Below, piece after piece: positions 1-64,000 of a DNA stretch of 64,000 nt (within the stretch, counting starts at the first letter, position 1; each line of letters starts with the position of its first letter). Below the pieces are notes generated by a model. The model was given only the letters and a program-made list of their open reading frames with translations, was not told the DNA's origin and did no database searches. Source of the DNA: an uncultured Gemmiger sp. (lineage in GTDB: Bacteria > Bacillota > Clostridia > Oscillospirales > Ruminococcaceae). Location: NCBI GenBank assembly GCA_944382785.1, contig CALWNO010000008.1, positions 851 through 64,850 of the forward strand, written 5' to 3'. Made by a program: the position numbers and the translations under genes.

Positions 1-2
1 GC

Positions 3-416
3 GGAGATACCTCCGCCTACTTTGCCGGTCGTGCTTTCGGCCGCCACAAGCTGGCTCCCGTCGTCAGTCCTCACAAAACGGTGGAGGGAGCTATCGGTGG
101 CGTTATTGGCAGCATGGCGGCAGGGGTGCTGGTCACCTTCCTTTACGGGATGCTATCCGGCCGCCTGCAGATGTTCACAGTCAACATCAACCCTCTGCAT
201 TATCTGGTGATTCTGGGACTGGGCGCCATTGCCTCGGTGCTGGGAATTCTGGGTGATTTGTTCGCTTCGGCGGTCAAGCGTCAGGTGGGCATCAAGGATT
301 ATGGTACCATCTTTCCCGGCCATGGCGGCATTCTGGACCGTTTCGACAGCGTGATGTTCATCGCGCCTTTCGTGTCCATCGCCGTGCGCCATTTCTTCTA
401 CCTTTCCGCTTTGTGA
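3..416 (+). CDS. cdsA: Phosphatidate cytidylyltransferase, 5'-truncated by the window edge
   Basis: Frame is open from position 3: GDTSAYFAGRAFGRHKLAPVVSPHKTVEG...IKDYGTIFPGHGGILDRFDS (CTP_transf_1 signature); precedes dxr as in the usual gene order. Confidence 0.95.
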   Translation, partial: GDTSAYFAGRAFGRHKLAPVVSPHKTVEGAIGGVIGSMAAGVLVTFLYGMLSGRLQMFTVNINPLHYLVILGLGAIASVLGILGDLFASAVKRQVGIKDYGTIFPGHGGILDRFDSVMFIAPFVSIAVRHFFYLSAL

Positions 417-435
417 TTGAACAGGAAGTGAATGT

Positions 436-1587
436 ATGAGTAAGACCATCACTCTGCTGGGCTCTACCGGGTCCATCGGCACCCAGAGCCTGGACGTTGC
501 CCGCATGCATGGGTATACCATTTTCGGCCTGGCGGTCCATTCCCGCATCGAAGTGCTGCAAAAGCAGATCGCCGAATTCCATCCCCGCTATGTGGCGGTG
601 GTGGACGAGGATGCCTGTGACCGTCTGGCGGCGGAACTGGCCGGTGTGCCGGATGCTCCGCAGCTCCTGAAAGGCGCCGAGGGCCTGCGCACCCTGGCGG
701 CCATGGACGGCCCGGATGTGGTGCTCAACGCTGTGGTGGGCATTGCGGGCCTGCCGGCCTCCCTGGCTGCCATCGAGAGTGGCCACGACCTGGCCCTGGC
801 CAACAAGGAGAGCCTGGTCACCGGCGGCCATCTGGTCACCGATGCGGTGCGCCGCAAGGGTGTGCGCCTGCTGCCGGTGGACAGTGAACACTCCGCCATT
901 TTCCAGTGTCTGCAGGACCAGCACTCGGCCAAGCGATTGACCAAGATTCTGCTCACCGCTTCCGGCGGTCCCTTCTTCGGGATGAAGCAGGACCAGCTGG
1001 CAGGCAAAAAGAAGGAGGACGCCCTCAAGCATCCCAACTGGAATATGGGCGCCAAGATCACCATTGATTCTGCCACCCTCATGAACAAGGGCCTGGAACT
1101 GATCGAGGCTGTCTGGCTCTTCGGTCTGCCTGAGGACAAAATTCAGATCGTGGTTCAGCGGGAGAGTGTGATTCATTCGGCGGTGCAGTTTGCGGATAAC
1201 TCGGTCATCGCCCAGATGGGGGTGCCGGATATGCGCATTCCCATCCAGTATGCCCTGACCTGGCCCGACCGGCTGCCCAGCCCGGTGCCGGAACTGGACT
1301 TCACGGCCCTCAAATCCCTAAGCTTTGATGTGGCGGATGAGGAGACCTTCCGCTGCCTGGCCGCCTGCAAGAAGGCCATCCGCAAGGGCGGTCTGGCTCC
1401 CTGCGCCGCCAACGGCGCCAACGAGGAAGCCGTGCGCCTGTTCCTGCAGGACAAGATCGGCTTTCTGGACATCGGGCGTCTGGTGGAAGGCATGGTGGAC
1501 AGCGACTCCTTCGGCGGGGACTACACTCTCCAGGATGTATATGACTGTGACGCCATGGCCCGGGCTTATGTCCGCGCTCATCTGTAA
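436..1587 (+). CDS. dxr: 1-deoxy-D-xylulose 5-phosphate reductoisomerase
   Basis: LLGSTGSIG NADPH motif, LALANKESLV, LPVDSEHSAIFQ, LTASGGPF, KITIDSATLMNKGLE. Confidence 0.98.
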   Translation: MSKTITLLGSTGSIGTQSLDVARMHGYTIFGLAVHSRIEVLQKQIAEFHPRYVAVVDEDACDRLAAELAGVPDAPQLLKGAEGLRTLAAMDGPDVVLNAVVGIAGLPASLAAIESGHDLALANKESLVTGGHLVTDAVRRKGVRLLPVDSEHSAIFQCLQDQHSAKRLTKILLTASGGPFFGMKQDQLAGKKKEDALKHPNWNMGAKITIDSATLMNKGLELIEAVWLFGLPEDKIQIVVQRESVIHSAVQFADNSVIAQMGVPDMRIPIQYALTWPDRLPSPVPELDFTALKSLSFDVADEETFRCLAACKKAIRKGGLAPCAANGANEEAVRLFLQDKIGFLDIGRLVEGMVDSDSFGGDYTLQDVYDCDAMARAYVRAHL

Positions 1588-1647
1588 AACCTTCCGGCAG
1601 TAGGGCAGGGGTGCCCGCCGTCCGGTAAAACTCAATCGAGGTGTTCA

Positions 1648-2763
1648 ATGACGATCGTCCTTCTCACCACCATTGCGGTAATCGTGGTTTTCGGTGTGGT
1701 TGTTCTGGTGCATGAGGCCGGCCACTTTCTGGCGGCCCGGCGTGTGGGGATGTGGGTTCAGGAATTTTCCATCGGTTTTGGTCCGGCCCTGTGGTCCCGG
1801 GTCAAAAACGGTACCCGGTACAGTATACGGCTGCTCCCGCTGGGGGGATATAACCTTCTGCCTGGGGAAACGCCGGAAGAGGAAGACAACGAGGCAGGGG
1901 AGGACGGTCTGTATCAACCCCATGCCTCCTATGACCGCCGTCGTCCCCTTCTGCCCGCGGCGGTGAAAAACAAGTTTTTTGATGAGGCTCCGCCCTCCCA
2001 TCGCTTTTTTGTGATCCTGTGCGGTGCCCTGATGAACTTTGTGCTGGGGTACTTTTTGCTGGTGGTTCTGCTTTGCGGCGAAAAGGCCATCACCAGCTGC
2101 ATGGTCTATGATTTTCTGGGGGATGCACCGGCCAGTCAGGCCAGCGGGTTGCAAGCCAAGGATGAGATCCTGGCCGTGAACGGGCATGTCTGTTTTGTGG
2201 CGGAAGATATCGTTTACGAACTGCAGCGCACGCCCGATTACACCGCCTCCATGACGGTACTGCGCAACGGCGAGATTGTCACCCTGCCCGCGGTGCATTT
2301 TGATTCCGCCACCGGGGAGGACGGCACCACCACCATGGTGCTGGATTTCCAGGTGTACGGCATTGCCAAATCTCCCCGCACGGTGGCATACTGGGCGGGA
2401 CGCTATTTCCTGTATTACGCCCGGGCCATTCTGCGCGGCTTTGTGGATATGGCCACCGGACGGGTGGGCATCAACCAGCTGTCCGGCCCGGTGGGGGTGG
2501 TCAGCGCGGTGAGCCAGGCTGTTCGCTACGGCTGGAAGGATGTGGTCAGTCTGGCGGCCCTGATCTCGGTGAACCTGGGCATCTTCAACCTGTTGCCCAT
2601 CCCGGGACTGGACGGCTTCAAATTGGTGTTTCTGGCGGTGGAATGCGTGTCCGGAAAAACCGTACCGGCGCGGGTGCAGGCAGTTTTTAACGCTGCAGGT
2701 GTTGTGGCGTTGCTGGCTTTGATGGTGTTGGTTACCTTCCAGGATATCACGAAATTTATATAA
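1648..2763 (+). CDS. rseP: RIP metalloprotease RseP (M50 family, PDZ domain)
   Basis: HEAGH zinc motif, FSIGFGP, NLLPIPGLDG; located between dxr and ispG. Confidence 0.95.
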   Translation: MTIVLLTTIAVIVVFGVVVLVHEAGHFLAARRVGMWVQEFSIGFGPALWSRVKNGTRYSIRLLPLGGYNLLPGETPEEEDNEAGEDGLYQPHASYDRRRPLLPAAVKNKFFDEAPPSHRFFVILCGALMNFVLGYFLLVVLLCGEKAITSCMVYDFLGDAPASQASGLQAKDEILAVNGHVCFVAEDIVYELQRTPDYTASMTVLRNGEIVTLPAVHFDSATGEDGTTTMVLDFQVYGIAKSPRTVAYWAGRYFLYYARAILRGFVDMATGRVGINQLSGPVGVVSAVSQAVRYGWKDVVSLAALISVNLGIFNLLPIPGLDGFKLVFLAVECVSGKTVPARVQAVFNAAGVVALLALMVLVTFQDITKFI

Positions 2764-2776
2764 GGAGTGTCTTTGT

Positions 2777-3826
2777 ATGCGCCAGCTCAAACGAACGGTC
2801 AAGATCGGCAATGTCACCATTGGCGGCAACAACCCCATCGCGGTGCAGACCATGCTCAACGTTCCGGTGGAGGATATCGCCGGCAACGTAGCTCAGGCCC
2901 GCCGCGTGGCCGAAGCCGGCTGCCAGATCGTGCGGGTCACCGTACCCACCCCCAAGGATGCCGCGGTGGTTTCCGCCATCAAGGAAGCGGTGGACATCCC
3001 GGTGGTGGCAGACATCCACTTTGACTACAAGGCCGCCCTGGCCGCATTGGATGCCGGCGCCGACAAGATCCGCATCAACCCCGGCAACATCGGGGACGAC
3101 GACCGTGTCAAGGCGGTGGCCGATGCCTGCAACGCCAAAAACGTGCCCATCCGCATCGGCGTCAACGGCGGCAGCCTGGAAAAGCATATCCTGGCCAAGT
3201 ACGGCGCCCCGGTGCCGGAGGCCATGGTGGAAAGCGCCATGTACCATGTGCAGCTGTTGGAAAAGCATGATTTCAACAATATCGTCATCTCCATCAAGTC
3301 CTCCAACGTGCCCCGCATGATGGCGGCCTACCGGATGCTCAGCGCCAAGACCGATTACCCCCTGCATGTGGGTGTGACCGAGGCCGGCGGCAACCGCATG
3401 GGCCTGATCAAGTCGGGTATGGGCATCGGCGGCCTGCTGCTGGAGGGCATCGGCGACACCCTGCGTGTCTCTTTGACCGATACGCCGGAAAATGAAGTCC
3501 TGGCCGGGTATGATATCCTGCGGGCGGTGGGCTATGCGGTGGCTGGCCCTGAAATCATCAGCTGCCCCACCTGCGGCCGTACCCAGTATCCCATGATGGA
3601 GATTGCCCGCCAGGTGGAGGACCGCCTGCGGGCGGACGGCTTCAAGAAGCCCATCAAGATCGCCATTATGGGCTGCATCGTCAACGGCCCCGGCGAGGCT
3701 TCCGACGCCGATATCGGCATTGCCGGCGGCAAGGACTGCGCTTTGCTGTTCATCCGCGGCGAAAAGGTCCGGATGCTTAAGGATAACATCGTGGACCAAT
3801 TCGTGGACGAGATCTATAAACTGTAA
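2777..3826 (+). CDS. ispG: (E)-4-hydroxy-3-methylbut-2-enyl diphosphate synthase
   Basis: PVVADIHFDY, KIRINPGNIG, RIGVNGGSL, CPTCGR and MGCIVNGPGEA [4Fe-4S] cysteines. Confidence 0.98.
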   Translation: MRQLKRTVKIGNVTIGGNNPIAVQTMLNVPVEDIAGNVAQARRVAEAGCQIVRVTVPTPKDAAVVSAIKEAVDIPVVADIHFDYKAALAALDAGADKIRINPGNIGDDDRVKAVADACNAKNVPIRIGVNGGSLEKHILAKYGAPVPEAMVESAMYHVQLLEKHDFNNIVISIKSSNVPRMMAAYRMLSAKTDYPLHVGVTEAGGNRMGLIKSGMGIGGLLLEGIGDTLRVSLTDTPENEVLAGYDILRAVGYAVAGPEIISCPTCGRTQYPMMEIARQVEDRLRADGFKKPIKIAIMGCIVNGPGEASDADIGIAGGKDCALLFIRGEKVRMLKDNIVDQFVDEIYKL

Positions 3827-3851
3827 ATGTCTACGCGGAGGAAAGACCCCC

Positions 3852-4094
3852 ATGGACCTGCTGCAATTTTTCGTTGATCTGCTGGTGGTCACCTGTCCGC
3901 GCTTTGCCGCAGTGCTGCTGGTGTTGGCCACAGCACTGTTCGGCTTTTGTGCCTACGTTTTCTTTGATACGGCACAGTGGGCGGGCGGCATTGTTTTTCT
4001 GGTGCTGGCCGTGGCCGCGGCGGCACTTTTTCTCTGGATGCTTTGCAGCGGAGAATTCTGCCGCCGTTCCGAAAGAAAACGCCCCAGACGCTGA
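3852..4094 (+). CDS. Small (80 aa) hypothetical membrane protein
   Basis: GGAGG upstream of ATG 3852; two hydrophobic segments and a basic tail (RRSERKRPRR); fills the ispG-polC gap. Confidence 0.6.
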   Translation: MDLLQFFVDLLVVTCPRFAAVLLVLATALFGFCAYVFFDTAQWAGGIVFLVLAVAAAALFLWMLCSGEFCRRSERKRPRR

Positions 4095-4143
4095 CCGCCG
4101 CCGTTTGTTGTTTCCCACAAGACCCGGAAAAAAAGGAGAAGCC

Positions 4144-7100
4144 TTGAAACCTTTTGTTACTCAGGTCTGGCCGCAGTTCACGGCCGACGCCCAGTTCAAC
4201 GCCTGCTTCACCGGCGTGGTGGTGGAAAAAGTGGAACTGTTCCGCACCTCCCGCAAGGTGGTCATCAGCCTGCGCAGTGCCGAACCCCTGGACCGGGATC
4301 TCTGCGCCCGGCTGCTGGCCTCCCTGGAACCGGTGTTTGCCGGGTATGAGCTGGCCTTGCGCAACTACTTCAATTACAATGCCATCACCCCGGATTCGGT
4401 GGCCCTGCTCATTGAGGAACTCAAACAGCAGGGGATGCCGGTGAACGGCTTTCTGGATAAAAGCCAGCCGGTGGCCTTTGAGCCGGACGGACTGACCGTG
4501 CGGGTGAATGCAGGCCGCACCATTCTGGAAAGTGTGGAGTTGCCCCGCCGTCTGGCTGAGCTGATCCAGGAACGCACCGGCTCACTGCCTGTGGTGCGTC
4601 TGAAGGACGTGGCCGCCCAGCTCAACGCCGAGGACCTGGAACGCCGCGTGGCCGAAAAGACCCCCGCTGTGCAGTTCAAGGCCAAGGAGGAAGTGGCGCC
4701 CTTCACCATCGACGGTCTGGCGCTGGCTCCCAAGGCGCCCAAGCTCTTCCATGGCAAACCCTTCAAGCCCGCCGACCTGCGCCCCCTCAACGATCTGGGC
4801 GACGGCGGCAAGGTTACTGTGTGGGGCGATGTCTTCGCCACTGAGGTCAAAGGCAACCGCCGCAAGATCTATTTTACCTCCATCACCGACTACAACGGCT
4901 CTATCAACCTCAAGGTATTGGGGGATGACGGGGAAGACATGTCCAAGTGGGAGGGCCTCAAGCCCGGCACCACCCTTATTGTGCGGGGCAACTATACCTA
5001 CGATAAGTACGAGCGGGATTACGTCCTGCTGCCCTACGACGTCTTGCAGGTGGAGCGGGAACCCCGCCAGGATACCGCCCCCGAAGGCCACAAGCGGGTG
5101 GAGCTGCACCTGCACACCAAGTCCAGCTCCATGGACGGCTTCTGTGACCCAGGCAAAATCGTCCGTCTGGCCCACCGTATGGGCCACCGGGCCATAGCCA
5201 TCACCGACCACGGCGTCTGCCAGGGCTATCCGGAAGCCATGCTGGCCGCCGACGACATCCACGGCTCCGATCCCAACTTCAAGCTGATCTACGGGTGTGA
5301 AGCCTACTTTGTGGACGATATGATCCCCACCGTCTACGGAAAGGTCAAAATGCCTCTCACCGGCAGCTTTGTGGTCTTTGATACCGAAACCACCGGCCTT
5401 GATACAAACAATGACATCATGACCGAAATCGGCGCCGTCTACGTGGAAAACGGCAAGATCAACGAGGAAAAGAGCTTCGGTACCTTCGTCAATCCCGGCC
5501 GCCCCATTCCCGCCAAGGTGGTGGAGCTCACCGGCATCAACGACGCTATGGTGGCGGATGCTCCTACCCCTGACGAGGCCATCCGCCGCTTCAAGGAATT
5601 CTGCGGGGACAACATCGTCATTGCCCACAACGCCAGCAGCTTTGATATGCTCATTCTCCACCGGGCGGCCGAGCGGGCGGGCATTACCTTCAATAACCCC
5701 TATATCGACACCGTGCCCATGGCGCAGGCGCTGTTCCCGGGCCTGCGCAATTATAAGCTGGACACCATCAACAAGCACCTGGAGATCCCGCCCTTCAACC
5801 ACCATCGTGCAGTAGACGACGCCATGGCCCTGGCCCGTATCTTTGAAAAGATGCTGGAGGACCTGGACGAAAAGGAAATCTACAATGTAGAGGACATCAA
5901 CACCGGGCTGGGCGGCAACAAAGAGGTGTTGAAGAAAAAATACTACCACCTGATCATCTGGGTCAAAAACCAGACCGGGCTGAAGAACCTCTACCGCATT
6001 GTCAGCGCGGCCCACACCAAGTATTTCTTCAAGAAACCCCGTGTACCCCGCAGCCTTCTCAACCAGTACCGGGAAGGGCTGATCCTTTCCTCCGCCTGTG
6101 AGGCAGGGGAGCTCTACCGTGCCATTGTGGCCGGCCGCAGCCACGAAGATCTGCTGCGCATCGCCGATTATTACGACGTGCTGGAGATTCAGCCTCTGGG
6201 CAACAACGAATTCATGGTCCGCAACGGCCAGGTGGATTCCATTGAGGTGGTCAAGAACTTCAACCGCACTGTCATTGCCCTGGCCGATGAACTGCACAAG
6301 CCGGTGGTGGCCACCGGGGACGTGCATTTCCAGGAACCGGAGGACGCCACCTACCGCGCCATTCTGCAGGCGGGCAACGGATTCAAGGATGCGGACAACC
6401 AGGCGCCGCTGTTCTACCGCACCACCCAGGATATGCTGGAAGAGTTCAGCTACCTGGGCCAGGACAAGGCCTATGAGGTGGTGGTCACCAACCCCAACAA
6501 GATTGCTGCCACCATCGACGGCAACCTGCGGGCGATCCCCAAGGGCACCTACCCGCCTTCCATCAAGGGGGCCGAGGAGCAGCTGCGCTCTGGTACCTGG
6601 GAACATGCCCGGAAAGACTATGGCAGCCCGCTGCCTGACATCCTGCAAAAGCGGCTGAAAAAGGAGCTGGATTCCATCTGCGGCCACGGCTACGCCGTTC
6701 TGTATGTCATTGCCGTCAAGCTGGTGGCCTTCTCCAACGCAGGTGGCTACCAGGTGGGCAGCCGTGGTTCCGTCGGCTCCTCCGCTGTGGCCCACTTTGC
6801 GGGCATTTCGGAAGTCAACAGCATGCCGCCCCATTATCTGTGCCCCGAGTGCCAGCACAGTGAGTGGATCGACGACGGCCACACCATGGACGGCTTCGAC
6901 CTGCCGGACAAAAAGTGCCCGGTCTGTGGCACCCCCATGATTATGGAAGGTCATGATATTCCCTTTGAAACCTTCCTGGGATTCTACGGCGACAAGGAAC
7001 CGGATATCGACCTGAACTTCTCCGGCATGTACCAGTCCAACGTCCACCGCTATACCGAGGAACTCTTCGGTAAGGAAAACGTGTTCAAGGCGGGTACGGT

Positions 7101-8451
7101 TTCCGGTCTGCAGGACAAGACCGCCTACGGCTATGTGAAAAAGTACCTGGAAGAGCGGGGCCGCACCGTCAACCGTGCGGAGGAGAACCGTCTGTGCATC
7201 GGCTGTACCGGCGTCAAGCGCACCACCGGCCAGCACCCCGGCGGCATGGTCGTTGTGCCTGATACCTTTGATATCTACGACTTCTGCGCCATCCAGCACC
7301 CGGCGGACGACGTGAAGGGCGGCCTGCTGACCACTCACTTTGAATTCAAATACCTCCACGACACCCTGCTCAAACTGGACGAGCTGGGCCACGATGTGCC
7401 CACCTTCTATAAGTTCTTTGAGGAGTATTCCGGCATTCCCATCAACTCGGTGCCTATGAACGACCCCAAGGTGTACAGCCTGCTCACCTCCACCGAGGCA
7501 TTGGGCGTCACTCCGGAGCAGATCGGCAGCCAGACCGGCACCTTCGGTATCCCGGAAATGGGTACCAACTTCGTGCGCCAGATGCTGCTGGATGCCCAGC
7601 CCAAGAACTTCTCCGAGCTGATCCAGATTTCCGGTCTGTCCCACGGCACTGACGTCTGGACTAACAACGCAGACGAGCTCATCCGCTCCAAGACCTGTAC
7701 CATCGCCGAGGTCATCGGCTGCCGTGACAGTATCATGCTGTACCTGCTGCGCAAGGGCCTGGAACCCAAGATGTCCTTTGATATTATGGAGGCCGTGCGT
7801 AAAGGCAAGGTGGCCAAGGGCGGCTTCAAGCCCGGCTGGGAGGAAGCCATGCGGGAGCACGATGTGCCCGACTGGTACATCGAATCCTGCCGCAAGATCA
7901 AGTATATGTTCCCCAAGGCCCACGCCGTGGCCTACCTTATGGCGGCCATTCGTCTGATGTGGTTCAAGGTCTACCATCCGGCCATCTTCTACGCGGTCTA
8001 CTTCACCGTCCGCGGTGCCGATATCGACTACGAAGCCGCGGTGGGCGGTGTCCGTGTGGCCAAAGAGCACCTGCGGGACAACGAGCGCATCCCCAAGGAC
8101 GAACGTACCGCCAAAGACGACGACGCCTTAGTCAGTCTGCAGCTGGTCAACGAGATGCTGCAGCGGGGCTGTCAGTTCCTGCCCATCGAGCTGGGCAAGA
8201 GCTACGCCAGCAAGTATATTGTGGAGGACGGCAAGGTCCGTCTGCCCTTTACCTCCTTGAAAGGCCTGGGCGAAAGCGCCGCTATTGCCTTGGAGCAGGC
8301 CACCATTCACGGGGAAGAGTATATCTCCATCGAGGAACTGCAGCAGGCTTCCGGTGTGGCCCAGTCCATCCTGGACAAGCTGCGGGATGTGGGCGCCCTG
8401 GGCAACCTGCCCGAAACCAGCCAGGTGGACTTCTTCAGCATGATGAGCTGA
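4144..8451 (+). CDS. polC: DNA polymerase III PolC-type
   Basis: Start inferred at TTG 4144 after AAGGAG; PHP motif VELHLHT, embedded exonuclease VVFDTETTG, CxxC zinc finger, GSRGSVGSS, PDIDLNF. Confidence 0.97.
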   Translation: MKPFVTQVWPQFTADAQFNACFTGVVVEKVELFRTSRKVVISLRSAEPLDRDLCARLLASLEPVFAGYELALRNYFNYNAITPDSVALLIEELKQQGMPVNGFLDKSQPVAFEPDGLTVRVNAGRTILESVELPRRLAELIQERTGSLPVVRLKDVAAQLNAEDLERRVAEKTPAVQFKAKEEVAPFTIDGLALAPKAPKLFHGKPFKPADLRPLNDLGDGGKVTVWGDVFATEVKGNRRKIYFTSITDYNGSINLKVLGDDGEDMSKWEGLKPGTTLIVRGNYTYDKYERDYVLLPYDVLQVEREPRQDTAPEGHKRVELHLHTKSSSMDGFCDPGKIVRLAHRMGHRAIAITDHGVCQGYPEAMLAADDIHGSDPNFKLIYGCEAYFVDDMIPTVYGKVKMPLTGSFVVFDTETTGLDTNNDIMTEIGAVYVENGKINEEKSFGTFVNPGRPIPAKVVELTGINDAMVADAPTPDEAIRRFKEFCGDNIVIAHNASSFDMLILHRAAERAGITFNNPYIDTVPMAQALFPGLRNYKLDTINKHLEIPPFNHHRAVDDAMALARIFEKMLEDLDEKEIYNVEDINTGLGGNKEVLKKKYYHLIIWVKNQTGLKNLYRIVSAAHTKYFFKKPRVPRSLLNQYREGLILSSACEAGELYRAIVAGRSHEDLLRIADYYDVLEIQPLGNNEFMVRNGQVDSIEVVKNFNRTVIALADELHKPVVATGDVHFQEPEDATYRAILQAGNGFKDADNQAPLFYRTTQDMLEEFSYLGQDKAYEVVVTNPNKIAATIDGNLRAIPKGTYPPSIKGAEEQLRSGTWEHARKDYGSPLPDILQKRLKKELDSICGHGYAVLYVIAVKLVAFSNAGGYQVGSRGSVGSSAVAHFAGISEVNSMPPHYLCPECQHSEWIDDGHTMDGFDLPDKKCPVCGTPMIMEGHDIPFETFLGFYGDKEPDIDLNFSGMYQSNVHRYTEELFGKENVFKAGTVSGLQDKTAYGYVKKYLEERGRTVNRAEENRLCIGCTGVKRTTGQHPGGMVVVPDTFDIYDFCAIQHPADDVKGGLLTTHFEFKYLHDTLLKLDELGHDVPTFYKFFEEYSGIPINSVPMNDPKVYSLLTSTEALGVTPEQIGSQTGTFGIPEMGTNFVRQMLLDAQPKNFSELIQISGLSHGTDVWTNNADELIRSKTCTIAEVIGCRDSIMLYLLRKGLEPKMSFDIMEAVRKGKVAKGGFKPGWEEAMREHDVPDWYIESCRKIKYMFPKAHAVAYLMAAIRLMWFKVYHPAIFYAVYFTVRGADIDYEAAVGGVRVAKEHLRDNERIPKDERTAKDDDALVSLQLVNEMLQRGCQFLPIELGKSYASKYIVEDGKVRLPFTSLKGLGESAAIALEQATIHGEEYISIEELQQASGVAQSILDKLRDVGALGNLPETSQVDFFSMMS

Positions 8452-8476
8452 GAGCTTTCCCCTAACCACTAACCAG

Positions 8477-8514
8477 AACGTCCTTTCACCGTCATGGTGG
8501 AAGGACGTTTTTTT
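8477..8514 (+). terminator. Intrinsic terminator after polC
   Basis: AACGTCCTTTCACC-gtcat-GGTGGAAGGACGTT stem followed by a T run. Confidence 0.85.
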
Positions 8515-8602
8515 GTGCCACAAATAGAAAGCGTACTTAACATTTTGTCCCTGTACGAAATACTGAAATCACAGAAATGGAAAGCAAACTTTCCAAAAGG
8601 AG

Positions 8603-8815
8603 GTGCCGGCTCTGAAAAACCGATTGGAAGAACTGCGCAAACAACGGGGGATCCGGCAGGAGGAACTGGCCGAAGCCCTGGAGGTCTCCCGCCAGACCAT
8701 CGGCTCGCCGGAAAACGGACGGTACAATCCGTCCATCCGGCTGGCGTTCAAAATCTCCCGCTATTTCGGTCTGCCTATTGAGGAGATTTTCCTGTATGAG
8801 GAAGATCCCGACTGA
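8603..8815 (+). CDS. XRE/Cro-family HTH regulator, possibly decaying
   Basis: LKNRLEELRK..IRQEELAEALEVSRQTIGS.ENGRYNPSIRLAFKI; the SD AAGGAGGT is best spaced to CTG 8612 rather than GTG 8603. Confidence 0.8.
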   Translation: MPALKNRLEELRKQRGIRQEELAEALEVSRQTIGSPENGRYNPSIRLAFKISRYFGLPIEEIFLYEEDPD

Positions 8816-8837
8816 CAGGAAAAAGGAGGTATTTTTC

Positions 8838-9110
8838 ATGAGATCCAAATCAAAAGAAATGGCGTTTGTGGTGGTCGGTCTGCTGTTGGCTGCGGTGGGG
8901 CTGGTCATGCTGAGATGGATGCCGGAAGCCTGGAGCGGCCCGCTACCCTACCTCTGCCTGGGGGTGGGGGCCGGTGCTTTTGGCTGGGGGAGTGGAGAAC
9001 TGCAGGAACAGACCCTCGCGACAGACCGGCAAAAGAATGCGCTTCGACTACAGAAAGGCTTTCGCTTCCCGCGACAAAAAACAATGGCAATAAGGGCACT
9101 ATGGAGATAG
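8838..9110 (+). pseudogene. Probably truncated membrane protein partnering the XRE regulator
   Basis: Strong SD AAGGAGGT; two TM-like segments (LPYLCLGVGAGAFGWG), then an abrupt switch to a hydrophilic, non-gene-like tail. Confidence 0.5.
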
Positions 9111-9136
9111 AAACAAAAATAATTTTTGCAGCCTGC

Positions 9137-9164
9137 TTGATTTTCCCTCTGATTATAGTATAAT
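9137..9164 (+). promoter_or_regulatory. Sigma-A-type promoter of the MATE gene
   Basis: TTGATT-16-TATAAT. Confidence 0.6.
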
Positions 9165-9228
9165 AATCACCACGTTCCGGCGCGGCTTCGGCCGCGCTTT
9201 GACTTTTTGGGTGATAGGGGAAAGGACT

Positions 9229-10623
9229 ATGACAAAAGATCTTACAAGCGGTACACCACTTAGGGTTATCGCTTTTTTTACGCTGCCGCTGGTGCTGGGA
9301 AACCTGTTTCAGCAGTTCTATTCACTGGCAGATACCATCATTGTGGGGCGGTTTGTGGGGGTGGATGCCCTGGCGGCCGTTGGTGCCACAGGGTCAGTGA
9401 ATTACCTGATCCTGGGGTTCGTGATCGGTATCTGTAACGGGTTTGCCATTCCCATTGCCCAGTATTTTGGCGCCCGGGATTATTCCAGTATGCGCCGTTA
9501 TGTGGCCAATGCGGGTTGGCTGTGCGTCGTCATGAGTGTGGTGCTCACCATTGCCACCGTGATCCTGACACGGCCCATCATGGAGCTGATGCAGACACCG
9601 GACGACATCATCGAGCAGGCTTCCATCTATATTGGCTGGATTTTTGCGGGAATTCCGTTTGTGTTCCTGTATAATATGGTGTCTGCCATTATGCGTGCTT
9701 TGGGGGATAGCAAGACGCCCCTGTATTTTCTGATCCTGACCAGTGTGCTCAATGTGGGGCTGGACCTGTATCTCATCATTGTATATGATATGGGGGTGTT
9801 GGGGGCAGCGGTTGCCACCGACCTTTCCCAGGCTATTTCCGGCGTGGTCAGCTTTCTTTATATGCTGCGCCGGTTTCATGTGCTCAAAATGGAAGGAGAC
9901 GAGCGCCGACCGGATTCTGCCGTGTGTGCCCGCCTGTGCGGGATGGGCGTACCTATGGGATTGCAGTGCAGCATCACCGCCATCGGTTCGGTGATTATGC
10001 AAAGTGCTGTGAACGTGCTGGGTTCCACTGCTGTGGCGGCAGTCACGGCAGCCGGCAAAACCCAGAATCTGATTACGGTACCGTTGGAAAGCATTGGCAC
10101 CGCCATGGCTACCTATGCCGGGCAGAACCTGGGTGCTGCCAAACTGGGACGCATCCGCCGCGGCACCAACAGTGCCATGCTGCTGATTACCGTCTACTCG
10201 ATTGCATCCGCTTTGTTCCTGCATTTCTTTGACGTAATCATCATCGGTCTGTTTATTGATACAGCGGTGGAAACCACCATTGTGAGCATGGCCAGCGAAT
10301 ACATGTTCTGGAACAGCCTGTTCTTTATCCCTCTGGGCGCTCTGATCGTATGGCGCTACGTCATTCAGGGGCTGGGCTACTCCACCCTGGCTATGATGGC
10401 CGGGGTGGCCGAAATGGCAGCCCGGATGCTGGTGGCCATCACACTGGTGCCGCGCCTGGGATATTTCGGCGCCGAGCTGTCCAATCCGTCTGCCTGGGTG
10501 GCGGCTTGCCTGTTCCTGTGGCCTGCCTATCGCTGGACGGTGGAGCAGCTGCAGAACCGCATGCATGCACGGCGCCTGGCGGCACTGCACGCCATTGGTC
10601 TGGACCCTGGGACCGAAGACTGA
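9229..10623 (+). CDS. MATE family efflux transporter
   Basis: DLTSGTPLRVIAFFTLPLVLGNLFQQFYSLADTIIVGRFVG...RALGDSKTPL; about 12 TM segments; SD AAAGGA. Confidence 0.93.
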   Translation: MTKDLTSGTPLRVIAFFTLPLVLGNLFQQFYSLADTIIVGRFVGVDALAAVGATGSVNYLILGFVIGICNGFAIPIAQYFGARDYSSMRRYVANAGWLCVVMSVVLTIATVILTRPIMELMQTPDDIIEQASIYIGWIFAGIPFVFLYNMVSAIMRALGDSKTPLYFLILTSVLNVGLDLYLIIVYDMGVLGAAVATDLSQAISGVVSFLYMLRRFHVLKMEGDERRPDSAVCARLCGMGVPMGLQCSITAIGSVIMQSAVNVLGSTAVAAVTAAGKTQNLITVPLESIGTAMATYAGQNLGAAKLGRIRRGTNSAMLLITVYSIASALFLHFFDVIIIGLFIDTAVETTIVSMASEYMFWNSLFFIPLGALIVWRYVIQGLGYSTLAMMAGVAEMAARMLVAITLVPRLGYFGAELSNPSAWVAACLFLWPAYRWTVEQLQNRMHARRLAALHAIGLDPGTED

Positions 10624-10680
10624 ATCCTGCATGCAAGGCGGCAAATACTGCATATTTATACCAAAATGTGGATAAAGCCC

Positions 10681-10709
10681 TTGCCCTTGGTCGTGAAAAG
10701 TATTATAAT
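10681..10709 (+). promoter_or_regulatory. Sigma-A-type promoter of lysA
   Basis: TTGCCC-17-TATAAT. Confidence 0.65.
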
Positions 10710-10772
10710 CCAACTATATGTCTTGAGTTGTCAGACAGGCAAGAGGGATTATAAGGAAAGGAAGGACCAGCC

Positions 10773-12047
10773 ATGTCCAGCACAAAGAAGCCGTTTATCA
10801 GCTTGGAGCAGGCACAGCGCATCATTGCGGATGTACCGACGCCGTTCCATATTTATGACGAAAAGGCCATCCGGGAAAATGCGCGCCGTGTCAATGCGGC
10901 GTTTGCCTGGAATCCGGGTTTCAAGGAATACTTTGCCGTCAAGGCTACCCCCAATCCGTACCTGCTGAAAATTTTGCAGGAAGAAGGCTGTGGGGTGGAC
11001 TGCTCCAGCTACACCGAACTGATGCTCAGCGAAGCCTGCGGCTTTTCCGGCGCCGATATCATGTTTTCTTCCAATGAGACGCCTGCAGAAGACATGAAGA
11101 AGGCCTATGACCTGCATGCCAACATCAACCTGGATGATTTGACCCATGTGGACTTCCTGCAGCGGGTGGCCGGGATTCCGCCGGTGATCTGCTGCCGTTA
11201 TAATCCGGGCGGGGTGTTTGATCTGGGCAACGGGATCATGGATAATCCCGGTGATTCCAAGTACGGTATGACCGAGGACCAGATGGCGGAAGCCTACACC
11301 CGCCTGATGCAGCTGGGGGCCAAGGAATTCGGTATTCACGCTTTCCTGGCCAGCAACACGGTCACGGATGAGTATTACCCCGAACTGGCGGGCATCCTGT
11401 TCCGCCTGGCCGTCCGCCTGAAGGAGCGCACCGGGGCCAAGATCAAGTTTATCAATCTGTCCGGTGGGGTGGGCATCGCCTACAAGCCGGGGCAGCGCGA
11501 TAACGATATCATGGCTATCGGAGAAGGCGTGCGCCGCCAGTATGAATCCATCCTGACGCCGGCGGGGATGGGGGATGTGGAAATCTACACCGAAATGGGC
11601 CGGTATATGCTGGGCCCCTACGGCGGTCTGGTGACCACCGCCATCCATCAGAAACATATCTATAAGGAATACATCGGCGTGGATGCCTGTGCTGCCAACC
11701 TGATGCGCCCGGCCATGTACGGTGCCTATCACCACATCACGGTTCTGGGCAAGGAGGATGCACCTGCGGATCATGTGTATGATGTGGTGGGTGGTCTGTG
11801 TGAAAACAACGACAAGTTTGCCATTGACCGCCAACTGCCGCAGATCGATACAGGGGACATCCTGTTCATCCATGATACCGGTGCCCATGGATTTTCCATG
11901 GGATACAACTACAATGGCAAGCTTCGCAGCGCTGAAGTACTGCTGTGTGAGGACGGTACCCACCAGCTGATCCGCCGTGCCGAAACACCGGCCGATTACT
12001 TTGCCACGCTGGATTTCAGCCCGTTCTATAAAAAAATGGGCCTGTGA
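10773..12047 (+). CDS. lysA: Diaminopimelate decarboxylase
   Basis: YFAVKATPN PLP lysine, SKYG, INLSGGVG, EMGRY, GGLCENND, HDTGAHG. Confidence 0.92.
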   Translation: MSSTKKPFISLEQAQRIIADVPTPFHIYDEKAIRENARRVNAAFAWNPGFKEYFAVKATPNPYLLKILQEEGCGVDCSSYTELMLSEACGFSGADIMFSSNETPAEDMKKAYDLHANINLDDLTHVDFLQRVAGIPPVICCRYNPGGVFDLGNGIMDNPGDSKYGMTEDQMAEAYTRLMQLGAKEFGIHAFLASNTVTDEYYPELAGILFRLAVRLKERTGAKIKFINLSGGVGIAYKPGQRDNDIMAIGEGVRRQYESILTPAGMGDVEIYTEMGRYMLGPYGGLVTTAIHQKHIYKEYIGVDACAANLMRPAMYGAYHHITVLGKEDAPADHVYDVVGGLCENNDKFAIDRQLPQIDTGDILFIHDTGAHGFSMGYNYNGKLRSAEVLLCEDGTHQLIRRAETPADYFATLDFSPFYKKMGL

Positions 12048-12070
12048 TCCACCCTGCGCCCAAAACCATG

Positions 12071-12108
12071 AAAAAGGCCACGTCTCCCATGGGAGACGTG
12101 GCCTTTTT
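12071..12108. terminator. Bidirectional terminator between convergent lysA and mnmA
   Basis: Perfect 38-bp palindrome AAAAAGGCCACGTCTCCCA|TGGGAGACGTGGCCTTTTT. Confidence 0.9.
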
Positions 12109-12126
12109 TCTGCTTGAAAGAGTCGA

Positions 12127-13191
12127 TTATTCGGTCGTCTGGATGAAGCCGCCGCCGAACACAAATCCACCCCGGTAGAATACCGCGCTCTGACCGGGGG
12201 CGGGGGCGCGCACCGGATCCGGGAACGTGACGATCAAACTGCCATCAGGATTGTGGGCGACATGGCAGGGAACCGCTTTGGCGGCGCTGCGCACCTTGAC
12301 CCGGTAGTCTCCTTCCGCCAGAGGCTGGCTGTCCGGGGTGGCGATATTCCCCACCACCATGCGGGAGGCGTACTCGCCGCCGCTCTCAGCCAGCTGGATG
12401 TTTCCGTCCGGCAGAATGGCCTTCACGAACAGCGGACGGCCTGCGGCGATGCCAAGGCCCTTGCGCTGCCCCACGGTATAATGGTCCACACCGGCGTGTT
12501 CGCCCAGATCCTCCCCGTCCGGACCGATGAAACGGCCGCTTTTGGGGGTAAATCCCCGATCCCGGATGTAGGCGGAATAGGCGCCATCCGGAATGAAGCA
12601 GATTTCCATGGAGTCGGGAGCATCGGCACAGGCCAGCTCCAGATCCCGGGCAATTTCCCGCACGTCATCCTTCTCAAAATCGCCCAAGGGAAGGATCAGG
12701 CGGGACAAAATCTCCTGGGGCAGGCGGTACAGCATATAGCTTTGATCCCGGGCCGTGCTGTCGGCGGTACACAGGCGACTTTTGCCGTCACTGCACACTT
12801 CCACCCGGGCATAATGCCCTGTGGCAATGAACTGGCAGCCCAGCTCGTCCGCTTTGCGCAGCAACAGACGGAATTTTACCGCCGGATTGCAGAGAATACA
12901 GGGATTGGGGGTGCGTCCGGCACAGTAATTTTCACAGAAAGGGGTAATGACTTCCCGCTCAAAATCTTCCTGGGCGTCGATCACATGGACGGGAACTCCC
13001 AGTTTGGCGCCGGTTTCCCGGGCGGACTGCACCGCTGCGTCGTGGGCCGGAGAAAAGCAGATCACCGCGCCCTGTACCGCGAATCCCTGCTCCTGCAGGA
13101 TCCGTACCGTGACGCTGGAATCCACTCCGCCGCTCATACCAACAAGGACCTTGTCCTGCTTTTCAAATGTGTTGAATCCAAGGGCATCCAT
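12127..13191 (-). CDS. mnmA: tRNA 2-thiouridine(34) synthase
   Basis: VGMSGGVDSS PP-loop, TPNPCILCN, ATGHYAR, RDQSY, DSMEICF, YTVGQRKGLG, APGQSAVFY. Confidence 0.97.
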   Translation of the reverse strand: MDALGFNTFEKQDKVLVGMSGGVDSSVTVRILQEQGFAVQGAVICFSPAHDAAVQSARETGAKLGVPVHVIDAQEDFEREVITPFCENYCAGRTPNPCILCNPAVKFRLLLRKADELGCQFIATGHYARVEVCSDGKSRLCTADSTARDQSYMLYRLPQEILSRLILPLGDFEKDDVREIARDLELACADAPDSMEICFIPDGAYSAYIRDRGFTPKSGRFIGPDGEDLGEHAGVDHYTVGQRKGLGIAAGRPLFVKAILPDGNIQLAESGGEYASRMVVGNIATPDSQPLAEGDYRVKVRSAAKAVPCHVAHNPDGSLIVTFPDPVRAPAPGQSAVFYRGGFVFGGGFIQTTE

Positions 13192-13214
13192 TATAATTTC
13201 CTCCGAATGTGGTT

Positions 13215-13679
13215 TTATGCCTGCCGTCCGCCAAATCGTTTGCTCTGTTCTACCGCCATGCGGTCACAGCGTTCGTTTTCGGGATGTCCGGCATGGCCTT
13301 TCAGCCAGTGGTAGCGGATCACATGTTTTTCACTTTCTTCCAGCAGCGGCGCCCACAGGTCGGGGTTCAGGGCAGGAGACTTGTCGGCTTTTTTCCAGCC
13401 GCGGGCACGCCATCCCTTGGCCCATCCCTTCTCCAGACCGTTGATGACATATTGGCTGTCGCTGTACAGATCAATGGCACAGGGCTCCTTGAGCTGGCGC
13501 AGGGCTTCCAGCAAGCCGGTCAGTTCCATGCGGTTGTTGGTGGTGGAAGCTTCGCCGCCGCTGATCTCCTTCTCAAACACCTTGCCGGTGCTGGTGCGGA
13601 ACCGCAGGATGGCGCCCCAGCCACCGGGGCCGGGATTGCCGCTGCAGGCGCCGTCGGTATAGATTTCGATTTGTTTCAT
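13215..13679 (-). CDS. rnhA: Ribonuclease HI
   Basis: IYTDGACSGNPGPGGWG, TTNNRMEL, SDSQY, WLKGHAGHPENERCD. Confidence 0.97.
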   Translation of the reverse strand: MKQIEIYTDGACSGNPGPGGWGAILRFRTSTGKVFEKEISGGEASTTNNRMELTGLLEALRQLKEPCAIDLYSDSQYVINGLEKGWAKGWRARGWKKADKSPALNPDLWAPLLEESEKHVIRYHWLKGHAGHPENERCDRMAVEQSKRFGGRQA

Positions 13680-13775
13680 GGTGTTTTGCAAACCTTTCCT
13701 GGTCCATACTGGTTTTGTGCCCTTATTATACCTGTTTTGCCGCTGTGTGGCAACTGCCCCGCCACAGCGGCGCAA

Positions 13776-13804
13776 TTGACAATGGTCTGTACAGGATTTA
13801 TAAT
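13776..13804 (+). promoter_or_regulatory. Consensus sigma-A promoter for the rnj-gdpP-rplI-dnaB region
   Basis: Perfect TTGACA-17-TATAAT. Confidence 0.85.
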
Positions 13805-13981
13805 AAGACTAATTGCAATGTCATGTTTTTCGCAGGGCCCGGTCGCATCCTGTCGGATGGACTTTTCGCGCCCAACAGCCTGTTGGCAAAAATCATACGA
13901 TGCAAAGAAAAATCTCATCGATCAGAGCCGCGGCCGTGTGCGCGCAGGTCTGTCGGTGCGGAATATTCCGGAGGTATTTGA

Positions 13982-15961
13982 ATGGAAGAAATGAACCAGA
14001 AGCAGAGTCCCAAACGCCCGGCCCAGAAGCGTGCCCGGCAGAACAGCAATGCCCAGGGCGGGCAGTCCCGCCGCGCTCACGGGGAGAACAAGACTCCCAA
14101 AGCGCAGAGCAGCAAAAAGACCGCCGGTGGGGAACAGCCCAAAGCGGCCAAAGCACCCCGCGCACCTCGTGCTGCCCGGGGAGAGGCCCCGCGCCGGCAG
14201 CCCCGTCAGAACAACAACCAGCCCCGGCTGACCGCTCCCGCCCAGGCTCCCCGCCTGCCGCGCCGCCGTCAGAGTGCGCCAATCTATGATGAGCCCGCCA
14301 TCCCCATGCATATCTGCCCCCTGGGCGGTCTGGGAGAAGTGGGTAAGAATATCACCCTGTATGAATGCCAGGGGGACATGATTCTGGTGGACTGCGGCCT
14401 GGTGTTCCCGGACGAAGAAATGTTCGGTGTGGATCTGGTCATTCCGGATTTCACCTATGTGCTGGAAAACAAGGACCGCATCAAGGGGCTTTTCATTACC
14501 CATGGTCATGAGGACCATATCGGCAGTCTGCCCTATCTGCTCAAGAAATTCAATGTGCCCATCTATACGGCCAAACTGACCATCGGTCTGATCAAGAATA
14601 AACTGGAGGAGCACGGTCTGGCTTCCAGCGCCGAGTTCCATGAGATTCGTCCCCGCCAGAAGATCCGCCTGGGCTGCTTTACGGTGGAGCCCATCCATGT
14701 GAATCACTCCATCCCCGACGCCCTGGCCTTTGCCATTGAATGCCCGGCCGGCATTGTGCTGCATACTGGCGACTTCAAAATCGACTATACGCCGTTGTCC
14801 GGCGATGCGGTGACCGACCTTTCCACTATTGCGGAATACGGGCGCCGTGGTGTGCTGGCTCTGCTGGCCGATTCCACCAACGCCGAACGTCCGGGATTTA
14901 CAGCCACCGAGCAAACTGTGGCGGAAGGTGTGCGCCGGTTGTTCCACAAGGCAGGCAACCGCCGGATCATTGTGGCCACCTTTGCTTCCAACATTTACCG
15001 CATCCAGCAGATCATTGAGCTGGCCATGGAGAGCGGACGCAAGGTGGCGGTGAACGGGCGCAGTATGGTTTCCAACACCGAGATGGCCCGGGAACTGGGC
15101 TATATCCGGGTGCCGGACAATGTGCTGATCGATATTGAGGAAGTGAACAAGTATCCGCCGGAAAAGGTGGTCCTGATCACCACCGGCAGCCAGGGCGAGC
15201 CTTTGTCCGCGCTGTCCCGCATGGCCCAGGCAAGTCACCGCACCGTCAAGGTCGGGCCCAGCGATTTCATTATCATCTCGGCCCGTCCCATTCCCGGCAA
15301 CGAAAAGACGGTCACCAAGGTGGTCAACGGTCTGCTGACTCTGGGCGCCGAAGTGATCTATGAGAACATGTATGATACCCATGTATCCGGCCATGCCTGC
15401 CAGGAGGAGCAGAAGCTGATTCTGACCCTGGCCCATCCCCAGTATTTCCTGCCGGTGCACGGGGAATTCAAACAGCTCAAACGCCATGCCGAGACGGCTG
15501 AGCATCTGGGCTACATCCCCAAGAACAACATCTATATTGCCGAAAACGGTCAGAATATCCGGATCTCTCAGGATGGATTGACCGTGGAGGGGACGGTACC
15601 TTCCGGCGCGGTGATGGTGGACGGTTACGGTGTGGGCGATGTAGGCAATGTGGTTCTGCGCGACCGGCACCATCTGTCGGAGGATGGCATCATCATCGTC
15701 ACGGTGGCGGTGGATGGCCGCACCGGCCAGGTGGTTTCCGGGCCGGAACTGGTTTCCCGCGGCTTTGTCTATGTGCGGGAAAGCGAGGAACTGATGGACG
15801 GCGCACGTACTCAGGTGGAGATGGCTCTGGACCGCAGTCTGGCCGACAATCTGCATGACTGGGCCAGTGTGAAAGCCCGGGTGCGGGAAGCTCTTTCCAG
15901 CTATATCTATCGCCGCACCAAGCGCAGCCCCATGATCCTGCCCATCCTGATGGAAGTATAA
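13982..15961 (+). CDS. rnj: Ribonuclease J with an N-terminal low-complexity extension
   Basis: PLGGLGEVGKN, THGHEDHIG, HTGDFKID, HVSGHA, PVHGE. Confidence 0.96.
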   Translation: MEEMNQKQSPKRPAQKRARQNSNAQGGQSRRAHGENKTPKAQSSKKTAGGEQPKAAKAPRAPRAARGEAPRRQPRQNNNQPRLTAPAQAPRLPRRRQSAPIYDEPAIPMHICPLGGLGEVGKNITLYECQGDMILVDCGLVFPDEEMFGVDLVIPDFTYVLENKDRIKGLFITHGHEDHIGSLPYLLKKFNVPIYTAKLTIGLIKNKLEEHGLASSAEFHEIRPRQKIRLGCFTVEPIHVNHSIPDALAFAIECPAGIVLHTGDFKIDYTPLSGDAVTDLSTIAEYGRRGVLALLADSTNAERPGFTATEQTVAEGVRRLFHKAGNRRIIVATFASNIYRIQQIIELAMESGRKVAVNGRSMVSNTEMARELGYIRVPDNVLIDIEEVNKYPPEKVVLITTGSQGEPLSALSRMAQASHRTVKVGPSDFIIISARPIPGNEKTVTKVVNGLLTLGAEVIYENMYDTHVSGHACQEEQKLILTLAHPQYFLPVHGEFKQLKRHAETAEHLGYIPKNNIYIAENGQNIRISQDGLTVEGTVPSGAVMVDGYGVGDVGNVVLRDRHHLSEDGIIIVTVAVDGRTGQVVSGPELVSRGFVYVRESEELMDGARTQVEMALDRSLADNLHDWASVKARVREALSSYIYRRTKRSPMILPILMEV

Positions 15962-16010
15962 CACAGGCGGTGCGCGGTCTGCCGCGTGCCACCCAAACAC
16001 CGAGGATACC

Positions 16011-17987
16011 ATGAAACATAAAAGAAGTCTCGACAGCATTGTACTCCTCATTCTGCTAACGGTGGCCTGCCTGGCGCTGGTCGTTCCGGTGGCTGTTCTG
16101 CGTCCGGTGTGGCTGATTGCACCGGCTGTCGCAGTGCTGATCGCCGGGATCGTGGTGGTTGTGAACATCCGGCGCTTGCGCCGGTTCGTGGCTGCCAATC
16201 TGTCCGGCCGCCAGTTTGAAGGCAGCAAACTGCAGTACTCTCTGGGAGAACTGCCGGTACCTGTCATGCTGCTGGACGGCAAGACCATTGTCTGGTACAA
16301 TGATCTTTTCCGGGATCAGATCATGGAAGGGGAAGACGCCGTACAGCCCGTGGTGGAACGTTTCCTGCCGGGGTTTGATCTGGCGGTCTGTGCCCGCCCC
16401 CACGGCCAGGATCTGGCTGCCAACGGCAGTCGGTTCACGGCTTATGCCAGCCCGGCAAAAGGGGAGTCCGGCGGCAGCCTGGTGTATCTGATTGATGATA
16501 CTTTCTACAAGGAAACACTGGATGAATACAATGCCAGTCGCCCGGCCTATCTGAATATTGTGATCGACAGCTATGATGAGCTGTTCACCGATATGAAGGA
16601 TTCCGAGCAGGCCCGGGAACTGGAAGCCATCAACCGCCTGCTGGAAGAGTATTTTGCCCAGACCACCGGCTTTTTGCGTCGGGTATCCAACAACCGCTAT
16701 ATTGCGGTGGTGGAAGAGCGCGATGCCCGCCGGATGATCGAAAAACGCTTTGACATTCTGGATCAGGTGCGGGCACTGAATCCCAGCGGGATGATTACCA
16801 TCTCCATCGGTTTGGGACACGGGGGCAAGACCCTGTTTGAATGCCAGGAAATGGCCCGGGAAAGTATTGATATCGCCCTGGGCCGCGGCGGCGACCAGGC
16901 TGCCATCAAGACGGTGGACGGCTTTGAATTTTACGGCGGCGTTTCTCATGGTGTGGAAAAGCGCAGTCATGTGCGCAGCCGGATCATTGCCAACGCCCTG
17001 GCGGATCAGATCCGTCAAAGCGACAGCGTGATTGTCATGGGGCACCGCATGTCCGACCTGGACGCTGTCGGGTCTGCTATTGGTGTCCTGCGCATGTGCA
17101 AGATGTGCGAAGTTCCTTCGGTCATTGCCATCCGGCGGGACGCCACCCTGGCGGGAGCCTTGCTGGATGTGTTTGATGAAGCCGGGGAAGACCACAACTT
17201 TATCGATCCCAAGGAAACGCTGGATCTGATCACTCCGAACACTTTGCTGATTGTGGTGGATACCTACCAGAAATATCTGCTGGAAAGTTCGGAGATCTAC
17301 GCCAAGTGCAAACGGGTGGTGGTGATTGACCACCACCGCATGGCGGTAGGCCATATTGACAACCCGGTGCTGCTGTACCACGAACCCTACGCATCCAGCG
17401 CCAGTGAATTGGTTTGTGAACTGCTGCAGTTCATGCCGTCCCAGGGCAATATCACACCCCTGGAAGCGCAGGCTCTGCTGGCCGGCATTATGCTGGATAC
17501 CCGCAGCTTTGCGCTGCACGTGGGGGTGCGTACCTTTGAAGCGGCCGCCTGGCTGCGCAGCCGGGGGGCTAAAACCGCCGAAACCAAACTGCTGTTCAAT
17601 GTCTCTAAAGAGGAATATGAGGCCCGGGCCTCTATCGTGGAGAGTGCCTATATCTACAAGGGCTGTGCGGTGGCGGTGTCCGGTGAACTGGACCCCGGCA
17701 TGAGCGTGGTCCTGCCCATGGCGGCCAACGATCTGCTGACCATCAACGGGGTGGACGCCAGCTTTGTGGCGGTGGCCAAAAACGGCGGGGTGAACATCAG
17801 TGCCCGCAGTATGGGTGCGCTGAATGTGCAGGTGATTCTGGAGCCTTTGGGTGGCGGCGGTCACCTGACCATGGCAGGCGCACAGCTCAAAAACTGTACC
17901 GTCAAGCAGGCAGAAGCCCGTATTCGGGAACAGATCGATCATTACCGGGCGGCCCAGGCACAAACCAAGGCCGATGCCCGGCTGTAA
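16011..17987 (+). CDS. gdpP: Cyclic-di-AMP phosphodiesterase GdpP-like (TM, degenerate GGDEF, DHH/DHHA1)
   Basis: N-terminal TM helices, ALGRGGDQ, MGH..SDLDAVGS, IDHHR, GIMLDT, GGGGH; directly upstream of rplI-dnaB. Confidence 0.88.
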   Translation: MKHKRSLDSIVLLILLTVACLALVVPVAVLRPVWLIAPAVAVLIAGIVVVVNIRRLRRFVAANLSGRQFEGSKLQYSLGELPVPVMLLDGKTIVWYNDLFRDQIMEGEDAVQPVVERFLPGFDLAVCARPHGQDLAANGSRFTAYASPAKGESGGSLVYLIDDTFYKETLDEYNASRPAYLNIVIDSYDELFTDMKDSEQARELEAINRLLEEYFAQTTGFLRRVSNNRYIAVVEERDARRMIEKRFDILDQVRALNPSGMITISIGLGHGGKTLFECQEMARESIDIALGRGGDQAAIKTVDGFEFYGGVSHGVEKRSHVRSRIIANALADQIRQSDSVIVMGHRMSDLDAVGSAIGVLRMCKMCEVPSVIAIRRDATLAGALLDVFDEAGEDHNFIDPKETLDLITPNTLLIVVDTYQKYLLESSEIYAKCKRVVVIDHHRMAVGHIDNPVLLYHEPYASSASELVCELLQFMPSQGNITPLEAQALLAGIMLDTRSFALHVGVRTFEAAAWLRSRGAKTAETKLLFNVSKEEYEARASIVESAYIYKGCAVAVSGELDPGMSVVLPMAANDLLTINGVDASFVAVAKNGGVNISARSMGALNVQVILEPLGGGGHLTMAGAQLKNCTVKQAEARIREQIDHYRAAQAQTKADARL

Positions 17988-18032
17988 CCGCAAGCTGTTT
18001 CAATTTTTTACATAAAGAGGGGAGAAACCACC

Positions 18033-18476
18033 ATGAAAGTCATTCTCAAACAGGATGTCAAGACCATCGGCAAAAAGGACGAGATCCATGAAGTGTCTGA
18101 CGGGTACGCCCGCAACTTCCTGTTCCCCCGCGGCCTGGCCGCGCCGGCGGACGCCAACGCGCTGAACACCGCCCGCACCAAGAGCGAGGCAAAGGCCCAT
18201 CATGAAGCCGAAGCCAAGGCGGCTGCCGAAGCGCTGGCTGCCAAGATCAAGGATCAGACCGTGGCCGTCAAGGTCAAGGGCGGGGCTTCCGGCAAGCTGT
18301 ACGGCAAGGTCACCGGCAAAGATGTTGCCGAAGCCCTGGGCCGCATGATCGGCGCCGAAATTGACAAGAAGAAGGTGGAGCTGCCTTCCATCAAGGAGTT
18401 CGGCTCCTACGATGCCCAGGTGCGTCTGCATCCCGGCGTGGCTGCTTCCTTCAAGGTCAAGGTGGAAGAGCTGTAA
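18033..18476 (+). CDS. rplI: 50S ribosomal protein L9
   Basis: [36 protein letters not shown]; GKLYGKVT. Confidence 0.98.
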
Positions 18477-18525
18477 AGCTGTATGACTTTACAGAACAAA
18501 AGCTCTGAAAAAGGGAGGTGTCTGT

Positions 18526-19920
18526 ATGCCTGCGGGTGAATTGAGTCTTTCCAGTCTGGGCATCCAGATGCCCTACAACATGCAGGCGGAACAGAGTGTT
18601 CTTGGCGCGGCGCTGATGGATGAAACCATCCTCAACCGTCTGATCACCGAGCTGGAACCGGATATGTTTTATTCGGACCAGAACCGCGCCGTGTATGAAC
18701 AGATGCGCACCCTCTTCGCGGACAGCGAAGCGGTGGACGTGATCACGCTGGTGGATGCGCTGGCCCAGAACCCTGCCTTCAAAGGTGCCGATGACGCCAA
18801 GATCTATATTGCCCATATTGCAGAAACGGTTCCAGCCATCTCCAATGTGGATTCCTATCTCAAGATCGTCAAGGAAAAGTATCAGACCCGGCGTTTGATC
18901 GAGGCGGCCCGTTCCACCCTGGAACAAGCCATCACCGAACCGGATGCCGACATGTTGCTGGAAAGCGCCGAGCAGAAGCTGTACGATATCCGGGGCGGCC
19001 AGGAAAAGTCCGGTGTCAAGACCATCCGGGAATCTATCCTGGAAGTCATTGATACCATGCAGAAACTCAGCGGCGCAGACCGCGACAAGTTTGCCGGTAT
19101 CCCCACCGGGTTCAATTATCTGGACAATGTGCTTACCGGCCTGGGACGGTCCGACCTGATCATTCTGGCGGCCCGCCCCGGCATGGGCAAAACCAGTTTC
19201 GCTTTGAATATTGCCACCAACGTGGCGCGCCAGCAGAAGATTCCCACCATCATTTTCAGCCTGGAAATGACCTGCGAACAGCTGACAGACCGTATTTTGT
19301 CCAGCGTGGCCGGGATCGACAGCCAGGCATTCCGTACCGGCCGGCTGAACAATTCCGACTGGAACGATTTTGCAACGGCAACATCGCTGTTGTATAATGT
19401 GCCCATCTACATGGATGATTCCTCCGGTATCTCGGTACCGGAACTGAAAGCCAAGATCCGCCAGATCAACCAGGACCCCAAAAAAGAAAAGATCGGGCTG
19501 GTTATCATCGACTACCTGCAGCTGATGCAGAGTGCCAAGCGCACCGAAAGCCGCGTGCAGGAAATCAGTGATATTACCCGTAACCTGAAGATCATGGCCA
19601 AGGAACTGAATGTGCCGGTCATCGCCCTGTCGCAGCTGTCCCGTGCGGCCGAAAAGACCACCGGGCGGTCGGACCATCGACCCCAGCTGTCCGACCTGCG
19701 TGACTCCGGTTCCATCGAACAGGATGCCGACGTGGTGTTGTTTCTGTACCGCGCCGCGTATTATAACCGTCAGAACGGCGAAGCCGAACAGGCCAATGAG
19801 AACGAGGCCGAGTGCATCGTAGCCAAAAACCGCCACGGTGAAACCAGCATCGTCCGTCTGGGCTGGGATGGCGCGCACACACGCTTCAGCAATTTGGATG
19901 AGATTCATGAACAGTATTGA
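18526..19920 (+). CDS. dnaB: Replicative DNA helicase
   Basis: AEQSVLGA, AARPGMGKT Walker A, IIDYLQL, ALSQLSR, DLRDSGSIEQDAD, AKNRHG. Confidence 0.98.
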   Translation: MPAGELSLSSLGIQMPYNMQAEQSVLGAALMDETILNRLITELEPDMFYSDQNRAVYEQMRTLFADSEAVDVITLVDALAQNPAFKGADDAKIYIAHIAETVPAISNVDSYLKIVKEKYQTRRLIEAARSTLEQAITEPDADMLLESAEQKLYDIRGGQEKSGVKTIRESILEVIDTMQKLSGADRDKFAGIPTGFNYLDNVLTGLGRSDLIILAARPGMGKTSFALNIATNVARQQKIPTIIFSLEMTCEQLTDRILSSVAGIDSQAFRTGRLNNSDWNDFATATSLLYNVPIYMDDSSGISVPELKAKIRQINQDPKKEKIGLVIIDYLQLMQSAKRTESRVQEISDITRNLKIMAKELNVPVIALSQLSRAAEKTTGRSDHRPQLSDLRDSGSIEQDADVVLFLYRAAYYNRQNGEAEQANENEAECIVAKNRHGETSIVRLGWDGAHTRFSNLDEIHEQY

Positions 19921-21310
19921 TGCGCAACATGTCATCGATAAGACCGAACAAACCTTGCTTGCCTACTGTAAGCAGCAGGGCTTGTTCAAGTCTGGCGACA
20001 GGGTCATTGTAGCCTGCTCCGGAGGGGCGGACTCCATGGCCCTTTTGCTGTTTTTACTGCGGTGTCGCCGGTCCCTCTCCATTGAGGTCCTGGCCACCCA
20101 TGTGAACCATGGAATCCGGGGCGAGGCTGCCGACAGGGACGAAAAATTTGTGGCCCGGTTCTGTGAGGACCGTGCCGTGGAACTTTTTGTCTATAACGCC
20201 AGACGAGCCGGGGTGCCGGTACCGGAAAATCCCAGCGAAGATTGGGCGCGGACCTTGCGGTATACCTGGTTTGACGACCTGGCAGCGCGGGAAGAGGCTC
20301 ATATCGCCACAGCCCACACCATGTCCGACCAGGTGGAGACCATTCTTCTGCGTATGGCGCGGGGAACCGGTCTGCATGGTCTGGGGGGAATCCCGCCCCA
20401 TCGGGGCGTTTATGTCCGACCTATGCTTTGCCTGACCCGGGCAGAAACCGAGGCATACTGCGCCGCACTTGGGCAAAGCTATGTGCAGGACGAAACCAAC
20501 GCCCGGGACACCTATGCCCGCAACCGGGTTCGGCATGACGCTGTGCCGGCGCTGTTGTCCGTCAATCCCGCGGCTGAGCGCTGTATCGGCCGGCTGTGCA
20601 GCCAGATGCAGCAGCTGGACCGGTGGCTTTATGCGGAGGCTGCCGCCCTTTTGCAGGCGGCAGCCACATCCCGTGGGTATGATCTGCAGATCCTGCGGGA
20701 TGCGGACGGCCCGGTTCTGGACGCCGCGCTCCACAGCCTGGTGGCTCCGGTGCGGGATGCGGAGGAAAAGTATGTCAGTCTGCTCCGGTTCCTTGTCATG
20801 AAAGGGGAAGGCGCACTGCAGCTGACCCAGGATGTGACCTACAAGATCCAGAAGGGCCCGGCAGGTAAGGAACTGGTACGGATTTCGCCGTCCGGGGCTG
20901 CTCCGGCTCCCGCCCCGGCACAGCCGGCTTTGCCGGGCGTTTACCACCTGCCGGGAGGGTATACCGTTGCCTTGCGGGTGGAAAAGTATGAAGATTTTCT
21001 AAAAAATGCACCAATTTTCAAAAAAGACTTAAACTGTTGCGCAGATTATGCTAAAATAAGCAGGAATATCATGCTGCGCACACGGCAGCCCGGGGACGAT
21101 TACCGCCCGCGGGATCGCCATGTGCGTAAAACGCTGAAAAAATACTATAACGAGCTGGCCATTCCCATGCAGGAACGCCCGTTGCTGCCGCTTCTGGCGG
21201 ATGGCAGTGAGGTGATCTGGCTGTGGGGGTCCGGTTTTGCGGAAGGTCTTGCACCGGACCGCTTTACCAGGGAAGTGCTCGTTATCCGCACCGAAAAAAC
21301 GGAGGTTTAA
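19907..21310 (+). CDS. tilS: tRNA(Ile)-lysidine synthetase
   Basis: ACSGGADSMAL, HVNHGIRG, TAHTMSDQVET, RPML, YARNRVRH; start overlaps the dnaB end. Confidence 0.95.
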   Translation: MNSIDAQHVIDKTEQTLLAYCKQQGLFKSGDRVIVACSGGADSMALLLFLLRCRRSLSIEVLATHVNHGIRGEAADRDEKFVARFCEDRAVELFVYNARRAGVPVPENPSEDWARTLRYTWFDDLAAREEAHIATAHTMSDQVETILLRMARGTGLHGLGGIPPHRGVYVRPMLCLTRAETEAYCAALGQSYVQDETNARDTYARNRVRHDAVPALLSVNPAAERCIGRLCSQMQQLDRWLYAEAAALLQAAATSRGYDLQILRDADGPVLDAALHSLVAPVRDAEEKYVSLLRFLVMKGEGALQLTQDVTYKIQKGPAGKELVRISPSGAAPAPAPAQPALPGVYHLPGGYTVALRVEKYEDFLKNAPIFKKDLNCCADYAKISRNIMLRTRQPGDDYRPRDRHVRKTLKKYYNELAIPMQERPLLPLLADGSEVIWLWGSGFAEGLAPDRFTREVLVIRTEKTEV

Positions 21311-21313
21311 CGT

Positions 21314-21865
21314 ATGCAGTCTATGCACCAGGATATTGACCATATCCTTGTATCGGAAGAACAGCTGCAGGCCAAGGTGGCCGAACTGGGCGCCAGAATC
21401 AGTGCCGACTACGAAGGCCGTGACCTGCTGCTGGTTTCCATCCTCAAGGGTGCCGTGGTGTTTATGGCCGATCTGATGCGCGCTGTCACCATTCCCTGTG
21501 GCATTGATTTCATGGTGGTTTCCAGCTATGGCGGCGCCAACACCAGTTCCACCGGCCTTGTCAAGATTATCAAGGATCTGGATCAGGATCTGTCCGGCAA
21601 GGACGTGCTGATTGTGGAGGATATTCTGGACACTGGTATCACCCTTTCTCACCTGATGCCCATGCTGCAGATGCGGCGCCCCCGCAGTCTGCGCCTGTGC
21701 ACCATCCTCAGCAAGCCCAGCCGCCGCAAGGCCGATATTGAGCCGGATTACTGTGGCTTTGAGGTTCCCGATGAGTTTGTGGTCGGTTACGGCCTGGACT
21801 ATGATGAAAAATACCGCAATCTCCCTTATGTGGGGGTGCTGAAACCGGAAGTCTATTCCAAGTGA
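21314..21865 (+). CDS. hpt: Hypoxanthine phosphoribosyltransferase
   Basis: ILKGAVVFMADL, VLIVEDILDTG, FVVGYGLDY. Confidence 0.97.
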   Translation: MQSMHQDIDHILVSEEQLQAKVAELGARISADYEGRDLLLVSILKGAVVFMADLMRAVTIPCGIDFMVVSSYGGANTSSTGLVKIIKDLDQDLSGKDVLIVEDILDTGITLSHLMPMLQMRRPRSLRLCTILSKPSRRKADIEPDYCGFEVPDEFVVGYGLDYDEKYRNLPYVGVLKPEVYSK

Positions 21866-21928
21866 TTTCCGGTCATTATCACGTGGGGCGCCCGCTGGCG
21901 GACGTACCCGGTATAAGGAGTTGATCTT

Positions 21929-23989
21929 TTGCAGCATAAACCGCGCCTCAGCGGCATCATTGTTACCGCTGTCCTGTTGGTTGTGGTTCTGGTCATGGCA
22001 ACCACCTTTTCCTCCATGTCCGGCTCCTCCACCAACACCATGAAAATGTCCGAGGTCATGAACTACTTCTCCGCCAACCAAGTGACGTATTTCGACCTCG
22101 ATCTCAACACCGGCGTCATCGAACTGAGTCTGAAAGACGGCCAGTATGCCCTGCCCGAACAGAGCGAAAGCCAGAAACAGGCCACCGGTCTGTTGGCTGA
22201 ACTGTCCGGCAGTGAGGACTACGGCCCGCAGAACGGCGGTGTGGTGAGCGTCACCTACAAGCTGCCCTATACAGCCTATTTCCTGGAATATGTGCAGGAG
22301 TATATCGATGCCTACAACGCAGCCAACCCGGATGCACCCATGGTATACGATATGGTGGGCCTGAAAACTAGCATTCCCTGGTTTGAGATCCTGCTGTATG
22401 CCTTTATGATCGGCAGCGTGGTTCTGCTGTTCATGTCCATGTACCGGGGTGGTGCCGGCGGCGGTAGCATCATGAATGTGGGCCGCGCCAAGGTCAAGGA
22501 TCAGCAGGAGGGCCAGCGTAAGGCCACTTTTGCCGATGTAGCCGGTGCCGATGAGGAGAAAGCCGAACTTCAGGAAGTGGTGGAGTTCCTCAAAGCCCCC
22601 AACAAGTTCAATTCTCTGGGGGCCCGTATTCCCCATGGCGTGTTGCTGGTGGGCCCTCCGGGTACCGGCAAGACCCTGCTGGCCCGTGCCTGCGCCGGTG
22701 AGGCGGGGGTGCCGTTCTACGCCATTTCCGGTTCCGATTTTGTGGAAATGTATGTGGGCGTCGGTGCTTCCCGTGTTCGCGATCTGTTTGAAAAAGCCAA
22801 AAAGACCATGCCCTCCATCATCTTCATTGATGAGATCGATGCGGTTGGCCGCCAGCGCGGTGCCGGTCTGGGCGGCGGACATGACGAGCGGGAACAGACC
22901 CTGAACCAGTTGCTGGTGGAGATGGATGGCTTTGACGCTAACGACGGCGTCATCGTCATGGCCGCCACCAACCGTGCGGATATTCTGGATAAAGCCCTGC
23001 TGCGTCCTGGCCGTTTTGACCGCCAGGTCTATGTGGGCCTGCCGGACGTGAAGGGCCGCGAAGAGATCCTGCGCGTTCACACCAAGAACAAACCTCTGGC
23101 CCCGGATGTAAGTCTCAAGACCATCGCCAAGTCCACCGCCGGTTTCTCCGGCGCGGACCTGGAAAATCTGGTCAACGAGGCGGCCCTGCTGGCTGCCCGC
23201 AAAGGCAAGAAAGCCATCACCGAGCCGGAAATTGAGGAAGCTTCCATCAAGGTCGTGGCCGGCCCCGAGAAGAAGAGCCGTGTGGTCACCGACAAGGAAA
23301 AGCGCCTGACTGCCTACCATGAGACCGGTCACGCCATCACCGGGTATTTCTGCAAAACTCATGATCCCGTGCACCAGATCAGCATTATTCCCCGTGGTGC
23401 GGCCGGCGGGTATACCATGTATCTGCCGGAAAAGGATCCCAGCTATGTGACCAAGACGGCCATGAGCGAAAGCATAGTCAGCCTGTTGGGCGGTCGTGTG
23501 GCGGAGCAGCTGGTGCTGGAGGACATCTCCACCGGCGCCTCCAATGACCTGCAGCGTGCCACCGATACAGCGCGGGCCATGGTCACCCGGTACGGCTTCT
23601 CCGAGCGGCTGGGTCCTGTTGTGTACGGCACCGATCCCAGTGAGACCTTCCTGGGCCGTGATCTGGGCATGGGCAAGGGATACAGTGAGAATATTGCTGC
23701 GGAGATCGACAATGAAATCCGTGACATTGTGGACGAAGCCTATGAGACGGCACGCCGCATTCTGACCGAACACATGGATGAGCTGCACAAGGTGGCGGCT
23801 GTCCTGATGGAACGGGAAAAGATCAGCGGTGAGGAGTTCAAGACCCTGATGGAAGGCGGGCAGCTGCCTCCCTTTGATCTGGGCAAGACGGACCCCGCCC
23901 CCGTGCAGACCAATACCGCCGCACCGCAGGCCGCGGAACCTTCGGTGCAGCCGCAGACGCCGGACGCCCCCGAAGCGCCCCAAGAATGA
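21929..23989 (+). CDS. ftsH: ATP-dependent zinc metalloprotease FtsH
   Basis: Two TM segments, [30 protein letters not shown] zinc motif; TTG start after AAGGAG. Confidence 0.98.
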
Positions 23990-24010
23990 CAAGGTAAGGT
24001 GGATTGAATC

Positions 24011-25069
24011 ATGGATCAGAATTTTTCTCTTATGGCACAGTCCCGCGCCAACTATTATACGGCAGGCAGCCCGGTGCAGTTTGTTCGTGTGGAGCTGCTC
24101 AAAGGTGACGTTACCGGCGAAGTGGCCGTCTGCCTGACCTTCAAGAATGTGGGTACGGAACCGCTGACCGGTTTGGTGGTGCACTTCAAGTGCAAGGATG
24201 CCGCCGGGCAGATCCTGTGCGAGGATGACTTCTACTATGAGGATCTGAATGCACAGCCCGGGGACCTCTTCGGCAGCGACGATGCGGTTTTTGTCAGTGA
24301 TACCCCGGTTTCCAGTGTGGAGACCGAACAGGACCGCGCATTTTTGAATGGGCGTGGGGTCAATCTGCGGGATTATAAGCGGGTACGCCTGCCTCAGCCC
24401 CGCGTTCTGCCCGGTTCCATTGCCAAAATCCTGCAGAGCCGCACCGGAAATCCTCAGCTGAACTGTGTGCCCCAGGATACCGAATATGGTTGGTTCTGCG
24501 CTTGCGGTGCCTTCCATCCCAACGAAGAAAATGCGCAGGTCTGCAGCGAGTGCGGCGGCGACCGCGCCTACATCAAGGCAAGCCTGACCTCGATTCTGGA
24601 GGAGGCCCGCCGTGCGGCGGAGCAGCAACAGCAGGAGCTGAATGCAGTGGCCAGTGCGGCTGCAGCACCCCAGCCGCAGCATACCGCCGCGGCCACGGCG
24701 GCAGCTGCCCAGGCAGCGATTGCCAGCGAAGAGGATGAAGTGGAAGAGCCCACGGCTCAGTTTGATCCTTCCGCCGATGCAACCAATGCCGAAATGGCCC
24801 GTGTGCGTCAGTACGCACCGAAAGGCCGTCTGTTTGATGACGACGCCGAGGACGATGAGACCGAAGGAACCCGCATGTTCGATGCCGAAGAAGAGGACGA
24901 ATATGATGAGGCTCCCAAAGTCCGCCGCGGCCGGTATGCCGACGATGAAGAGGAAACCGAGGACGATGCCATGGCGGAACGCATCATCCGCTGGGCTCCG
25001 CCCATCACGGCAGTGGTCTGTGCGTTGATTGTGGCGGTCTCGCTGATCTATTACTTCGTGATTGCCTGA
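24011..25069 (+). CDS. Hypothetical protein with Cys pairs, an acidic region and a C-terminal TM helix
   Basis: 352-aa ORF with gene-like codon usage; CACG...CSECG, Ala/Gln-rich and Asp/Glu-rich segments, terminal hydrophobic helix. Confidence 0.8.
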   Translation: MDQNFSLMAQSRANYYTAGSPVQFVRVELLKGDVTGEVAVCLTFKNVGTEPLTGLVVHFKCKDAAGQILCEDDFYYEDLNAQPGDLFGSDDAVFVSDTPVSSVETEQDRAFLNGRGVNLRDYKRVRLPQPRVLPGSIAKILQSRTGNPQLNCVPQDTEYGWFCACGAFHPNEENAQVCSECGGDRAYIKASLTSILEEARRAAEQQQQELNAVASAAAAPQPQHTAAATAAAAQAAIASEEDEVEEPTAQFDPSADATNAEMARVRQYAPKGRLFDDDAEDDETEGTRMFDAEEEDEYDEAPKVRRGRYADDEEETEDDAMAERIIRWAPPITAVVCALIVAVSLIYYFVIA

Positions 25070-25083
25070 CAGATAATTTATAT

Positions 25084-25116
25084 AAAGCCTCCGGCTGTAT
25101 GGCCGGAGGCTTTTTT
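25084..25116 (+). terminator. Intrinsic terminator
   Basis: AAAGCCTCCGGC-tgtatg-GCCGGAGGCTTT plus T run. Confidence 0.88.
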
Positions 25117-25154
25117 ATGTATAAAATCTTTACATCTGAGCGGGGATAAATCTC

Positions 25155-25192
25155 TTGCTTTTTAAGTGTACTATTAGTATAATACACTTAAA
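25155..25192 (+). promoter_or_regulatory. Sigma-A promoter overlapped by an inverted-repeat operator (YtrA-type GntR)
   Basis: TTGCTT-17-TATAAT; TTTAAGTGTA-N12-TACACTTAAA spans the spacer and -10. Confidence 0.8.
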
Positions 25193-25218
25193 GAACAAAG
25201 CAAAGGAGGGAACCGCAA

Positions 25219-25596
25219 GTGGTCAGTTTTCAGGGTCTGCACTTTCACGACCGATCACCGGTGTATCAGCAGATTGCGGAACACCTGAAGCGCCAGATTA
25301 TGCTGGGACTGGTGGAAGACGGGGAGCCCATGCCCAGCCGCCGGGAACTGGCGGCCCAGACCGGGATCAATCCCAACACAGCCCAAAAAGCCTACCGACT
25401 GATGACGGAGGAAGGGTATGTGCAGACCCAGGGCAACAATCTGAGCACCGTACACCTGACGCCGCAGCTGCGCAGTTGGATTGAAGATGAACTCAGCCGG
25501 GGACTTGTGCAGCAGTTCGTAACGGATGCCAAGGAAAACCAGCTTTCCTACCGCAAGGTTATCGCACTGATCAGTGAACTGTGGGGAGAAGAATAA
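25219..25596 (+). CDS. GntR family regulator, YtrA subfamily
   Basis: PVYQQIAE..MPSRRELA....INPNTAQKAYRL; 125 aa with a short C-terminal helix; heads an ABC cluster. Confidence 0.92.
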   Translation: MVSFQGLHFHDRSPVYQQIAEHLKRQIMLGLVEDGEPMPSRRELAAQTGINPNTAQKAYRLMTEEGYVQTQGNNLSTVHLTPQLRSWIEDELSRGLVQQFVTDAKENQLSYRKVIALISELWGEE

Positions 25597-25646
25597 CTTT
25601 TTTTGTGGCTCGGTGTATGATACATGTAGTACATTAGGAGGTCTGT

Positions 25647-26450
25647 ATGAAACGACTGTTACAGTATACGGCCTGGAACTGGAGCATGGGTCGCGGCCCG
25701 GTTACCCTTTTGCTGGTGCTGGGAGCAGCTGCGGAATGTCTGCTGCTTTTTGTGGCGGCGGCGTCCGCAAACCAGTCGGCCTTGCTATATGGCGACCTGG
25801 TGGAGACGGCTGGAATTTTGTGGGTGATCGCAGCGGTCTACCTGCTGCTCCCGATCTGTGCACAGGCTGTGCAGGAACGGGCTGCACACATGACGCGCAC
25901 CTCTTATACGTTGTTTACTCTGCCGCTGTCCCGCTGGGAGCTGCTGTTGGGGCGTGCCTTGTCCGGCGTCATCTGGATGATCCTGGGCATGGCGGTACAG
26001 ACCCTTGTGCTGGTGCTGCTTTGCGGACCGATTCTTGCATTGCAAGACAGTGTCTCAGCCGGTTATTTTCTGTTTGAAGTGACAGAGCCGGGACGGCTCT
26101 GGTGGTCTTTGGCGGAATGCAGTGTTCTGCGGATGATGCCTCCCAACAGTATCCCGGGAGTAATCTTTACCGCGGGCATGATTTTGATACCGTCGTGGAT
26201 GATGCCTTCGGCGTTCACACATACCGGCTGGAAGCGGGTTACGGCTTTTGTGATTGCTCTGGTAGAGCAAGTGTCCTTGTTCATGCTGGCTTATCCGGCC
26301 CTGGCCGGCAGAACCACCTGGGAACAAATCGGGCAGTCGCTTCAAACCAGCAGAGGGATGGGAACCTTTCTGTTTGTATTAACGGGTGTGGCCGTTGCCC
26401 AAATTCTTTGGGGTCTGTGGGCTTCCTATCGTTCGGAAGCAGCTGCATAA
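25647..26450 (+). CDS. Putative ABC-2-type membrane protein (copy 1)
   Basis: About 6 TM segments; YTLFTLPLSRWELLLGR motif typical of ABC-2-like permeases. Confidence 0.75.
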   Translation: MKRLLQYTAWNWSMGRGPVTLLLVLGAAAECLLLFVAAASANQSALLYGDLVETAGILWVIAAVYLLLPICAQAVQERAAHMTRTSYTLFTLPLSRWELLLGRALSGVIWMILGMAVQTLVLVLLCGPILALQDSVSAGYFLFEVTEPGRLWWSLAECSVLRMMPPNSIPGVIFTAGMILIPSWMMPSAFTHTGWKRVTAFVIALVEQVSLFMLAYPALAGRTTWEQIGQSLQTSRGMGTFLFVLTGVAVAQILWGLWASYRSEAAA

Positions 26451-26464
26451 AGGAGGGACCAGGA

Positions 26465-27949
26465 ATGAAATGGAACAAGTTGGCTCGCCCCTATCGGGCT
26501 TGCCTGGGAACTCTGGCAGCAGGGGTGGCTTTGCTTCTGTGCGGGCAAGCCTGCCTGTACATGGCGTATCCCCGTCAGGCGGTCACCCTTCAGCTGAAAA
26601 CAGGAAATGACAAAGAGCTGGAAGGATTTACCCTGGAAGGAAGCTGGGGTCAGACGGCATCCGCTGCCATGGAGTTTACCCTGTCTGATGGAGTGCTGAA
26701 TCAGCATCCGAATCTACAGTCAAAACAGGAGGATGCACTCTCCCTCATGGACCAGAGCCTGCTCTGCGTTCCGGATGAAGAGCTGGCCAGTATGGACCAG
26801 CAGGCGGAGGGCGGATATGTCAGCGGTATGTACGGAGCGTTCTTTCTGCACACGTCCTATGAAGGAATGAAGTATACCGCACAGGCCCGCCGGCTGAACC
26901 AGATGTACACGCTGAACACACTGGACGGAAGCAATCGTTCCGTCCGGTTCGGCCTGGGACAGGTCCAGTTGCCGCAGGCTGTCACCGTAACAGCAGAATT
27001 GTATAAAAACGGCAGGGCGCGGGCTTCCTACCCCTACCTGATGAACGCTGCGGAACTGGAAAACGCCGATCTTGGTATCCGGGAAGTCACCATTTTGGAT
27101 GCGGAAGATCCGGTGGGTCTGTATGTGAGCCCGGGCAACGGTGAGAACGGCGGAATCTATCTGGTGCGGGAATTCTGCACGGCAGAGGAAGTTGCCAAGG
27201 TCGTGCCTGATGTGACGGTGCAGGGAGTTGCAGTCCCTTCTGAAAATCAACCCTACGGCACGGTGGAAGCGGTTTGCCCTTTGGATGCGGGGGAAAGCCT
27301 GATCCCCTGTGACAACTGGGGAGATGCCCGTATAGAAGATGGACATTGGATTTTGACCCGGCAGGAAACAGGAAAAATCAATCTGCTGCTATTGGATAAA
27401 GAATGGAAACCGGTCGGCAAGTGTCCTCTCAACATCAGCATGAACGAGTATCAATCGGTTACGGTTCTTCCGTCCTTGCGAACGGACGAAATCGCCTTTA
27501 CTGTGGTGGATCAATCCACTACCGGGCAGATAGTCGTTCTGCGGATCAATCAAAATACGATTGAAGCGCAGTCCATTATGGACTTCCTGGCAACATCCGC
27601 TCCCATTGCCGCCGGGTACAGTGCAGATGGAACCCGGTTGATGACGGTAACGGAGAGCAGACAGTCTCTGATGGCAACGCTCCCGGCAGAAGTCAGTGGA
27701 TATTATAACGGGGGAGCAGAATTGCCATCGGACCTGTCGGTTCTCTCATCCGCTGTGACAGGCTGGGATATTCAGGTATACAATACGCAGGATCTCCAGC
27801 GTCCCACCCTTTCTGCCTGCCTTGATTTTGGTGTTTCGCAGCGTTGGAGACAGGAACTCTGGCTCAGCGGCATCTACGGCGGCGAACGCAGAATTTCGCT
27901 TTATCGTGTTACAGCGGCCTGGGAACAGGCCGGGGAGGCGACAGCATGA
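26465..27949 (+). CDS. Membrane-anchored extracytoplasmic hypothetical protein (copy 1)
   Basis: SD AAGGAGGG; a single N-terminal hydrophobic helix, then ~450 aa hydrophilic and beta-rich. Confidence 0.75.
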   Translation: MKWNKLARPYRACLGTLAAGVALLLCGQACLYMAYPRQAVTLQLKTGNDKELEGFTLEGSWGQTASAAMEFTLSDGVLNQHPNLQSKQEDALSLMDQSLLCVPDEELASMDQQAEGGYVSGMYGAFFLHTSYEGMKYTAQARRLNQMYTLNTLDGSNRSVRFGLGQVQLPQAVTVTAELYKNGRARASYPYLMNAAELENADLGIREVTILDAEDPVGLYVSPGNGENGGIYLVREFCTAEEVAKVVPDVTVQGVAVPSENQPYGTVEAVCPLDAGESLIPCDNWGDARIEDGHWILTRQETGKINLLLLDKEWKPVGKCPLNISMNEYQSVTVLPSLRTDEIAFTVVDQSTTGQIVVLRINQNTIEAQSIMDFLATSAPIAAGYSADGTRLMTVTESRQSLMATLPAEVSGYYNGGAELPSDLSVLSSAVTGWDIQVYNTQDLQRPTLSACLDFGVSQRWRQELWLSGIYGGERRISLYRVTAAWEQAGEATA

Positions 27950-28731
27950 AACGTGTTATGAAACTGGTGGGATGGCACTGGCATTTTGTCAGGTTTCCCT
28001 TTGCGCTGCTGTGCGGAATCTATGGAGTGCAGCAGATCCTGCTGCTTTTGCTTTCGGCCTCCAATACAGATAAGATCGGAGTGAAACTGGCGGATTTGTT
28101 CATGAATTGCGGGCAGTTTCCGCTGTTCTTCTTTGTATTGTATCTGGTACTTCTCGTTTCAGCGTCTGCCAATCAGAACCGCGGACGCTCCCACACGACG
28201 TATACCCTGTATACGATGCCGTTTTCGCGGATGGTATTGCCGGTTGCCCAGATGTTTCTGTGCCTGGCGTTGCTGGTCATCTTTGCTGCGTGGCAGGTGC
28301 TTCTGTATGCGGCGGCCTTTGTTCCGGTTTCCATGCTCAGCGCCGGTACAATGGCGGGCGTGGTGAGCGGAAATATTCCAACTGGAAACCTGCTGGACGA
28401 GATCAACGCAAATCCGCTGTTCCAACTGCTGTTGCCTGTACGGCTGGGCAGTTGGCTGTGGCTGGTTGGCTTTTTCCTCCTGCTTTCGGTGCAGTCTGCT
28501 TGTGTTGCCGTTTGCCATGGGTTCCGGCGTATAGCTGCCATGTTTGCGGCGATGATTACGGCAGGTGTCGGGGCAGGGGCCCTGTACCTGCGGTATCTGA
28601 TTGCAACGGACCATACAGAGGAATCCGGGGTATTTTTGCTGCTTGCCTTTTTGCTGGCGGCGGCAATTCTGCCGTTGATTCTGAATCTTGTCAGTGCTGC
28701 ATGGGCGCTGTACCGGAGTGAAACTCTGTGA
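27946..28731 (+). CDS. Putative ABC-2-type membrane protein (copy 2)
   Basis: ATGA overlap with the upstream stop; YTLYTMPFSR; resembles 25647-26450. Confidence 0.75.
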   Translation: MKRVMKLVGWHWHFVRFPFALLCGIYGVQQILLLLLSASNTDKIGVKLADLFMNCGQFPLFFFVLYLVLLVSASANQNRGRSHTTYTLYTMPFSRMVLPVAQMFLCLALLVIFAAWQVLLYAAAFVPVSMLSAGTMAGVVSGNIPTGNLLDEINANPLFQLLLPVRLGSWLWLVGFFLLLSVQSACVAVCHGFRRIAAMFAAMITAGVGAGALYLRYLIATDHTEESGVFLLLAFLLAAAILPLILNLVSAAWALYRSETL

Positions 28732-28745
28732 AGGGAGGGACTGGA

Positions 28746-30167
28746 ATGAGACACGCAAACAAGCACCCCGGTCTGGGTTTGGCAATCTTTGCTGTTGCGG
28801 CTGTGGCTGTTTTTGGGGCCGGGATACTGGCCCGGCTGACGGGCCTGCACCGGATGCAGACAACCCTTGTGGAGGAGACCGGAGACCGGAATACATTGCA
28901 GGGCTTTACCATTTCAGGCTATACACGGTTCCAGGCCGAAAACACCCTGACCCATTTTACCCTACAGAATGGGCGGCTGACTGGCGAAACGATACCGGAG
29001 CAGGTCCGGATGCCGGAGAATGCCCAGCTGCCCAGTATCTTCAACGATGATCTCAATATCATCACAGTGGCGCCGGAAGAGCGGGAAGCCGTCAACCGAC
29101 AAGCCTCCTTCGGAGGCAACACGGCAACTTCCTATGCCAAAAACTTCTGGATCATGCGGGAAATCAATCTGCCGGACAATACCTCGCTGCGCCTGCACAT
29201 TGCGAATAAAACCGCAGATACGCCGGTGGAAGTGGTTTCCTACCCCAACGCCCGGAGTGGAATGGACTGGTCGGCCTCCAATGACTATCTGCCGGAAACT
29301 TATCCTACCTGGGCGGATGAAATCAGAGTGCAGTGGAACGACAACTGGATGATTGGGCTCAACAAAGAATCCGTTCTCTACCAGCCAGGCATCTGGCGGG
29401 TGACCGAAAGCTTGACCGAGGAGGAAGTGGAGGCACTTCCGTTGGACGGTGCCGTACAGTACGCTGACGGAACCATCAACGTACTGTGCAAATCCACCGA
29501 GTATGGCAAGGCAGAGCTGTTCTATGTGCCGCAGAATCTTGATACCATCCTGGAATGTGACACACTGGGGGAGTATCTGGGAATTCTGTATCGGGATACA
29601 AAGGGGGATATCCGCTTTGATCTGGTGGATGAGAATGCCGTCTGTGTTCAGCAGGCATTGATTTCAGAAGGAACCGGAACAGAGATTTCCCACTCACAGA
29701 CCAATACCCAGCAGCCTGATCAGCTTTGTTATATCCTTGGGTTGCAGCAGGGGACAGTCTGGCGGGTCATCTTGCTGCAGATGAATGATGCAGGTCAGCT
29801 GGAATGCATCAACCTGCCGGGGGATCTTCTCCAGGACGGCCGGCAGCTGCCGGGAACCACCGTCATCCAGCGCAGTGCCGACGGGCAGTATGTTCTCTTC
29901 GTGGGCAGAGAAGAAAGCCAGCTCCAGCTGACCCGCCTGTTCCAGGAAGAAGAAACAACTTCCTACCCCATTGGCTACCGGATGAATGTATATGATCTGA
30001 ACACGCAGACAGTGGTATACAGCGGCTTGCTGGATACCGGCGCGGACAGGATCTGGGGCAGCTATGTAGATAGCCCGGATTTTATCTATTACGGTCTGGC
30101 AGGAGAGCTGCTGTCACTGAGCCGGGATTGCTACACCGTTTTCCCACAACAAGCACAGGAGGGCTGA
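28746..30167 (+). CDS. Membrane-anchored extracytoplasmic hypothetical protein (copy 2)
   Basis: SD GGGAGGG; N-terminal TM helix, then LQGFTISG...FTLQNGRL, matching LEGFTLEG...FTLSDGVL of copy 1. Confidence 0.75.
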   Translation: MRHANKHPGLGLAIFAVAAVAVFGAGILARLTGLHRMQTTLVEETGDRNTLQGFTISGYTRFQAENTLTHFTLQNGRLTGETIPEQVRMPENAQLPSIFNDDLNIITVAPEEREAVNRQASFGGNTATSYAKNFWIMREINLPDNTSLRLHIANKTADTPVEVVSYPNARSGMDWSASNDYLPETYPTWADEIRVQWNDNWMIGLNKESVLYQPGIWRVTESLTEEEVEALPLDGAVQYADGTINVLCKSTEYGKAELFYVPQNLDTILECDTLGEYLGILYRDTKGDIRFDLVDENAVCVQQALISEGTGTEISHSQTNTQQPDQLCYILGLQQGTVWRVILLQMNDAGQLECINLPGDLLQDGRQLPGTTVIQRSADGQYVLFVGREESQLQLTRLFQEEETTSYPIGYRMNVYDLNTQTVVYSGLLDTGADRIWGSYVDSPDFIYYGLAGELLSLSRDCYTVFPQQAQEG

Positions 30168-30171
30168 TCGT

Positions 30172-30903
30172 ATGATCGAAGTCAAGAATCTGGAAAAGAC
30201 ATGGCGCCGGGGCCGGACCCGGGTGGGGCTGTTTTCCACCAGCTTTACGGTACCGGACGGCCAGATCGTGGGTGTGCTGGGGGACAACGGTGCAGGAAAA
30301 ACAACCTTGCTGCGTTCTCTGGCGGGGCTTTTGCCGCCACAGGGCGGAACAGCCCTGTTTGACGGCAAAACGGCTGCAAAACAGTACGAGCGCATCAGCT
30401 ACATCACCGGGGAGGGCAGCTATTACCCCCAGCTGACAGTGGGGGAATACGGAATCTTTCTGGAGGACCTGCATCCGGCTTTCGACCCGAAGCGCTACCG
30501 CGATTTTCTGGCCTTCTTCCAGCTGCCGGAGGACGTGAAAATCGCACGGCTTTCTACCGGCCAGAAAGCCCGAGTGGAGCTGGCGGCCGGATTTGCCAAG
30601 CGGGCGGACTATTACCTGATGGATGAACCTTTCCTGGGCAAAGACGTTTTCACCCGCAAGGATTTCATCAAGCTGATGAGCGCCGTGCTCCATGGGCAGG
30701 AGACCATCCTCATTACTACCCACTATCTGGACGACATTGAGCATTTTCTGGACAGGGCCCTTGTGCTGCACCAGGGATGTATTGCAGATGATTTTATGAT
30801 GGAAGATCTGCAGCAAAGTGGACAATCACTGGTGGAGCGCATGGCCAAGACCTGCGGGTGGGACCCGCAGCGGTACCTTCGGTTTGGAGATGAGGAGGGA
30901 TGA
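30172..30903 (+). CDS. ABC transporter ATP-binding protein
   Basis: GDNGAGKTT, LSTGQ, YYLMDEP, TTH. Confidence 0.95.
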   Translation: MIEVKNLEKTWRRGRTRVGLFSTSFTVPDGQIVGVLGDNGAGKTTLLRSLAGLLPPQGGTALFDGKTAAKQYERISYITGEGSYYPQLTVGEYGIFLEDLHPAFDPKRYRDFLAFFQLPEDVKIARLSTGQKARVELAAGFAKRADYYLMDEPFLGKDVFTRKDFIKLMSAVLHGQETILITTHYLDDIEHFLDRALVLHQGCIADDFMMEDLQQSGQSLVERMAKTCGWDPQRYLRFGDEEG

Positions 30904-31139
30904 ATATGCCTTCGGTAAACGGCAAAAAACTGACCCCCAGCGAACAGGCCCTCTGGAACACTTTGTGTGATAACCGAGGCAAGGCGGTGACGCGCGGCCA
31001 GCTTTTGGCCGTGGTGGGATACCCGGCGGGCATCAGTACCCGCACTCTGGATGTGCACATCCAGCACCTGCGCCGTAAAATAGGGCAGGAGGCCCGCATC
31101 GAGACGGTGTTCCGCATTGGCTACCGCCTGGCGGTATAA
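30900..31139 (+). CDS. Stand-alone OmpR/PhoB-type winged-helix DNA-binding protein
   Basis: LTPSEQAL..L..N.GKAVTRGQLL..V...TRTLDVHIQHLRRKI...IETV..IGYRL; no receiver domain. Confidence 0.8.
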   Translation: MNMPSVNGKKLTPSEQALWNTLCDNRGKAVTRGQLLAVVGYPAGISTRTLDVHIQHLRRKIGQEARIETVFRIGYRLAV

Positions 31140-31147
31140 AGAAATGC

Positions 31148-31180
31148 AAACAGACCGGGAGGTTTTCTCCCGGTCTGTTT
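31148..31180. terminator. Bidirectional terminator
   Basis: AAACAGACCGGGAG-gtttt-CTCCCGGTCTGTTT between convergent genes. Confidence 0.85.
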
Positions 31181-31191
31181 TGGTGCGTGGG

Positions 31192-32154
31192 TTACTGTTG
31201 ACCCAGGGCGTCAAAACGGCGCACAATCTCCGGATCAGCCAGTTTGATCACCTGCCCCGAAAGACGGTGCAGGCTGTTGGTTTCGGGGATTCGCCCGAAG
31301 GTCAGCCGCTGGGCACACAAAGCCTGTGTCTTGAAGCCGACGCGCTCGTTCATGGCCCGGTTGCCATATTTGATGTCGCCCAACACCGGGTGGCCCAGAA
31401 AGGCCAGGTGGGCACGGATCTGGTGGGTGCGCCCGGTCAGCAGCCCGATGCGGCACAGGGTGAAGGGGCCGTTGCGGCGGATGGGGGTCACCTCGGTGAT
31501 GATCTGCTTGTACCCTTCGGATTCATGGGCGTGGACCTTGACCTTGTTGCCTTTTTCGCTGTGCTGCAGCCAGGCAACGTGGCGTCCGGCGGGCGGTGTG
31601 CCGATGGTGATGGTCAGGTATTCCTTTTTCAGCCAGTCTTCCCGGATAATCTCGTTCATATCCCGCAGGGCGGCATAACTCTTGGCAGCAATGACCAGCC
31701 CCTCAGTGCCCCGGTCCAGGCGGTTGCACAGGGCGGGGGCAAAGCGATTCTCTGCTTTGGGATCGTATTTGCCCTCCTCCACCAGGCGGGCGGTGAAGGC
31801 ATCTACCAGGTTGGGGTCACCGGTGCGGTCACTGTGACACAGAAGATGAGCGGGTTTGTACAGCACCGCGATATCCTCGTCCTCGTACACAACGGTGACC
31901 GGCGGCTGGCGGCGGGGTGGCTTTTTTACGCTGGTCACCGGTACGGCAGGGAAGAACTCATCATTGATGTACATTTCAATAACATCGCCGGTCTGCAATC
32001 GGGTATCCGGCTCTCCCCGTTTGCCGTTGACCTTGATGCGCTTGTTGCGGAAACTCTTGTACATCAGTCCCCGAGGCATGCCGGAAGTGACTGCCTCCAC
32101 AAAGCGGCTCAGCCGTACGCCGTTTTCGTTTTCTCCAGCCGTAAATCGTTTCAT
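31192..32154 (-). CDS. RluA-family pseudouridine synthase with an S4 domain
   Basis: S4-like N-terminus, CNRLDRGTEG catalytic motif, TGRTHQIRAHLA..GHPVLGDIKYG. Confidence 0.95.
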   Translation of the reverse strand: MKRFTAGENENGVRLSRFVEAVTSGMPRGLMYKSFRNKRIKVNGKRGEPDTRLQTGDVIEMYINDEFFPAVPVTSVKKPPRRQPPVTVVYEDEDIAVLYKPAHLLCHSDRTGDPNLVDAFTARLVEEGKYDPKAENRFAPALCNRLDRGTEGLVIAAKSYAALRDMNEIIREDWLKKEYLTITIGTPPAGRHVAWLQHSEKGNKVKVHAHESEGYKQIITEVTPIRRNGPFTLCRIGLLTGRTHQIRAHLAFLGHPVLGDIKYGNRAMNERVGFKTQALCAQRLTFGRIPETNSLHRLSGQVIKLADPEIVRRFDALGQQ

Positions 32155-32233
32155 CCTGGTACCTCTCTACTTTGCAAAACAATATTTATAGTATATAATA
32201 AAAAAAGTCAAACGTAAAGGATGTGCACCCCTT

Positions 32234-32998
32234 ATGGCACAGGAGAAAAAGGAAAAACCCATCCATGCCGATCACCGTTCCCGTATGCAGGAACGGGTGC
32301 GCCGGGAAGGTCTTTCCAGTCTGGCTGCCCACGAGGTGCTGGAGTATCTTTTGTACTTTTCCATCCCCCGCAAGGATACCAACGCTCTGGCCCACCGGCT
32401 TCTCCAGCATTTCGGCAGTTTCTGCAATGTGCTGGATGCCAGTGAGGAGGAACTGCTCAAGGTGGAAGGAATTGGCCCCGCCAGTGCCCGGCTGATTTCC
32501 GGTATCCGCCAATTTGACCAATATTATCTTTTGCAGCAGCGCCGCGGCCGGCCGCACCCGTTGAACAGCGAAGCGGCGCGTATTGAGTATGTACGTCCGC
32601 TGTTTTATGGGGAGCACAACGAGATCTGTTACCTCATTGCCATGAATGACCAGTACATGCCCCTGCGGGATATTCGCGTGTCAGAAGGTGTGCCCAACCA
32701 TGTGACCATCAATACCCGCAAGATGGCCCGGGAGGCGGTGGCCAGCGGGTGTACCTGTGCTTTTCTGGCGCATAACCATCCATCCGGGTTGGCGGTGCCG
32801 TCCAGTGCCGATATTTATTCCACCCGTCTGGCAGCAGGGGCGCTGCAGCCTCTGGGAATCCATCTGGTGGATCACATCATTGTGGCACCGGCGGATGCCG
32901 CCAGTATGATGAAACAGTTCCAGGCGTCCCCGGATCTGGTCCCGCAGGCTGCTTTGGCCAGCGAGCCGGTTCCCGAGGCGGAGGAACCCGAAATATAA
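32234..32998 (+). CDS. radC: RadC/JAB-domain protein
   Basis: HRSRMQER, HEVLEYLL, HhH motif VEGIGPASA, AHNHPSG...SSAD, VDHII. Confidence 0.9.
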   Translation: MAQEKKEKPIHADHRSRMQERVRREGLSSLAAHEVLEYLLYFSIPRKDTNALAHRLLQHFGSFCNVLDASEEELLKVEGIGPASARLISGIRQFDQYYLLQQRRGRPHPLNSEAARIEYVRPLFYGEHNEICYLIAMNDQYMPLRDIRVSEGVPNHVTINTRKMAREAVASGCTCAFLAHNHPSGLAVPSSADIYSTRLAAGALQPLGIHLVDHIIVAPADAASMMKQFQASPDLVPQAALASEPVPEAEEPEI

Positions 32999-33028
32999 AA
33001 AGGCGCCGCCCTCTTTCGGGGGCGGCGC
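32997..33028 (-). terminator. Terminator hairpin between radC and hpf
   Basis: GGCGCCGCCC...GGGCGGCGCC with the T run on the minus strand. Confidence 0.65.
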
Positions 33029-33042
33029 CGTATTGGGTTATA

Positions 33043-33558
33043 TCAGGCCTGAGGAATCAGCACACCGTAACCGCCGTCGGCACGGCGATAAACGACCTGG
33101 ACCTCGCCGGTGTCGGCGCTGCGGTACAGGAAGAAACTGTGCCCCAGAAGCTCCATCTGCATGATGGCTTCCTCGGTGGTGCAGGGCTTGACGGCAAAGT
33201 GCTTTTCACGCACGACGGTCAGCGGCTCTTCCGGTTCGGCAGCGGGCATCTCCTGCACCGCGGCGGCGGTCAGTTTGTCGCCCAGGCGCTTGCGGTACTT
33301 GACCACGCGGCGCACCAGAAGATCCACGGCATCACTCAGGGCGTCCTCCATCCGGTCAGAGGCTTTTTCAGCGCGCATGGTCAGCGTGCCGCTGCGCAGA
33401 GTCAGCTCCACCGTCTGCCGGCTTTTCTCCACCGTTACTGTGACCTGCGCCTGCGCTTCTTCGGGAAAGAACTTGTCAAGCTTGGCCAGCTTCTTCTCTG
33501 CCAGTTCGATGAAGCTGGGTTTCAGCGATACGCGACGGCCGGTACATGTGACTTTCAT
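33043..33558 (-). CDS. hpf: Ribosome hibernation promoting factor (long HPF / RaiA)
   Basis: S30AE domain (KLAKLDKFF..VTV....VELT..LRAE...DAL..AVD.L.RR..KYR) plus C-terminal EEAIMQMELLGHSFF. Confidence 0.93.
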   Translation of the reverse strand: MKVTCTGRRVSLKPSFIELAEKKLAKLDKFFPEEAQAQVTVTVEKSRQTVELTLRSGTLTMRAEKASDRMEDALSDAVDLLVRRVVKYRKRLGDKLTAAAVQEMPAAEPEEPLTVVREKHFAVKPCTTEEAIMQMELLGHSFFLYRSADTGEVQVVYRRADGGYGVLIPQA

Positions 33559-33651
33559 AGGACAACCTCCTTATTTGGCACCGCAAAGGCGATGCCCGGT
33601 CTTGGCAGCCGCTTAAGGGAAGAGTCTCCCGGCGGCGGTTACCGTATCTTT

Positions 33652-33680
33652 ATTATAGCAATCTTTTCACAAAAAGTAAA
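33652..33680 (-). promoter_or_regulatory. Sigma-A-type promoter of hpf
   Basis: Minus strand TTTACT-17-TATAAT with an extended TG. Confidence 0.65.
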
Positions 33681-33752
33681 ATGTTTTGGGTCAAAACCGG
33701 AAATTTTTTGTAAAAAGTTCACAGCTCCCCTCCGGCACAGAAAGGAATCCCG

Positions 33753-35603
33753 ATGAATCAATACGATGTCCTTCAAAAATACTTCGGTCATGACAGCTTC
33801 CGCCCCGGGCAGGAAACACTGATTGATGCCATTCTGAATGGCCGGGATGTGCTGGGGGTCATGCCCACCGGTGCGGGAAAATCCGCCTGCTACCAGGTCC
33901 CGGCCATGCTGTTGCCGGGACTTACCCTGGTTATCTCGCCTCTTATTTCTCTTATGCAGGACCAGGTGGCTGCCCTGCGCCAGAGCGGCATCCAGGCAGC
34001 CTGCATCCATTCCGGTATGGAAGAGGGAAGCTATTGGGATATCATGCAGGGCGCCCGGCTGGGACAGTACAAGCTGCTGTATGTGGCACCGGAACGCCTG
34101 GAAACCGACGGATTTCTCTCCCTGATCAGCGGGGTGCAGGTGTCACTGGTGGCAGTGGATGAAGCGCACTGCGTATCCCAGTGGGGACAGGATTTCCGCC
34201 CCAGTTATCTGCGCATTGCCGGGTTTCTGGCCGGGCTCTCGCCACGGCCGCCGGTGGGGGCTTTTACGGCCACGGCCACCGGCCAGGTCAAGCAGGATAT
34301 TGCCCGATTGCTGGAACTGCGGGACCCTGTCTGTGTCACCACAGGATTTGACCGTCCCAATTTATATTTTGCGGTGGAGCGCCCGCGTGACAAGGATCAG
34401 TTTGTGGAAGACTATATCAAGGACCATCCGGGCAAAAGCGGTATCGTCTACTGCTCCACCCGCAAGACGGTGGAACTGGTCTGCACCCAGCTGCGCCGGG
34501 CAAAAATATCGGCCACCCGGTACCACGCGGGACTGGAAGCGGAGGAACGACGCAAAAATCAGGAGGATTTTGTCTATGACCGGCGCCGGGTCATGGTAGC
34601 CACCAATGCCTTCGGTATGGGCATTGACAAATCCAACGTGAGTTTTGTCATTCACTACAACATGCCCAAGAACATCGAAAACTACTACCAGGAAGCGGGC
34701 CGTGCCGGGCGTGATGGCAGCGACGCCGAATGTATCCTGCTGTATTCCCTGGGCGATGTACAGACGGCCCGGTTCCTCATCCAGAACAGTCATGACAATG
34801 AGGAGCTGAGCGAAGAGCAGGCCAGGCAGATCGAAAAGCTGGATCTGCAGCGGCTGGACCGAATGGTGGCCTACTGCAAGACGACTCGCTGCCTGCGAGG
34901 ATTCCTGCTGGAATATTTCGGTCAGCACCAGGACGGAGGCTGCGGTAACTGCGGCAACTGTCGGGGAGATTTTATTCAGACCGACATCACCACCGAGGCC
35001 CAAAAGATTCTGTCCGGGGTGGCCCGTATCGAAAAGCGTTGGCCGGGCGGATTGGGCGTGGTAGCTCTGGTTCAGATGCTGCGGGGCAGCAAGGATAAAA
35101 ACACCCTCAAGCGCGGGCTGGATACCCTGCCCACCTACGGCATCATGCAGGATACACCCCCGGCCCGGATGCGATTGTATCTGGATGCGCTGGAAGAACA
35201 GGGATATCTGGTCAACACACAGGGAGAGTATCCGGTGGTGCGCCTGGCTGCCAGGGCAAAAGATGTGCTGTTCCGGGGGGAGACTGTCACAATGGCCGAG
35301 CACCGCACGGCGGAAAAGACGAAAAAAGAACCCAGGCCCAAGACTTCCGGCGCCCCTGCCGATGTGCAGGAGGACCTGTACGAGCGGCTGCGGGCAGTGC
35401 GCAGTGAACTGGCCCAGAAACAGCATGTGCCCGCCTATATCATCCTGTCCAACGCCTCTCTGGCAGAGATGGCTTCCAAGCGACCGCGCACCACCGGAGA
35501 CCTGATGCGGATTTCCGGCGTGGGGGAGGCTCGTGCCCACCGGTATGGGCAACAGTTCCTTCGTGCCATCGCGGAATATGCGGCGGCATATCCGGAAGAA
35601 TAA
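33753..35603 (+). CDS. recQ: DNA helicase RecQ
   Basis: [55 protein letters not shown], zinc-binding cysteines, RQC and HRDC domains. Confidence 0.97.
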
Positions 35604-35630
35604 ACACCGCTTTCTTTTTGCAAAAAACAC

Positions 35631-35659
35631 TTTACGGCGGAAAAAAAGCATGCTATAAT
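35631..35659 (+). promoter_or_regulatory. Sigma-A-type promoter of uvrBA
   Basis: TTTACG-17-TATAAT with an extended TG. Confidence 0.6.
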
Positions 35660-35731
35660 CAGACGGGATACAACCAATTGTTGTGGATTTGCGCGCATCC
35701 ATGGATGCGGAAAGACAAAGGGGGATGGGAC

Positions 35732-37786
<2,055 letters not shown>

Positions 37787-37789
37787 ACT

Positions 37790-40708
37790 TTGAGTCCTTC
37801 CAAAAAGATTGAGATCGACGCCAATCAGCGTATTGTCATCAAGGGCGCCCGGGAGCATAATCTGAAAAATGTCAATCTGACGCTGCCCCGCAACAAGCTG
37901 ATCGTCATGACCGGGCTGTCCGGGTCGGGCAAATCCAGCCTGGCCTTTGACACCATCTACGCCGATGGTCAGCGCCGGTATATGGAGAGTCTGTCCAGCT
38001 ATGCCCGGCAGTTCTTAGGGCAGATGGAAAAGCCGGATGTGGACGAGATCACCGGCCTTTCCCCGGCAATCTCCATTGACCAGAAAACCACCAGCCACAA
38101 CCCCCGGTCCACGGTGGGCACCGTCACCGAAATTTACGATTACCTGCGTTTGATGTATGCCCGCATTGGTGTTCCGCACTGCCCCATCTGCGGTCGGGTC
38201 ATCTCCCAGCAGAGTGTGGATGAGATGGTGGACGAGGTGTTGAAGCTGCCCGAACGCACCCGGTTCCAGATCCTGGCTCCGGTGGTGCGCGGCCGCAAGG
38301 GCACCCAGGCCAAGGAACTGGACGCAGCCCGCCGCGCCGGCTATGCCCGGGTACGCATCGACGGCAATATGTACGATCTTGAAGAAGAGATCAAACTGGA
38401 AAAGAACATCAAGCACACGGTGGAGATCGTGGTGGATCGTCTGTCCATCAATGATTCGGTGCGCAGCCGTCTGGCCGACTCCATCGAGTCGGCGCTGGCT
38501 CTTACCGGCGGGCTTGTCACGGTGGATGTCATCGGCGGGGAACCCATGACCTTCAGCCAGAACTACGCCTGCCCGGAACACGGCTTTTCCATTGAGGAGC
38601 TGAATCCCCGGATGTTCAGCTTCAATAACCCCTTCGGTGCCTGCGAGACCTGTACCGGTCTGGGTACTTTCATGAAAGTAGACCCGGCCCGCATTATTCC
38701 GGACAAGCGCAAGTCCATCCGGGAAAGCGCCATCAAGGCCAGCGGTTGGTACTACGCCGAAGGCTCGGTGTCGGAGATGTATTACAAAGCCCTGGGCAAG
38801 CGGTACGGCTTTACCCTGGATACGCCGGTGAAAGAGATGAGCAAGGAGGCAGTCCACGCCATCCTGTACGGCACCGGCGGGGAAAAGATTGAGCTTCAGC
38901 GGGAAAACATGTTTGGCTCCGGCACCTATTACAACGAGTTTGAGGGCATCGTTCCCAACCTGGAACGCCGGTTCCGGGAAACCAGCAGCGAGTGGGTCAA
39001 GGAAGAGATCGCCCTGGTCATGTCCAGCGAGGAGTGCCCCACCTGCCATGGCCGACGCCTGAAACCGGCCAGCCTGGCAGTCACGGTGGGCGGCATCAAC
39101 ATTGCGGATTTCTGCGACATGAGTGTGCAGCAGGAACTGGAGTTCATCAAGACGGCTAAGGTTTCTGAGCGGGATGAGATGATCGGCGCCCCCATTTTCA
39201 AGGAAGTCAAAGAACGCCTGGGCTTTTTGAACAGCGTGGGTCTGGGGTACCTGACCCTGTCCCGTGGTGCCGCGTCTCTTTCCGGCGGCGAAAGCCAGCG
39301 CATCCGCCTGGCTACCCAGATCGGCAGCGCTCTGACCGGGGTGCTGTATGTGCTGGATGAACCCAGCATCGGTCTGCACCAGCGGGATAACGATAAACTG
39401 ATTGCCACCATGAAGCGTCTGCGGGATCTGGGCAACACCCTGATCGTGGTGGAGCACGACGAGGACACCATGCGGCAGGCCGACTTCCTGGTAGACGTGG
39501 GTCCGGGAGCCGGTGTGCACGGCGGCGAGATCGTGGCCGCCGGAAGTGTGGCGGATGTGTGCAAGGCCAAACGCAGCATTACCGGGCAGTATCTGTCCGG
39601 CCGCAAGTTTGTGGAAGTGCCGGAGCATCGCCGTCCCGGAAACGGCAAGTTCCTGCGGGTGGTCAAGGCCCGGGAAAACAACCTCCAGAACATCACGGTG
39701 GATTTTCCCCTGGGCAAGATGGTCTGCGTGACCGGTGTGTCCGGTTCCGGTAAGTCCACCCTGGTCAACGAGATTCTGTACAAGACCCTGGCTGCCGCCA
39801 TGAACGGTGCCCGCAGCCGTCCCGGCCAGTGTGAGGAAGTGCAGGGGATGGAATGGGTGGACAAGGTCATCGGCATTGACCAGTCTCCCATCGGACGCAC
39901 ACCCCGTTCCAACCCGGCTACCTATACCGGCGTTTTCGGCGATATCCGCACCCTGTTTGCCAACACCCAGGACGCCAAGGCCCGGGGCTACGGCCCGGGT
40001 CGGTTCAGCTTCAACGTCAAGGGCGGCCGGTGTGAAGCCTGTGAAGGCGGCGGTATCCTGCAGATTGAGATGCACTTTTTGCCGGATATCTATGTGCCCT
40101 GTGATGTCTGCAAAGGCAAGCGGTACAACCGGGAGACCCTGGAAGTGCATTACCGGGACAAGAACATCTCGGATGTGCTGAACATGACGGTGGAGGAAGC
40201 CTGTGTCTTCTTTGCCAATCAGCCCAAGATCGCCCGCAAGCTGCAAACTTTGCAGGAGGTAGGACTCGGCTATATCGAACTGGGCCAGGCGGCCACAACC
40301 CTGTCCGGCGGCGAAGCCCAGCGGGTCAAGCTGGCCAACGAACTGGCACGGCGAGATACCGGGCAGACGGTGTATATCTTGGACGAACCCACCACCGGTC
40401 TGCATGTGGCCGATGTGCACCGTCTGGTCAAGGTCCTGGACAAGCTGGTGGATGCCGGCAACACGGTCATCGTCATCGAGCACAATCTGGATGTGATCAA
40501 GCGCGCCGACTATATTATCGATCTGGGCCCCGAAGGCGGCAGCGGCGGCGGTCTGGTGGTGGCTACCGGCACTCCGGAAGAAGTGGCCGAGAATCCGGCT
40601 TCTTTCACCGGCCAGTACCTCAAGCCGGTGCTGGAACGGGCACGGCAGCTGCAGGCTGCAGAAAAGACGGCACCAAAGTCCGCCCGCAGCAAAACCAAAA
40701 AAGATTGA
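37790..40708 (+). CDS. uvrA: Excinuclease ABC subunit A
   Basis: [18 protein letters not shown], zinc fingers, [24 protein letters not shown]. Confidence 0.98.
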
Positions 40709-40853
40709 TTCTCATAAAATGATAAAATCCCCCGGATTGTTGTTGCAACTGTCCGGGGGCCTTTTACTGCCGAAAATGGGGATGAAAAACCAACGGCCAC
40801 AGGAATTATTTTTGGTATGATTCCGAATTTTTTGAGCCTTCCGGCAAATCCCC

Positions 40854-40882
40854 TTGCAACCTGTGTTCAGGTCAGATACAAT
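40854..40882 (+). promoter_or_regulatory. Sigma-A-type promoter
   Basis: TTGCAA-17-TACAAT upstream of SD AAGGAGG. Confidence 0.6.
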
Positions 40883-40924
40883 AGGAGTCGCAGAGCATTC
40901 CTTTACTTAAGGAGGATCGTTTTT

Positions 40925-41440
40925 ATGTCCCAATTGCGTAAAACTCTGGGAGATATTCATTCTGAGACTTGTTCTCGGCTTATGCGGCTTATAGAAACAC
41001 AAAGCAAGAAAACGTTGGCCCGGTGGGCCATCGACTACGCCGGGGAGCATTACCTTCCAATCTGCCGGGATGCCTGCCCGGAACTGGAACCGGTGGCTGC
41101 CAACTGCCGGGCTGGTGCGGAAGCAGGAAAACCGGCGGCACAGTACAAGGATCAGATACGGGCAGCGGCAGCGTTGGCGCGTGGCTGCTATGGCCCGGCA
41201 GAACAGGCAGCCGCCCGCGCCGTGGCTGTGGCGTGTGCCGTTGCACAGACTCCCTCCAATGCACTGGGATTTCTCTTCTATGGTGCTGCGGCTGTGGCGT
41301 ATGCCCAGGGAGGTCTGGACAGAAGCCCGGCGGAATACGACGCCATGGCGGCCGAGGAGCTGTGCCGGGCGTATGACTCGCTGAGAGCCTGCTCTGTGGC
41401 GGAGGAGAGCAAGCCCGTCAAGATACGTTGGAATTGCTGA
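40925..41440 (+). CDS. Conserved hypothetical alpha-helical protein (Imm5-like resemblance)
   Basis: SD AAGGAGG; TLARWAIDYA, AARAVAVAC, ALGFLFYGAAA; family recalled, not verified by search. Confidence 0.6.
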   Translation: MSQLRKTLGDIHSETCSRLMRLIETQSKKTLARWAIDYAGEHYLPICRDACPELEPVAANCRAGAEAGKPAAQYKDQIRAAAALARGCYGPAEQAAARAVAVACAVAQTPSNALGFLFYGAAAVAYAQGGLDRSPAEYDAMAAEELCRAYDSLRACSVAEESKPVKIRWNC

Positions 41441-41506
41441 ACGGCCTGTCGGCCGGAAGCAGAATGCCCGGATAACCACCATCCGCGCAGGGGAGAAAAG
41501 AAGCAA

Positions 41507-44032
41507 ATGGAAATGCAGGGGATCAAAAAACATGACAGAACCCTATGGCTGTATGTTGCGCTTATCGTGGCGTTTTTTGCGGTCATGTCCCTGGGAATCT
41601 ATATGGTGCGGGACAAATTGCTGTACAACGCCAACGAGATGGGCAACAATCTGGCCCAGAGTTATTCCAGAGAGGAAGAAACGCGGATCTCTATTTATGA
41701 GATGCTGCTGAATATGTGCTCGCTGTACATGGATACCGCCATCGACCACGAAGATCCGGCGCAGGCCATGCAGCAGAACCTTGCAGAGTATACCGACTAT
41801 ATGTCCCAGGTGCTGGGAGCGGAGATTATCGACCCTTATGCCGTTGTGGACGGAAAAATCATGGCGGCTCATCCCTGGGAAGGGGATGAAGGCTATGACT
41901 ACAGTCAGAAAGAGTGGTACACAAACGCTCTGGCCGCGGACGGAAAAATCGTCTTCACAGATGTTTACACAGATGCCATTACCGGTAAAAATCTGGTCAC
42001 TCTGTCCGTAAAATTGCGGGGAGAGGGCAATGTTCTGGCCTTTGATATCCTGATGGACAATTTTCATGTTCTGAAGAACAAGGTAGAACTGCCGGAAGGC
42101 AGCGCCTATTATCTGTTTGACCGCAGCGGACATCTGATCTATCTTACCGGTGACCTTGACATTCAGGATGAAGAGGTTCAAGTGTATGCCCAGCAGCTTC
42201 TGGCCGGTGTGCGGGACGGTTCCTTTGAAAGTCATACCGCTGCCATCCGCGGTCTGGGCGGACAGAAACAGGGAATCTATTATTATGAGATGAGCAACGG
42301 CTGGACCTCCATCGTTACCTTTTCGATGCATCAGATTCTGTACGGCACCACCAGCACATCCATGTATCTGCTGTCCGGTATTTTCTTGTTTTTGCTGGTG
42401 GCGGTCATTGTGTCTATTGTGCGGGAATACACCGAAAAGCGCAAGATCAAATATATCTCGGATACCCTGCAGATCCTGGGCGATACCTATTACGCCATCT
42501 ATCGCATCAACTTTGAGACCGGTCACTATGAGACAATCAAGTCCGCGCCGGACCTGGCGGACCCGTTGGGGCAAAGGGGAGAGTACGATCATCTGCTGCA
42601 TACCTTGTCCCTGGTGGTGGAGGACAACACCTACGAGGAATTCAAGAAAAACTTTACGCTGGAAAATATCCGGCAGCTGATCCATTCCCAGATCTATGAA
42701 TTCGGCGGTGATTATCAGCGCCGGTTCCTGCAGGAACGCAAGTGGGTCAGCATCAAGATCGTATACAACAAGGGCCTGGGGCTGAACGAAGTCATCATGT
42801 GCTTCCGGGAAATTGATGTCAAAAAGAAGAAGGAACTTCGTCAGCGGGAACTGCTGGAACAGGCGTTGAAAAATGCCAAGCGGGCCGCCAGCAAAAAGAC
42901 GATGTTCTTCTCCAACATGTCCCACGATATGCGCACGCCCCTGAATGCCATTTCCGGCATGACCAAACTGGCACGCCAGCACGTAGAGGACCCTGCCAAA
43001 GTGCAGGGATATCTGGATAAAATTGATGTTTCCAGCCGCCAGCTGACCGCCCTGGTCAATGACATTCTCGATATGGCACGGCTGGAGCAGGGAGGCCAGA
43101 GCACGCTGAGTTGCCAGCCTATGGACCTGGTACAGTGTGTGCAGGAAACATCCGACCTTTTCCGGGAGCAGGCCAAACAGGAAAAACGTCGTTATGAGGT
43201 TTGCCTGGATGTGCAGGATCGCATGGTAAACGCAGATGCTTTCCGTATCAACCAGGTGCTGAACAACCTGCTCTCCAACGCATTCAAGTACAGCCGGGAG
43301 GGAGATAAGATCCGGCTGGAACTGTGTCAGGCAGCCCGGCGGGAAAGCCGGGGCCAGTATCAGATCATTGTGGAGGATACCGGCGTGGGCATGTCGGAAA
43401 GCTTCCTGGAGCATCTGTTCGAACCCTTTGCCCGGGAAACAGTTTTTGCTCCCACCAAAGTCACCGGTACCGGTCTGGGCATGCCCATCGTCAAAGGACT
43501 TGTACAGCAGATGAGCGGCGAAATCACGGTCCAGAGTAAGTTGGGGGAAGGCTCCCGCTTTGTGATATCCCTGCCGCTGCAGATTGTGGAAGCCCCCGTG
43601 CCGGAGGAGCCTTCCATGGCGGATGTGGAGCCCTTTACCCTGGAAGGCAAACGGATGATCGTGGCGGAAGACAACGAACTGAATATGGAGATCACCACCG
43701 AATTTCTTTCCATGATGGGGGTGGATGTACTGCAGGCCTGGAATGGCCGCGAGGCCGTAGAGCGCTTTGCCCAGGAGGAAGAGGGAAGTGTGGACGCCAT
43801 CCTGATGGACATGCAGATGCCCGAGATGGACGGCTGTACTGCCTGCCGCAAGATCCGTGCCATGGAGCGGTCCGATGCCGCCACGGTCCCCATCATTGCG
43901 GTGACTGCCAACGCCTTTGCCGAGGACATTGCCAAGACTACCGAAGCGGGTATGAATGCCCATATTTCCAAACCTATCGACTTCAAACAGCTGTCTGATC
44001 TGCTCCACAAACTGGCAAAACAAGACGGCTGA
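41507..44032 (+). CDS. Hybrid sensor histidine kinase/response regulator
   Basis: Two TM segments flanking a Cache-like domain; FFSNMSHDMRTPLNAI, NLLSNAFKY, DTGVGM, GTGLGM; receiver AEDN...LMDMQMPEMDG...KP. Confidence 0.95.
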   Translation: MEMQGIKKHDRTLWLYVALIVAFFAVMSLGIYMVRDKLLYNANEMGNNLAQSYSREEETRISIYEMLLNMCSLYMDTAIDHEDPAQAMQQNLAEYTDYMSQVLGAEIIDPYAVVDGKIMAAHPWEGDEGYDYSQKEWYTNALAADGKIVFTDVYTDAITGKNLVTLSVKLRGEGNVLAFDILMDNFHVLKNKVELPEGSAYYLFDRSGHLIYLTGDLDIQDEEVQVYAQQLLAGVRDGSFESHTAAIRGLGGQKQGIYYYEMSNGWTSIVTFSMHQILYGTTSTSMYLLSGIFLFLLVAVIVSIVREYTEKRKIKYISDTLQILGDTYYAIYRINFETGHYETIKSAPDLADPLGQRGEYDHLLHTLSLVVEDNTYEEFKKNFTLENIRQLIHSQIYEFGGDYQRRFLQERKWVSIKIVYNKGLGLNEVIMCFREIDVKKKKELRQRELLEQALKNAKRAASKKTMFFSNMSHDMRTPLNAISGMTKLARQHVEDPAKVQGYLDKIDVSSRQLTALVNDILDMARLEQGGQSTLSCQPMDLVQCVQETSDLFREQAKQEKRRYEVCLDVQDRMVNADAFRINQVLNNLLSNAFKYSREGDKIRLELCQAARRESRGQYQIIVEDTGVGMSESFLEHLFEPFARETVFAPTKVTGTGLGMPIVKGLVQQMSGEITVQSKLGEGSRFVISLPLQIVEAPVPEEPSMADVEPFTLEGKRMIVAEDNELNMEITTEFLSMMGVDVLQAWNGREAVERFAQEEEGSVDAILMDMQMPEMDGCTACRKIRAMERSDAATVPIIAVTANAFAEDIAKTTEAGMNAHISKPIDFKQLSDLLHKLAKQDG

Positions 44033-44058
44033 CCGTTTACAGGAGAAACAAAAACTTC

Positions 44059-45255
44059 ATGCAATACCGCAAGGATAAAACCGGATTTCCCGTTTCCATT
44101 CTAGGCTATGGCTGTATGCGCTTTACCAAAAAAGGCACCGGCATAGACCTGGACAAGGCAGAACAGGAAATCCTGCACGCCATTGAGCAGGGCGTCAACT
44201 ATTTTGATACAGCCTATATCTATCCGGGCAGTGAAGCGGCCCTGGGAGAAATACTGGACCGCAACCATTGCCGGGATAAGGTCCGCATTGCCAGCAAACT
44301 GCCCCAGTACCTGGTGCGAAGCGGCGCCGATCTGGAACGCTATTTTTCAGAACAGCTCCGCCGGCTGAAAACCGACCATATCGACTATTACCTGATGCAC
44401 ATGCTCACCGACGTGGAGAGCTGGCACAAGCTGGAAAAAGCCGGCGTCCGGGAATGGTTGGAAAAGAAGAAACGCTCAGGGCAGATCGGGCAGGTGGGGT
44501 TTTCTTTCCATGGAAACACTGCCATGTTTCTGAAACTGCTGGATGTGTACGACTGGGATTTCTGCCAGATTCAGTATAATTATCTGGATGAGAACAGCCA
44601 GGCAGGAAGGGCTGGACTGCAGGCGGCCGCCGCCAAGGGGTTGCCGGTGATCATTATGGAACCGCTGCGGGGCGGCAAACTGGTGAATCTCTTGCCGGAG
44701 CAGGCCCGCAACCGTTTTGCGCAGGACAAAAATGGCTGGACCCCCGCCGAATGGGCCCTGCGCTGGTTATGGGATCAGCCGGAAGTGACCTGCGTGCTTT
44801 CCGGTATGAACAGCCTGGAAATGCTGGACGAAAACTGCCGCATTGCCTCGGATGTGCAGGCAGGGGCTTTTACCGCCCATGAATTTGAGGTGCTGCATGC
44901 CGTCAAGGCGGACATTGAGGCGAAGGTCAAGGCCCCCTGTACCGGCTGCGGCTACTGCATGCCCTGCCCCAAGGAGGTGGATATCCCCGGTGCCTTCCGC
45001 TGCTACAACGCCATGTACACCGAGAATGCCTGGACCGGACGCCGGGAATACTGGCAGGTGGTATCTCTGCGCCGGGAACCGGCCTTTGCCACCCAGTGTG
45101 TGGAGTGCGGGGCCTGCGAACAGCATTGCCCCCAGCATCTGCCTATCCGCAGCCTTCTCAAGCAGGCGGACAGGGAACTGCGCCCCTGGCCCTACCGTGT
45201 GGCCTCCTGGGTGGCGCGAAAATATCTGTTCGGAACATTCAGCAAAACGAAATAA
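44059..45255 (+). CDS. Aldo/keto reductase with a C-terminal 4Fe-4S dicluster
   Basis: LGYGCMR, YFDTAYIY, TDHIDYYLMH, MEPLRGG; CTGCGYCMPCP and CVECGACEQHCP. Confidence 0.92.
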   Translation: MQYRKDKTGFPVSILGYGCMRFTKKGTGIDLDKAEQEILHAIEQGVNYFDTAYIYPGSEAALGEILDRNHCRDKVRIASKLPQYLVRSGADLERYFSEQLRRLKTDHIDYYLMHMLTDVESWHKLEKAGVREWLEKKKRSGQIGQVGFSFHGNTAMFLKLLDVYDWDFCQIQYNYLDENSQAGRAGLQAAAAKGLPVIIMEPLRGGKLVNLLPEQARNRFAQDKNGWTPAEWALRWLWDQPEVTCVLSGMNSLEMLDENCRIASDVQAGAFTAHEFEVLHAVKADIEAKVKAPCTGCGYCMPCPKEVDIPGAFRCYNAMYTENAWTGRREYWQVVSLRREPAFATQCVECGACEQHCPQHLPIRSLLKQADRELRPWPYRVASWVARKYLFGTFSKTK

Positions 45256-45266
45256 CCGTTACTTGC

Positions 45267-45294
45267 TTGACAAGTATAAAATCCATGATAAAAT
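45267..45294 (+). promoter_or_regulatory. Sigma-A promoter upstream of the polyamine operon leader
   Basis: TTGACA-16-TAAAAT with an extended TG. Confidence 0.75.
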
Positions 45295-45297
45295 AAT

Positions 45298-45660
45298 GGC
45301 AGTGTGTGTGGTACGTTGCTACCACCATGCAAATAGATTTGGCCGGGCGCACTCCATCGCGCCTAAAGCTCATCGGACAGGGCTGGCCGCTGCCGCGTGT
45401 GATGTAAAGGCATCACAACATTATTGAACGGGCTGTATGCCCGGAAATTTTATAAGTTGGTCATATTGAATAACCCCCGTGCGGATGCACACCACTTGTG
45501 AAACGTCAATAAGAGTAGCAGGAAAGCCAGACCTATTTGCTGGAAAACTCTAAGTACGGATCAAACAACATGTTTATGCCTGTTCCCGCAGTGCGGGGCA
45601 GTCATGATTTTGCGTTGTTCTTCACAGGCAGTGTGCCCCAAACGGCACACTGCCTTTTTT
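45298..45660 (+). ncRNA. Candidate structured leader RNA (attenuator/riboswitch-like), family unknown
   Basis: Several short perfect stems; 5' end complementary to the terminator 3' arm; no match that I can recognise to T-box, SAM-I, lysine, TPP, tmRNA, RNase P or SRP motifs. Confidence 0.55.
45626..45660 (+). terminator. Intrinsic terminator 35 nt upstream of the decarboxylase start codon
   Basis: AGGCAGTGTGCC-ccaaac-GGCACACTGCCT perfect 12-bp stem plus T run. Confidence 0.85.
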
Positions 45661-45695
45661 GTGTGCCTGCTGCTGGGGGATGACAGGAAAGAGGG

Positions 45696-47156
45696 ATGGT
45701 CTTGGACCGGGAACGTCAAAAGAAAGCGCCGATCTATGCGGCGCTGGAAAAATTCCGCCGTCAGCGGGTGGTCCCCTTCGATGTGCCGGGACACAAACGG
45801 GGCCGGGGAAACCCGGAACTGGTGGAACTGCTGGGAGAGCGCTGTGTCGGCATTGATGTCAATTCCATGAAACCGCTGGATAACCTGTGCCACCCGGTTT
45901 CGGTTATCAAGGAAGCGGAAGAACTGGCCGCCGATGCCTTCGGTGCAGCCCACGCCTTCCTCATGGTGGGCGGAACGACCAGCAGCGTGCAGAGCATGGT
46001 GCTCAGTGCCTGCAAACCCGGGGACAAGATTATCCTGCCACGCAATGTGCACAAGAGCGCCATCAATGCGCTTGTTTTGTGCGGCGCGGTGCCGGTATAT
46101 ATCGATCCCAAGGTGGATAAACAGCTGGGGATTCCCCTGGGCATGGAAGTGGCGGACGTGCGTGCCGCCATTGAGGCCAATCCGGATGCAAAGGCCATCT
46201 TCATCAACAACCCCACCTATTACGGCATCTGTTCGGATCTGCGCTCTCTGGTCAAATTGGCCCACGAGCACGGTATGCTGGCGCTGGTGGATGAGGCACA
46301 CGGAACCCATCTGTATTTCGGTCCGGCCCTTCCCATCAGCGGCATGGCAGCCGGCGCGGATATGGCCGCCGTCTCCATGCACAAATCCGGCGGCAGCCTG
46401 ACCCAGAGCTCCATGCTGCTGTGTGGGCCTGGCGTCAATGCGGGTTATGTGGGCAATATCATCAATCTGACCCAGACCACCAGTGCCTCTTATCTCCTGA
46501 TGTCCAGCCTGGATATCAGCCGCCGGAATCTGGCCATGCGCGGAGCTGAAAGCTTTGCCAAGGTGGAAGATATGGCGGAATATGCCCGCCGGGAGATCAA
46601 TGAGATTGGCGGGTACTATGCCTACGGGTCAGAACTTATCAACGGCGGCAGCATCTATGATTTCGATGTGACCAAACTGGCGGTGAATACCCGTGGGATC
46701 GGGCTGACCGGCATTGAGGTCTATGATCTGCTGCGGGATGAATACGACATTCAGGTGGAGTTCGGCGACCTTTCCAATATGCTGGCGTACATCTCCATCG
46801 GCGACCGTATCCAGGATATCGAGCGCCTGGTGGGGGCTTTGGCAGATATCCGCCGCCTGTATGCCAAACCAAAGAGCGATATGTTCACGGCGGAATACAT
46901 CACCCCCAATGTGGCGGCTACGCCCCAGCAGGCGTTTTATTCCGAAAAAGAGAGCCTGCCTCTGCGTCAGACGGCCGGGCGCATCTGCAGTGAATTTGTC
47001 ATGTGTTACCCGCCGGGAATCCCCATTCTGGCTCCCGGCGAAGTCATCACCCAGGAGATCATTGATTACATCGAGTTTGCCAAGGCCAAGGGCTGCTCGA
47101 TGCAGGGACCTCAGAGTGAAGATATTTCGGAACTGAACGTGTTGAAGGAGGGATAA
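45696..47156 (+). CDS. speA: Fold-type I Orn/Lys/Arg decarboxylase, probably arginine decarboxylase
   Basis: FDVPGHKRG, GGTTSS, PRNVHKS, VDEAHG, SMHKSGGSLTQ (PLP lysine), YPPGIP; substrate inferred from agmatine genes in the same operon. Confidence 0.85.
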   Translation: MVLDRERQKKAPIYAALEKFRRQRVVPFDVPGHKRGRGNPELVELLGERCVGIDVNSMKPLDNLCHPVSVIKEAEELAADAFGAAHAFLMVGGTTSSVQSMVLSACKPGDKIILPRNVHKSAINALVLCGAVPVYIDPKVDKQLGIPLGMEVADVRAAIEANPDAKAIFINNPTYYGICSDLRSLVKLAHEHGMLALVDEAHGTHLYFGPALPISGMAAGADMAAVSMHKSGGSLTQSSMLLCGPGVNAGYVGNIINLTQTTSASYLLMSSLDISRRNLAMRGAESFAKVEDMAEYARREINEIGGYYAYGSELINGGSIYDFDVTKLAVNTRGIGLTGIEVYDLLRDEYDIQVEFGDLSNMLAYISIGDRIQDIERLVGALADIRRLYAKPKSDMFTAEYITPNVAATPQQAFYSEKESLPLRQTAGRICSEFVMCYPPGIPILAPGEVITQEIIDYIEFAKAKGCSMQGPQSEDISELNVLKEG

Positions 47157-47158
47157 CC

Positions 47159-48022
47159 GTGCAGGAAATGGATTACTGGTTCGGCGAACTGCACACCGCC
47201 AACGTCAAGACCTGTATCCGGGTGGAGCGACAGCTGTACAGCGGCACCAGCGACTTTCAGCGCATCGACGTTTTTGACTCCCCGGAATTCGGACGGTTCC
47301 TGACCTCGGACGGCAGTGTGATCTTCTCGGAAAAAGATGAATTCACCTACGACGAGATGATCGTGCACGTGCCCATGGCGGTGCATCCGGATGTGAAACG
47401 GGTATTGGTCATCGGCGGCGGTGACGGCGGTGTGGCCCGGGAATTGTCCCACTACCAGGAGATTGAAGTCATCGATGTGGTGGAACCGGACAAGATGTTT
47501 GTGGATGTCTGCCGCAAGTTTTTCCCGGACAACTCCTGCGGCCTGGACGACATCCGGGTGCGGGTCTACTACGAGGATGGTCTGCGGTTTCTGCGCGGCC
47601 GGGATGATGAGTATGATCTGATCATCAACGACTGCACCGATCCCCTGGGCCATGCGGCCGGGCTGTTCACCAAGGAATTCTACGGCAGCTGCTACAAGGC
47701 GCTGCATGAGGATGGCATCATGGTGTACCAGCACGGCAGTCCTTTCTTTGATGAGGATGAGGAGAGCTGCCGCGCTATGCACAAGCGGGCGTACCGCTCT
47801 TTCCCCATCAGCCGGGTGTATCAGGCGCATATCCCTACCTGCCCGGCCGGGTACTGGCTGTTCGGCTTTGCCAGCAAAAAATATCACCCCTTGAAAGACT
47901 TTGACCCCAAACGCTGGAACAAGCGGGGGATCAAAACCTGGTATTATACCACCCATCTGCATCGCGGTGCCTTCATGCTTCCCCGCTATGTGGAGGAACT
48001 GCTGCAGGAAGAAGAAGACTGA
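47159..48022 (+). CDS. speE: Polyamine aminopropyltransferase (spermidine synthase family)
   Basis: FQRIDVF, SEKDEFTYDEM, VLVIGGGDGG, INDCTDP; GTG start after AAGGAGG. Confidence 0.9.
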   Translation: MQEMDYWFGELHTANVKTCIRVERQLYSGTSDFQRIDVFDSPEFGRFLTSDGSVIFSEKDEFTYDEMIVHVPMAVHPDVKRVLVIGGGDGGVARELSHYQEIEVIDVVEPDKMFVDVCRKFFPDNSCGLDDIRVRVYYEDGLRFLRGRDDEYDLIINDCTDPLGHAAGLFTKEFYGSCYKALHEDGIMVYQHGSPFFDEDEESCRAMHKRAYRSFPISRVYQAHIPTCPAGYWLFGFASKKYHPLKDFDPKRWNKRGIKTWYYTTHLHRGAFMLPRYVEELLQEEED

Positions 48023-48066
48023 ACCCCAATATCACTACATCAGGAACCAGAAAAGGAGAAACTGTC

Positions 48067-49329
48067 ATGACCAAACTGCTTGTTATCGGCTGCGGCGGCG
48101 TTGCCAGCGTGGCCATCCAGAAGTGCTGCCAGAACCACGAGACTTTCGGCGAACTGTGCATTGCCAGCCGTACTGTTTCCAAGTGCGACGCCCTGAAGGC
48201 CAAGCTGGAAGCTGCCGGCACCCCCGTCAAGATCACCACGGCCACCGTCAACGCGGACGATGTGGAGGACGTGAAGCGGGTCATCAAGGCTTATGGCCCC
48301 GATCTGGTCCTGAATGTGGCGCTGCCCTACCAGGACTTGACCATCATGGATGCCTGCCTGGCCTGCGGCGTGCACTATGTGGATACCGCCAACTATGAAC
48401 CTGAAAACACCGACGATCCCACCTGGCGTGCCATCTATGAGAAGCGCTGCAAGGAGGAAGGCTTCACCGCTTACTTCGATTACAGCTGGCAGTGGGCCTA
48501 TGCCAAGAAGTTTGAGGACGCCGGCCTGACCGCTATCCTGGGCTCCGGCTTTGACCCGGGTGTGACCAGTGTGTTCACTGCCTACGCTCTGAAGCACTAT
48601 TTTGACGAGATCCACACCATCGATATTCTGGACTGCAACGGCGGTGACCACGGCTATGCCTTTGCCACCAACTTCAACCCCGAGATCAATTTGCGGGAAG
48701 TGTCCGCCAACGGCAGCTACTGGGAAGACGGCCACTGGGTGGAGACCAAGCCCATGGAGATCAAGCGGGAATACGACTTCCCCCAGGTGGGCAAAAAGGA
48801 TATGTATCTGCTCCACCATGAGGAGATCGAGAGCCTGGCCAAGAACGTGCCCGGCGTCAAGCGCATCCGCTTCTTCATGACCTTCGGCCAGAGCTACCTG
48901 ACTCACATGAAGTGTCTGGAAGATGTGGGTATGCTTTCCACCAGCCCCATCAACTTTGAGGGCCATGAGATCGTACCCATCCAGTTCCTGAAAGCACTGC
49001 TGCCCGACCCGGCCTCTCTGGGTCCCCGCACGGTGGGCAAGACCAACATCGGCTGCATCTACACCGGCGTGAAGGACGGCAAGGAGCGCACCATCTACAT
49101 TTATAACGTCTGCGACCATCAGGAATGCTATAAGGAACTGGGTAGCCAGGCTATCAGCTACACCACCGGTGTGCCCGCCATGATCGGTACCGCTCTGGTG
49201 GCCAACGGCCAGTGGCGCAAGCCCGGCGTGTTCAATCTGGAAGAGATGGACCCGGACCCGTTCATGGAAATGCTGAACCAGTATGGCCTGCCCTGGGTGG
49301 TTGACGAAGCCCCCGCCACGGTGGAATGA
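48067..49329 (+). CDS. Carboxyspermidine dehydrogenase (saccharopine dehydrogenase family)
   Basis: IGCGGVA, VLNVALPYQDLTIMDAC, YVDTANYE, GSGFDPG, FATNFNPEINLRE, SQAISYTTGVPA; adjacent to nspC. Confidence 0.9.
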   Translation: MTKLLVIGCGGVASVAIQKCCQNHETFGELCIASRTVSKCDALKAKLEAAGTPVKITTATVNADDVEDVKRVIKAYGPDLVLNVALPYQDLTIMDACLACGVHYVDTANYEPENTDDPTWRAIYEKRCKEEGFTAYFDYSWQWAYAKKFEDAGLTAILGSGFDPGVTSVFTAYALKHYFDEIHTIDILDCNGGDHGYAFATNFNPEINLREVSANGSYWEDGHWVETKPMEIKREYDFPQVGKKDMYLLHHEEIESLAKNVPGVKRIRFFMTFGQSYLTHMKCLEDVGMLSTSPINFEGHEIVPIQFLKALLPDPASLGPRTVGKTNIGCIYTGVKDGKERTIYIYNVCDHQECYKELGSQAISYTTGVPAMIGTALVANGQWRKPGVFNLEEMDPDPFMEMLNQYGLPWVVDEAPATVE

Positions 49330-50477
49330 TGGCGCGGCTGACAAACACGGAACCGGAACTGCGTACCCCGGTCTATGTGGTGGATGAAGAGGCTCTGGTA
49401 CAGAATCTGACCATCCTGCAGGGGGTACAGCGGCGCACCGGCTGCCATATTCTGCTGGCACAAAAAGCCTTTTCCATGTTTCGGGTCTACCCGCTCATCG
49501 GGCAATATCTGTCTGGGGCCACCGCCAGCGGTTTGTATGAGGCACGTCTGGCCCACGAGGAGATGCCCGGCAGGGAGAACCATGTATTCTGCCCAGCGTA
49601 TACTCCGGAGGAAATGGAGCAGCTGGTCAAAATCTGCGACCACATCAGTTTCAACTCACTGGCCCAGCTGGAAGCCCACCGTGCCCTTTGGCAGGGGAGC
49701 GGCGCAAGTGTGGGACTGCGGGTCAATCCCGAACACTCCACCCAGGAAGGTCATGCCATCTATGACCCCTGCGCGCCCGGCAGCCGCCTGGGTATCCGCC
49801 GCTGCGACCTGCCGGAAAAACTGCCCGCGGGGGTAGAGGGTCTGCACTTTCACACTCTCTGCGAGCAGGATGCCGCCCCACTGGTGGAAACCTTCCGGGC
49901 ATTTGAAGAAAGCTTCGGCAGTTATTTGCCCGGTCTGAAATGGCTGAATCTCGGGGGCGGTCACCATATCACCCGCCCGGGATATGATCGGAAAGCCCTG
50001 GAAGACCTGATCCTGTACATCCGGAAAAAGTACGGCCTGGAGGTCTATCTGGAACCCGGCGAAGCTATTGCTCTGAATGCGGGTTCCCTGATTACCACCG
50101 TACTGGATGTGGTACAGGCCAGCGACATGCCGGTGCTGATTCTGGATACCTCGGCGGCCTGCCATATGCCGGATGTGTTGGAAATGCCCTACCGTCCGCC
50201 GCTGTTCGGCGCGGGGGAAGCAGGGGAGAAGCCCTGTACCTGCCGTCTGGCCTCGCGGACCTGCCTGGCCGGGGATGTGATCGGCGAATACAGCTTTGAT
50301 CGCCAGCCCTGGGTGGGGGACCGGCTGGTATTCGGGGATATGGCCATCTATTCCATGGTCAAAAATAACACCTTCAACGGGATGCCGCTGCCGGACATTG
50401 CCCTGCGCCATACCGACGGCAGCTGCGAGGTTGTCCGACGGTTTGGCTATGAAGATTTCAAGATGCGTCTGTCCTGA
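49326..50477 (+). CDS. nspC: Carboxynorspermidine/carboxyspermidine decarboxylase
   Basis: TPVYVVDE, LLAQKAFS, YDPCAPGSRLG, GLHFHTLCEQ, LNLGGGH, EPGEA, HMPDVLEMPY, YSMVKNNTFNG. Confidence 0.93.
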   Translation: MMARLTNTEPELRTPVYVVDEEALVQNLTILQGVQRRTGCHILLAQKAFSMFRVYPLIGQYLSGATASGLYEARLAHEEMPGRENHVFCPAYTPEEMEQLVKICDHISFNSLAQLEAHRALWQGSGASVGLRVNPEHSTQEGHAIYDPCAPGSRLGIRRCDLPEKLPAGVEGLHFHTLCEQDAAPLVETFRAFEESFGSYLPGLKWLNLGGGHHITRPGYDRKALEDLILYIRKKYGLEVYLEPGEAIALNAGSLITTVLDVVQASDMPVLILDTSAACHMPDVLEMPYRPPLFGAGEAGEKPCTCRLASRTCLAGDVIGEYSFDRQPWVGDRLVFGDMAIYSMVKNNTFNGMPLPDIALRHTDGSCEVVRRFGYEDFKMRLS

Positions 50478-50506
50478 ACCGATACCAAGAAAAATGAGGT
50501 TTGTCC

Positions 50507-51589
50507 ATGTCTGATTACCGTATGCCGGCTGAATATGCCCCTCACCGCGGTACCCTGATGATCTGGCCGGTCCGCCCCGGCAGCTGGGGCAAAGACCCTT
50601 CGGCGGCTCAGGCTGCCTTTGTGCGGGTGTTTGAGGCTATTGCCGAAAGTGAAGAACTCTATCTTTTGGCAGGGCCGGAACATCTGAAAGAGGCCCGGGC
50701 TGCGGTGGCCCATATCCCGCACACCACTGTGCTCTGCATTGACAGTGATGATGCCTGGGCCCGGGATGTGGGGCCGACCTTCGTGCGCAATGCACAAGGG
50801 AATATCAAGGGGATCAGCTGGAGCTTCAACGCCTGGGGCGGCACGGTGGATGGGTTGTATGCCGACTGGGATAAGGACGACCAGGTAGCATCGGCTTTCT
50901 GCAACGCACTGGGGCTACCCTGTGAGGACGCCGCTCCTTTCGTACTGGAAGGGGGCAGCATACACACAGACGGAGAAGGCACGGCCCTGGTGACAGAAAG
51001 TTGCCTTCTATCTGCCGGTCGTAATCCACACATGACCCGGGAGGAAATTGAAGCGGAATTGTGCCGCCGCCTGGGTGTACAAAAGGTGCTGTGGCTGCCC
51101 CGTGGCATCTATAACGACGAAACCAATGAGCATGTGGACAACGTATGTGCCTTTGTAGGGCCTGCACAGGTGGTTCTGGCCTGGACGGACAATGAGCAAG
51201 ACCCTCAATATGCGTTGTCGGCGGCGGATCTTGCTTACCTGGAAAATGTCACCGACGCCAAAGGCCGTCCAATCACTGTCCATAAGCTGCCCATCCCGGA
51301 TCATCCCATCCTGTGCAGCGAGGAGGACTGCGCTGCTTATGAATTTGCCCCCGGGGAGGATGTCCGCACCCCCGGTGAGCGTCTGGCGGCCAGTTACGTC
51401 AATTTTTATTTTACCAATGGGGCTGTTCTGGTGCCGCAGTTCGGCGCAGAGAACGCTGCCAGCGATGTCCGCGCCGTGCGGATTTTGCAAGCTCTTTGCC
51501 CGGACCGTCGGGTCATCGGGCTGCCTGCCCGGGAGATCCTGCAGGGGGGCGGCAACATTCACTGCATCACCCAGCAGATTCCCCGGTAA
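50507..51589 (+). CDS. aguA: Agmatine deiminase
   Basis: [55 protein letters not shown]. Confidence 0.96.
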
Positions 51590-51608
51590 CGCATAAAGGA
51601 GGAAGACT

Positions 51609-52496
51609 ATGCCGCAAACGATGGTCGCCGCCGTGCAGATGTCCTGCTCGGCCAACCCGGCTGAAAACATTGCCCACGCCGAGGAACTGGTCCGGCAGGC
51701 AGCGTCTCAGGGAGCGCAGATCATCCTGCTGCCCGAGCTGTTTGAACGGCCCTATTTTTGCCAGGAACGCCGATATGACTATTACGCCTACGCCACGCCG
51801 CTGGCAGAAAATCCGGCAGTTCAGCGATTTTCTCAGGTGTGCCGGGAACTGGAAATCGTCGTGCCCGTCAGCTTTTATGAGGCGGACGGAACCCGGCTGT
51901 TCAACAGTGTGGCCATGATCGATGCCGACGGCAGTGTGTTGGGCGTTTATCGCAAAACGCATATTCCGGATGACCATTATTATCAGGAAAAGTTTTATTT
52001 CACGCCGGGCAATACCGGCTTCCGGGTGTTTGAAACCCGATATGGCCGGGTGGGGGTTGGCATCTGCTGGGACCAGTGGTTCCCGGAAACCGCTCGCTGC
52101 CTGGCGCTGGCCGGGGCGGATGTGATCCTGTACCCCACGGCCATCGGCAGTGAACCGATTCTGGATGTGGACAGTGCCGGACATTGGCAGCGCACCATGC
52201 AGGGCCATTCTGCCGCCAATGTGGTGCCGGTGGTGGCGGCTAACCGGTATGGGGTGGAAGTTGTCAGCCCCTGTGCCGAGAACGGCGGCCAGCAAAGCGC
52301 GCTGCGTTTTTACGGCACCAGCTTCCTGACAGATGAAACCGGTGCTGTTCTGGCACAGGCGGACCGGGATGGTGACGCTGTCCTGACTGCCTCCTACGAC
52401 TTTGCCGCCAATCGCCAGGCCCGCCTGGAGTGGGGCCTGTTCCGGGACCGCCGTCCCGAATGCTACGGCGCCATCTGCGACCTGGATGAACTCTGA
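51609..52496 (+). CDS. aguB: N-carbamoylputrescine amidase
   Basis: Nitrilase triad ELF...YRKTHIPD...ICWDQWFPE; YPTAIGSEP; MQGHSAAN. Confidence 0.95.
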   Translation: MPQTMVAAVQMSCSANPAENIAHAEELVRQAASQGAQIILLPELFERPYFCQERRYDYYAYATPLAENPAVQRFSQVCRELEIVVPVSFYEADGTRLFNSVAMIDADGSVLGVYRKTHIPDDHYYQEKFYFTPGNTGFRVFETRYGRVGVGICWDQWFPETARCLALAGADVILYPTAIGSEPILDVDSAGHWQRTMQGHSAANVVPVVAANRYGVEVVSPCAENGGQQSALRFYGTSFLTDETGAVLAQADRDGDAVLTASYDFAANRQARLEWGLFRDRRPECYGAICDLDEL

Positions 52497-52505
52497 TTCT
52501 TACCC

Positions 52506-52554
52506 AAATCCCCCCATACACGGACTGCTTTCCGTGTACGGGGGGGATTTTTTT
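52506..52554. terminator. Bidirectional terminator
   Basis: AAATCCCCCC(a)TACACGG...CCGTGTA(cg)GGGGGGATTT plus T run, between convergent genes. Confidence 0.8.
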
Positions 52555-52563
52555 GTTGCGGAT

Positions 52564-52860
52564 TCAGCGGTCGGCGCGGGTGGCGCACTGAGGTCCGCAG
52601 CTGCATTCCTTGATGGTGATGTGCATGGCAGAGCAGTGGCTGTGATTGTTGTAGCGGCAGCCCATGTCATCGCAGCGAATGGCTGTTTCAGCGGTCGGCG
52701 GAACGTTGTCGGTGCAGACGTTGCCGTAGGCTTCATTGTTGCGGTAACTGCTGCAGACTGAGTCGGCAGCACCGGTATGGTGTACGCTCACGCCGTCCAG
52801 GCAGCATCCGCCACCTTTATTATGACAGCAGTCGGACTGGGAACAATCAAGATAACACAT
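52564..52860 (-). CDS. Small Cys-rich protein with two DUF1540-like repeats
   Basis: Two CxxxxCxxNxxxxCxxxxI/V...C units; SD GGAGGTG. Confidence 0.8.
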   Translation of the reverse strand: MCYLDCSQSDCCHNKGGGCCLDGVSVHHTGAADSVCSSYRNNEAYGNVCTDNVPPTAETAIRCDDMGCRYNNHSHCSAMHITIKECSCGPQCATRADR

Positions 52861-53060
52861 TTTCTATCACCTCCACAAGCAGGATACCCCTCAGGCATGT
52901 AAATATGTATGGGCAGGTGGGACCCTGACCCTACCAAATCTTCACACAGGCAACAGATTTCTATCACATTTCCGGGCTATGCTAAATGGATAAAGCGGAA
53001 AATGCCGCCGGATTGCCGATGTATTTGATGCATCGGCGCAGATTAAAGAGGCAACTGTTT

Positions 53061-54686
53061 ATGAAAAAATACACATCCTGGTTTGGTGTGATGCTCGTAT
53101 TCCTGTTTGCGGCATGTGCGGTGAGGCTGATGCCAGATGGTGCGGACTTGGACAGTACGATGCTGACGGGACAGGTGCTGCAGCGGGATGCCGATACCGT
53201 TACCTTGAATCTGGGAGAATTGACCCTTGTGCAGACACCGGAAAGTGCCGTGCCTGTTTCCATACTGCCGTCGGACGTGACACAAACGGTGCGTCTTTCT
53301 TCCCACGCGGCTCCCAATGGGCAGACCTGGCAAAATGAATCAAGGGTATTCGTTTCCTGGCAGCGGGATGCGGTGCTGGATCTGAGCGGCGCTCAGTGTT
53401 TCGCTCTGGGGCAGACGGGTTCCGTGGAAACGATCACACCGGAAACGATCACGCCCCAGGATATCCTGAACGTGACCATGGACAGCAGCAACACCCCCGT
53501 CATGGTGTTCGTACTGACGGGGGTGCCAAAGAGTGAGGCGGATACGGAATCCTTGCAGGGAACGGCGGCCAACCTTATCGACAAAAATACCAGCCAGAAT
53601 GGCGGGGACTATAAATCCACCGTTGCGGACGAGAATGCTCTGCGGGTTGTAGCCGGGGAGGTCAGCCTTTGGAAGGCACAGGTGACCAAGGACGCCGGTG
53701 ATGGTTCGGATCGTGAGGCGGGGGACCGCTACGGTATGAATGCGGCTTTGCTGGCCACCGGGGGCACCAACCTGAAGGTGATCAAAAGTGTGGTGGACTC
53801 GGCCGCCACCGGCGGCAGCGGAATTTTCGGCCACGGCAGCGGAACCTCCGTACAGCTCAACGATAGCACGGTCACCACCACCGGCGACAATGCCGAGGGG
53901 CTTCAGGTGTCCGACGGTGCCGCTATCCATGCTGATGTGGTGACGGTCACAACAGCAGGCGATTCCTCCCCGGTCCTTTGGGTAAAAAACGGCAGTTTGG
54001 AAATTGCAGGCGGCACGTATATGTCGGGCGGCTACCATTCACCGGCCGTTTTTGCAGCCGGTTATGTACGGGCACGCAATGCAGATCTGATTGCCAATAA
54101 TTCAGAGGCAGCGGTGCTGAGGGGCTCCGGTACGGTTGTATTGGAAAACTGTAATCTTCGGGGCAGCATATGTAGTGATACTGAAACGACGGAGCAGGCC
54201 GGTACCGTACGGATCCTCGGCGGCAGCGGTCCTGCCCAGGAGTCCGCCTCTTTTTCCATGACCGGCGGCAGTCTGTCCTCTGCCTGCGGTGCGGTGTTTT
54301 ATGCAGAGGATACAGATTGTGAGCTCAATCTGGAACGGGTAGAAATTCAGAATGAGGACGGTGGTCCATTGCTGCAGGTGGCGGGAACAACCGGGGAAGG
54401 TGCCACCGTTACGCTGACCGCACGCCGGCAAACGCTGGAGGGAAATCTGGTGGTGAACAGTGATTCTGCTTTACAGCTGAATCTGCAGGACGCCAGCCGA
54501 CTGCAAGGGGCTGTTTATTCTGACGGAGCGGTGAAGGCCGGTGGAAGTATATCGGTTCATATTGATCGGGGATGCACCTGGTCGCTGACCGGCAACAGCA
54601 TGGTGGATACGCTGGAAAATGAAGGCGAGATCCAATATAACGGCTATTCCATCACGCTGGGGGATGGCACGGTACTCACATCCTGA
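53061..54686 (+). CDS. Secreted or lipoprotein-like protein with a probable beta-helix C-terminal region
   Basis: Signal peptide with a near-lipobox LFAAC; Gly/Ser/Thr/Val-rich beta repeats; ends W.LTGNS.V..L.N.G. Confidence 0.75.
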   Translation: MKKYTSWFGVMLVFLFAACAVRLMPDGADLDSTMLTGQVLQRDADTVTLNLGELTLVQTPESAVPVSILPSDVTQTVRLSSHAAPNGQTWQNESRVFVSWQRDAVLDLSGAQCFALGQTGSVETITPETITPQDILNVTMDSSNTPVMVFVLTGVPKSEADTESLQGTAANLIDKNTSQNGGDYKSTVADENALRVVAGEVSLWKAQVTKDAGDGSDREAGDRYGMNAALLATGGTNLKVIKSVVDSAATGGSGIFGHGSGTSVQLNDSTVTTTGDNAEGLQVSDGAAIHADVVTVTTAGDSSPVLWVKNGSLEIAGGTYMSGGYHSPAVFAAGYVRARNADLIANNSEAAVLRGSGTVVLENCNLRGSICSDTETTEQAGTVRILGGSGPAQESASFSMTGGSLSSACGAVFYAEDTDCELNLERVEIQNEDGGPLLQVAGTTGEGATVTLTARRQTLEGNLVVNSDSALQLNLQDASRLQGAVYSDGAVKAGGSISVHIDRGCTWSLTGNSMVDTLENEGEIQYNGYSITLGDGTVLTS

Positions 54687-54691
54687 AACAG

Positions 54692-54724
54692 AAAAAGAAG
54701 CTTCCCGCAGGAGGCTTCTTTTTT
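54692..54724 (+). terminator. Intrinsic terminator
   Basis: AAAAAGAAGCTTCC-cgca-GGAGGCTTCTTTTT. Confidence 0.85.
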
Positions 54725-54777
54725 GTTTGGTGGTGGTGTGGTATAATGCAGAAAAAGATGGACAGGAGGAAAGGAAT

Positions 54778-55065
54778 ATGCCGATCTCTGTGCTTACCCC
54801 GATTTTGGACGGGTGGCTGCTGTTGGCCAATCTGATGGGGCTTATTCTGATGGGAGCCGATAAAGGCCGTGCCAGACGGGGTGCATGGCGTGTACCCGAA
54901 AAAACGTTTTTTGTGCTGGCCCTGCTGGGGGGCAGCCTGGGATGCTGGGCAGGAATGTATCTTTTCCGGCACAAAACCAAACACTGGTATTTTGTTCTTG
55001 GGATGCCGCTGATTCTGGCAGGACAAATTTTGCTTGCTTGTTGGCTGAAAATCCCTCTGTTGTAA
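54778..55065 (+). CDS. DUF1294 family small membrane protein
   Basis: MGADKGRARRGAWRVPEKT...GGSLG..AGMYLFRHKTKHWYF. Confidence 0.9.
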   Translation: MPISVLTPILDGWLLLANLMGLILMGADKGRARRGAWRVPEKTFFVLALLGGSLGCWAGMYLFRHKTKHWYFVLGMPLILAGQILLACWLKIPLL

Positions 55066-55161
55066 AGTCTGTGCAAAATAACCGCACATTTCTTGCCTTG
55101 AGGATACCTGTGTGCTATACTGGAAGCAATTGGACACATGTATAAACGAGGTGAATCTTTC

Positions 55162-56154
55162 ATGGAAATCATGAATGTACAGCTGGCACCCAACAATGCC
55201 CGTCTGACTTGTTATCTGCAGGATAAAAGTGATGCCATGCCCAACGTGGACATCCGCCCCGCCGCGCTGGTTTTGCCGGGCGGCGGCTATCAATATTGTT
55301 CCGACCGGGAGGCGGAACCGGTGGCTCTCGCCTATATGGCAGAGGGGTTCAATGCCTTTGTTCTGCGCTATACCACCGGAATGGACTGCCCGCTGGACAA
55401 ATCCTTGCAGGATGCCCGGGCGGCTTTGGCTTATCTGCGCCAAAACGCCGCCGACCTGCGCATAGATCCCCATATGATTGCAGCGGTGGGGTTCTCCGCC
55501 GGGGGACATTTGGCGGCGGCTCTGGGCACGCAAAGCGAAGAAAAGCCGGACGCCCTGGTGCTGGGATATGCGGTGACACTGGGCGCCACCTGGGCGCCTA
55601 TGGGCAGGCCCTCCGAGCCGAACCTGGGAGACCTGGTCACCGATACAACGCCGCCCGCCTTTATCTTTGCCACCCAGGGGGACACGCTGGTGCCGGTCAA
55701 AAACAGCCTGGTGTTTGCGGATGCGCTGGCCGACCACGATATTCCTTTTGCCCTGCACATTTTCCCTGTGGGGGAACACGGGCTGTCCCTGGCCCGTCCC
55801 TGCACCAGCAAGGGGGATCTGAGCAAGGTAAATTCGGATGTGGCACGCTGGCTTCCCATGAGCATCAGCTTCCTGCAGGATATCTGGGGGGCCCTGGGGG
55901 TGGTTTCTCCTCGCCCGGAACTGCGTGCCCAGATGGGCGGCGGCAAAGCCGGACTGGACGTTCCGTTCAAAAGGCTGCTCAAGAATCCCGGTGCGGCGGA
56001 GGTACTGCAGCGGCGGCTGCCGGAAGTGGTCGGAATTTTGCGGCAGAATCCGCTGCTCAAGGGGGCTTCGCTGCGTCAGCTGGCCGGCTTCATGCCGGAT
56101 GCCTACCCCGAAGATCTGTTGCGCTCGATTGATGAGGAACTTTCCAAGGTATAA
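55162..56154 (+). CDS. Alpha/beta hydrolase (esterase/lipase)
   Basis: LPGGGY oxyanion motif, GFSAGGHLA nucleophile elbow, D..VP, HGLS. Confidence 0.9.
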   Translation: MEIMNVQLAPNNARLTCYLQDKSDAMPNVDIRPAALVLPGGGYQYCSDREAEPVALAYMAEGFNAFVLRYTTGMDCPLDKSLQDARAALAYLRQNAADLRIDPHMIAAVGFSAGGHLAAALGTQSEEKPDALVLGYAVTLGATWAPMGRPSEPNLGDLVTDTTPPAFIFATQGDTLVPVKNSLVFADALADHDIPFALHIFPVGEHGLSLARPCTSKGDLSKVNSDVARWLPMSISFLQDIWGALGVVSPRPELRAQMGGGKAGLDVPFKRLLKNPGAAEVLQRRLPEVVGILRQNPLLKGASLRQLAGFMPDAYPEDLLRSIDEELSKV

Positions 56155-56168
56155 AGGAGGGTATTTGT

Positions 56169-56521
56169 ATGCTGTTTTTGCAATATCCGCCCTGCTCTAC
56201 CTGTCGCAAGGCCAGGGCCTGGTTGGATGAGCACGGTGTGATCTACACGGCACGTCACATCAAGGAGGAAAACCCTTCCTACGAAGAACTGAAATCCTGG
56301 CAGGCCAAAGCAGTTTGCCCCTTAAAAAGTTCTTCAATACAAGCGGGCAGCTGTATAAATCCCTGCAGCTGAAGGAAAAACTGCCTTCCATGAGCGAGGA
56401 AGAACAGCTGCGCCTGCTGGCGGGAGACGGTATGCTGGTCAAACGGCCGATCGTTGTAACCGATGATGGCAAGGTGCTGGTGGGGTTCCGTCCGGCCGAG
56501 TGGGAACAGGCTCTCCTGTAA
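56169..56521 (+). pseudogene. ArsC/Spx (YusI-like) family protein split by a 1-nt frameshift
   Basis: YPPCSTCRKA..WL in one frame; PLKKFFNTSG..YK...MLVKRP...VGF in another; one extra A at 56307-56309 restores ...WQAKSSLPLKKFFNTSG. Confidence 0.8.
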
Positions 56522-56550
56522 GGAGAGGCAGCAAAAGGGGCGTGTGCAGT

Positions 56551-56769
56551 ATGTTTTTCAAACGAAAGAAATCCCGCGTCCTGACCCCGCCGGAGGGACT
56601 GGGGATCCGGGATATCCGGCGGCAAAGCAGCATCTGCACAGGGGAAACGGTCATTGGGTTTCTGGAGCCGAAAACGGGCCGCCTCCTGCAAGCTGTGGTG
56701 GTGCGCTCTGCCAGGGAGGAAGCTGACTTTTACCGCTCGTACGGCTTCCAACCTCCCATGGGGCTGTGA
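56551..56769 (+). CDS. Small conserved hypothetical protein
   Basis: 72 aa, SSICTGETVIGF...GRLLQAVVVRS...FYRSYG; resembles a recurring clostridial small protein (recalled, not searched). Confidence 0.65.
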   Translation: MFFKRKKSRVLTPPEGLGIRDIRRQSSICTGETVIGFLEPKTGRLLQAVVVRSAREEADFYRSYGFQPPMGL

Positions 56770-56970
56770 TTTTCTTAACTTTGTAATATATTTTGCTATA
56801 TTTTGCTTTTTTCCGCCAAGAGCCATTGAAATGAGCAATATTCGCACGAATACGGTCTTGACCCCCTTTGCAGGCAGCAAAATTGGTGCTATACTTACTC
56901 TGTAAGAAGATGTGGCGCCATGTGTCGCTATAGTGGGCGGCAGAGTGGCGAAAGAATCGGAGGTTACAGT

Positions 56971-57936
56971 ATGGAACTTTTTGAACGCTTTGAAACACAG
57001 CTCAAGGCAAATCCCAAGACCATCGTTTTCACCGAGGGTCCGGACGCCCGTATTCTGAGCGCGGCCAGCCGTCTGCTGGCCGGCAAGGTGCTGAACGTTA
57101 TCCTGCTCGGCAATCCCGAGGAGGTCAAGGCGGCAGCTGCAGCGGGTGGATTTGACATCACTGGTGCCCAGATCATCGACCCTGTTCATTATGAAGGCTT
57201 TGATGAGATGGTTGCCAAGATGGTTGAGCTGCGCAAAGGCAAAATGACCGAGGAGCAGTGTCGCGCCGCTATGGCGAAGGGCAATTACTTCGGCACCATG
57301 CTGGTCAAGATGGGCAAGGCGGACTGCCTGCTGGGCGGCGCCACCTACTCCACCGCCGATACCGTTCGCCCGGCTCTGCAGCTGATCAAGTGCAAGCCCG
57401 GTGTCAAGTCTGTCAGCTCCTGCTTCATTCTGGTCCGTGGGGACGAGATGCTGGCTATGGGCGACTGCGCCATCAACATCGATCCCACTGAGGATGAGAT
57501 CGTGGAGATCACGGTCCAGACTGCCAAGACTGCTTCCGTTTTCGGCATTGATCCCCGCGTGGCGCTGCTGTCCTACTCTTCCAAGGGTTCCGGCAAGGGC
57601 GAAACCGTGGACAAGATGCGCAATGCCACGGCCCGGGTTCAGGCCGATCATCCCGAACTGAAGGTGGACGGTGAACTGCAGTTCGACGCCGCCGTGGCGC
57701 CGGAAGTGGGTCAGCTGAAGGCGAAGGGCAGCCCGGTTGCCGGCTATGCCAACACCTTTATCTTCCCCAACATCAATGCCGGTAACATCGGTTATAAGAT
57801 CGCCCAGCGTCTGGGTGGCTTTGAGGCCTATGGCCCCATCCTGCAGGGCCTGAATGCTCCTATCAACGACCTGTCCCGCGGCTGCAACGCCGAGGAAGTC
57901 TACAAGATGGCGCTGATCACTGCTGCGCTGATCTGA
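56971..57936 (+). CDS. pta: Phosphate acetyltransferase
   Basis: IVFTEG.D.RIL.AA, STADTVRPALQ, GDCAINIDP, ALLSYSSKGS, DGELQFDAA, GNIGYKIAQR, GPILQG, NDLSRGC. Confidence 0.97.
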   Translation: MELFERFETQLKANPKTIVFTEGPDARILSAASRLLAGKVLNVILLGNPEEVKAAAAAGGFDITGAQIIDPVHYEGFDEMVAKMVELRKGKMTEEQCRAAMAKGNYFGTMLVKMGKADCLLGGATYSTADTVRPALQLIKCKPGVKSVSSCFILVRGDEMLAMGDCAINIDPTEDEIVEITVQTAKTASVFGIDPRVALLSYSSKGSGKGETVDKMRNATARVQADHPELKVDGELQFDAAVAPEVGQLKAKGSPVAGYANTFIFPNINAGNIGYKIAQRLGGFEAYGPILQGLNAPINDLSRGCNAEEVYKMALITAALI

Positions 57937-57960
57937 AAGCGTTTTTCTACATAACCAAAA

Positions 57961-57998
57961 TGTCCCGCACCGGTTTTGTACGGTGCGGGACACTTTTT
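57961..57998 (+). terminator. Terminator after pta
   Basis: TGTCCCGCACCG-gttttgta-CGGTGCGGGACA then CTTTTT. Confidence 0.85.
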
Positions 57999-58015
57999 AT
58001 GGCGCCGAATAGGCA

Positions 58016-58275
58016 TGATAAAATCCCCCAGTTCAACTGGGGGTCAATAAAATTACTTCAGTAAATGGAATAGGTTCCGGCGTTAGCCGGAACCTAAAGT
58101 GAAGGAATATGGTTTTGAATAGTGTACAGATTGCTTGATATAGCCCCGTATAAGGGGCTTGCAGTGCAAAAGGTGTGATTGAAAAATAGTTCAATGCCCT
58201 CTTTAGAGGGCTACCACAGGAGATAGGCCCTTATAGGGCCTGTTCAAACCACCCGTTCAACGGGTGGTTTTGATT
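58016..58275 (+). mobile_element. Non-autonomous IS200-family-derived palindromic element (MITE/PATE-like), no transposase
   Basis: Seven hairpins; right end GCCCTTATAGGGC-N4-TCAAACCACC...GGTGGTTTTGATT matches the reverse complement of the IS200 end at 63630-63678. Confidence 0.75.
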
Positions 58276-58289
58276 CCTCAGGGATTATC

Positions 58290-58331
58290 AAAACAGCGGC
58301 CGGTGTTTGCGTTAACCGGCCGCTGTTTTTT
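58290..58331 (-). terminator. Terminator after luxS (bidirectional form)
   Basis: AAAACAGCGGCCGGT...ACCGGCCGCTGTTTT 15-bp stem. Confidence 0.85.
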
Positions 58332-58345
58332 GCTCTCAGAACAGA

Positions 58346-58804
58346 TTATAGCTTGTAACGGAGATGATCGGCATCCAGCTTCTGCAGAACACCCAGCATA
58401 GTCCGGCACTCCTTGCGGGCACCGTCCGGGTCCATCAGGCGATAGTTGCCGCATTCGGTTTCACTGGCACCGGGGATAGGACCGTCGTAGTCTGCCATCC
58501 AGGCAAAGGCCTCGGTGGTCAGTTGAAGAGCTTCGCCGTCGGTCATGCCCTGGGTCAACAGATAAAAACCAGTCAGGCATCCCATAGGCCCTACATACAC
58601 CACATGGTCACTCCAGCGGCTGTTGCGGGCATAGGTGGCAAACAGATGTTCAATGGTATGTGCGACAGCGGGGGAGAGGTAATCTCCGTGATTCGGCCGC
58701 TTCATCCGCACATCCCAGGTACGGACTTCCCCGTCCTGACGGGAAAGATACATGCCGGGCATCAGGGTCGTGTGGTCAACGCAAAAGCTGGCAATGCGTT
58801 CCAT
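58346..58804 (-). CDS. luxS: S-ribosylhomocysteine lyase
   Basis: IASFCVDHT, HTIEHLFAT, GPMGCLTGFYL, IPGASETECGNY. Confidence 0.97.
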   Translation of the reverse strand: MERIASFCVDHTTLMPGMYLSRQDGEVRTWDVRMKRPNHGDYLSPAVAHTIEHLFATYARNSRWSDHVVYVGPMGCLTGFYLLTQGMTDGEALQLTTEAFAWMADYDGPIPGASETECGNYRLMDPDGARKECRTMLGVLQKLDADHLRYKL

Positions 58805-58810
58805 CTCAGA

Positions 58811-60556
58811 TCACTCCATCATCATCTGGACAACACCGTGCTGGCAGTCCAGAGAAATGTTCATCCCATCGTGCAGGGTGCGGGTGGCGCCCAGAGCACC
58901 GACGATGACAGCCTTACCCAGGGTCAGCGCTACAATAGCAGCATGGCTGTTGGTGCCGGCTTCCTCGGTGATCACACCGGCAGCCTGGCGGATATAAGGC
59001 AGCATGTCGTTGTTGGTATGGGGAACGACCAGAATCTGACCGGCCTTGAACTTGGTGGCCACTTCGGCGGCGGTGCGGCAGATGCAGACTGTGCCCTTGG
59101 CATTCTGGGTGCCGATGCCCACACCGGTCAGCAGGCTGTCGCCCACCAGGTGAACCTTGATCATGTTGGTGGTGCCGGAAACGCCCACGGGAACGCCGGC
59201 GGTCACCACTGCCATGCTGCCGGGCTGGACCAGACCGGCGTTGACAGCGCATTCCACGGACATGCTGATCAGTTCGTCGGTGGAGTTGGCGTAGGGCATG
59301 ACCAGCGGGGTAATGCCCCAGTGGATGTTCAGCTGCCGCTGTACCCGCTCGTCCAGAACGCAGGCCGCGATGGGAGTGGCGGGACGGTACCGGCTCAGCA
59401 GGCGAGCAGTCTCACCGCTCTTGGAAACGGTGATGATGGCGCTGGCATGGATGTCAGAAGCGGTGGTGCAGGCGGCATGGCACACTGCGGCGCTCACGCT
59501 CAGACGGCTTTCGTCAGCCTGGGCATGATGAACCAGGCTGTTGTAGCTGGCATCGGCCTCGGTGGTTTCAGCAATGGCGACCATGGCCTTCAGGGCAGCC
59601 ACGGGATACTTGCCGGCAGCGGTCTCGCCGCTCAGCATAACGGCAGAAGAACCGTCGTAGATGGCGTTGGCAACGTCGGTGATCTCAGCACGGGTGGGGC
59701 GGGGGTTGGAGATCATGGAATCCAGCATCTGGGTGGCGGTGATGACCACCTTGCCGCTGGCCATGGTGCGGTCGATCAGGTGCTTCTGGATGGAAGGAAT
59801 TTCCGCAAAATCGATCTCCACACCCATGTCGCCGCGGGCCACCATGATGCCATCGGCCACGGCCAGGATCTCGTCGATGTTGTCCACACCTTCCTGGTTT
59901 TCGATCTTGGCGATGATCTTCATGTTGGAATGGCAGTCATCCAGCAGGTGACGAATCTCCATGATATCGGCAGCGCAGCGGGTAAAGCTGGCGGAAACCA
60001 GATCGAAGCCCTGTTCGGCACCGAAGGTGATATCCTGCTTGTCGCGCTGGCTCATATACGGCATGGACAGATGCACGCCGGGAACGTTGACGCCCTTCTT
60101 GGTCTTGATGACGCCGTCGTTCTCCACCACACAGCTGATGTCGGTATCGGTGACATTCTCAATGCGCAGGCTGATCAGGCCATCATCCAGCATAATGTGA
60201 CCGCCGGGCTGCACGTCATGGGGCAGCTCCTTGTAGGTGATGGAGCAGATTTCATTGGTCCCTTCCACCTCACGGCTGGTCAAGGTAAACTTCTGGCCGG
60301 TCACCAGCTTTTCGGAACCGTTCTTGAAGGTGCCCAGACGAATTTCGGGGCCCTTGGTATCCAGCATGGCAGCAACCGGCTTGCCCAGCTCGGTGCGCAG
60401 AGCTTTCAGCTTTTCAAAACGGCCGCGATGTTCATCGTAGTCACCGTGGGAAAAGTTGAAGCGCGCCACATTCATGCCATTTTCAATCAGTTGACGCAGC
60501 ACATCGCCCTTATCGGTAGAAGGGCCCAGAGTGCAAACAATCTTCGTTTTGCGCAT
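58811..60556 (-). CDS. pyk: Pyruvate kinase with a C-terminal PEP-utilising mobile domain
   Basis: RKTKIVCTLGP, ARFNFSHG, DTKGPEIR, KIEN, MVARGDMGVE, MLSGETAAG; C-terminal ITEEAGTNSHAAIV. Confidence 0.98.
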   Translation of the reverse strand: MRKTKIVCTLGPSTDKGDVLRQLIENGMNVARFNFSHGDYDEHRGRFEKLKALRTELGKPVAAMLDTKGPEIRLGTFKNGSEKLVTGQKFTLTSREVEGTNEICSITYKELPHDVQPGGHIMLDDGLISLRIENVTDTDISCVVENDGVIKTKKGVNVPGVHLSMPYMSQRDKQDITFGAEQGFDLVSASFTRCAADIMEIRHLLDDCHSNMKIIAKIENQEGVDNIDEILAVADGIMVARGDMGVEIDFAEIPSIQKHLIDRTMASGKVVITATQMLDSMISNPRPTRAEITDVANAIYDGSSAVMLSGETAAGKYPVAALKAMVAIAETTEADASYNSLVHHAQADESRLSVSAAVCHAACTTASDIHASAIITVSKSGETARLLSRYRPATPIAACVLDERVQRQLNIHWGITPLVMPYANSTDELISMSVECAVNAGLVQPGSMAVVTAGVPVGVSGTTNMIKVHLVGDSLLTGVGIGTQNAKGTVCICRTAAEVATKFKAGQILVVPHTNNDMLPYIRQAAGVITEEAGTNSHAAIVALTLGKAVIVGALGATRTLHDGMNISLDCQHGVVQMMME

Positions 60557-60604
60557 ATCTCAATTTCTCCGTTTCCAATAAGTGTATCCTTTATATGCGT
60601 GCTT

Positions 60605-60633
60605 ATTATAATACAAAACTTTTGCCTCGACAA
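60605..60633 (-). promoter_or_regulatory. Sigma-A-type promoter of pyk-luxS
   Basis: Minus strand TTGTCG-17-TATAAT. Confidence 0.65.
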
Positions 60634-60702
60634 GCCAAACACAAAAAATTGCACAATTTTTTACTCATTTTTTTGAACTATCCATCTAAAACCGGTCGTG
60701 GT

Positions 60703-60731
60703 TTTACTTTTTAAGGAAATTCATGTATAAT
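60703..60731 (+). promoter_or_regulatory. Sigma-A-type promoter of deoB
   Basis: TTTACT-17-TATAAT. Confidence 0.65.
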
Positions 60732-60789
60732 AACCCGTATAGTGCAGGGGGAAACTTTCTGCGCCGCTTTACAATTAAGGAGAAACACC

Positions 60790-61968
60790 ATGGCAAAACG
60801 TGTGTTCTTGATCGTTCTTGACAGCTTTGGTATCGGGGCCGAACCGGACGCCGCAGCCTTCGGGGACGCCGGCACCAACACTCTGGCAGCCATTTCCGGG
60901 CATCCCGCCTTCCGGGCGGACCGTTTGGCCGAACTGGGGCTGTTCAACATCGACGGTGTGAACTGCCGTCCCGGGGTAAAGGCGCCGGTGGGTTGCTTTG
61001 CCCGTCTGCGGGAAGCCAGCTCCGGCAAAGATACCACCATCGGGCACTGGGAAATCGCAGGTTTGCTTTCCCCGAATCCGCTGCCGACTTTTCCCAACGG
61101 ATTCCCGCAGGAAGTGCTGGATGAATTTACCGCCCGCACCGGCTATAAGGTCCTTTGCAACAAACCCTATTCCGGCACCCAGGTCATTCATGATTACGGG
61201 GAAGAGCATCTGAAAACCGGTGCGCTCATTGTATACACCTCGGCGGACAGTGTGTTCCAGATTGCGGCCCATGAGGACCTGGTTCCCATCGAAAAACTGT
61301 ATGAAATCTGTGAGGTTGCCCGGGAGATGCTCAAAGGCCCTTACGGTGTCGGACGGGTCATTGCCCGGCCCTTCGTGGGCACCTGTGCGGAGGACTTCAA
61401 GCGTACCTCCCGGCGGCATGACTACTCTCTCAAACCGCCGGCAGATACCATGCTGGACAAGCTCCAGGCGGCTGGAATGCAGACCATCGGCGTAGGCAAG
61501 ATCCACGACATCTTCGCCGGTCAGGGTGTGGGCGAGACGATCCGCACCAGCGGCAACACCGAAGGGCTGAAAGTCACGATGGAACTGGCTGACCGGGACT
61601 TTACCGGGCTGGCTTTCGTCAACCTGGTTGACTTTGATATGCTGTACGGGCATCGGCGGGATGTGGCCGGGTATGCCGCGGCAACGGCGGAATTTGATGC
61701 CTGGCTGCCCGATTTTATGCAGCGTATGCACCCGGATGACGTGCTGATGATTACGGCCGACCACGGGTGTGATCCTTCTTATACCAAGACCACCGACCAC
61801 ACCCGGGAATATGTGCCCTATCTGGTATACGGACCCGGCGTACGGCAGGGCGTTGACCTGGGTACGCGGTACAGCTTCGGCACCATTGCCGATACCGTCT
61901 GTCAGGCGCTGGGCGTGCAAGCGGACATGGCGGGATGTGGTGTCTGGAATGAGATCAAACAGCGCTGA
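60790..61968 (+). CDS. deoB: Phosphopentomutase
   Basis: VFLIVLDSFGIG, SGKDTTIGHWE, YTSADSVFQIAAHE, RVIARPF, FVNLVDFDMLYGHRRD, ITADHGCDP, DHTREYVP. Confidence 0.97.
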   Translation: MAKRVFLIVLDSFGIGAEPDAAAFGDAGTNTLAAISGHPAFRADRLAELGLFNIDGVNCRPGVKAPVGCFARLREASSGKDTTIGHWEIAGLLSPNPLPTFPNGFPQEVLDEFTARTGYKVLCNKPYSGTQVIHDYGEEHLKTGALIVYTSADSVFQIAAHEDLVPIEKLYEICEVAREMLKGPYGVGRVIARPFVGTCAEDFKRTSRRHDYSLKPPADTMLDKLQAAGMQTIGVGKIHDIFAGQGVGETIRTSGNTEGLKVTMELADRDFTGLAFVNLVDFDMLYGHRRDVAGYAAATAEFDAWLPDFMQRMHPDDVLMITADHGCDPSYTKTTDHTREYVPYLVYGPGVRQGVDLGTRYSFGTIADTVCQALGVQADMAGCGVWNEIKQR

Positions 61969-61993
61969 AACAAAGACCCGCAAAGGAGTTCTT

Positions 61994-62809
61994 TTGCAGA
62001 TTTTTTTATATCTTCTGGCCGGAGTGATGCTCTTTTACTCGGTCATGCTGGTGGTTACCAGCAACTTTAATATGGGCAACCTGATCGTCTGGATTCTGAC
62101 GGCAGCCTGCTGCGGATATGCTCTGTGGCACCGACAGTTGAACGCCTGGTTCACCGGTTCACCGGTCGGGCGGGTGGTACTGGGAATCCTGGTCTGCGGG
62201 GCGGTGTTTTATGCCGGTATGCTGGCCTTTGTGGCGTGCAGCGGCTACGCCAATCCGCCCGCCGGGGATGAGAAGGTTGTGATTGTGTTGGGGGCCGGTC
62301 TGCGACGGGATAAACCCAGCCTGCTTTTGCGGTACCGTCTGGACAAGGCGTTTGAATTTGCCCAGGCCCATCCGGATGCCCTGGTGATCACCACCGGCGG
62401 GCAGGGAAGAGACGAGTGGGTGCCGGAAGGTCAGGCCATGCGGGATTATCTGATCGAAAAGGGATTGGACCCGGACCGGGTGGTGGCGGAGACCAAATCC
62501 ACCTCCACCGAGGAGAACTTCGCTTTTGCCCGGCAGATTCTGGAGCAACGGGGCATCGACACATCCCAGCCTATCGTTTATGTGACCAATGCTTTCCATT
62601 GTTACCGCGGCGGCAAATATGCCCGGATGGCCGGGTTTACGGATATTGCGGCGCTGCCGGCGGGCATTCCGTTGCGCAGCATTCCCACCTGCTATCTGCG
62701 GGAAGTATTCGCGGTATTGTATTATTGGGTGTTCCGCTCTTCCGAAAATGGTCTGATGCAGAACATGGTCGGGATCTTGAGCTTGAACAAAAAATTCTTT
62801 TATAAGTGA
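61994..62809 (+). CDS. YdcF/SanA (DUF218) family membrane-associated protein
   Basis: N-terminal TM helices, IVLGAGL, RLDKA, TGGQG, E..AM..YL, STSTEEN, VTNAFH..R; TTG start after AAGGAG inferred (alternative ATG 61949). Confidence 0.85.
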   Translation: MQIFLYLLAGVMLFYSVMLVVTSNFNMGNLIVWILTAACCGYALWHRQLNAWFTGSPVGRVVLGILVCGAVFYAGMLAFVACSGYANPPAGDEKVVIVLGAGLRRDKPSLLLRYRLDKAFEFAQAHPDALVITTGGQGRDEWVPEGQAMRDYLIEKGLDPDRVVAETKSTSTEENFAFARQILEQRGIDTSQPIVYVTNAFHCYRGGKYARMAGFTDIAALPAGIPLRSIPTCYLREVFAVLYYWVFRSSENGLMQNMVGILSLNKKFFYK

Positions 62810-62812
62810 GCA

Positions 62813-62848
62813 CAGGATGCCGGCCGGGAATTCCCGGCCGGCATCCTG
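62813..62848. repeat. Perfect 36-bp intergenic palindrome
   Basis: CAGGATGCCGGCCGGGAA|TTCCCGGCCGGCATCCTG. Confidence 0.95.
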
Positions 62849-62869
62849 CCGAGGGAGGAAGCAAGGAAA

Positions 62870-63631
62870 ATGCAGGTACGTTATTACAAGGAATACAGTC
62901 ATTGCCTCGGGCGTGATATGGAGTTCAAGGTCTACGGCCACACCGGTCGCCCGATCATGATCTTCCCCTGCCAGTGCGGGCGCTTTTATGACTGGGAGGA
63001 CCGGGGCATGTGCAACATTGCCGCGCCCTGGATTGACGCGGGCAAGCTGCAGATCATCTGTGCCGACAGCATTGACGGGGAAAGCTGGGACAATCCCGGT
63101 CCCTGCCGCCCCCGGATTGAACAGCAGGAGCGTTGGTACCATTATATCTGTGACGAACTGGTTCCCCGCATCCTGGAAATCAACCGGGAAAACGGTCCGG
63201 ACCATACCGGCCGTATCCTGACCGGCGGCGCCAGCATGGGCGCGGCCCATGCTGTCAACTTCTACCTGCGCCGCCCGGATCTGTTCAACGGTACCATCGC
63301 CCTCAGCGGCATCTATTCGTCCCGCATGTTCTTCGGCGATTATATGGATGATCTGGTGTATGCCAACAGCCCCTGCGATTATATGCGCAATTTCCCGGCC
63401 CAGCATCCGTATTATGAGCTGTACGCCAAGGCGGACAAGTTCATCATGTGCTGCGGCCAGGGTGCCTGGGAGGATGAACTTCTGGCCTCTACCCGGGAAC
63501 TGCGGGATATCCTGGAAAGCAAGGGCATCCATCCCATCGTGGACATCTGGGGAATGGATGTTTCCCATGACTGGCCCTGGTGGAAAAAGCAGTGGCCGTA
63601 CTTCCTGGATATGATCCTGGGCCGTCCGTAA
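62870..63631 (+). CDS. Putative esterase (alpha/beta hydrolase, PF00756-like)
   Basis: LGRDMEFKVYGH.GRP, GASMGA nucleophile motif, CCGQGAWE, HDWPWWKKQ. Confidence 0.88.
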   Translation: MQVRYYKEYSHCLGRDMEFKVYGHTGRPIMIFPCQCGRFYDWEDRGMCNIAAPWIDAGKLQIICADSIDGESWDNPGPCRPRIEQQERWYHYICDELVPRILEINRENGPDHTGRILTGGASMGAAHAVNFYLRRPDLFNGTIALSGIYSSRMFFGDYMDDLVYANSPCDYMRNFPAQHPYYELYAKADKFIMCCGQGAWEDELLASTRELRDILESKGIHPIVDIWGMDVSHDWPWWKKQWPYFLDMILGRP

Positions 63632-64000
63632 TCAAAACCACCGGCTAAGCCGGTGGTTTGAGTAAGCCCTATAAGGGCATCGTACTAGCAAAGCCCCTTG
63701 AGGGGCCACGAATGGGTCTGCCAACTGCATTCCTTTCTCGTGGCAGGCCCCTCAAGGGGCCTCTTTGTTATGCCTTGGTATTCTTGCCACCCGTAAACGG
63801 GTCAACAAATTCTTTGAGGCTCATCTGGTCTGCTATCTGGTCTTGTTGCAGTTGGTTTTTGATATATTCCTCAATGCGCTTTTTGTTTTTGCCTACTGTA
63901 TCTACAAAATACCCTCTTGCCCAGAAATGCCTGTTTCCATACTTGTACTTCAAATTTGCGTGCCTGTCGAAAATCATCAGACTGCTTTTCCCTTTTAAGT
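63630..64000 (-). mobile_element. IS200/IS605-family (IS200 group) insertion sequence, truncated by the window edge
   Basis: tnpA C-terminus plus a downstream end region carrying four hairpins. Confidence 0.92.
63768..64000 (-). CDS. tnpA: IS200-family Y1 (HUH) transposase, C-terminal part
   Basis: Frame open to the window edge: LKGKSSLMIFDRHANLKYKYGNRHFWARGYFVDTVG..IEEYIKNQ (catalytic Tyr in EEYI). Confidence 0.95.
   Translation of the reverse strand, partial: LKGKSSLMIFDRHANLKYKYGNRHFWARGYFVDTVGKNKKRIEEYIKNQLQQDQIADQMSLKEFVDPFTGGKNTKA

What the first reader, a model, noticed from the sequence alone, without database searches (positions are those of the whole stretch)
58016..58275. Transposase-less seven-hairpin element sharing its end with the IS200 5.4 kb away
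Seen: between the pta and luxS terminators lie seven hairpins: CCCCCA-gttcaac-TGGGGG (58025-58043), TAGGTTCCGGC-gtta-GCCGGAACCTA (58071-58096), AGCCCC-gtataa-GGGGCT (58142-58159), ATTGAA/TTCAAT (58178-58195), GCCCTC-ttta-GAGGGC (58196-58211), AGGCCC-ttata-GGGCCT (58225-58241) and AAACCACCC-gttcaac-GGGTGGTTT (58246-58270). The two outer hairpins share the apex GTTCAAC, and TGAT flanks both ends. The right end (GCCCTTATAGGGC-N4-TCAAACCACC..GGTGGTTTTGATT) matches the reverse complement of the IS200 end at 63630-63678, apart from the hairpin apex. Established: Y1 transposases recognise subterminal hairpins, make no target duplication and can mobilise non-autonomous derivatives in trans. Inference: a MITE/PATE-like family, related to but not a simple deletion product of the neighbouring IS, possibly acting as REP-like or sRNA elements.
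Basis: partly seen in the sequence, partly recalled or inferred. Interest (0 to 1): 0.7.

Follow-up and report, generated by a model that had tools for sequence, protein, structure and literature searches.

The report
Transposase-less IS200 mini-element behind a terminator
The hairpin-rich stretch between pta and luxS is a real 275-base mobile insertion, a gene-less miniature of an IS200-type insertion sequence that must borrow a transposase made elsewhere. It is a new example of a known kind, and it and its relatives almost always sit just behind transcription terminators.

Summary
All seven hairpins are present, and the fold is far more stable than shuffled sequence (z = -8.4 on both strands).

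Related contigs with an empty site put the insertion at 58001-58275 (275 nt). That is 15 nt further left than reported. There is no target duplication.

- **Left end:** about 65-73 nt are homologous to the left end of full-length ~750-bp IS200-type elements that carry a 153-157 aa Y1 transposase.
- **Right end:** about 132 nt match those elements' four-hairpin right end; the last 52 nt are identical in one of them.
- **Neighbouring IS (63630-64000):** it is only a cousin. The last 49 nt are 41/49 identical and the hairpin loop differs.
- **Other copies:** the same element, at 85-99% identity, sits at other loci in Faecalibacterium, Ruthenibacterium and other Clostridia assemblies, in chicken-gut metagenomes, and in one isolate's RNA-seq contigs.
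- **Copy number:** depth over the element is about 2-3 times that of its flanks.
- **Insertion site:** 23 of 25 left flanks, for mini-elements and full IS alike, are an intrinsic terminator whose T-tract (usually ending TTAT) abuts the left end.

Verdict: a non-autonomous IS200-group element (MITE/PATE), probably moved in trans by a cognate TnpA. This is a new member of a known kind, of modest interest. Any RNA-level role is untested.

The parts
57961..57992 (+). Intrinsic terminator hairpin of pta. It forms the structured part of the insertion target.
   Evidence: Inverted repeat I1; listed as terminator-like. The empty-site alleles keep it intact.
57993..58000 (+). T-tract CTTTTTAT, whose last bases TTAT (57997-58000) abut the left end. 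This is the presumed cleavage and target sequence, kept in the left flank.
   Evidence: Empty site reads ...ACTTTTTAT|CCTCAGG. At least 9 independent copies of this element have a flank ending in TTAT.
58001..58275 (+). The whole non-autonomous element: 275 nt, 45% GC against 57% for the window. There is no long ORF on the + strand; the longest listed overlapping ORF (53 aa) is on the - strand and was not compared with any database.
   Evidence: Insertion relative to L001, L004, L007 and L009 and to an X8 contig. Copies of 85-99% identity lie at other loci. Translations and GC content.
58001..58073 (+). Left-end module, homologous to the left end of full-length IS200-type elements.
   Evidence: 72-94% identity in aligned blocks to the left ends of L002, L118, L060 and L051.
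58020..58024 (+). A-rich bases (AAAAT) just 5' of the left hairpin foot. Putative guide sequence that pairs with the T-rich target.
   Evidence: Position corresponds to the IS608 guide sequence (papers read). An A-rich tract is conserved here in all subfamilies. The role is inferred.
58025..58043 (+). Left subterminal hairpin CCCCCA-GTTCAAC-TGGGGG, the presumed TnpA binding site. Read on the minus strand it is followed by ATTTTAT and looks like a terminator.
   Evidence: 100% paired in 8 copies. Its loop matches the right-end hairpin loop within each subfamily.
58071..58096 (+). Hairpin 2 (11 bp), at the position where the full IS has its ribosome-binding-site-sequestering hairpin. It is specific to the mini-element.
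   Evidence: Repeat I7. 5 of 11 pairs show compensatory changes in the diverged copies L102 and L041. The IS hairpin is seen.
58074..58143 (+). Central region with no reliable match in any full IS sampled.
   Evidence: blastn of 58045-58145 hits only other copies of the mini-element. Global alignments are fragmentary here.
58142..58275 (+). Right-end module with hairpins at 58142-58159, 58196-58211, 58225-58241 and 58244-58273, plus a weak AT-rich hairpin at 58178-58195.
   Evidence: RNAalifold on 27 IS and mini-element right ends predicts the four hairpins independently; 10 of 27 pairs show compensatory changes. 74-90% identity to IS right ends.
58244..58275 (+). Right subterminal imperfect palindrome TCAAACCACCC-GTTCAAC-GGGTGGTTT(T)GA with one bulged T, then TT and the right boundary. 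Presumed TnpA site; also terminator-like on the plus strand.
   Evidence: pair 139-147 reads CG:13, GC:11, AU:2, UG:1. The boundary follows from the empty sites.
58290..58329 (-). luxS terminator hairpin. It is right-flank context and not part of the element.
   Evidence: Repeat I2. Present unchanged in the empty-site alleles.
63630..63767 (-). Right end (138 nt) of the neighbouring IS200-family element. Same four-hairpin layout, but the terminal hairpin loop is GCTTAGC.
63768..64000 (-). 3' part of that element's tnpA (76 codons plus stop). It runs off the window.
   Evidence: Translation; PF01797 Y1_Tnp, E = 3e-12.

Best explanation
58001-58275 is a non-autonomous derivative of an IS200-group insertion sequence (IS200/IS605 family), of the kind called a MITE or PATE.

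**What it keeps.** It has a left end with a subterminal hairpin and a four-hairpin right end. It has lost the transposase gene.

**How it most likely moves (inferred from the IS608 and ISDra2 mechanism).**
1. A Y1 HUH transposase dimer, made by a full-length relative with the same GTTCAAC-loop hairpins, binds the two outer hairpins on the single-stranded top (+) strand.
2. It cuts after the flank TTAT on the left and after ...TTTTGATT on the right.
3. The element is released as a single-stranded circle and the donor is resealed.
4. The element re-inserts 3' of another T-rich TTNT site, which is read by the A-rich guide bases beside the left hairpin. No duplication is made.

**Where it lands.** In practice these sites are the T-tracts of intrinsic terminators. 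The element therefore sits harmlessly behind genes, here behind pta.

**What is shown:** insertion versus empty alleles, no duplication, homology of both ends to autonomous IS copies, dispersed near-identical copies in several hosts, and the target pattern.

**What is inferred:** trans-mobilisation, the guide-target pairing, and the reason for the terminator preference.
For: - **Empty alleles.** They read ...CTTTTTAT|CCTCAGG... in L001, L004, L007 and L009 and in an X8 contig that skips 275 nt.
- **Left end.** GGCGCCGAATAGGCA...CCCCCAGTTCAACTGGGGG matches the left ends of full IS copies in L002, L051, L060 and L118.
- **Right end.** The last 52 nt are identical to the L002 IS.
- **Parent elements.** They are 748-754 bp (L002, L118, L060; L051 spans 685 bp and appears truncated at the tnpA 5' end) and carry only a 153-157 aa Y1_Tnp gene.
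- **Same unit elsewhere.** L126 97.5%, L128 97.1%, L129 99%, L083 93%, L029, L052 85%. A ~99% copy lies in isolate RNA-seq contigs with a different flank that ends in the same CTTTTTAT.
- **Depth.** Interior depth is 2-3 times the flanks, and the termini are up to about 10 times the flanks (clearest in X1 and X8). Many different flanks appear as loose ends.
- **Other deletion derivatives of the same IS group.** L075, L085, L030, L079, and three identical 253-nt elements in Allofournierella.
- **Left and right hairpin loops co-vary** between subfamilies.
- **Structure is conserved** with compensatory changes.
- **Mechanism and the PATE concept** come from the papers read.
- **Strand.** Cumulative GC skew rises along the + strand, so the element's top strand would be the lagging-strand template, as the family prefers. 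This is weak evidence.
Against: - No excision product or circle junction was seen. Only assembled contigs were available, and they drop rare forms.
- A cognate full-length IS in the same genome is not proven. The only IS in the window has a different hairpin loop. L002 shows a cognate IS in a conspecific strain, but with a rearranged left flank.
- The target is not strict. TTAT dominates, but ATAT, AATT, TTTT and ATTT also occur.
- The central ~70 nt has no identified IS source.
Confidence: 0.85

Rival explanations
1. It is an in-situ wreck: a full IS200 once inserted here and decayed by internal deletion. The 275-nt piece never moved as a unit.
For: A conspecific contig (L002) has a full IS joined to the luxS flank at exactly the same right junction.
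Against: - The same 275-nt unit, with the same internal breakpoints, occurs at 85-99% identity behind unrelated terminators. These lie in several genera, in an AT-rich contig and in an isolate.
- The L002 IS interior differs from the element, apart from the last 52 nt.
- The L002 left flank is not pta.
Confidence: 0.03
2. It is mobile but also serves the host or the IS family at the RNA level. One version is a minus-strand small RNA running through hairpin 2 and ending at the left hairpin plus ATTTTAT, analogous to art200 of Salmonella IS200. Another is a two-way back-up terminator between the convergent pta and luxS genes.
For: - There are terminator-like hairpins on both strands.
- Hairpin 2 is kept through compensatory changes although there is no ribosome-binding site left to hide.
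- G-U/G-T wobble substitutions occur in several stems (+ strand register) in the pair counts.
- The element is present in RNA-derived contigs.
- IS200 precedents for an antisense RNA and a left-end terminator come from the paper read.
Against: - No promoter-like site was found on either strand.
- There is no Rfam match.
- The RNA contigs are unstranded, run on into the neighbouring gene and may be read-through.
- The locus is present or absent among close strains, so it is dispensable.
Confidence: 0.1
3. It is a PATE that carries a guide RNA (omega RNA) used in trans by a TnpB or IscB nuclease, as described for some IS605-type PATEs.
For: The right-end module is long (~132 nt) and highly structured, with covariation. 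PATEs often encode omega RNAs (paper read).
Against: - The parent IS copies are ~750 bp with tnpA only and no tnpB remnant.
- The right end finishes in a hairpin plus T-tract at the boundary, which would stop rather than extend a transcript into a flank-derived guide.
- No Rfam family matches, even at E <= 10.
Confidence: 0.03
4. It is a REP/REPIN-type repeat handled by a domesticated RAYT transposase.
For: Hairpin-rich, extragenic, and placed at the 3' ends of genes.
Against: - It is 275 nt with distinct left and right ends that match an autonomous IS.
- Copy number is low, about 2-3 per genome equivalent.
- It has neither the inverted REP doublet architecture nor a flanked single-copy RAYT.
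Confidence: 0.02

Closest known systems
PATEs/MITEs of the IS200/IS605 family, for example the 271-nt PATE-like element of Halanaerobium hydrogeniformans and the PATE-like elements of Geobacillus stearothermophilus (papers read)
   Same: Short and gene-less. It keeps only the hairpin-bearing left and right ends of an autonomous element, makes no target duplication, and is presumed to be mobilised in trans by TnpA.
   Different: - It derives from a tnpA-only IS200-group element, not from an IS605-type element with tnpB, so it has no tnpB tail or omega RNA.
- It has a family-specific central module with its own conserved hairpin.
- It is spread at 85-99% identity across several gut Clostridia.
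IS200 of Salmonella and IS1541 of Yersinia (paper read)
   Same: The parent elements here are ~750 bp with a single ~150 aa Y1 transposase. They have a left-end hairpin that also looks like a terminator, a second left-end hairpin over the ribosome-binding site, and more than 100 nt of right end after the stop codon.
   Different: - The element itself lacks tnpA.
- Sequences are unrelated at the nucleotide level; there are no Rfam STnc490/art200-type hits.
- The hosts are Clostridia.
IS608 and ISDra2, the mechanistic models (papers read)
   Same: - The left hairpin is set well inside the end (24 nt here) and the right hairpin lies close to the end (2-5 nt).
- A fixed short sequence is kept in the left flank.
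- An A-rich tract sits where the guide bases lie.
- The right palindrome is imperfect, with a bulged T.
   Different: The target is T-rich (TTAT/TTNT) rather than TTAC or TTGAT. None of the biochemistry has been tested for this clade.
REP/REPIN-RAYT systems (abstracts listed)
   Same: Extragenic hairpin DNA that depends on an IS200-like Y1 enzyme and lies at the 3' ends of genes.
   Different: It is much longer, has asymmetric ends identical to those of an autonomous IS, and has a low copy number. It is not a REP doublet.
Bacterial class C group II introns (from my own knowledge, not checked here)
   Same: They home to the DNA just after intrinsic terminator stem-loops.
   Different: They are retroelements with a ribozyme and a reverse transcriptase, which is an unrelated mechanism.

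Membership tests
IS200/IS605-derived non-autonomous element (MITE/PATE) | A discrete insertion with empty-site alleles and no target-site duplication | tested here: met
   The empty site reads CTTTTTAT|CCTCAGG. The filled site is 275 nt longer and nothing is duplicated.
IS200/IS605-derived non-autonomous element (MITE/PATE) | No terminal inverted repeats; subterminal hairpins at both ends, far from the left tip and near the right tip | tested here: met
   The left hairpin starts 24 nt inside the left boundary. The right imperfect palindrome ends 2 nt before the right boundary.
IS200/IS605-derived non-autonomous element (MITE/PATE) | Both ends are homologous to those of an autonomous element encoding a Y1 HUH transposase | tested here: met
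   L002, L051, L060 and L118 are full copies with a 153-157 aa Y1_Tnp gene. Left-end blocks are 72-94% identical, and the right end is 85-94% identical with 52 nt identical at the tip.
IS200/IS605-derived non-autonomous element (MITE/PATE) | No transposase gene of its own | tested here: met
   There is no long ORF on the + strand. tblastn with TnpA finds nothing in tnpA-less relatives, and the central region matches no IS. A 53-aa ORF on the - strand was not compared with any database.
IS200/IS605-derived non-autonomous element (MITE/PATE) | Several copies at unrelated loci | tested here: met
   At least 6 assembled copies plus at least 8 further flanks in metagenome and isolate runs. Depth is 2-3 times the flanks.
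IS200/IS605-derived non-autonomous element (MITE/PATE) | Insertion 3' of a specific tetra- or pentanucleotide that stays in the left flank | tested here: inconclusive
   TTAT is found in at least 9 copies, but ATAT, AATT, TTTT and ATTT also occur. A sister subfamily uses TTGT.
IS200/IS605-derived non-autonomous element (MITE/PATE) | Excision and integration catalysed in trans by TnpA on single-stranded DNA | not testable with these tools
   Only contigs were available and they show no circle junction.
REP/REPIN-RAYT | Short (20-40 nt) palindromes, often as inverted doublets and in high copy number, with a single-copy RAYT gene flanked by them | tested here: not met
   The unit is 275 nt and asymmetric, with about 2-3 copies. 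Its ends equal those of a multi-copy autonomous IS.
Omega-RNA-bearing PATE (TnpB/IscB-dependent) | The right end derives from a tnpB/iscB element and encodes a guide-RNA scaffold that reads out into the flank | tested here: not met
   The parents have tnpA only. There is no Rfam hit. A hairpin plus T-tract sits at the right boundary.
art200/STnc490-type IS200 antisense RNA | A discrete antisense transcript of the left end; sequence and structure match to the described family | tested here: inconclusive
   There is no Rfam match and no promoter-like site. The minus strand does carry two hairpins, the second with a T-tract. Stranded reads were not available.

The most novel reading that the evidence does not exclude
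This IS200 clade and its mini-elements may actively home to intrinsic terminators. On single-stranded DNA, a terminator hairpin followed by a T-tract (...stem-CTTTTTAT|) looks like the element's own right end (stem-TTTTGATT|). The target would then be recognised by structure as well as by four bases.

Separately, the mini-element's private central module could be kept for an RNA-level job. That module includes hairpin 2, which is maintained by compensatory changes, and an 11-nt ATATGGTTTTG motif shared with a second mini-element family but absent from full IS copies. The job might be an antisense regulator of tnpA or a back-up terminator.
Probability: 0.2. Interest if true: 0.55.

Novelty: new member of a known kind. 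Interest (0 to 1): 0.3.

Why it matters
**Practical value.**
- It explains a hairpin-dense intergenic block that could otherwise be mistaken for a regulatory RNA.
- It marks a strain-variable site between pta and luxS.
- It identifies a repeat family that breaks short-read assemblies of gut Clostridia. Many of the 117 end matches sit at contig ends.

**Biological value.**
- It adds a tnpA-only IS200 clade with several independent miniature derivatives that have spread between genera.
- It provides 25 insertion sites with a very consistent pattern, sitting just after a terminator T-tract.
- If that preference is mechanistic rather than the result of selection, it would show how single-strand transposons find safe landing sites. 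It could also suggest how to steer such enzymes.

Tried and rejected
- **Rfam.** The whole window at gathering thresholds, and 57900-58400 at E <= 10, gave only chance-level hits.
- **Promoters.** The sigma-70-type scan of 57800-58500 found none.
- **Plasmids and phages.** BLAST of the element gave only right-end fragments in two plasmids and nothing in phages.
- **Viral contigs.** A scan with an element-specific pattern found no match.
- **JGI metagenome scan.** Only two copies were found.
- **More copies in the window.** Only this one has a left-end motif.
- **Head-to-tail arrays.** None were found in the 129 fetched loci.
- **Source of the central 70 nt.** No full IS copy contains it. Global alignment is fragmentary there, so my reading of it as a remnant of the tnpA start is unproven.
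- **Guide-target rule.** I tried to derive a strict base-for-base rule from the flanks. The pattern, an A-rich guide with a T-rich target, is suggestive but not resolvable.
- **Literature.** Two older IS200/IS1541 papers that might report terminator-adjacent insertion are not held. Full-text searches found no statement on it, so I cannot say whether the terminator preference is already described.
- **Host identity.** I did not name the host species. Run labels say chicken gut, and the relatives are Oscillospiraceae/Ruminococcaceae.

Full report

Yes. The seven hairpins are at the coordinates given. They show up in the inverted-repeat scan and in the minimum-free-energy folds of both strands as single-stranded DNA. 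The folds give -61 and -58 kcal/mol against about -28 for dinucleotide shuffles; z = -8.4 and none of 200 shuffles folds as well.

The block lies between pta (56920-57936, PF01515) with its terminator (57961-57992) and luxS (58346-58804 on the minus strand, PF02664) with its terminator (58290-58329).

The two right-end motifs occur only here and at 63630-63678 in the 64 kb, where chance predicts about none. Beyond 63771, the minus strand encodes the C-terminal 76 residues of a Y1 (IS200-type) transposase.

**2. True boundaries.**

Contigs encoding the identical LuxS protein include four with no element: L001, L004, L007 and L009. They read ...GGGACACTTTTTAT|CCTCAGGGATTATC.... A contig in metagenome run X8 likewise skips 57999-58275.

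The insertion is therefore 58001-58275, which is 275 nt with one base of ambiguity. It made no target duplication. The left TGAT is internal and is not conserved in relatives.

**3. What it derives from.**

L002, a conspecific contig 98.7% identical over 5.5 kb, carries a full IS200-type element next to luxS (Y1_Tnp, 153 aa). Its last 52 nt are identical to the element's. Its left end (GGCGCCGAATAGGCAAGAAAAAACCCCCAGTTCAACTGGGGGT) matches the element's first 45 nt.

A scan of one genome per species for the right-end motif gave at least 117 hits before stopping at its limit. They lie in Oscillospiraceae, Gemmiger, Faecalibacterium, Ruthenibacterium, Allofournierella, Selenomonadaceae, Megasphaera and others. 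Most sit at contig ends, as expected for a repeat.

The best-resolved full copies (L002, L118, L060) are 748-754 bp and hold a single tnpA of 153-157 aa. L051 spans 685 bp. Against them:
- element positions 1 to about 65-73 align to the IS left end;
- positions from about 144 to 275 align to the IS right end, which begins just after the tnpA stop;
- the middle ~70 nt has no reliable counterpart.

**4. The neighbouring IS is a cousin, not the parent.**

It shares 41 of the last 49 nt and only 13 identical terminal nt. Its terminal hairpin loop is GCTTAGC, not GTTCAAC.

Across subfamilies the left and right hairpin loops change together: GTTCAAC with GTTCAAC, GTTTTAC with GTTTTAC, GCTCTGC or GCTACGC with GCTAAGC. 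This fits one transposase reading both ends, and it suggests separate specificity groups. That last step is inference.

The neighbour's end type has its own miniature. Three identical 253-nt elements in Allofournierella massiliensis carry it.

**5. It moved as a unit.**

The same element is found behind unrelated sequences:

| Copy | Source | Identity |
|---|---|---|
| L126 | Faecalibacterium MAG | 97.5% |
| L128 | AT-rich metagenome contig | 97.1% |
| L129 | metagenome contig, lacks the last 50 nt | 99% |
| L083 and L029 | one Ruthenibacterium MAG | L083 93% |
| L052 | Clostridia MAG | 85% |

L102 and L041 are more diverged relatives.

In chicken-gut DNA runs the interior has 2-3 times the depth of the flanks. 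The termini reach up to about 10 times the flanks, most clearly in runs X1 and X8. Many different flanks hang off both ends.

RNA-seq assemblies of one isolate ('organism C') hold a single ~99% identical copy at yet another locus.

Other independent deletion derivatives of the same IS group exist. L075 still has the first tnpA codons. L085 is about 160 nt, L030 about 143 nt, and L079 is another. Nothing was found in phage records or viral contigs.

**6. Structure is conserved.**

- In eight copies, 92.6% of cells pair and seven pairs show compensatory changes. Five of those are in hairpin 2.
- On 27 right ends of IS and mini-elements, RNAalifold independently predicts four hairpins, with compensatory changes in 10 of 27 pairs. 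The terminal hairpin is an imperfect palindrome with one bulged T.
- Several stems also carry G-U/G-T wobble substitutions in the + strand register. This would fit structure on the top strand, but it is weak evidence.

**7. Where the family lands.**

For 25 left flanks of mini-elements and full IS copies, 21 met a simple terminator test. Two more (L118, L051) are terminators with longer or imperfect stems. That makes 23 of 25 intrinsic terminators whose T-tract ends at the left boundary, 6-14 nt after the stem.

Mean folding energy of the 50 nt on the left is -24.8 kcal/mol, against -12.6 on the right.

For this element the flank ends in TTAT in at least nine copies, often as CTTTTTAT. A sister subfamily uses TTGT.

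An A-rich tract sits just 5' of the left hairpin, where IS608 has its guide bases (papers read). An A-rich guide reading a T-rich target is a reasonable inference.

Whether terminators are chosen by the enzyme or merely tolerated by selection cannot be decided here. The right end itself is a hairpin followed by TTTTGATT, so a terminator resembles it. I found no statement on terminator preference in the papers searchable here.

**8. Mechanism proposed.**

[quoted passage not shown] The TnpA would be supplied in trans by a full-length relative with GTTCAAC-loop hairpins. The rising cumulative GC skew suggests the element's top strand is the lagging-strand template, which is the orientation this family favours. 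This is weak support.

**9. Other roles.**

The right hairpin plus TTTT on the plus strand looks like a terminator. So do the left hairpin plus ATTTTAT, and hairpin 2, on the minus strand. This echoes Salmonella IS200, whose left hairpin is a terminator and whose left end makes an antisense RNA (paper read).

But no promoter-like site and no Rfam family was found. The RNA evidence consists of unstranded contigs that run on into the neighbouring gene. A function beyond selfish spread remains possible but unsupported.

**10. Classification.**

Gene-less IS200/IS605 derivatives (PATEs) are already described (papers read). This is a new member of that kind. It comes from a tnpA-only IS200 clade of gut Clostridia, and it has a private central module and a striking terminator-adjacent distribution. 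Interest is modest.

Noticed in passing
window 63620-63640, compared with L002 1-140: The right end of the neighbouring IS abuts the esterase stop codon directly (GGCCGTCCGT|AATCAAAACC). In the conspecific contig L002 the same gene is instead followed by its own terminator, and then by the left end of yet another IS200-like element (GTTAGCTTAAGCG...CCCCGGCTATGCCGGGG).
   Followed up: partly
L002 5480-6393: A full IS joins the luxS flank at exactly the same nucleotide as the mini-element does. Its left flank, however, is a different terminator and not pta. This suggests recombination between two elements that share the right end, or a rearranged strain. A chimeric assembly is less likely, because the shared stretch (52 nt) is shorter than the assembler's k of 87.
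   Followed up: partly
L019, L096, L122 (Allofournierella massiliensis DSM 100451): Three identical 253-nt gene-less elements, each behind a different terminator, carry the right-end type of the window's neighbouring IS. This is a second mini-element family.
   Followed up: partly
window 58108-58118 and L019: The 11-nt string ATATGGTTTTG is shared by the central parts of the two mini-element families. It was not seen in the full IS left ends examined, and a blastn of the window element's central region matched no full IS.
   Followed up: no
L124 and L011, L066, L067, L073, L074, L091 (Gemmiger formicilis An723): A 298-nt stand-alone contig holds the tnpA 3' end plus the right end. Six further contigs of the same isolate stop about 62-66 nt upstream of the right-end motif. 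This is the signature of a multi-copy IS collapsing in a k=115 assembly.
   Followed up: partly
L129 8052-8276 and the locus edge: One copy lacks its last 50 nt (...GGAGATA|CCGCCAGATG). A separate 54-nt right end lies 3.9 kb away, at the edge of the fetched stretch.
   Followed up: no
L084 5756-5904: Only the last ~70 nt of the right end are present, directly preceded by unrelated sequence that appears to be coding. This element was probably truncated by another insertion.
   Followed up: no
window 58056-58063 and the left ends: A short motif, CTTTAG(T/C)A (CTTCAGTA in the window), lies about 12-18 nt after the left hairpin in all the IS and mini-element subfamilies examined. It could belong to the transposase complex or to the tnpA promoter.
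   Followed up: no
window 58001-58275: The element has 45% GC in a 57% GC window. Near-identical copies occur in both GC-rich and AT-rich hosts, which is consistent with recent horizontal spread.
   Followed up: partly
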